NCBI GenBank assembly: GCA_946497775.1
Contig: CAMMLS010000003.1
Location: forward strand, 1,072 to 65,071
Length of the DNA: 64,000 bases
Reading direction: 5' to 3'
Source of the DNA: an uncultured Clostridium sp.
Lineage (GTDB): Bacteria > Bacillota > Clostridia > TANB77 > CAG-508
This document shows, piece by piece, positions 1 to 64,000 of this stretch. The translations under genes and the position numbers were made by a program. Numbering within the stretch: the stretch's first letter is position 1; every line of letters begins with the position of its first letter. The notes below the pieces were generated by a model. That model was not told the origin of the DNA, ran no database searches, and was given only the letters and a program-made list of their open reading frames with translations.

Positions 1-432
1 GTTTGTAATAAATGGTCTTATTTGAAAAGAACCAACAACCAAAGCAGCAGGTGGATTGCTATTATCACAATCGTTCATAAAATGCCTAGATGTTTGAGTC
101 CAGATACCATAAATATTTCCCCAATACGTGTTATCCAAGGTTACTTTTTCACCAGGGCTCGTACGATTAATGCCATACTTATCTCTGCCTGAATTTTTAA
201 TGCACTTATTAAATTCTTTCTGAACATCTTTTAATTTTTTAGGTGCATTTGAAATATAACCTTCATCTTGAAATAACGAAACGATGTTAAAAAAATCGAC
301 AGCATATGGGTATGTGTCTTTGTAGTAACTGGGGAAGTCACCTAAAGAATCAAGCCTCTTTTTGAGCTCTTTAATCCTCTTAACTTCCTGCTTCCAATTG
401 TTTTCCTTTTCTGAGTTTAACCGATTGAACAT
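1..432 (-). CDS. hypothetical protein, N-terminal 144 codons (continues past window start)
   Basis: Open frame from ATG 432-430, preceded by AGGAGG (revcomp of 441-446), to the window edge. No family recognised. Codon 4 is an in-frame CGG (423-421). Confidence 0.5.
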   Translation of the reverse strand, partial: MFNRLNSEKENNWKQEVKRIKELKKRLDSLGDFPSYYKDTYPYAVDFFNIVSLFQDEGYISNAPKKLKDVQKEFNKCIKNSGRDKYGINRTSPGEKVTLDNTYWGNIYGIWTQTSRHFMNDCDNSNPPAALVVGSFQIRPFITN

Positions 433-631
433 TTCACGTTCCTCCTTATTTTTTCTAATAATTGCAGATGGCAAATTATTAATTATATTATAGCATAATT
501 GACATAAAAAGGCAAAAACTATAATAGAGTATTGGCATGAAAAAAGTTGAAATGAATATAATTACAGGAGTAAGTCATATACTCCAAAAAATATTAGAGA
601 CAATGACCAATTTAAGTGACAGGTGTGTTAA

Positions 632-1230
632 ATGAAAATATTTATATTTCAAAAGAACAAGGCAATAGTTACTTGTTTAATTATATTAATAACTTTTATC
701 ATACTTATTTCATATTTAATTATTAAGTTTTCAAAACCAGCAACAGAATTAGTTTTTAATAATGTGGCAGCAAGTAATTTTAAAGAAAAAATCAGAAATC
801 TTACAGCAGGAGAAGAGAAAATTGCTTATTTGACTTTTGATGATGGCCCGAATGCTTTAATTACCCCCAAAATTTTGGACATATTAAAAGCAGAAGATGT
901 CAAAGCTACATTTTTGTAATTGGAAAGTATGTTGATGAACATCCAGAAATAGTAAAAAGAGCATATGATGAGGGACATTACATAGCAAACCATAGTATAG
1001 ATTATACTTATATTGATTGGAATTGCCTAAATAATGATTCTATGAAAAAATATACGAGTGAGCAATTATTGGATAATTTAAAGAAATCTTCAAAAAACAA
1101 AAATACATTAGTTATTTTAATGCATGATACAAAAGATGTAAGCAATAGCTCATTAGTTCTTCAAGATTCAATTAAATATCTAAAATCACAAGGATATGAA
1201 TTTAAAAATTTCTATGAGTTAATAGATTAA
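632..1230 (+). pseudogene. polysaccharide deacetylase (NodB-homology, PdaA/PdaB-like), frameshifted and apparently shortened
   Basis: ORF 632-919 has an N-terminal TM segment plus 'IAYLTFDDGP' and 'VKATF'. The continuation 'FVIGKYVDEHPEIVKRAYDEGHYIANHS...VILMHDTKD...SQGYEFKNF' is in the -1 frame from 916, the same frame as ORF 1042-1230. The break is in a T5 run at 911-915. Confidence 0.7.
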
Positions 1231-1245
1231 ATATACTTAAAGAAT

Positions 1246-1269
1246 AAACCACACAAAAATGTGTGGTTT
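1246..1269. terminator. bidirectional stem-loop between convergent genes
   Basis: aaaccacac / aaaaat / gtgtggttt, a perfect 9-bp stem flanked by A/T runs. Confidence 0.6.
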
Positions 1270-1522
1270 ACAGTATAACGTCGAGATTATCATCATCGAC
1301 AATACGGAATAAGACACTTACAAAGCGTCCAGTTTTCACAAAAATTTCCATACTTATTGTGACTGAATCTACTTGGTAACCATAACCTAAATGATCACGA
1401 ACAATTTCTTCGATTTTTTTTTCGTATTCCGTATTTATTAATTTTCCATTATCCAAAATGTTAATATAACAATTGGAAGGAAAATCCTTAGGGAGAATAG
1501 AGCAAATTTGATTTTTAAGCAT
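1268..1522 (-). CDS. small hypothetical protein (84 aa)
   Basis: ORF 1268-1567. The internal ATG at 1522 is preferred because AAGGAGA lies 8 nt upstream. No family recognised. Confidence 0.5.
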   Translation of the reverse strand: MLKNQICSILPKDFPSNCYINILDNGKLINTEYEKKIEEIVRDHLGYGYQVDSVTISMEIFVKTGRFVSVLFRIVDDDNLDVIL

Positions 1523-1673
1523 AAAGTAGCATCTCCTTATAAATGTATTATATATACATTTTAACATATATTGTAATTTTTTTCAAATTAATTATATTTT
1601 TTTATTTAAAATCTATGATATTAAAAAACAATATGATATAATAATTAAAAATCAAACGAAAGGGGAAGAAAAA

Positions 1674-2819
1674 ATGAGTGAAAATAACGAAAATGAGGAA
1701 ATAAAAATAGGATTGGGAACATTTACAATTATTGTTATTTCGCTAGTTCTATTAGTAGTTACAATATGCGGGGCAATATATTTAAATCATGTTGCAACAG
1801 TAAATGATGAGACAAAAAATAAAACCAATAGGCATAATAATATTAGTACAGGAATAATTGGAACTAATAATTCTATAAATAATATTATTCAAGATACTAC
1901 AAAAATTGATATTCAAAATACATATGCTTTTACATGCAAAAGTGTAGTAACAGGAAGTCAATACGATGTAGAAAACACACTTGTTGCAATTGATAAAAAT
2001 ACAGGAAATGAAACACAAATAATGAAATTCCACTCAGGAGCATATGACTACGCTGATGGAAAACTATATTTTTATGAAAATACAGCTAATTCATATCACA
2101 GATTTTATGTAATAGATTTGAATAAAGGAATAGAACCAAGTGAGATATACTCATTTGAATATAAATATGGGACAACAGATAATTTAGAATATTATAATAA
2201 CAAATTATATTACACATTTAATGGGGAATTATTATGCCTTAACCTATTAGATAAACAAATTGGACACGTTGCAATCGTTAGAAATTATATATTTAAAATA
2301 GACAATGAAAAGAATAAATTATACTATGTAAACGATAAAGAAGAACTTAAAGAAATGGATTTAATAACAAATGAAGAAAGAACTATTGATGTAAATGCAG
2401 GTATAATGGAAGTATCAGACAATAAGCTATTATATGCAAAAATGGAAAACATAGCAGAAGATACATATGAAACATGGTATTGGTCATATGATTTAGCAAC
2501 AGGAAACAAATATAGAATTGTAGCAAGTTTTGAGGGAGAGATAGGCAAAAGCGAAATTTTAATGTATAATTCAGCATATTTATACTTAAATGGAGAAGGA
2601 CAGTTATGTTTGATAGATGAAAATGACAATATGCAAACATTAACCGGTGAAGGCAACTTCAATGCAATTACAATATTACCAAACAATAATATTCTATTAG
2701 AAAGGAATGAAGGACTAGAAGAGGTAAATAGCTATAGAACATACATTTACAATATGGAAACACAACAATTATTACAAACTACAAATAATTATAGATATGC
2801 ATATACAAAATATATGTAA
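1674..2819 (+). CDS. membrane-anchored repeat protein (DUF5050-like beta-propeller suspected)
   Basis: N-terminal TM helix (GLGTFTIIVISLVLLVVTICGAIYL). Recurring 'xxKLYY/KLYF' blades (DGKLYFYE, NNKLYYTF, KNKLYYVN, DNKLLYAK). Confidence 0.55.
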   Translation: MSENNENEEIKIGLGTFTIIVISLVLLVVTICGAIYLNHVATVNDETKNKTNRHNNISTGIIGTNNSINNIIQDTTKIDIQNTYAFTCKSVVTGSQYDVENTLVAIDKNTGNETQIMKFHSGAYDYADGKLYFYENTANSYHRFYVIDLNKGIEPSEIYSFEYKYGTTDNLEYYNNKLYYTFNGELLCLNLLDKQIGHVAIVRNYIFKIDNEKNKLYYVNDKEELKEMDLITNEERTIDVNAGIMEVSDNKLLYAKMENIAEDTYETWYWSYDLATGNKYRIVASFEGEIGKSEILMYNSAYLYLNGEGQLCLIDENDNMQTLTGEGNFNAITILPNNNILLERNEGLEEVNSYRTYIYNMETQQLLQTTNNYRYAYTKYM

Positions 2820-2869
2820 AAATTTAAACTATTGACAAAAAGTATAAAATGTTGTAATATTATAAAAGA

Positions 2870-3089
2870 CGTTGAAGAGACAAAGTAAAATAGAGGTTAT
2901 TTTAAGAGAGGACAAGTCGTAGGCTGAAAGCTTGTTTAAATAAACATATTTGAAAAACTAACTCGGAGTCTTCTATGAAAGTAGACGTTGATTACGTTAT
3001 AATCGATAAATGAAGTAAAAATTAGGGTGGAACCGTAAGATAAAACTTACCCCTATATAGGTAAAAATACCTGTATAGGGGTATTTTTA
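2870..3089 (+). promoter_or_regulatory. T-box leader, threonine specifier (ACU), with intrinsic terminator
   Basis: T-box sequence 'attagggtggaaccgtaag' at about 3021-3039. Terminator cccctatatagg...cctgtatagggg + T-run at 3050-3089. Candidate specifier 'ACT-A' in 'gaaaaactaactcggagt'. Lies directly upstream of thrS. Confidence 0.8.
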
Positions 3090-3114
3090 TTGGAAAGAAA
3101 AAGGAGGAATAAAA

Positions 3115-5019
3115 ATGATAAAAATTACTTTAAAAGATGGCTCTATAATGGAGGTAGAAAAAGGAACTACTGTATTAGAAGTAACTAAAAAAATAAGTGA
3201 AGGATTAGCAAGAAACGCAATGTGCGGTCTTGTAAATGGAGAAGTAAAAGATTTAAGATATGAACTTAATGATGATGCTGAATTAAATATATGCACATTT
3301 GATAGTTTAGAAGGTAAGAAAGCATATTGGCATACAACATCACACATATTAGCACAAGCAGTAAAAAGATTGTACCCAGATACAAAACTAGCTATTGGTC
3401 CATCAATTGACAATGGATTTTATTATGATTTTGACACAGAAATGACATTTACACCAGAAATATTAGAAAAATTAGAAGCGGAAATGTCAAAAATAATTAA
3501 AGAAGATTTGGAAATAAAAAGATTTACACTTCCAAGAGAAGAAGCAATTAAATTTATGAAAGATAGAAAAGAAGACTACAAAGTAGAATTAATAGAAGAT
3601 TTACCAGAAGGAGAAGAAATATCTTTCTATGAACAAGGTGAATTTGTCGATTTATGTGCAGGACCACATTTGATGTCAACTGGAAAAGTAAAAGCAATAA
3701 AATTACAACATGTATCTGGTGCATATTGGAGAGGAAATGAAAACAATAAAATGTTACAAAGAATTTATGGGATTTCTTTCCCTAAAAAATCCGAACTAGA
3801 CAGTTACTTAGAAATGCTAGAAGAAGCAAAGAAAAGGGATCATAAAAAATTAGGAAAACAACTAGAATTATTTATGATAGCACCAGAAGGACCAGGATTT
3901 CCATTCTTTTTACCAAAGGGAATGGTTTTAAGAAATATATTAGAAGATTTTTGGAGAAATATTCATAAAGAAAATGGATACCAAGAAATAAAAACACCAG
4001 TAATATTAAACGAAGAATTATGGCATCGTTCAGGACACTGGGACCACTACAAAGAAAATATGTATACTACAAAAATTGATGATGTAGATTATGGCATAAA
4101 ACCAATGAACTGCCCAGGAGGAATGCTTGTTTACAAAAATAAAATGCATTCATACAGAGAATTACCAATAAGAGCAGGAGAATTAGGACTAGTACACAGA
4201 CATGAAAAATCAGGAGAACTAAATGGATTATTCAGAGTAAGATGCTTCACACAAGATGATGCTCATATATTCTGCTTGCCAACTCAAATAGAAAGCGAAA
4301 TTACTAACTTAATGAAATTAATAGACACAGTTTATAGCATATTTGGTTTCGTATATACAGTTGAGCTATCAACAAGACCAGAAGATTCAATGGGATCAGA
4401 CGAAGAATGGGAGTTAGCAGAAAATTCTTTAAAGAAAGCGCTAGAAAGCCAAGGTGTTGCATATAAAATAAATGAAGGAGATGGAGCATTCTACGGACCT
4501 AAAATAGATTTCCACATAAAAGATTGCTTAGGACGTGAATGGCAATGTGGTACTATACAACTAGACTTCCAAATGCCTGAGAGATTTGACTTAACATACA
4601 TTGGAGAGGATGGAGAAAAACACAGACCAGTTATGCTTCATAGAGTTATATTTGGAAGTATAGAAAGATTTATAGGAATATTAATAGAACATTATGCAGG
4701 AGCTTTCCCAGTTTGGCTAGCACCAGTTCAAGTAAAAATACTACCAATAGCAGATGCTCACATAGAATATGCTAAAAAATTACAAGAAGAATTTTCTAAA
4801 AAAGGAATAAGAGTAGAATTAGATGACAGAGAAGAAAAAATTGGCTATAAAATTCGTGAAGCACAACTTGAAAAAGTACCATACATGGCAATAGTTGGAG
4901 ATAAAGAAATAGAAGCAAATGCAATAGGACTACGTTCAAGAAAAGATGGGGATTTAGGACAAATAAGTATAAAAGACTTTGAAAAGAAAATAGACGAAGA
5001 AGTTAAAAGCTTTAAATAG
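3115..5019 (+). CDS. thrS: threonine--tRNA ligase
   Basis: 634 aa. TGS N-terminus (MIKITLKDGS), class II core (FRVRCFTQDDAHIF, GAFYGPKIDF), anticodon-binding C-terminus. RBS aaaggagga. Confidence 0.97.
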   Translation: MIKITLKDGSIMEVEKGTTVLEVTKKISEGLARNAMCGLVNGEVKDLRYELNDDAELNICTFDSLEGKKAYWHTTSHILAQAVKRLYPDTKLAIGPSIDNGFYYDFDTEMTFTPEILEKLEAEMSKIIKEDLEIKRFTLPREEAIKFMKDRKEDYKVELIEDLPEGEEISFYEQGEFVDLCAGPHLMSTGKVKAIKLQHVSGAYWRGNENNKMLQRIYGISFPKKSELDSYLEMLEEAKKRDHKKLGKQLELFMIAPEGPGFPFFLPKGMVLRNILEDFWRNIHKENGYQEIKTPVILNEELWHRSGHWDHYKENMYTTKIDDVDYGIKPMNCPGGMLVYKNKMHSYRELPIRAGELGLVHRHEKSGELNGLFRVRCFTQDDAHIFCLPTQIESEITNLMKLIDTVYSIFGFVYTVELSTRPEDSMGSDEEWELAENSLKKALESQGVAYKINEGDGAFYGPKIDFHIKDCLGREWQCGTIQLDFQMPERFDLTYIGEDGEKHRPVMLHRVIFGSIERFIGILIEHYAGAFPVWLAPVQVKILPIADAHIEYAKKLQEEFSKKGIRVELDDREEKIGYKIREAQLEKVPYMAIVGDKEIEANAIGLRSRKDGDLGQISIKDFEKKIDEEVKSFK

Positions 5020-5086
5020 AAATTTGCTTTATTTCTAAAAAAGTAGTATAATAAAAGCATATTAATAATTAAGGGGGATAACCACT

Positions 5087-5509
5087 ATGAAAAAGCAAGG
5101 TGTACGGGGGTTCTGCTATGAAGAAAATTTAGGAGTAATTGTAGAAGGGCAGTTTTATCCACTTAAATTTGAACCAATTAAATTTATGAGGATTCTTGTC
5201 AAACTAATGCATGAAAAAGATTATATAACTGCCGATTTACTTTTAAAAGATGCCATTATAAGTTATACTTCTGCTACAATGCTTTCAAAGGTGTTTAAAA
5301 CAAAAAACCTTTCAGACAGTTTGTTTTACATGAAATGGAGAAATTTTATTAAGAATAATAAGAGATTCTATAAAAAACAAGAAGTTCTCCAACAGAAACG
5401 AACTATGATGAGGGAAACTGCAAAAAAAGCAAAAATAGAAGTAGGACTTATAGCACAAGCCAGAAGAGAATCTTATAAGCGTACATTAAAAAAAATGCCA
5501 CAAATTTAA
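5087..5509 (+). CDS. hypothetical basic protein (140 aa)
   Basis: Good RBS (aaggggga). No family recognised. In-frame CGG at codon 7 (5105-5107). Confidence 0.4.
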   Translation: MKKQGVRGFCYEENLGVIVEGQFYPLKFEPIKFMRILVKLMHEKDYITADLLLKDAIISYTSATMLSKVFKTKNLSDSLFYMKWRNFIKNNKRFYKKQEVLQQKRTMMRETAKKAKIEVGLIAQARRESYKRTLKKMPQI

Positions 5510-5516
5510 TATCCCT

Positions 5517-5547
5517 AAAAGGAATATTCATATGAATATTCCTTTTT
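5517..5547 (+). terminator. intrinsic terminator
   Basis: Palindrome aaaaggaatattca/tatgaatattcctttt followed by a T-run. Confidence 0.7.
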
Positions 5548-5656
5548 ATATGAAAAAATTAATAAAATCTTAATTTATTTTCAAAAATTGTTTCCAATTT
5601 ACAATAATATATGATAGAATATACGAAACAAAATAAATATAAAGGAGAGTGTAACA

Positions 5657-6370
5657 TTGGCTGAAAAGTTGAAATACAAAAAAATACTTTTAAAGTTAAG
5701 TGGAGAAGCACTAGCGGGAAGTAAAAAAAGTGGCATAGATTCTGATATTGTAGCTAAAATCTGTGAGCAAATAAAAGTTATTAAAGATTTAGGAGTAGAA
5801 CTAGCCATAGTCGTTGGCGGAGGAAATTTTTGGAGAGGAAGATATGGAGAGACAATAGAAAGAACAACTTCTGACTATATGGGAATGCTTGCAACAGCAA
5901 TAAATGCATTGGCAATTCAATCTGAATTAGAATCTAGGGGATTGGAAACAAGAGTGCAAACTGCAATAGAAATGAAAGAAGTAGCAGAACCATATATTAG
6001 AAGAAAGGCAATGAACCATCTTTCAAAAGATAGAATTGTAATATTTGCATGCGGAACTGGAAATCCATATTTTTCAACAGATACAACAGCAGCACTAAGA
6101 GCAGCAGAAATTGAAGCAGATGCAATTCTTTTTGCAAAAACGGTAGATGGAGTATACTCAGCAGATCCAAAAATCGATAAAGAAGCAGTTAAGTATGACA
6201 AACTTTCATATATGGATATATTGGAAAAGAAATTAAAAGTAATAGATTCTACTGCAACATCATTATGTATGGACAATAATATACCACTTGTAGTATTTGC
6301 AATGGACGACCCTGAAAATATAATAAAAATAGTAAAGGGTGAGCCAATAGGAACAATAATAGAAAATTAG
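5657..6370 (+). CDS. pyrH: UMP kinase
   Basis: TTG start after aaaggaga. '[10 protein letters not shown]', '[10 protein letters not shown]', '[17 protein letters not shown]'. Confidence 0.95.
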
Positions 6371-6382
6371 GAGGAATTTAAA

Positions 6383-6934
6383 ATGTCAGATTATGTAGAA
6401 ATTAAGGAAAGAATGGAAAAAACGATAAGTGTATATAGAGAAAACTTATCAGAAATAAGAGCAGGTAGAGCTAATCCTGCAATACTAAATAAAATAAAAG
6501 TAGATTATTATGGAGTACCAACACCAATAACACAACTTGCAGGTGTTTCAGTTCCCGAAGCTAGACTAATAGTAATACAACCTTGGGATGCAAGCGTGCT
6601 AAAAGAAATAGAAAAAGAAATTTTAAAATCAGACATAGGAATAAATCCAAATAATGATGGAAAAGTTATAAGATTAGCATTCCCAGAACTTAACGAAGAA
6701 AGAAGAAAAGAATTAGTTAAGGAAGTTAAAAAAATAGCAGAAGATGCAAAAGTATCTATCAGAGCCATAAGAAGAGATGGAATTGATGAATATAAATCTA
6801 TGCAAAAAGAAAGTTTAATTACAGAAGATGAACTTAAAAAGGCAGAAGATGATATACAAAAAATTACTGATTCTAAAATAGGCGAAATAGATGAAATATT
6901 AGAAAGTAAAGAAAAAGAAATTATGTCGGTATAG
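6383..6934 (+). CDS. frr: ribosome recycling factor
   Basis: 183 aa. 'LSEIRAGRANPAILNKIKVDYYG', 'IRAIRRD'. Confidence 0.95.
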   Translation: MSDYVEIKERMEKTISVYRENLSEIRAGRANPAILNKIKVDYYGVPTPITQLAGVSVPEARLIVIQPWDASVLKEIEKEILKSDIGINPNNDGKVIRLAFPELNEERRKELVKEVKKIAEDAKVSIRAIRRDGIDEYKSMQKESLITEDELKKAEDDIQKITDSKIGEIDEILESKEKEIMSV

Positions 6935-7011
6935 ATACACAAATAAACAAATATATATGATTATAAGTAAGAAGATTAATTATAATTTATATAAGTATTG
7001 AAGGAGAAACA

Positions 7012-7731
7012 ATGGAAGGAAAAGTTGATTTTAATAATTTACCTGAACATATAGCAATTATAATGGATGGAAATAGAAGATGGGCCAAACAAAAAGGAAT
7101 GGATCCAAAGCTTGGACATAAAGAAGGAGTAAAAGCACTAGAAAATATTGCTTTATACGCTAATAGTATTGGAATTAAATATCTAACTGTTTATGCATTT
7201 TCAACTGAAAATTGGAAAAGAGCAGAAGATGAAGTTGGAGCTTTAATGATTCTTTTACAAACATATTTAGATAAATTTAGTAGAAAAGCAGATTCTGAAA
7301 ATATTAAAATAAAAGTATTAGGTGATATTACAGTACTAAATTCAGGACTAAAAAAACAAATAGAAGAAGCAATTAGCAGAACCAAAAATAATACAGGTTT
7401 AACTTTGAATATTGCTTTTAATTATGGTGGAAGAGCTGAAATTATAAAAGCTACAAAAGAACTTGCAGAAAAGGTAAAAGAAAATAAATTAAATATAGAA
7501 GATATTAACGAAGAAGAATTTGAAAAATCATTATACACATCAGGTCAACCAGAGCCAGATTTGCTAATTAGAACAGGTGGAGAACTTAGAATAAGCAATT
7601 TCTTACCATGGCAAATAGTATATTCTGAATTCTACTTTACAGATAAGTATTGGCCAGAATTTGATAATAATGCTTTATTAGAAGCTATTTATGAATTTCA
7701 AAAAAGAAACAGAAGATTTGGAGCAAAATAA
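7012..7731 (+). CDS. uppS: isoprenyl transferase (undecaprenyl-diphosphate synthase)
   Basis: 'HIAIIMDGNRRWA', 'LTVYAFSTENWKR', 'LLIRTGGELRISNFLPWQ'. Confidence 0.95.
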   Translation: MEGKVDFNNLPEHIAIIMDGNRRWAKQKGMDPKLGHKEGVKALENIALYANSIGIKYLTVYAFSTENWKRAEDEVGALMILLQTYLDKFSRKADSENIKIKVLGDITVLNSGLKKQIEEAISRTKNNTGLTLNIAFNYGGRAEIIKATKELAEKVKENKLNIEDINEEEFEKSLYTSGQPEPDLLIRTGGELRISNFLPWQIVYSEFYFTDKYWPEFDNNALLEAIYEFQKRNRRFGAK

Positions 7732-7749
7732 TCTGAAAGGAGAATTACA

Positions 7750-8553
7750 GTGAATATACAAAGATGGATATCTGCACTACTTGGATTTCCAATGTTAGCA
7801 GCAGTACTTATACTAGGAAATAAATTTGTAATAGATATAGTATTTACAATTGTAGCAATAATGTGCTTACATGAATATTTTTCTTGCTTTAAAGGAAAAG
7901 CAAAACCAGTATCAGAGATAGGATATATTTCAGCATTAATTATACCATTTATTCATATATTAGATACAAATCAGTTAGTTTATTTATTGCTAATAATACC
8001 AATTACAATGGTATGGGTATTTTTAAGAATAATAATTTCTAATATGAAAATAACAATATATGATGCAGCAGTTACAATTCTGGGTATAATTTATATAGTT
8101 GGATTTATGATATTCTTACCACTAACAACGGGATTGGAAAATGGAAAAGTATTAGTATGGTATGCAATTATTGCTGCATGGGGAACTGACACATTTGCTT
8201 ATTTGATTGGAAAAGCATTTGGAAAACATAAATTTACAGATGTTAGTCCTAAAAAAAGTCTAGAAGGATGCATCGGAGGATTAATAGGTGGAGTCCTTTT
8301 AATGCTAGGATATACATATATATTAAATACATATATGGACTTTAATATTTCATATTTAGCTATTTTACCTATATCGATTTTATTAAGTGTAGTAGGTCAA
8401 ATAGGAGATTTAGCAGCATCTACAATAAAAAGATATGCAGGAGTTAAAGATTTTAGTAATTTAATACCAGGACATGGAGGAATGTTAGATAGATTAGATA
8501 GTGTTATATTTGTTGCCCCATTTGCATTTTTCTTTTTGACGATATTATTATAA
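7750..8553 (+). CDS. cdsA: phosphatidate cytidylyltransferase
   Basis: GTG start. Polytopic. Signature 'STIKRYAGVKDFSNLIPGHGGMLDRLDS'. Confidence 0.92.
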   Translation: MNIQRWISALLGFPMLAAVLILGNKFVIDIVFTIVAIMCLHEYFSCFKGKAKPVSEIGYISALIIPFIHILDTNQLVYLLLIIPITMVWVFLRIIISNMKITIYDAAVTILGIIYIVGFMIFLPLTTGLENGKVLVWYAIIAAWGTDTFAYLIGKAFGKHKFTDVSPKKSLEGCIGGLIGGVLLMLGYTYILNTYMDFNISYLAILPISILLSVVGQIGDLAASTIKRYAGVKDFSNLIPGHGGMLDRLDSVIFVAPFAFFFLTILL

Positions 8554-8574
8554 TTAATAATAGGAGGTTTATTC

Positions 8575-9585
8575 TTGTTAGATTTTTTAATAACGGCAAT
8601 TAAATTTATATTTTTATTAGGTTTCTTAGTGCTAATACATGAAGGAGGACATTTCTTAGTAGCAAAGCTTTTCAAGGTTAAAGTAAACGAATTTTCAATA
8701 GGATTTGGCAAAAAACTTATTGGAAAGCAAAAAGGAGAAACCTTATATGCATTAAGATCTGTTCCATTGGGCGGCTTTGTTATGCTAGAAGGGGAAGAAG
8801 AGGAATCTAGTGACCCCAGAGCATTTAATAATAAAAGTGTATGGAAAAGAATGCTTATAATAGCAGCAGGTGGTGTTGTTAATATATTATTTGGGTTGCT
8901 TGTATATTTTATTATTGCAATGAACTTAGGAAATTACTATTCAATGGTAGTATCTGAACCAGTACAAGGATATGCTGCTCAGCAAGCAGGAATACAAGTG
9001 GGAGATGAATTAATAAGTGCAAATGGTCAAAGATTACGTTTAAAGACAGATTTAGATAATGCAATAAATAAATCACAAGGAGATATCGTACAATTTGAAA
9101 TAAAAAGAAATAATGAACATATAAATCTTGAAATAGAGCCAACACAAATTGAAGATGGAAGGTATGTTATAGGAGTAAATTTAGAACCGGCAGAAAATAA
9201 CTTATCAAATAAAATATATTACGGATTTTGGAACACAGTAAATTTCTCTGCTTCAATTGTAAATAATGTAAAAGAACTATTTACAGGTGGAGTAAAAACC
9301 GACCAGCTGATGGGACCAATAGGAATATCAACTGTTGTATCACAAACAAATGGTTTGTTGGAATTTATATATATATTAGCATTAATTTCATTATCACTAG
9401 GTGTAACAAATTTATTGCCATTCCCACCATTAGATGGAGGGAAATTAGTTCTTCTATTAATTGAAGCAATAAGAAGAAAAAAATTAAGTATGGAATTAGA
9501 ATTAAATATACAAGCTGCTGGATTTGTGCTTATGATATTACTTTCAATATATGTGGCATACAACGATATACTAAGAATATTTTAA
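8575..9585 (+). CDS. rseP: RIP site-2 zinc metalloprotease (RseP/RasP family)
   Basis: TTG start after aggagg. 'HEGGHF' HExxH motif, central PDZ-like segment, 'NLLPFPPLDGG'. Confidence 0.9.
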   Translation: MLDFLITAIKFIFLLGFLVLIHEGGHFLVAKLFKVKVNEFSIGFGKKLIGKQKGETLYALRSVPLGGFVMLEGEEEESSDPRAFNNKSVWKRMLIIAAGGVVNILFGLLVYFIIAMNLGNYYSMVVSEPVQGYAAQQAGIQVGDELISANGQRLRLKTDLDNAINKSQGDIVQFEIKRNNEHINLEIEPTQIEDGRYVIGVNLEPAENNLSNKIYYGFWNTVNFSASIVNNVKELFTGGVKTDQLMGPIGISTVVSQTNGLLEFIYILALISLSLGVTNLLPFPPLDGGKLVLLLIEAIRRKKLSMELELNIQAAGFVLMILLSIYVAYNDILRIF

Positions 9586-9602
9586 TAGGTAGGAGAATTT
9601 AA

Positions 9603-19340: not shown

Positions 19341-20195
19341 ATGTTAAATTTTACAAAGATGCATGGGCTGGGGAATGATTATGTCTATATTGACTGTACT
19401 AAAAACGAGGAAATAGGAGACATACCTTCACTAGCTCAATTTGTTAGCAACAGGCATTTTGGAATTGGTTCTGATGGACTAATTTTAATTTGCAAGAGTG
19501 ATGTTGCTGATTTTAAAATGAGAATGTTCAATTATGATGGAAGTGAGGCAGAGATGTGTGGCAACGGCATTCGTTGTGTAGGAAAATTTGTATACGAAAA
19601 AGGTCTTACTGCTAAAACAGAAGTTACTATTGAAACATTAGCGGGAATTAAAGTTTTACAGTTAAATGTTGAAGATGGAAAGGTCAAAACTGTAAAAGTA
19701 GATATGGGTGAGCCTATTTTAGAGGCAAAACACATTCCTGTTATTTCTGACAAATCATTAGTTAATGACCTTAAAATTAATGTAGATGGAAAGGAATTTA
19801 TTTTTACTTGTGTTTCTATGGGAAATCCGCATGCTGTAACTTTGGTAAAGAATGTTAAAGAGTTTGATATTCAGAAATATGGACCAGCAATTGAAACAGA
19901 TAGACATTTTCCAAGTAGAACTAATGTTGAGTTTGCAGAAATATTAGATGAAGATAATATTAGAATGAGAGTATGGGAAAGAGGAGCAGGAGAAACTTTG
20001 GCATGTGGCACTGGTGCATGTGCAACTGCTGTTGCTTGTAGTTTAAACGGATACACTAAGCGTAAGGTAAATTTAGAACTTTTAGGAGGAATTCTAAATA
20101 TTGAATGGAATGAAAATAATCATGTGTATATGACAGGCCCTGCTACTACTGTGTTTGAAGGAGTAATTGATGAAAAGGAGGCTTTTAAACAATGA
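19341..20195 (+). CDS. dapF: diaminopimelate epimerase
   Basis: '[15 protein letters not shown]', 'EMCGNGIRC', 'LACGTGACA'. Confidence 0.93.
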
Positions 20196-21421
20196 TAAAG
20201 ATTAATGAAAATTATTTAAAATTACAAGATAGCTATTTATTTTCAACAATTGCAAATAAAGTAGCAAAGTTTACATCTGAAAATCCAGATAAAGAGATTA
20301 TAAGATTAGGAATTGGAGATGTAACTCTTCCAATTATTCCAGAAAGCATAAAGGCTATGCATAATGCAGTGGATGAATTAAAAACCAAGGAAGGTTTTAA
20401 AGGATATGGACCAGAACAGGGCTATGAGTTTTTAAGAGAGAAGATAGCGAAATTCGATTATGAGAATAGAGGTATTAAAATAGATATTGACGAAATATTT
20501 GTATCAGATGGATCAAAGTGTGACTGTGGAAATATTGGTGACATTTTAGCAGTAGATAATAAAGTTGCAATAACAGATCCTGTTTATCCGGTATATTTAG
20601 ATACAAATGTCATGGCAGGTAGAACAAAAGAATTTGTTGAGAGTAAAAATAAATTTGAAGGGATTGTATACATCCCAGTTTCAGATAAAAATGGATTTAT
20701 ACCAGAATTACCAACCGAAAAAGTTGATATGATTTATTTATGTTTTCCAAATAATCCAACAGGAACTGTATTAAATAAAAAGGAACTAAAAAAATGGGTT
20801 GATTATGCAAAAGAAAATAAAGCAATAATATTATTTGACTCTGCATATGAAAGATATATTACAGAAGAAAATATTCCACATAGCATATACGAAGTTGAAG
20901 GAGCAAAAGAGGTTGCAATAGAATTTAGAAGTTTCTCTAAAACTGCTGGATTTACTGGTGTAAGATGTGCATATACTATCGTACCTAAGGAATTATATGG
21001 TTATACAGAAAACGGAGATAAAGTTTCAATAAATAAATTATGGAATAGAAGACAATGTACTAAATTTAATGGTGTTTCTTATGTAACTCAAAGAGCAGCA
21101 GAAGCTATATATTCTGAGCAAGGACAAAAAGAAATTGAAGAAAATATTAAATACTATATGGAAAATGCTAAAATAATAAGAGAAGGATTAAAAGAAGCAG
21201 GATTTACTGTTTACGGAGGAGTTAATGCACCATATATTTGGCTAAAATGCCCAGGAGGCTTAACATCTTGGGAATTTTTTGATAAATTACTACAAGAGAA
21301 AGGTATTGTTGGAACGCCAGGAGTTGGATTTGGACCAAGTGGAGAAGGCTTTTTTAGGTTAACCGCATTTGGGAGTAGAGAAAACACTATAAAGGCAATA
21401 GAAAAAATAAAAAATAATTAA
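20192..21421 (+). CDS. dapL: LL-diaminopimelate aminotransferase
   Basis: '[13 protein letters not shown]', 'CFPNNPTG', '[15 protein letters not shown]'. 4-nt overlap with dapF. Confidence 0.88.
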
Positions 21422-21424
21422 ATT

Positions 21425-21452
21425 AAAAAGTGCTGATATTTCAGCACTTTTT
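21425..21452 (+). terminator. intrinsic terminator
   Basis: aaaaagtgctga tatt tcagcacttttt. Confidence 0.75.
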
Positions 21453-21493
21453 AATTTTAAACAAAAAAACTTAAAAAAAATATAAAAAAACTA

Positions 21494-21522
21494 TTGACAT
21501 TAATTATAAAATCTCTTATAAT
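21494..21522 (+). promoter_or_regulatory. sigma-A-type promoter for the tRNA pair
   Basis: TTGACA (21494-21499), 17-nt spacer, TATAAT (21517-21522), about 20 nt upstream of the tRNA. Confidence 0.65.
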
Positions 21523-21541
21523 TAATCTTGCGTTAAGCAAT

Positions 21542-21618
21542 GCGCCCTTAGCTCAGTTGGTCAGAGCAACCGGCTCATAACCGGTGGGTCCAAGGTTCGA
21601 ATCCTTGAGGGCGCACCA
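21542..21618 (+). tRNA. tRNA with CAU anticodon (elongator Met, or Ile2 if lysidine-modified)
   Basis: Acceptor GCGCCCT/AGGGCGC, anticodon arm ACCGG-CTCATAA-CCGGT, T-arm CAAGG-TTCGAAT-CCTTG, encoded CCA. Confidence 0.85.
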
Positions 21619-21643
21619 TTTTTTTATTAAATTTTATATTCTT

Positions 21644-21729
21644 GGGTAGGTGGTCGAGTGGTTAAAGGCACCAGACTGTAAATCTGGCCGCGAGAGCGTA
21701 CGATGGTTCGAATCCATCCCTGCCCACCA
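21644..21729 (+). tRNA. tRNA-Tyr (GUA)
   Basis: Acceptor GGGTAGG/CCTGCCC, anticodon loop CTGTAAA, long variable arm, T-arm GATGG-TTCGAAT-CCATC, CCA. Confidence 0.85.
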
Positions 21730-21774
21730 AAAGAACTTGTATCTGTTTAATTACAAAAGATACAAGTTCTTTTA
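21730..21774 (+). terminator. intrinsic terminator after the tRNA pair
   Basis: aagaacttgtatc ... gatacaagttctt + T-run. Confidence 0.75.
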
Positions 21775-21886
21775 TTCTTAAATAATATTTCGTATAATTT
21801 GTTTATAAAGGATAATAGAGATTGGCAAAATTTTGCAACCTTATTAATTTACTAGTGGTATTACTAATGAAGAGGTGGTGATATTT

Positions 21887-22285
21887 ATGAGTAAAAAAGC
21901 ATATTATGTTTTGGGAATTGTTTTAATTATTATATTGGTATCTGCAATTGCTTTTTTAGTACTAAATAAGGAGGATACAAGCACTACTATACAACCAAAT
22001 GATTTAGCTAAAGATACAATATTACAAGCAGCTCCAACAAGAGAAGATATTAGAATGGTTATGGTTGACGGGAAATTGTATTATGATACTGGTAGCGATA
22101 GCGATATTACAGCTAGATGTGGTGTTATGGATGGACAAATTACATCAACTGTAGAAAGTGGAGTTACTCCTACTGAGAATGACCAATCAAATTTTGGAAT
22201 AGATTATGGATATCAATTCGTGGACGAAAACAATATTGATGTGGTTATTGAAGGACATTGGGTTAGATTTAAAGTATCAGAATAG
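21887..22285 (+). CDS. hypothetical membrane-anchored protein
   Basis: RBS gaggtgg before ATG 21887. One N-terminal TM helix. No family recognised. Confidence 0.5.
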   Translation: MSKKAYYVLGIVLIIILVSAIAFLVLNKEDTSTTIQPNDLAKDTILQAAPTREDIRMVMVDGKLYYDTGSDSDITARCGVMDGQITSTVESGVTPTENDQSNFGIDYGYQFVDENNIDVVIEGHWVRFKVSE

Positions 22286-22390
22286 ATTAATAGTATAAAA
22301 AACTTCTTATAGTATAAATTATAAGGAGTTTTTTGTTTTATCATAAAACCTTAAAATTTACAATAAAATTTAAATAGGAGTTGAGTTTTT

Positions 22391-22889
22391 ATGAGATTAA
22401 TTGGATATGATAGGCAAAAGGCATATGCTTATGCTAAAAAGTGGGCTTTTAAAAGGAATCCTGCTTATTATAATTTTGATAATGTTGGAGGAGATTGCAC
22501 AAGTTTTGTGTCACAATGTATTTTTGCAGGAATTGGGGTAATGAATTATATAAAAGATGTTGGATGGTATTATAGAAATGGAAATGATAAGAGCCCATCT
22601 TGGAGTGGAGTTGAATTCCTTTATAATTTTTTGATTAATAATAAGTCTATTCGGACCTTATGGAATTAAGAGCAATCAAAACGAAATGCAAATTGGAGAT
22701 ATTGCTCAAATTTCATTTGATGGAGAAAAGTTCGCACATACTTTGATTATTACAAAAATAGAGGACATAAGCGATTTGGGTAAAATTTTAATTTCTTCAC
22801 ATACATATGATTCTTTTGATAAAAGTATTGGTAGCTATAATTTTGAAAAGATTAGGTTTGTTCATATTGTTGGGGGGAGAAAATTTTAG
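22391..22889 (+). CDS. putative amidase-domain protein; two halves joined by a +1 shift at CGG 22652-22654
   Basis: 'YDRQKAYAYAKKWA..NPAYYNF..GGDCTSFVSQC' in ORF 22391-22669. After ATT-CGG the +1 frame reads G-PYGIKSNQNEMQIGDIAQISF...SSHTYDS...RFVHI (ORF 22686-22889). Confidence 0.7.
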
Positions 22890-22984
22890 GACACCTCATA
22901 TTAATTAAAAATATATTGACGTAACATTACTGTTGTGATAATATATGTAATGAAATAAAATTGTTTAAAAGGGGAGGAAATAGT

Positions 22985-23986
22985 ATGAAACTTAGAAATA
23001 TTTTTACTATTTTAGTTATTTCATTATTTATATTAACAGCAAGTGTTTCGGGTTATTCGGCAGAAACATTTAGCATAGTTGTTGGAGAAAATTATGAGCA
23101 AACTGAAGAAGATGGTATTGTAATGTTTCAAAATCCTGAAACAGGAGACAATATTGTAGTTCAAGAGATTGAACAAAAAATAATTGGTGGAAAACTTACT
23201 ACATATCAGCTAAATTCAATTACAAATGAAATTGTAAATCAATATAAAGATTTATTTGATGCTGAGGTTGAGCAATTAGGAAAAGAAGATGTTACTATTA
23301 ACGGAAGAAATGTTACAAGATTAACTTTTAAAACTACTCTTTTTGAGTCTGCTATTTATCAAGAACTAAATATTTTTGTCGCAACAGATAAGATATATGA
23401 TATTATATTTACATCTACAACAGAAGATGGATTTTCAGATGAAGAAAAGTCTGCTGTGTTAAATTCTTTTGAAATTATTGAAGATACAAATAATACATCA
23501 GAGGATACAAATACTGACACATCAACTAATAATGAATATACACCAGTAGCTTACGATTTAACAAATCTTGAGCTGGCTTGGATTGAGATTGGGATAATTT
23601 TTATTGCAGGTGTTGTTTTAACAATTTTTGCTATTAAACGTAATCCTAAGAACAAATTATATATTTTAGCAATTATTCTTTTAGTATTACAAGTTGCAGC
23701 AGTAAAAGGATATGAAATTCAATATGGAAGTACAAAAGGAATAACAGAAGATGTGGCATATAATATAGGATTCTTTGTACTTGCAATTATTGGTATAATA
23801 CTACTTATTATACAAGTTGCTAAAAAACCTAAACAAGAGCAAGAAATAAAAGCTGAAAAAGAAGAGAATAAAGTAGAACAAGAACCTGTAAAAGAATTAG
23901 AAGAAAACAAAGATACATCACAAGAAAAAGAAGTTATTGAAGAAAAGAAAGAAGATTCAGAAGAGAATAAAGAAGATAAAGAATAA
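22985..23986 (+). CDS. hypothetical envelope protein (signal peptide, extracellular domain, 3-4 TM helices, Glu/Lys-rich tail)
   Basis: RBS ggggagg before ATG 22985. No family recognised. Confidence 0.5.
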   Translation: MKLRNIFTILVISLFILTASVSGYSAETFSIVVGENYEQTEEDGIVMFQNPETGDNIVVQEIEQKIIGGKLTTYQLNSITNEIVNQYKDLFDAEVEQLGKEDVTINGRNVTRLTFKTTLFESAIYQELNIFVATDKIYDIIFTSTTEDGFSDEEKSAVLNSFEIIEDTNNTSEDTNTDTSTNNEYTPVAYDLTNLELAWIEIGIIFIAGVVLTIFAIKRNPKNKLYILAIILLVLQVAAVKGYEIQYGSTKGITEDVAYNIGFFVLAIIGIILLIIQVAKKPKQEQEIKAEKEENKVEQEPVKELEENKDTSQEKEVIEEKKEDSEENKEDKE

Positions 23987-24109
23987 TTAATAATACAATT
24001 TAATACCCAGATGTTTTAATATCTGGGTATATTTGTATAAAATTCTACAAAAACTATTGCAAAACGAATCTAAAAGAGATATAATATAACGCATAATCAA
24101 AATAAAAAC

Positions 24110-24356
24110 AAAGAAAAGGATACGGCAGGTAAAGTAAAACTTATAAGAGAGCCAAATAGTAGCTGAGATTTTGGTAAGATAATATGTTACTTGTTATCAC
24201 CTTGGAGTTGCTTGTTTGAAATTTTAGTAAAACAAGTCGTATGTCTGCGTTAAAGATAAATTAAGAGAAAAGTAAAACTTTTAAAATAGGTGGTACCGCG
24301 GAATTTAACCATTTCGTCCTATGTTAGTAAACATATGGATGAAATGGTTTTTTGAT
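24110..24356 (+). promoter_or_regulatory. T-box leader, isoleucine specifier (AUC), with terminator
   Basis: 'aataggtggtaccgcg' at 24285-24300. Terminator aaccatttcgtcc...ggatgaaatggtttttt. 'gttATCAccttggagt' specifier context parallels the thrS leader. Confidence 0.8.
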
Positions 24357-24409
24357 TTTTTAAAGCGGTAAATTCTAAAAAATAAACTTTAATTGGGGGA
24401 GAGAAAAAG

Positions 24410-27184
24410 ATGAGTGAAGAAAAGAAAGATTATGGAAAAACTTTAAATTTGCCTAAAACAGATTTTCCTATGAGGGCAAGTCTGCCAGAAAATGAACCAA
24501 AAATTCTAGAAAATGTATTTGAAAATGGTTTATATGAAAAATGTTTAAAGAAAAATGAAGGAAATGAACCTTTTGTATTACATGATGGACCTCCATATGC
24601 TAATGGTGAAATTCATATAGGACATGCTTTAAACAAAATATTAAAGGATACAATTGTTAGATATAAAAATTTACAAGGATATTACACTCCATATATACCA
24701 GGGTATGATACACATGGTATGCCAACAGAGAAGAAAGCTATTGAAAAATTAGGTATAAACAGAGATGAAATACCTGTATCTAAATTTAGAGATATTTGCA
24801 AAGAATTTAATGAAAAATATATAGATGTTCAAACAAAAGGCTTTAAAAGACTTGGTGTTTTAGGAGATTGGGAACATCCATATATAACATATCAACCACA
24901 AATGGAAGCTAAACAAATTGAAGTTTTTGCAGATATGTACAAAAAAGGATATATATATAAAGGTCTAAAACCAGTTTACTGGTGTACAGATTGCGAAACA
25001 GCGTTAGCAGAAGCAGAAATCGAATATAAAGACCATAAAACAACATCTATTTATGTTAAATTCCCAGTAAAAGATTCAAAAGGATTATTTGATGCTGATA
25101 ATACTTTTTTTGTTATATGGACTACAACTCCTTGGACTTTACCTGGTAACGTTGCTATCACAATAGGGGAAGATTATGATTACAGCATAGTTGACACTGG
25201 AAAAGAAAAACTAATATTGGCTAGTGAACTTGTAAAACCAGTAATGGAACTTGCAGAGATTGAAGAATATAAAGAAGTAAAGAAGTTTAAAGGAAAAGAA
25301 TTAGAAGGAGTTTTATGCAAGCATCCATTCATAGATAGAGATTCAAGAGTTGTACTTGGAAGTGATGATACAATCTTAGTTGAATTAGATGCTGGTACTG
25401 GTGCAGTACACACAGCTCCTGGCTATGGTAAAGAAGACTATTTATGTAGCTTAAAAAATAATTTAGAAATAATAGTTTGTGTAGATGGAAAAGGATATCA
25501 AACAGAAGAGGCAGGCCCTTTTGCTGGAATGTACTATGAAAAATCTAATGATGCTATTATAGAATGGTTAGAAGAACATGGATATCTTCTAAAAAAACAA
25601 TCAATACTTCATCAATACCCACATTGTTGGAGATGTAAAAATCCAATAGTATTTAGAGCAACAAATCAATGGTTTGCATCTGTTGATGGATTTAGAAAAG
25701 AAACATTAGAAGCAATAAAAACAGTAAAATGGTATCCTGCTTGGGGTGAAGAGAGAATTACTAAAATGGTTGAAGAAAGAAACGACTGGTGTATTTCAAG
25801 ACAACGTACTTGGGGAGTTCCAATTCCAATATTCTATTGTGAAGATTGCGGAAAAGAATATGTAACACCAGAAAGTCTAACCAAAGTTCAAGAAATAGTA
25901 AGACAAAAAGGTACAAATGCATGGTTTGATATGCCAGCAGAAGAATTATTACCAGAAGGCGCAAAATGCTCTTGTGGATCTACAAAATTTAGAAAAGAAA
26001 CAGATATAATGGATGTTTGGTTTGATTCTGGTTCAACACATGTTTCTGCACTTGAAGAAAGAGGAATTCCAAGTGCTGATTTATATCTAGAAGGTAGCGA
26101 CCAATATAGAGGTTGGTTCCAATCTTCACTTTTAACATCTGTTGCAACAAGAGGTAAAGCACCATATAAAGGTGTTGTAACTCATGGTTATACAGTAGAT
26201 GAACAAGGAAGAAAAATGTCTAAATCATTAGGAAATGGAATTGACCCATGGGATGTAATAAATGAATCTGGTGCAGATATATTAAGACTTTGGGTATTAT
26301 CATCTGACTATACATCAGATATTAGTATTTCAAAAGGTATACTAAAACAAGTAAGTGAAGTTTACAGAAAAATAAGAAATACTGCTAGATATATATTAGG
26401 AAATACAAGCGATTTTGACGTAAACAACAAAGTTCCATATGAAGATTTAGAAGAAATCGATAAATGGGCATTAACAAGACTTAATAATTTAATAAGGGTA
26501 TGCACAAAAGCATATGATGAATACGAATTTAACAGAGCATACCAAGCAATTAATCACTTCTGTGTTGTAGATATGAGTAATTTCTATTTAGATATAATAA
26601 AAGATAGATTATACACATATAAAAAGGATTCAAAAGAAAGAAGAGCTGCTCAAACTGCAATGTATGAAATTTTACATTCATTAGTTAGAATTTTAGCACC
26701 AATGACAAGCTTTACAGCAGAAGAAATATGGAGCTTTATGCCACATAAAGAAGGCGAAAGCTTAGAAAGTGTAATGCTTACAATGTGGCCAAAAGTAAAT
26801 CCTGAATATGATAATAAAGAATTATCTGAAAAATGGGATAAAATAATTGCTTTAAAAGAAGAAGTTGCTAAAAAACTTGAACTTGCAAGAGCAGATAAAA
26901 CAATAGGTCATTCACTTAATGCAAAAGTTACAATACATGCAAGTGGAGAAAAATACGATTTTATAAAATCAGTAGAGTCAGAACTATTACAAGTATTTAT
27001 AGTATCAGATTTAGAAATAGTTAAAGATGATAAAAAGGATGAAGACACCTCTTTTGGAATTGCAGTAGATATTTCCGTTGCAGAAGGTGAAAAATGTGAG
27101 CGATGCTGGATGTATTCAAAAACAGTAGGAGAAGACAAAGAAAATCCTACAATCTGCCATAGATGTAGTGAGAATTTAAAATAA
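24410..27184 (+). CDS. ileS: isoleucine--tRNA ligase
   Basis: 924 aa. 'GEIHIGHALNK' (HIGH), 'KMSKSLGN', C-terminal Zn-finger cysteines (CERCW...CHRC). Confidence 0.97.
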   Translation: MSEEKKDYGKTLNLPKTDFPMRASLPENEPKILENVFENGLYEKCLKKNEGNEPFVLHDGPPYANGEIHIGHALNKILKDTIVRYKNLQGYYTPYIPGYDTHGMPTEKKAIEKLGINRDEIPVSKFRDICKEFNEKYIDVQTKGFKRLGVLGDWEHPYITYQPQMEAKQIEVFADMYKKGYIYKGLKPVYWCTDCETALAEAEIEYKDHKTTSIYVKFPVKDSKGLFDADNTFFVIWTTTPWTLPGNVAITIGEDYDYSIVDTGKEKLILASELVKPVMELAEIEEYKEVKKFKGKELEGVLCKHPFIDRDSRVVLGSDDTILVELDAGTGAVHTAPGYGKEDYLCSLKNNLEIIVCVDGKGYQTEEAGPFAGMYYEKSNDAIIEWLEEHGYLLKKQSILHQYPHCWRCKNPIVFRATNQWFASVDGFRKETLEAIKTVKWYPAWGEERITKMVEERNDWCISRQRTWGVPIPIFYCEDCGKEYVTPESLTKVQEIVRQKGTNAWFDMPAEELLPEGAKCSCGSTKFRKETDIMDVWFDSGSTHVSALEERGIPSADLYLEGSDQYRGWFQSSLLTSVATRGKAPYKGVVTHGYTVDEQGRKMSKSLGNGIDPWDVINESGADILRLWVLSSDYTSDISISKGILKQVSEVYRKIRNTARYILGNTSDFDVNNKVPYEDLEEIDKWALTRLNNLIRVCTKAYDEYEFNRAYQAINHFCVVDMSNFYLDIIKDRLYTYKKDSKERRAAQTAMYEILHSLVRILAPMTSFTAEEIWSFMPHKEGESLESVMLTMWPKVNPEYDNKELSEKWDKIIALKEEVAKKLELARADKTIGHSLNAKVTIHASGEKYDFIKSVESELLQVFIVSDLEIVKDDKKDEDTSFGIAVDISVAEGEKCERCWMYSKTVGEDKENPTICHRCSENLK

Positions 27185-27199
27185 ATGTAAAATAAAAAA

Positions 27200-27235
27200 A
27201 TGAACAATTAGAATATTTCTAATTGTTCATTTTTT
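27200..27235 (+). terminator. intrinsic terminator
   Basis: atgaacaattag aatattt ctaattgttcat + TTTTT. Confidence 0.75.
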
Positions 27236-27274
27236 ATGAAAACAGAAAAACAAGGCACTTAATATACCTTGTTT

Positions 27275-27358
27275 TGGTGCGGTTGAGAGGACTTGAACCC
27301 CCACGTCAAAGACACTAGATCCTAAGTCTAGCGCGTCTGCCAGTTCCGCCACAACCGC
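27275..27358 (-). tRNA. tRNA-Leu (UAG)
   Basis: Revcomp reads GCGGTTG...anticodon loop CTTAGGA...long variable arm...GGTTCAAGTCC...CAACCGC-A-CCA. A hairpin at 27247-27274 lies downstream on the minus strand. Confidence 0.85.
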
Positions 27359-27519
27359 GATTAACAATATATATATTAACACTTGTAATTTAATTTGTCA
27401 ATAGAAATTTTTATTTTTTTATAAATTTGTAATTAAGAAGATTAAGATATATTTAACAATTTTGGTATATATGTATATTATCTTGAAACAATAATTAATA
27501 AATGTAAAGGAGATAATTT

Positions 27520-28524
27520 ATGTTTATACCAAATTTAATTTTATATGAAGAAAATATTGAAAACTATGAACTTGGAAGAGAACTTTTAGATAGATATAAA
27601 AAATATAATGTTGAAATGAGGACTATTGAAAATCATAATAATATATTGGAAATGAGAGAAAAGTCAAATAAAGATTTCCCTAAAATGAAAAGAAATTTAA
27701 TTATTGGAATTAGAAAAACTCATAAATTTGTTCCAAACCATAAAACATCAGATTTTCTTGTACCATATACATCTTCTGGATGTATTGCTATGTGTTTATA
27801 TTGCTATTTAGTGTGTAATTATAATAAATGTGCATATTTAAGATTGTTTGTAAATAGAGAAGAAATGCTAGATAAAATTATTAAAACCGCTAATAAAAGT
27901 GAAAAAGAATTAACATTTGAAATAGGAAGCAACAGTGATTTGATATTAGAAAATACTATTACTGGGAATTTAGAATGGACAATAAAGAATTTTGTCCCAA
28001 ATAACAAAGGATTTTTAACTTTTCCAACCAAATTTAGTATGGTTGACCCGCTTCTTTCTTTGGAACATAATGGAAGAGTAATAATAAGAATGAGTATGAA
28101 TCCAGAAGAATATATAAGAAAAATAGAAATAGGCACATCACCTTTAAAAGAAAGAGTAGAGGCAATAAACAAACTAAAAAAAGCTGGCTATAAAATAGGA
28201 ATACTAATAGCACCTATAATACTATTAGAAGATTGGAAAGAAAAATATACAGAATTAATAAAATATTTATCAAAAAATCTAAGCGAAGAAGTAAAAAAAG
28301 ACGTTTTCTTTGAGCTTATATTTATGACATACAGTTATGTACACAGAAAAATAAACGAAGAAGCATTCCCGGGTACTGTTAATTTATATGATAGTAACTT
28401 AATGACCGGAAGAGGAATGGGCAAATACTCATACAACAAAAATGCTAGGGCAGAAGCTGAAATTTATTTAAGAGAACTATTTAATAAATATTTCTCTAAT
28501 AATAGAATTGAATATATTGTATAG
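27520..28524 (+). CDS. splB: spore photoproduct lyase (radical SAM)
   Basis: 334 aa. 'SSGCIAMCLYCYL' CX3CX2C cluster, N-terminus 'FIPNLILYEENIENYELG', overall SplB-like layout. Confidence 0.8.
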   Translation: MFIPNLILYEENIENYELGRELLDRYKKYNVEMRTIENHNNILEMREKSNKDFPKMKRNLIIGIRKTHKFVPNHKTSDFLVPYTSSGCIAMCLYCYLVCNYNKCAYLRLFVNREEMLDKIIKTANKSEKELTFEIGSNSDLILENTITGNLEWTIKNFVPNNKGFLTFPTKFSMVDPLLSLEHNGRVIIRMSMNPEEYIRKIEIGTSPLKERVEAINKLKKAGYKIGILIAPIILLEDWKEKYTELIKYLSKNLSEEVKKDVFFELIFMTYSYVHRKINEEAFPGTVNLYDSNLMTGRGMGKYSYNKNARAEAEIYLRELFNKYFSNNRIEYIV

Positions 28525-28533
28525 GTAAAATAT

Positions 28534-29394
28534 TTATTTTTTTATTCTACAACAATCAAAAAGATAATAAAGAGGATAAGGAATATGATTTTTTTCTAGT
28601 AGTTTATCAATAATTTGAGGTTTATCTACAAAAAAGTTAGCTGAAAGTATTTCTCTTTGTTTTCTATTAAAGAAGCAAGCTAATAGTGGAATATCACTGG
28701 TTTTATATCCAATCCTGTTTTCTTTTAAATATTTACAAGTAAACAATTTGCAAGCCATACAACTTATAGTGCATTTTTTATTTACTAAATGCTTGCACAA
28801 TTGTACATTGGTTGCTCCTTTCCAAATACTATAATCAAAAGAATAACAACATCCCATTGTTTCATGTACTGTTTTGTTTGCTCTGCTAGCTATACATTTA
28901 TCACACTTAAAATCACAATAATTATTTACAGCAAATTGTTCATCTAACTTATTGCATATAACATCATATATAAATTCATATTGCAAACGTTTATTATCTA
29001 TTAAAAGTGCCTGCACGGAATTTATTATATTTGAATAATCTAAATCTACATTTTCTGTTACTATTGCACACTTAATATTAATGCCTTCTATTAAATTTCC
29101 AATATGAATATTTGTTATATTACAATAATTAAATATCTTTATAAGATTTGAAATAATCTTTTTTTGTTCATCAATATTATAATTATTAGAAATATTAATA
29201 ACTATAAAAATCGATTCATTTATATTGGGGTTTAGCAATTTATTTATTTTTTTACTATTAATACTATTATTAAAACTAAATCCATTTTCATTAATATATA
29301 TAATGTTAGATGTGATTTTGTTATAAATTTCTTCTAAATCTGAAAGTATATATATATTATTAACAATTTTTTTATTTTCTAATTTACTATTCAT
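28534..29394 (-). CDS. cysteine-rich hypothetical protein
   Basis: ORF 28534-29502. The ATG at 29394 is preferred (AGGTGG 9 nt upstream). C-terminal half carries about 17 Cys, including 'CDFKCDKC' and 'GCCYSF'. Confidence 0.5.
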   Translation of the reverse strand: MNSKLENKKIVNNIYILSDLEEIYNKITSNIIYINENGFSFNNSINSKKINKLLNPNINESIFIVINISNNYNIDEQKKIISNLIKIFNYCNITNIHIGNLIEGINIKCAIVTENVDLDYSNIINSVQALLIDNKRLQYEFIYDVICNKLDEQFAVNNYCDFKCDKCIASRANKTVHETMGCCYSFDYSIWKGATNVQLCKHLVNKKCTISCMACKLFTCKYLKENRIGYKTSDIPLLACFFNRKQREILSANFFVDKPQIIDKLLEKNHIPYPLYYLFDCCRIKK

Positions 29395-29648
29395 TTCCAA
29401 CATCCACCTATAAATAGTATAACACTGTATGGTTATATTAACAATATAAAACATAAAAATACTTATAAAGAATTTAAAATTGAAGATAATTGTATTTTCC
29501 ATTGCTAAATATTAGGTTAAAACTAATATTTGGAGTTTTATTTTTAAGATTATATAAAAAGGCAATGTAATAGTAGTTATTTAGTTGACAAAATGATGTT
29601 TTAAAGATAGAATGTAGTAGACAAATTGCGTTATTCGGAGGAAAGCAA

Positions 29649-47675: not shown

Positions 47676-49685
47676 TTGAAAGAAAAATTAGAAAAATACA
47701 AAAAAGAACTTAAAGAATTCGGTACGAGCATACTACATAATGTGCCAAATATACTAGTAGCACTTTTCATTATGATTACTGAAATAATGCTATTTGGTCA
47801 AGATAAGGCAGTTTTAGGAATATTACTATTATTTGTTCAATTAATGTGCATGAGTACATCATTTAGTGTTATAAAATTTATTAAGACTTCATTAATTTTA
47901 TTATTTGTAGGTATACTTGCAGGTATAGCTGAGCTCAATGCACCACTACTTATAATACTTAATTTCATAGTTCCATTTGGGATAATTATGTTACTTTCTG
48001 ATGACTATAATTCAAATGGATATTTTGTATATGGACTTTTCTTTTTATTAATGCAAACAAGTAATGTAGAAAGTGTAGCAGACTTAGGAATAGAAGCATT
48101 ATCAATAATATATGGTTTAGCAGTATTATTTGTTTATAATTTAGTATTATCAAAAATAAATAAAAATGAACCAGAAAAAAAATTAATTGCAACTGCTTAT
48201 GAATCTGTTGTAAAAAGATTAAAAATACTATCAAAGCAAAAATTAAATGAAGACACGCCAAACCCACTAAATAATATACTTGCAAAAATTAATACACTAT
48301 TATATAGTGAGGCATCACAAAAGACAGAGGTGTTAAATAAAAAGGAAGAGTGTTATTTTCAAAGTGTATTATTTTTAAAAAGGATTGATAAGTTAACAAA
48401 TTTAGCCTTAGAAAATAAACATAAGTTAACACAAGACGATTATAAATATTTTTATGATATTGCAAGATTATTCCAAACAATTAAGGAACAATATTCAGAG
48501 CATGATGTAAATGATATTATTAAGCTGTTAGACGAATTTGCAGAAAGTAAGAAGCTTAGCGATTCTAGTATGACATATGATTGGGTATATACTATAAAAA
48601 AATTAAAACATATTATAAAAATTGCAAACAAACCTAAAACAAAACTTTCTTTTAAAGAATATCTAAATATTAGAGCAACTAAATTAAAAAATAATTTTAA
48701 TTTAGATACAATACAAATGCGATTTGCATTAAAAACAGCTATTGCAGTTGGAATAGGCACAATAATTGAATATTTTGTTATGATAAAAACAGGTTTTGCT
48801 AATGCCTATTGGATACCTATAACAGTATATACATTAATGATGCAATTCCATGAAGAGCAAAACACAAAGATTAAGAATTATATTATAGGAACCTTGCTAG
48901 GTGCAGTCGTATTTTCCCTAGTATTTCAATTTGTACCTCCATCAGCAGGACTAATATTTATGGTTTTAGCTTTTGCTTTAATGTTTTCTGTTAAAAATGA
49001 AATATTAAGAAATGTAATAGGTGCACAAATGGTATTAGTCTTAACATATCCGATTTATGGTAAGGTGGAAATTATTTTAATTAGAGTTGGACTAATAATT
49101 TTAGCTTCTATAATTGCATGGCTTATAGGAAAACATGTGCTTTATACCGATAATTTACATGGATTAATAAATAAAGTAAGCCATTTACTAAGAGTTGATA
49201 GAAGCATTTTAAAATTACTTAAAAAAGCAATTAATACAAAAAATAGTGAATTTAAATATATAAGTGAATTATTGCTTGAATCTTGTTTGTTAGAAAGCTT
49301 AATTATAAAGCATGAGAAACAGCAACAATACTATTCAGATCCATATCTAACAAACTCGGTCATAAAATATAATAGAAATTTTATTTTAAGTGCAGAGCAA
49401 TTAATTAATATTTTTAGAGACGAAGATAAAGAAAAAATAATAGATAGTAAAGAATATATAAAATACATAGAAGAAATGGATAATATATTAGATGTTACCC
49501 AAAATAATTGGAAAGATATTTTAAGTGATTCTAAAAAAAGCATAAAACTAGAAAAGAAGGCAATTGGAAAAATATCTGATGATATTCCTTACACCACAAA
49601 GCATATGATGCTTTGCGTGAAAAATATTGAAAAAATTTACAAGTGCTTAGAGGAAGATAAAATAAAAATAAAAGAGAAAAAGTAA
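47676..49685 (+). CDS. FUSC/ArAE-like integral membrane protein
   Basis: 669 aa. Two hydrophobic blocks separated by a helical soluble region. 'MRFALKTAIAVGIGT...NAYWIPITV' resembles the fusaric-acid-resistance/aromatic-acid-exporter family. TTG start is uncertain. Confidence 0.55.
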   Translation: MKEKLEKYKKELKEFGTSILHNVPNILVALFIMITEIMLFGQDKAVLGILLLFVQLMCMSTSFSVIKFIKTSLILLFVGILAGIAELNAPLLIILNFIVPFGIIMLLSDDYNSNGYFVYGLFFLLMQTSNVESVADLGIEALSIIYGLAVLFVYNLVLSKINKNEPEKKLIATAYESVVKRLKILSKQKLNEDTPNPLNNILAKINTLLYSEASQKTEVLNKKEECYFQSVLFLKRIDKLTNLALENKHKLTQDDYKYFYDIARLFQTIKEQYSEHDVNDIIKLLDEFAESKKLSDSSMTYDWVYTIKKLKHIIKIANKPKTKLSFKEYLNIRATKLKNNFNLDTIQMRFALKTAIAVGIGTIIEYFVMIKTGFANAYWIPITVYTLMMQFHEEQNTKIKNYIIGTLLGAVVFSLVFQFVPPSAGLIFMVLAFALMFSVKNEILRNVIGAQMVLVLTYPIYGKVEIILIRVGLIILASIIAWLIGKHVLYTDNLHGLINKVSHLLRVDRSILKLLKKAINTKNSEFKYISELLLESCLLESLIIKHEKQQQYYSDPYLTNSVIKYNRNFILSAEQLINIFRDEDKEKIIDSKEYIKYIEEMDNILDVTQNNWKDILSDSKKSIKLEKKAIGKISDDIPYTTKHMMLCVKNIEKIYKCLEEDKIKIKEKK

Positions 49686-49751
49686 AATTTTTAAAATCTA
49701 GAAAAAATATTATTAAAATATATAATGAACACTAATTCTGAAAAAAATATA

Positions 49752-49789
49752 AAAATTACCATAATGTAGTAGAATTATGGTAATTTTTT
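49752..49789 (+). terminator. intrinsic terminator
   Basis: attaccataat gtagtaga attatggtaat + TTTTT. Confidence 0.75.
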
Positions 49790-49824
49790 ATTATTTGTGT
49801 TAAAATAAATTTGGTGATTAAATT

Positions 49825-51888
49825 ATGTTATCGGTTATTTTTAAAGGTATTATATTTTTAGTTTTAATGCTTATATTTTTTAGTAATAATGTATCTATTA
49901 TTCGTTTAGGTAACGCATATAGCAATATGCATATTGCTTTTGCTTTATTTTTAGCAATTATTGCTAGTTGTAAGTATAATGCTTTGAAGTATTATTTAGA
50001 AAGTAAAACAAAGCATAAATATGCATTTTGTATAGCCATTATTATTTTATTTTTTATAGCATTTAATTTATTTTACGCTTTTTTACCACAGGATTATGAA
50101 ATACATAATTGGCTTCTTAGCGAGTATAATCATAATATGGTCGATGCACAAACAAGAGATTTTACGTATTTACCAATATATTATAACTCGTTGAATATAT
50201 TGTCTATGACTTCTTTTGAGATGATTTTCTCTTTATTATTAATAGCAGTAGCATATATAAGAGAAAAAGCAAAAATAGGAGAGATGTCATACTTTTTAGA
50301 AAGAACTTTGAAAAGTGTGTTTAGATATAATTTATTAATTGTATTTTTAATTTATATACTAACAATTCCAAGTGGGATTGTAGATGTAATAAAAATTATA
50401 GGTATTATAGCTTTATTATTGTGGATTATATTTGAAAGCATAAAAACTTATTTGGCAATTAAAAGCTGTAGAATTAAAAACAAAGAAAAATATGGCAAAG
50501 ATAATTTAATTGTTGTTATGACTACTACGAATATTAATTTTAGCTTATCAGATTATTTACTAAACCCGCTTCATATTTTTTACAGATTTGATAATAAGAA
50601 TATATTTAAACCTTTAGTAGTTAGCGGAAAAAGTTATACATTTGTTTCTAATGATGCTATTAGATGTGGTCTTTTAGATATTAATCAGTTTAATGATAAT
50701 ATTGCATATATTTTCATGATTAATGCAGATTTACTTTTAATAGACACAAAAAGATATGAGTATGCAAAGAAAATAGAAGAAATTTCAAGTCAAACCAAAA
50801 AATTTTTAATTTACACAAAGGATGCATTTTTCTTTAAACCTGTTATTTTAAGAAACATCGAAAATAAATATTCTTTTAAAGTTAAAAATAAAGTATACTT
50901 AAAAGATATATTAGATGTTGTACACATTAAGCCAAATGCTGATGAGCTTAAATTAAAGGTAAAAGCATTACTAGAATTTATAAAGGATAAAGAGTTAGAT
51001 AATTATATAAAAGAAGAGTATGAAGCAGGCAGAATTAAAAAAGAGGATATTGAATCTAAAAAGCACACTTTGTACGAATTAATTCATGCAATACCACTTG
51101 ATAAAGAAGATGCATTAAAAATAGAAAAACAAACAAAGTTTATTGAAGAGGAAAAAAATACTTATTTAAAATATGGAGTAGAACAAATTTTAAATTCATT
51201 TAATTATATGGAGTATTTTTACACACTACTTAAAATGAGCGAATATGTAATTCATTACATGGGCTTAAAAAGCATTTTAGAAGAATCTAATGAAGACATA
51301 AAAATAGATAGTGTAAAATTTGGAACATGGAGAGAATTACTAGATTTTAATAAAGAATATAGCAGTAGAGATACTAAAAAAATCGAAAAGATAGTGAGCT
51401 TAAATGATATTGCAAATTCAATTATAGAAATTAACAAAATTGCAAGAAATAATAATAAAGAAATTTGTTTAGAAGATAAATTTTATTTTAAAGATGTATG
51501 CAAAGCGATTGGAACAATAAGAAACAGAATGTTAGTTCATGGTGCTGTATCATACAAAACCGCAGAAAATACAGTTGATTATTTGTTTAACTTATTATTT
51601 TTATTAGTAAAAGAATTTGAAGAATTAAATATAACAATAGGAGACGATGAGAAAATAAAAAATATTTTCGAAAAAGATATTTCGGCAGTTTACAGATATT
51701 CAAATAAAATGTTTTTATATTCAAATTCTGTATTAGAGGACAAAAAAGTGATTTATAATGAATGTATTAATTATGAAACAGGAAAGAAAAAAGTAATTGA
51801 TGGAAAAGCATGTTTTAATATAGATATTAGATATTCAATGGAACAAATTAAAGAAAAATTAGGAAAATGGATGTGGGATGTAAAATGA
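49825..51888 (+). CDS. hypothetical protein A: N-terminal multi-TM domain + soluble domain ending in an RNRxxxHG (HEPN-like) helical module
   Basis: 687 aa. About 5-6 TM helices in the first 215 aa or so. 'IGTIRNRMLVHGAVS' near aa 570. The C-terminal 250 aa or so are paralogous to gene B. Confidence 0.7.
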   Translation: MLSVIFKGIIFLVLMLIFFSNNVSIIRLGNAYSNMHIAFALFLAIIASCKYNALKYYLESKTKHKYAFCIAIIILFFIAFNLFYAFLPQDYEIHNWLLSEYNHNMVDAQTRDFTYLPIYYNSLNILSMTSFEMIFSLLLIAVAYIREKAKIGEMSYFLERTLKSVFRYNLLIVFLIYILTIPSGIVDVIKIIGIIALLLWIIFESIKTYLAIKSCRIKNKEKYGKDNLIVVMTTTNINFSLSDYLLNPLHIFYRFDNKNIFKPLVVSGKSYTFVSNDAIRCGLLDINQFNDNIAYIFMINADLLLIDTKRYEYAKKIEEISSQTKKFLIYTKDAFFFKPVILRNIENKYSFKVKNKVYLKDILDVVHIKPNADELKLKVKALLEFIKDKELDNYIKEEYEAGRIKKEDIESKKHTLYELIHAIPLDKEDALKIEKQTKFIEEEKNTYLKYGVEQILNSFNYMEYFYTLLKMSEYVIHYMGLKSILEESNEDIKIDSVKFGTWRELLDFNKEYSSRDTKKIEKIVSLNDIANSIIEINKIARNNNKEICLEDKFYFKDVCKAIGTIRNRMLVHGAVSYKTAENTVDYLFNLLFLLVKEFEELNITIGDDEKIKNIFEKDISAVYRYSNKMFLYSNSVLEDKKVIYNECINYETGKKKVIDGKACFNIDIRYSMEQIKEKLGKWMWDVK

Positions 51889-53141
51889 AACAAAATAGTT
51901 TAAAATTACATACAAATAAAAAGAACTTAAAAATAATTTTAATAGATGGAAATGTTTTGCCTAGTTCATTAGAGATAAAAAAAGAAGAAAAATACAAAAT
52001 TGCAAATAATCATGTATATATTAACATAAAAAATGAATTGCCTAAATTTAGTAGTAAAGAAAAACAATTTATAAATGAAAACACAATTGCAATTATACAT
52101 GAGGTAGAAGAAAATAACAATGTAGCTTTTGCAGAAAAATATAAAAGCATAGATATAAATAAAATAAACTTATTTCATATTATGGCTGTTAAAAATTATA
52201 AATTAAAAGACATAACAAGTAGTGGATCTATAAAAGTATGTGATTTAGATTCTGCAATAGAGTTTACAGAAAATCTTTTTATAACTAGTGAGCAGGAAAA
52301 TATTAAAAAATCAAGAATAAAAAAGGCATTAAGAAAAATATCTAAAATTAGAAAAAAACAGCCAAAAAATGATGAGATAAAAGAAGAATACATAAAAGAA
52401 CTAAATATAGTTTACCAATACAATTTTATAAATAGATTAAATAAAAAAATAGAATTAATCCCAAAAGAAAAAACTTTATTTAATTTATACAAAAATGCAT
52501 ATATGTATTCATCTTGCTATCAATCAGTTTTAGCAATGTTTGATTATATAACAGCAATGGGCAAAATGGTTGAATACTATTTATATGCAAAAAATAATCC
52601 CGGTTTCAAAAAAGATGTTGTATTTACAGATATAATAGGAGATAACCCACCTATATGGAATAATCAAATTTTAGTAAATGTTTGCAATAATAAAGAAAAT
52701 GTGTTATATAAAAATATTAGAGAAGAAAAATTTAAACTTACAGAAGATGAACAAATATTATTACACATTTATTTAAGTAATATATTAAATATGGATATAA
52801 CCGGAACAGAAATAACATTTGATGGCCTAGCAGAAATTTTTAGACAATTTAGAAATAGGGTAGAGGCACATGGAATTATAAGTGATGCAAATGTATATGC
52901 AGTTTGGAATTTAACACAATTTTTTGCAAAAATGTATAGTATAATATTCAAAATAGACCAGCTTGAATGTGAATTTAAACAAGATGAAAACGAAGCTAAA
53001 TTAGGTTATACAGGTGAACCAAAAGTAGAAGTAGGTAGATATATTACAGTTATAGATAATAGACTTTTATTTATTAAAGATAAAAAATCATATATAGATT
53101 ATCTTACAGGAGAAATTAAACCTGGGAAAGAGGTGAAATAG
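51885..53141 (+). CDS. hypothetical protein B: soluble paralogue of the C-terminal module of A (RNRxxxHG motif)
   Basis: ATG 51885 overlaps the TGA of A (ATGA). 'FRQFRNRVEAHGIIS'. No TM segments. Confidence 0.7.
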   Translation: MKQNSLKLHTNKKNLKIILIDGNVLPSSLEIKKEEKYKIANNHVYINIKNELPKFSSKEKQFINENTIAIIHEVEENNNVAFAEKYKSIDINKINLFHIMAVKNYKLKDITSSGSIKVCDLDSAIEFTENLFITSEQENIKKSRIKKALRKISKIRKKQPKNDEIKEEYIKELNIVYQYNFINRLNKKIELIPKEKTLFNLYKNAYMYSSCYQSVLAMFDYITAMGKMVEYYLYAKNNPGFKKDVVFTDIIGDNPPIWNNQILVNVCNNKENVLYKNIREEKFKLTEDEQILLHIYLSNILNMDITGTEITFDGLAEIFRQFRNRVEAHGIISDANVYAVWNLTQFFAKMYSIIFKIDQLECEFKQDENEAKLGYTGEPKVEVGRYITVIDNRLLFIKDKKSYIDYLTGEIKPGKEVK

Positions 53142-53144
53142 TAA

Positions 53145-55268
53145 TTGCGAAGTTTCGAACTATATTTAGACGAAAGTGGAAAATTTATTAACGAAGATAA
53201 AGCTTTAACTCCATCATTAATAGGTGGTATACTTGTAAAAACTGGAACTCTTAGTATAGAAAAAGCACAAAACATAATGAAATCAGCAATAGAAAAGGTT
53301 GGCACAAATTATGTACATATAAATGACTTAGCTTTATTAGATAAAAAACTAGCAGGAAAAGTTGCAGTAGATATTATGGAACAAATAAAAGCCATACCTG
53401 CAAATATAGTTATTTTTGAAAATAATGAATTACTAGATTTTAAAGATGATAAATTATTATATTTAAACATAATTACAGAAGGAATTATAAACTTGCTAGA
53501 AAAATTATCATTAGAAAAAGCAGATTCGGTAGAGCTAAATGTAATAGCAGCTGTTAGAAGAGATTTAAAAATAGATGATAATAAAACAATTATAGAACTA
53601 GAAGAATATAGTAAAAGAATTAAAGAAAGAATTTACATGAAGTTTGCAGAAAAAGACATTTTCTTATCTAAAAATTGCAGAGTAAATTTTGAACTTTCAT
53701 CAGCTAGAAAAAATGCAAAACTTATGCTATCAGATGTAGTATGCAACACTAGGTTAACAAGAAATAGTAGTAAATTTGATGATACTCAAAAAGAAAGAGT
53801 GGAGCAAATTTTTAATAGTAGTAAATATATTTTTAATGTATTTAGGACAAATATTCAGAAAAAATTATCAGAATATCTAATTAAAAACAATATAGTAGAT
53901 GCAATATTTTTAATAAATGAAATTGATGATGAAAAAACAAAAAAAGAGCTAATAAGTTTAATTATAAATAATATAAACACAATGCCAACATCAAATTTAA
54001 GAATACAATTAGAATTACTATCACTTAAAATCCGAAGCTTAATTGATGTACAAAGAAATTTACTTCTTTGCGAAAAACTTTTGCTTAATCTGCAAGAAAA
54101 TATAATTGGAAAAATAAAAGTAAAAGATTATATAATTAATAAGTTAAAACTTGATATTTCGCTTTATTTGCTTACAATATATACCCATTTAGGTAACAAT
54201 TTAAAATGCAAAACACAAATAGATATAAGCAAAGAGGAGTTAAAAACAATTAGTGGCTCATGGGAGTTTTTTGAATATTATTACATACTAAAAATAAGAG
54301 AAGCAATTTACTATAATACATGTTTTAATAATTTAAAAACAGTAGAAGTTTTAACAGAAGCAATAAATAAATACGAGCAAGTGCTAAAAACAATGGAAAC
54401 AATAGAAGAATTTGGAACAATAAAATCAGATACACTTGCAAAAGCTGTTGGAACAAGACTACAAGCATATATAGCTCTAATTAAACCAAACTTAGACGAG
54501 AAGACAAAAAATGAATATTACGAAAAAGCAGTAAAAGATTCAGAATATGCAATTTCTCAGTTTGTATCTGAATTAGATAAAAGAAGACAATACCAATATA
54601 GATGTATGCTAGAAATTTCAGTTGGAAATGTAGATACCGCTATAAAATACTTAATGAAAGTACTTGGAATTAATGAAATAAATTTTGAAAAGTTTATGTT
54701 GCAATTAGCAAATATATCTGATTTTTCTAAAAACTTTATTTTGGTAAATTACTTAGAAGTAATGCAATATTCAATAAATAATGGTAAAATAGATATTGGA
54801 ACAAAAATGTATGAAGCGTTTAAGAATAATGAAAATATTTTTAATGAATATTCACTAGAAAAATTAGAAAACAATTCTTTATATGAAAACACAACAAAAT
54901 TTTTAGGAATACATCCATTTGAAATTATATATTGGGATTTAGCAAAATATTTTAAAAATAATGACAAGGGGCTGGCTAATATTTATTTTGATAAAGCAAT
55001 TCAAATATGCAATCAAATTAACGAACCAGCAGTATCTGTATTAGAACTTGCAATAGAAGCAGATAAACTAACAATTTCAAAGGATATAAATATAGACAAA
55101 GAATCTCTTATAAATAAGTATGAGCAAATTATGGAAAAAGAAGAGTTTGGAGAAACACATGAATTTTTAAATAAATTAAGAGATGAAATTGAATATATTA
55201 AGCTTACCTCTGAAATTGGAGAAATAAAATCTATAGCAAAAAAAATTTTAGCAGAAATTAAAATTTAA
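53145..55268 (+). CDS. hypothetical protein C: DUF3800-like N-terminal domain + long helical-repeat (TPR-like) C-terminal region
   Basis: TTG start 9 nt after aagaggtg. 'FELYLDESGKF' and 'AKLMLSDVVCNT' resemble the DUF3800 DESG and (Q)xAD motifs. The remaining 490 aa or so are helical. Confidence 0.65.
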   Translation: MRSFELYLDESGKFINEDKALTPSLIGGILVKTGTLSIEKAQNIMKSAIEKVGTNYVHINDLALLDKKLAGKVAVDIMEQIKAIPANIVIFENNELLDFKDDKLLYLNIITEGIINLLEKLSLEKADSVELNVIAAVRRDLKIDDNKTIIELEEYSKRIKERIYMKFAEKDIFLSKNCRVNFELSSARKNAKLMLSDVVCNTRLTRNSSKFDDTQKERVEQIFNSSKYIFNVFRTNIQKKLSEYLIKNNIVDAIFLINEIDDEKTKKELISLIINNINTMPTSNLRIQLELLSLKIRSLIDVQRNLLLCEKLLLNLQENIIGKIKVKDYIINKLKLDISLYLLTIYTHLGNNLKCKTQIDISKEELKTISGSWEFFEYYYILKIREAIYYNTCFNNLKTVEVLTEAINKYEQVLKTMETIEEFGTIKSDTLAKAVGTRLQAYIALIKPNLDEKTKNEYYEKAVKDSEYAISQFVSELDKRRQYQYRCMLEISVGNVDTAIKYLMKVLGINEINFEKFMLQLANISDFSKNFILVNYLEVMQYSINNGKIDIGTKMYEAFKNNENIFNEYSLEKLENNSLYENTTKFLGIHPFEIIYWDLAKYFKNNDKGLANIYFDKAIQICNQINEPAVSVLELAIEADKLTISKDINIDKESLINKYEQIMEKEEFGETHEFLNKLRDEIEYIKLTSEIGEIKSIAKKILAEIKI

Positions 55269-55289
55269 AATTTGAAAGGGGAATTTTTT

Positions 55290-55964
55290 ATGAAAAACAA
55301 AAAAGTATTAATTGGAGTAATAATTGCAATTTTAGTAATTGCAGCAGTTGTAGCAGGGGTATTATTCTATCTTAATGCAACAAAAGAAGAAAATTCTAAA
55401 GAGAATAATGTTACAATAGGATCAGTAGAATTAATAGCAGTAGATCAAGAAGGAGAACCTATACCAGATGTTACTTTTGATTTAATGTCAGCGGATGGTC
55501 AAAAAGTTTATGGAACTTTAGAGACAGGAGTAGATGGAAGAATTATGTATTATGGGATGCCTATTGGAACCTTTATATTAAAAGGGACAAATCTTCCTGA
55601 GGGATATGAAGGTGCAGGTGCACAAGAAACTTTTGAGGTTTTTGGAGCAGAGACTACAAAAGTAGAAGTCGCTTTTACAAGAACTGTACCAAGACTTGTT
55701 ATAACAATAGAAAATGAACAAGGTGAAACTTTAAAAGATGCAGAAATTGATTTTTATAATGAAGATGGAAAATATGTTACAACTTTACTTGCACATGATG
55801 ATGGAATAGCTGCTAAAAATTTAGATGGAAATGGTGTTTATTATATAAAACAATGTAAAACACAAGAAGGTTATTTAATAGATGATACATCATATAGAGT
55901 AACAATAGATGGAGAAGACGACTTTACTTTCTATACAACAATAGTTAATAAAAAAGCTGAATAA
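55290..55964 (+). CDS. membrane-anchored protein with two SpaA/Cna-B-like prealbumin-fold repeats
   Basis: N-terminal TM helix. 'PIPDVTFDL...GTFILKGTNLPEGYEG' and 'LKDAEIDFY...GVYYIKQCKTQEGYLID' repeats. No LPXTG motif. Confidence 0.6.
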   Translation: MKNKKVLIGVIIAILVIAAVVAGVLFYLNATKEENSKENNVTIGSVELIAVDQEGEPIPDVTFDLMSADGQKVYGTLETGVDGRIMYYGMPIGTFILKGTNLPEGYEGAGAQETFEVFGAETTKVEVAFTRTVPRLVITIENEQGETLKDAEIDFYNEDGKYVTTLLAHDDGIAAKNLDGNGVYYIKQCKTQEGYLIDDTSYRVTIDGEDDFTFYTTIVNKKAE

Positions 55965-55990
55965 AATATTAATTTAAGGTGTGAAAATGA

Positions 55991-56332
55991 ATGGAAGAAG
56001 AATTTAAAATTATATTTAATATGCAAGATGAAATGTTTAATATTTTTCAAAAATCTTTTCAGAAAGATGGATATGAAATAGTTGCAAAAGAAAAAAATAT
56101 ATTATTTATAAAAAAATCCAAAATTAATTTAAGCAAAGACCAAATTGCGAGAATTTTAGGTATGTACAAATTGCAAAATCCAAATGGAGTATTATTTGTA
56201 GACATAACATCAGCAGTTAAATATTTAATAACTGTACCAGAAGAAAAAATAAAAAACGATGGAAGATTTAGATGGATGATGAGACAAGCACTAACAAAAG
56301 CAATAGTAGAAAAAAGCCAAAATGGAGGATAA
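55991..56332 (+). CDS. hypothetical protein (113 aa)
   Basis: ORF with an aaggtg RBS. No family recognised. Confidence 0.45.
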   Translation: MEEEFKIIFNMQDEMFNIFQKSFQKDGYEIVAKEKNILFIKKSKINLSKDQIARILGMYKLQNPNGVLFVDITSAVKYLITVPEEKIKNDGRFRWMMRQALTKAIVEKSQNGG

Positions 56333-56336
56333 AAAA

Positions 56337-56759
56337 ATGTGGAGTATAAAAAATTTATTTAAGAAAAATGAATGGATAGATCCATGGGAAGTTGAAGATG
56401 AAGAAGATTTTTTTGAAGATAATATGCAAGAAAAAGACAAAGAATATGATTTCCCTATTTTAAGAAGTGAGGCCATAAAAATTGCAAATGAAAACGAAAA
56501 TCTAAAAACGGACTTTTGCAGACAATACAAAAGGAATATTACATATTTATCTTTTAGAAAAAAGAAAATGGATTTAATAGAAAAAGATGGAAAAAAATAT
56601 TGGCAAATTCAAGTATTATATGGGGAAATTTCAGGAATAAATCAAAAAAGCTATGGAGAAGAATATTGGGATGGTTTCTTATTAAAAAGAGATTTGGAAA
56701 AATTAAGATGTCTAATAGATGTAGAAACAGGAGAATACATATATTATCCAATCAATTAA
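56337..56759 (+). CDS. hypothetical protein (140 aa)
   Basis: ATG 56337 after ggagga. Acidic N-terminus. No family recognised. Confidence 0.45.
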   Translation: MWSIKNLFKKNEWIDPWEVEDEEDFFEDNMQEKDKEYDFPILRSEAIKIANENENLKTDFCRQYKRNITYLSFRKKKMDLIEKDGKKYWQIQVLYGEISGINQKSYGEEYWDGFLLKRDLEKLRCLIDVETGEYIYYPIN

Positions 56760-56772
56760 GGAGATAAAATAG

Positions 56773-57153
56773 ATGGAAAACAATTATGAAAATATGAGCA
56801 AGTACTATTCAAATTTATATGATGAAAAAATGGAGAAATTTAGACTTTTATTTAAAGAAATGTTAGACTTTTTGAATATAAAATATGAAAAAGAAGACTT
56901 TTCTACATTAAAAAGTTTGGTATATGAAAACTATCCATATTACACACAAATAATTATTAATATAACTACAAAGCTTGGAGATATAAACCTTACATATAAA
57001 GAAATACTAGATAGTCTGGATAATATATATAAATATATTTCTAAAAATTATAGAAATCATGAGCAAAACATGAAAGATTATATAAAAGAACAAGAAGACA
57101 TGGAAGCATTGGGAGATAATTTCCTTCCAGAAGACGGAGAGGAAGAAAACTAA
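56773..57153 (+). CDS. hypothetical protein (126 aa)
   Basis: ORF with RBS aaggaga. Helical with an acidic tail. No family recognised. Confidence 0.45.
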   Translation: MENNYENMSKYYSNLYDEKMEKFRLLFKEMLDFLNIKYEKEDFSTLKSLVYENYPYYTQIIINITTKLGDINLTYKEILDSLDNIYKYISKNYRNHEQNMKDYIKEQEDMEALGDNFLPEDGEEEN

Positions 57154-57184
57154 AAAGGAGTAATTTTTAAATTGCTCCTTTTTT
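57153..57184. terminator. bidirectional terminator between convergent genes
   Basis: aaaaggagtaattt / aaattgctcctttt hairpin flanked by A and T runs. Confidence 0.7.
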
Positions 57185-57188
57185 AAAT

Positions 57189-64000: not shown

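Follow-up and report, generated by a model that had tools for sequence, protein, structure and literature searches.

DUF3800 is an RNase H-fold nuclease domain (PMC10910872, PMC13594972, PMC12669027, PMC7736814). Loci of Cas12a2, Cas12a3 and type III systems have been found to include TPR-DUF3800 proteins, and some VI-F and V-A2 loci contain DUF3800 nucleases (PMC10910872, PMC13594972, PMC12669027). In type VII retrons, a DUF3800 protein is encoded with the reverse transcriptase or fused to it, and carries an N-terminal DE motif, with the Q of the QxxD motif missing (PMC7736814). PADLOC also lists a candidate system, PDC-M26, composed of a McrBC-like AAA_5 ATPase and a PD-(D/E)XK nuclease. HEPN RNases act as dimers or tandem domains, as in Cas13, Csm6/Csx1, RnlA and HEPN-MNT toxins, and Csx28 is a membrane HEPN-like accessory.

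The window, a 64,000-nt stretch of DNA, contains three adjacent genes, A, B and C. We consider, at about even confidence, that the locus is an unnamed, rare conflict module, probably directed against phages or mobile elements, and a candidate new defence module. Its core would be the paralogous pair A and B, whose cytoplasmic C-terminal modules each carry an R-N-x4-H-G motif with invariant residues. The triad linkage, the A/B fusions and motif conservation, the acidic residues of C and its DUF3800 and TPR matches argue for this reading, as do the literature on DUF3800 in immune loci and the McrBC-like and STAND neighbours of C relatives.

Gene organization and distribution

Gene A (49825–51888, forward strand) encodes a 687-aa protein. 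Gene B (51885–53141, forward strand) encodes 418 aa when read from the ATG within the ATGA overlap with A, and gene C (53145–55268, forward strand) encodes 707 aa from a TTG start. The A/B junction reads aaaATGAaa with the overlap at 51885–51888, and an in-frame ATG at 51867 is a second candidate start for B. The TAG stop of B (53139–53141) is followed by a second in-frame stop, TAA (53142–53144), and then by the TTG of C, which has a GAGGTG Shine-Dalgarno sequence 8 nt upstream. The three ORFs, the overlap and the 3-nt gap described in the initial annotation were borne out by this reading of the sequence. An intrinsic-terminator-like hairpin with a U-run (49746–49792, forward strand) separates A from a FUSC-like gene upstream. 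Its dG is −15.8 kcal/mol (z −5.9) and none of 200 shuffled sequences folded equally well; the terminator proposed ahead of A is a real hairpin. A consensus terminator scanner missed it because it is AT-rich. The hairpin is kept across strains, with a 29-bp indel just upstream, and the ATG of A lies about 35 nt past it, with a GGTGA Shine-Dalgarno sequence within the gap.

The initial annotation described A, B and C as a three-gene module, but they are not a stand-alone unit. The conserved unit extends past C to 57153 and takes in, within the same operon, a gene with SpaA domains plus three small ORFs; in relatives, genes for SpaA and thioester-domain (TED)-like surface proteins precede A, and a TED-like gene is a frequent addition. 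The SpaA gene (55290–55964, forward strand) encodes a two-domain prealbumin/Ig-like protein (Pfam SpaA, 2e-22) that is anchored in the membrane at its N-terminus and lacks an LPXTG sorting signal. The listed ORF begins at TTG 55272, and the ATG at 55290 is preceded by an AAAGGGG Shine-Dalgarno sequence. From this ATG, the gene begins 21 nt after the end of C and shares 59% identity with the same-position gene of L020, the closest related locus. W1 (55991–56332, forward strand; 113 aa) is a conserved partner downstream and has 66% identity to its positional counterpart in L020, a gene of 114 aa. W2 (56322–56759, forward strand; 145 aa, or 140 aa as called in identical contigs) is homologous to residues 339–435 of the 437-aa protein encoded directly downstream of C in L004. 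W3 (56773–57153, forward strand; 126 aa) shares 54% identity with the C-terminal half of a 241-aa gene product of L020 and also matches W proteins of L004 and L013. The small ORFs encode acidic, cytoplasmic proteins. A hairpin with a T-run (57152–57183; dG −14.5, z −5.65) closes the operon and faces a convergent PBP5-type carboxypeptidase gene.

The triad co-occurs well beyond this genome, in 17 other loci with three arrangements: A-B-C, C-A-B, and C together with an A-B fusion. In L030, C lies directly beside such a fusion. A-B-C is a genuine, unnamed gene module that recurs in uncultured gut Firmicutes. Related loci occupy different chromosomal sites in different genomes. Compared with L020, C is 84% identical, whereas A, B, SpaA and W are only 54–66% identical. 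The G+C fraction of the locus is 0.244, against 0.26–0.28 in its flanks, and decayed copies are found in which B (L010) or C (L012) is split. These four features favour a defence role. Against it, the locus is invariably present in all 13 contigs of the same lineage, and a search for phage or plasmid copies of the module retrieved none.

The paired proteins A and B

Six hydrophobic segments within residues 2–201 form the six-TM N-terminal domain of A, which is followed by a middle region and then, at aa 441–657, by the C-terminal module. The positive-inside pattern places all 486 soluble residues in the cytoplasm, in agreement with the multi-TM N-terminus and soluble region first described. 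Neither A nor B is recognized by Pfam, NCBIfam, PHROGs or PADLOC, and the 15 database homologues of A gave zero Pfam, PADLOC or NCBIfam matches. B is soluble and consists of an alpha/beta domain (aa 16–131), a helical domain (142–355) and a beta-rich C-terminal domain (360–413). Its AlphaFold model is confident (pTM 0.86), with an all-helical motif region. B lacks the four-TM anchor of about 145 aa present in most B homologues. This short form is conserved, since L035 has an identical ATGA junction; the dN/dS of 0.24 indicates that B is under purifying selection.

BLASTP alone failed to relate A to B (E 0.28), and narrow profiles gave a weak match (E 0.0075). With broad profiles, hhalign aligned A 441–657 with B 191–413 over 199 columns (probability 95.8%, E 6.9e-9). 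By this profile comparison, A and B are true paralogues across about 215 aa of C-terminal module, and B is, as initially suggested, a soluble paralogue of that part of A. The module is rare, with 82 representatives in 1.84 billion proteins. The motif of A, R-N-R-M-L-V-H-G (51520–51543, forward strand), has R566, N567, H572 and G573 conserved in at least 90% of the A family and aligns to R-N-R-V-E-A-H-G of B (R323–G330; 52851–52874, forward strand), in which R323, H329 and G330 are invariant. Within the R-N-x4-H-G motif, R, H and G alone are invariant across 49 diverse relatives of the superfamily. The genes for A-type and B-type proteins are always adjacent (L032, L033, L035) or joined into single A-B fusions. 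The fusions P0208, P0219 and P0241 are about 1100 aa long, with A-then-B order and two motifs each, which argues for physical interaction by Rosetta-stone logic. A/B pairs are also found without C (L033, L035), which suggests that A/B is the core of the module and C an add-on.

The initial annotation called these modules HEPN-like. As in HEPN RNases, both proteins contain an R-x5-H putative dyad, within the HEPN-type Rx4-6H pattern, with N after R in an all-helical domain, and there are always two motif-bearing modules per system, as paired paralogues or a tandem fusion; as in Csx28, one version is membrane-tethered. In the searches made, A and B matched no HEPN family or fold. Pfam matched no HEPN family, with a cut-off of E ≤ 1 for 44 members of the B family and of E ≤ 0.1 for 10 distant architectures, and PDB sequence-profile searches were empty. 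With the whole-chain B model, Foldseek matched no PDB entry at E < 1e-3, and the top 50 contained no HEPN protein. The conserved module is also larger than the canonical HEPN domain, comprising seven helices and a beta domain that bears a Y-x-T/x-G motif. The label has no support from these searches; the resemblance lies in the motif and the pairing. By analogy with HEPN-type metal-independent RNases, A and B may form a membrane-associated heterodimer whose R/H active site is composite. The membrane anchor would come from A only in the window, as in the natural A-B fusions.

The tight translational coupling of A, B and C could also be read as that of a selfish, toxin-antitoxin-like addiction cassette with no immune role, in which A and B would be a membrane-tethered toxin pair controlled by C and/or the small W proteins. 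The L030 copy lies next to a HicB antitoxin gene, and the small acidic downstream ORFs and occasional decayed copies would fit too. We regard this as very improbable: the genes are very large for such a system, the locus is stably chromosomal with no mobile-element carriage in the phage and plasmid search, and B is under purifying selection.

Protein C and its relatives

The AlphaFold model of C (pLDDT 87) shows an alpha/beta domain with five strands at aa 1–235 (53145–53849, forward strand), predicted to be DUF3800-like and of RNase H-fold type, and an all-helical TPR-like array of about 470 aa at aa 236–707 (53850–55268, forward strand). Conserved residues of C are D9-E10-S11-G12 (53169–53180), H58, N93/E95, E112 and D197. 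Strand 1 ends with an invariant LDESG, which includes D9-E10. Of the N-terminal DE and C-terminal (Q)xxD typical of DUF3800, the DE is thus present and D197 is invariant, with the Q absent. The gathering threshold of Pfam DUF3800 (PF12686) was not reached, and C of the window gave no match at E ≤ 1; weak matches were found in 7 of 17 C-family members (best E 0.0015), and NCBI labels one relative, P0157, as 'DUF3800 domain-containing'. Foldseek searches with whole-chain C against two libraries were dominated by the array, which matched, at probability 1.0, MalT domain III (TM 0.63 on target), Rap/NprR (0.5–0.6) and the STAND-TPR structure 6mfv; weak TPR_8 and TPR_2 matches were also present. 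The array contains the conserved basic motifs KxxGTRLQ (433–440) and RQYQYR (481–486). These profile and model data give C a putative, divergent DUF3800 (RNase H-fold) domain joined to a TPR array and make it a predicted nuclease, consistent with the DUF3800-like N-terminus and helical repeats of the initial annotation.

Like the CRISPR-associated TPR-DUF3800 accessories, C joins a long TPR array to a DUF3800-like domain in which the acidic residues are retained, and is an apparent add-on beside another putative nuclease system. The likeness is to the published descriptions of those proteins, and C reaches Pfam DUF3800 weakly. Unlike them, C has the A/B membrane pair as its partner, and a reading of the ORF lists and domain scans showed neither a CRISPR array nor a cas gene in the window, where Rfam also gave no CRISPR-related match. 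Like the DUF3800 protein of type VII retrons, C has the N-terminal DE and an LMLSD197 segment with the D conserved and no Q; unlike it, C carries the TPR array, and no reverse transcriptase or msr/msd-like RNA was seen at the locus.

In L014, L019 and L026-29, the gene just upstream of PDC-M26A/B belongs to a distant branch of the C family (27–29% identity). PDC-M26 as defined has no DUF3800-TPR component, because C has no PADLOC match; unlike these loci, the window lacks McrBC-like genes. A transposase accompanies the PDC-M26 pairs beside the distant relatives. In L016, a C relative adjoins Hsp70-like and STAND NTPase (NB-ARC) genes. C may be a DUF3800 nuclease with a TPR array of the type used by ligand- or protein-sensing regulators, and could serve as an auxiliary nuclease or sensor recruited by different immune systems. 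The division into a membrane effector and a sensor made in the initial annotation is guesswork.

Surface-protein genes and genomic context

A SpaA, a TED-like and a SpaA gene directly precede A in L002, L004, L008, L010, L012, L013, L015 and L022-25. In L020, A is preceded by a TED-like gene and the SpaA gene comes after C; the TED-like gene is absent from the window locus. Like Gram-positive SpaA and TED surface proteins, the window protein has its two SpaA domains, and the TED-like proteins of relatives carry a conserved Gln motif (QLAIWE). Unlike these surface proteins, those of the module are small, anchored at the N-terminus, without LPXTG, and encoded in an operon with cytoplasmic nuclease-like proteins. 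The TED-like proteins have no conserved Cys; judged by eye from the family alignment, the thioester Cys appears replaced, with FSLS at the expected position. We know of no counterpart to this regular association among known defence systems. It counts against a defence role and would fit an envelope function too.

The module could act at the cell surface rather than in immunity, with the SpaA/TED-like proteins as output or input (adhesion, wall attachment or surface sensing), for example in response to host or matrix contact or envelope stress. A and B would be their polytopic partners in the membrane, serving in assembly or in signal transduction across it, and C would regulate or process nucleic acid in response. 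The uniform N-terminal anchoring, the stability of the locus within its lineage and its neighbours in the window (polysaccharide glycosyltransferases, the PBP5 carboxypeptidase and a two-component system) are consistent with this role. We nevertheless consider it unlikely. SpaA/TED-like genes are missing from three triad loci whose flanks are sequenced (L003, L006, L030) and are therefore accessory to A/B/C and not the reverse, and the window has no TED-like gene at all. The soluble domain of A is predicted to be cytoplasmic, as is that of the long form of B, read from the alignment, and relatives of C associate with restriction-like, STAND and CRISPR systems.

Zorya and Kiwa have reported envelope-sensing roles. 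An outside-in immune sensor of this kind would unite the defence and envelope readings: Ig-like and TED-like proteins would detect phage adsorption or wall breaching and signal through the membrane domains of A and B, activating both the R/H modules in the cytoplasm and the DUF3800-TPR nuclease. The co-occurrence of the surface genes, the predicted topology of the components and the fast divergence of membrane and surface components relative to C would agree with such a purely inferential scheme. We hold it improbable, as the surface genes are dispensable in the L003, L006 and L030 lineages, B of the window has lost its membrane anchor, the TED-like gene is missing there, and TED-like proteins appear from the alignment to lack the thioester Cys. 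In the preferred reading of a conflict module, the membrane-anchored, extracytoplasmic SpaA protein and the small cytoplasmic proteins may couple the module to envelope events.

Searches of PADLOC-DB v2 with A, B, C and five neighbouring ORFs returned zero families even at E ≤ 1, which accords with the earlier failure to match the combination to a named system. The defence-type module first proposed is favoured by the co-occurrence, the pairing, the DUF3800-TPR nature of C and the company of its relatives; its HEPN label and stand-alone unit were not supported, and the window is not a defence island. The absence of PADLOC and HEPN matches, the housekeeping flanks and the few defence genes nearby weigh against it. 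As to the setting, the flanks in the window are of housekeeping and envelope type, but distant C-only relatives adjoin defence genes. Defence genes are occasional in the flanks of 13 loci, where 100 flanking proteins gave few strong PADLOC matches (PDC-S01, mad3, mad8, an LmuA-like fragment and PbeA), the HicB gene lies beside L030, and a TIR protein is encoded 8 kb from L033.

Gene organization and distribution of the triad

The three ORFs of the initial annotation are all present in the ORF list on the forward strand: gene A (49825-51888, 687 aa), gene B (51885-53141, 418 aa counted from the ATG within the ATGA overlap) and gene C (53145-55268, 707 aa, TTG start). The A/B overlap is confirmed on the sequence (aaaATGAaa), the B/C junction reads TAG-TAA-TTG as claimed, and a Shine-Dalgarno sequence (GAGGTG) is located 8 nt 5' of the C start. 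The strong terminator described upstream of A is an AT-rich hairpin with a U-run at 49746-49792 (dG -15.8 kcal/mol, z -5.9). None of 200 shuffles folded as well, and a terminator scanner with a GC-demanding consensus did not detect it. The hairpin is kept between strains, with a 29-bp indel directly upstream. Compared with L037 and L039, this indel corresponds to window positions 49714-49742, between the stop codon of the FUSC-like gene and the conserved hairpin. It deletes the best promoter-like -10 element upstream of A (TATAAT, 49721-49726), so that the operon may be transcribed by read-through or from a promoter overlapping the hairpin.

Protein A contains six hydrophobic segments, all within residues 2-201, and its remaining 486 residues are predicted to be cytoplasmic by the positive-inside pattern. 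The soluble region of B is also predicted to be cytoplasmic, based on an alignment, read by eye, of long B homologues, whose N-terminal domains have a basic N-terminus, a K-rich second loop and a basic segment past the fourth helix.

A genome scan with the C alignment retrieved 19 loci, chiefly from gut MAGs labelled uncultured Clostridia or Bacilli, and also from Selenomonas, Peptococcaceae and others. HMMs of A, B and C were then run on all ORFs of these and later loci. The order A-B-C was found in L001-L004, L008, L010, L012, L013, L015, L020 and L022-25. L006 has the genes permuted to C-A-B, and in L030 the C gene precedes a single gene for an A-B fusion protein. Co-occurrence of the genes outside this genome, which the initial annotation had named among its own tests, is clearly found in these three arrangements. 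The chromosomal sites differ, including pyk/FUSC and dacB in the window, polC and a tRNA synthetase gene in L022, IreB/RuvX in L020, and HicB and metG in L030. The carriers are all uncultured gut Firmicutes, and such a system would therefore escape screens based on model organisms. L001, a locus with all three genes, comes from a record titled 'uncultured Muribaculaceae' (Bacteroidota), the only non-Firmicutes label among the carriers and probably a binning error rather than the true distribution. The B gene of L010 (6095-7889) and the C gene of L012 (6432-8523) are each broken into two ORFs, as either decayed copies or MAG assembly errors.

The A/B protein family

Searches of A and B against Pfam, NCBIfam, PHROGs and PADLOC gave no significant match, and C gave sub-threshold TPR matches only. 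The initial annotation was thus correct that none of the three proteins resembles recognised enzymes, and PADLOC, without a match to A, B or C, agrees that they fit no named system. Relatives were found in databases for A (15), B (64) and C (86), almost all of them unnamed.

B had been described as a paralogue of the C-terminal module of A. BLASTP of A against B saw the RNRxxxHG motif alone (E 0.28), which did not settle the question, and narrow family profiles gave a weak match (E 0.0075). The paralogy was settled by widened profiles only (A against the B superfamily), in which A 441-657 and B 191-413 align over 199 columns with an hhalign probability of 95.8% (E 6.9e-9). Three collinear motifs occur in the shared stretch: KNxYL...FNY...KMxEY, F..[LV]......RN[KR]xxxHG.IS and [IN]NY.TG. 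An exhaustive profile search for the B family retrieved 82 representatives among 1.84 billion proteins. The R-N-x4-H-G motif is retained in all full-length B-family relatives, and the only invariant residues over 49 diverse relatives are R323, H329 and G330 (B numbering).

Distant B-family relatives have the C-terminal ~230 residues alone in common, made up of a helical domain and a beta-rich one. They include membrane proteins of ~550-880 aa, soluble proteins of ~400 aa and two-motif proteins of ~1100 aa. In three database homologues with two motifs (P0208, P0219 and P0241) the first half matches the A profile and the second half the B profile; judged from these matches, they are A-B fusions in the order of the genes. 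A-type and B-type genes are also adjacent in L032, L033 and L035 with no C seen nearby, indicating that the A/B pair is the core and that C is a frequent, non-obligatory partner. A SpaA gene lies directly 3' of B in L035.

The four-helix membrane domain (~145 aa) found in most B proteins is missing from the window's B, and the window contains no remnant of it. L035 has an identical ATGA junction and a B of 420 aa, and the dN/dS of the two B genes is 0.24. That the window's B is a recent truncation or a pseudogene was rejected on the conserved short form and junction and on this dN/dS value. From the sequences, the window's B is best read as a conserved anchor-less variant, not a lesion. The pairing of an anchored A with a soluble B mirrors the fusion proteins, which carry a single N-terminal anchor.

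The modules had been called HEPN-like. HEPN RNases require pairing or tandem domains to build a composite site. The A/B module has an R-x5-H dyad with N directly after R, and in the B model (pLDDT 85, pTM 0.86) one helix (312-327) leads into the motif at its end and another (337-355) comes next, in an all-helical context. The motif-bearing modules are obligatorily paired or tandem. The motif, helical context and pairing speak for the name; family, PDB-profile and fold searches speak against it. HEPN families matched none of 44 B-family members in Pfam at E<=1, nor, at E<=0.1, any of 10 distant architectures. Three alignments, run as sequence profiles against the PDB, returned designed repeat proteins or noise only, without HEPN, and whole-chain Foldseek of the B model gave nothing below 1e-3, with HEPN absent from the top 50. 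Because of these results, HEPN-like RNase is kept as the best mechanistic guess, with about an even chance of being right, and does not assign the modules to a family. None of the libraries queried describes the A/B family, and its combination with a DUF3800-TPR protein is unnamed. If A and B are an RNase pair, they would represent a new and very rare protein family without a counterpart in Pfam, PADLOC or the PDB.

Protein C and its relatives

The proposed architecture of C agrees with its AlphaFold model (pLDDT 87, pTM 0.73), in which an alpha/beta domain at the N-terminus (1-235) precedes an all-helical region (236-707). Strand 1 of the alpha/beta domain ends with an invariant LDESG, and H58, N93/E95, E112 and D197 are conserved. 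The domain fits the DUF3800 signature DE...(Q)xxD, including loss of the Q as in retron type VII (Mestre et al., PMC7736814). One C relative is named DUF3800 at NCBI, and Pfam DUF3800 is weakly reached by 7 of 17 members (best E 0.0015). Whole-chain Foldseek against PDB and BFVD matched TPR proteins alone and nothing on the N-terminal fold. The helical region, which contains the conserved basic motifs KxxGTRLQ and RQYQYR, matched MalT domain III, Rap/NprR receptors and a STAND-TPR protein.

In the literature, DUF3800 is a nuclease domain with an RNase H fold. Accessory TPR-DUF3800 proteins are reported at Cas12a2, Cas12a3 and type III loci, and nucleases of the DUF3800 family at some VI-F and V-A2 loci (PMC10910872, PMC13594972, PMC12669027). 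Rfam, including DUF3800-associated RNA motifs, gave no match at the locus.

Distant C relatives occur directly upstream of the PADLOC candidate system PDC-M26A/B, accompanied by a transposase, in L014 (5040-12163), L019 (3835-10133) and L026-L029 (e.g., L026:9001-15977). This branch of the C family, with 27-29% identity, is always adjacent to the McrBC-like pair (AAA_5 and PD-(D/E)XK), often with a transposase, which suggests that PDC-M26 has an unrecognised third component, DUF3800-TPR. In Selenomonas massiliensis (L016:8001-17679), a distant C gene heads a five-gene cluster, followed by a 549-aa unknown protein, an Hsp70-like ATPase (Pfam 8e-32), a 537-aa unknown protein and an NB-ARC/NACHT STAND NTPase. 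PADLOC models matched none of these four proteins, and the cluster may be another unnamed system. From these neighbourhoods, C can be viewed as a portable auxiliary nuclease/sensor of varied immune-type systems. A C gene with 39% identity in L011 (6365-7801) is preceded by DUF2828/DUF7788 (vWA-like) and AAA_14/DUF4143-type ATPase-like genes, not by A/B.

Surface-protein genes, genomic context and possible roles

The conserved unit exceeds the reported A-B-C. A SpaA-domain protein with an N-terminal anchor, two Ig-like domains and no LPXTG is encoded 21 nt after C (55290-55964), followed by three small ORFs, W1 (55991-56332), W2 (56322-56759) and W3 (56773-57153), and a closing hairpin with a T-run at the 3' end (57152-57183; dG -14.5, z -5.65). 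The same genes recur at the corresponding positions in L020, the closest relative (identity 59% for SpaA, 66% for W1 and 54% for W3). L020 also has a thioester-domain (TED)-like gene 5' of A, which the window lacks. The counterpart of the small ORFs is a single protein of 437 aa in L004 (10137-11450) and of 332 aa in L013 (763-1761); two window ORFs within 55991-57153 match separate parts of the L004 protein. W1-W3 and their counterparts are not recognised by any family library.

SpaA and TED-like proteins are encoded directly upstream of A in all of L002, L004, L008, L010, L012, L013, L015 and L022-25, most of which encode a second SpaA-type protein. Both genes are absent from three triad loci whose flanks are sequenced, L003, L006 and L030. 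They were accordingly rejected as core genes and are regarded as lineage-specific accessories, with a recurrence that demands explanation. The TED-like proteins of L002, L004, L008, L010, L012, L013, L015, L020 and L022 (e.g., L022:3296-4279) keep the thioester Gln motif QLAIWE and have no conserved Cys, with FSLS where the Cys motif is expected in a family alignment judged by eye. Such proteins may be non-reactive or cross-linked in another way.

The window flanks encode glycosyltransferases, glycogen phosphorylase, pyruvate kinase, the FUSC-like protein, a PBP5 carboxypeptidase and a two-component system. Beside such neighbours and the surface-protein genes, a primarily envelope-related function of the locus has to be considered, and we judge it unlikely. 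No integrases or defence genes were found in these flanks, and a prophage or plasmid insertion was rejected for want of supporting genes. Relatives of B and C were likewise absent from viral contigs, phage genomes and records, and plasmid records. By exact-match look-up, which showed occupied sites only, all 13 contigs with an identical FUSC-like protein carry the same seven-gene locus; a metagenome scan for empty sites, made with the FUSC-like flank, gave no match. The GC content of the locus is 0.244 vs 0.26-0.28 in the flanks, and divergence is much faster in the membrane and surface components (54-66% identity to L020) than in C (84%).

Strong PADLOC matches are few among 100 flanking proteins of 13 loci (PDC-S01, mad3, mad8, an LmuA-like fragment and PbeA). 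A TIR protein is encoded 8 kb from L033, and a HicB gene adjoins the L030 copy; that the locus itself is a TA-like addiction cassette seems highly improbable. Overall, the context is compatible with a chromosomally resident conflict system and does not show the usual defence-island signature.

A role in defence or conflict, with roughly the following logic, is the most likely reading, and we give it about even chances. In this role, A and B would form a membrane-tethered heterodimer whose paired R/H motifs build a composite active site, probably RNA-cleaving. C would be a second nuclease under TPR-sensor control, and the surface Ig-like proteins and small cytoplasmic W proteins would modulate or trigger A/B/C. 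Such an arrangement of paired nuclease-like modules with an accessory nuclease/sensor is familiar in kind; what could make the system categorically new is its link to surface proteins. If A and B are an RNase pair, the enigmatic DUF3800-TPR accessory proteins would gain a CRISPR-independent partner, and their role could be dissected in a simple three-gene context. The recurrent association with membrane-anchored Ig-like and thioester-like surface proteins raises the testable possibility that cell-surface events are coupled to cytoplasmic nucleases in Gram-positive bacteria.

A more specific possibility, in our estimate distinctly unlikely, is an outside-in immune-sensor hybrid, with signals passing from extracytoplasmic SpaA/TED-like proteins through the A/B membrane domains to cytoplasmic nucleases. 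Just as doubtful is its fuller form, a membrane-spanning immune device in which N-anchored SpaA/thioester-like sensors of phage contact or wall breaching would act through the A/B membrane domains on a composite two-motif RNase of undescribed fold, with a DUF3800-TPR nuclease assisting. C would then be the accessory that Cas12a2, Cas12a3 and type III systems also recruit, and they would have a downstream step in common, e.g., recognition or clearance of RNA-cleavage products.

Elsewhere in the window, a low-GC block (0.22-0.27) at ~29000-43400 lies upstream of glgP, pyk and the FUSC-like gene. With its family 1 and family 2 glycosyltransferases and a membrane protein of the DUF6020 type, it is probably a cluster for surface-polysaccharide biosynthesis. 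A T-box leader (24102-24324, 114.5 bits) precedes a 924-aa ORF (24410-27184), presumably an aminoacyl-tRNA synthetase gene, and tRNA genes are located at 21542-21615, 21644-21726 and 27278-27358 (- strand).
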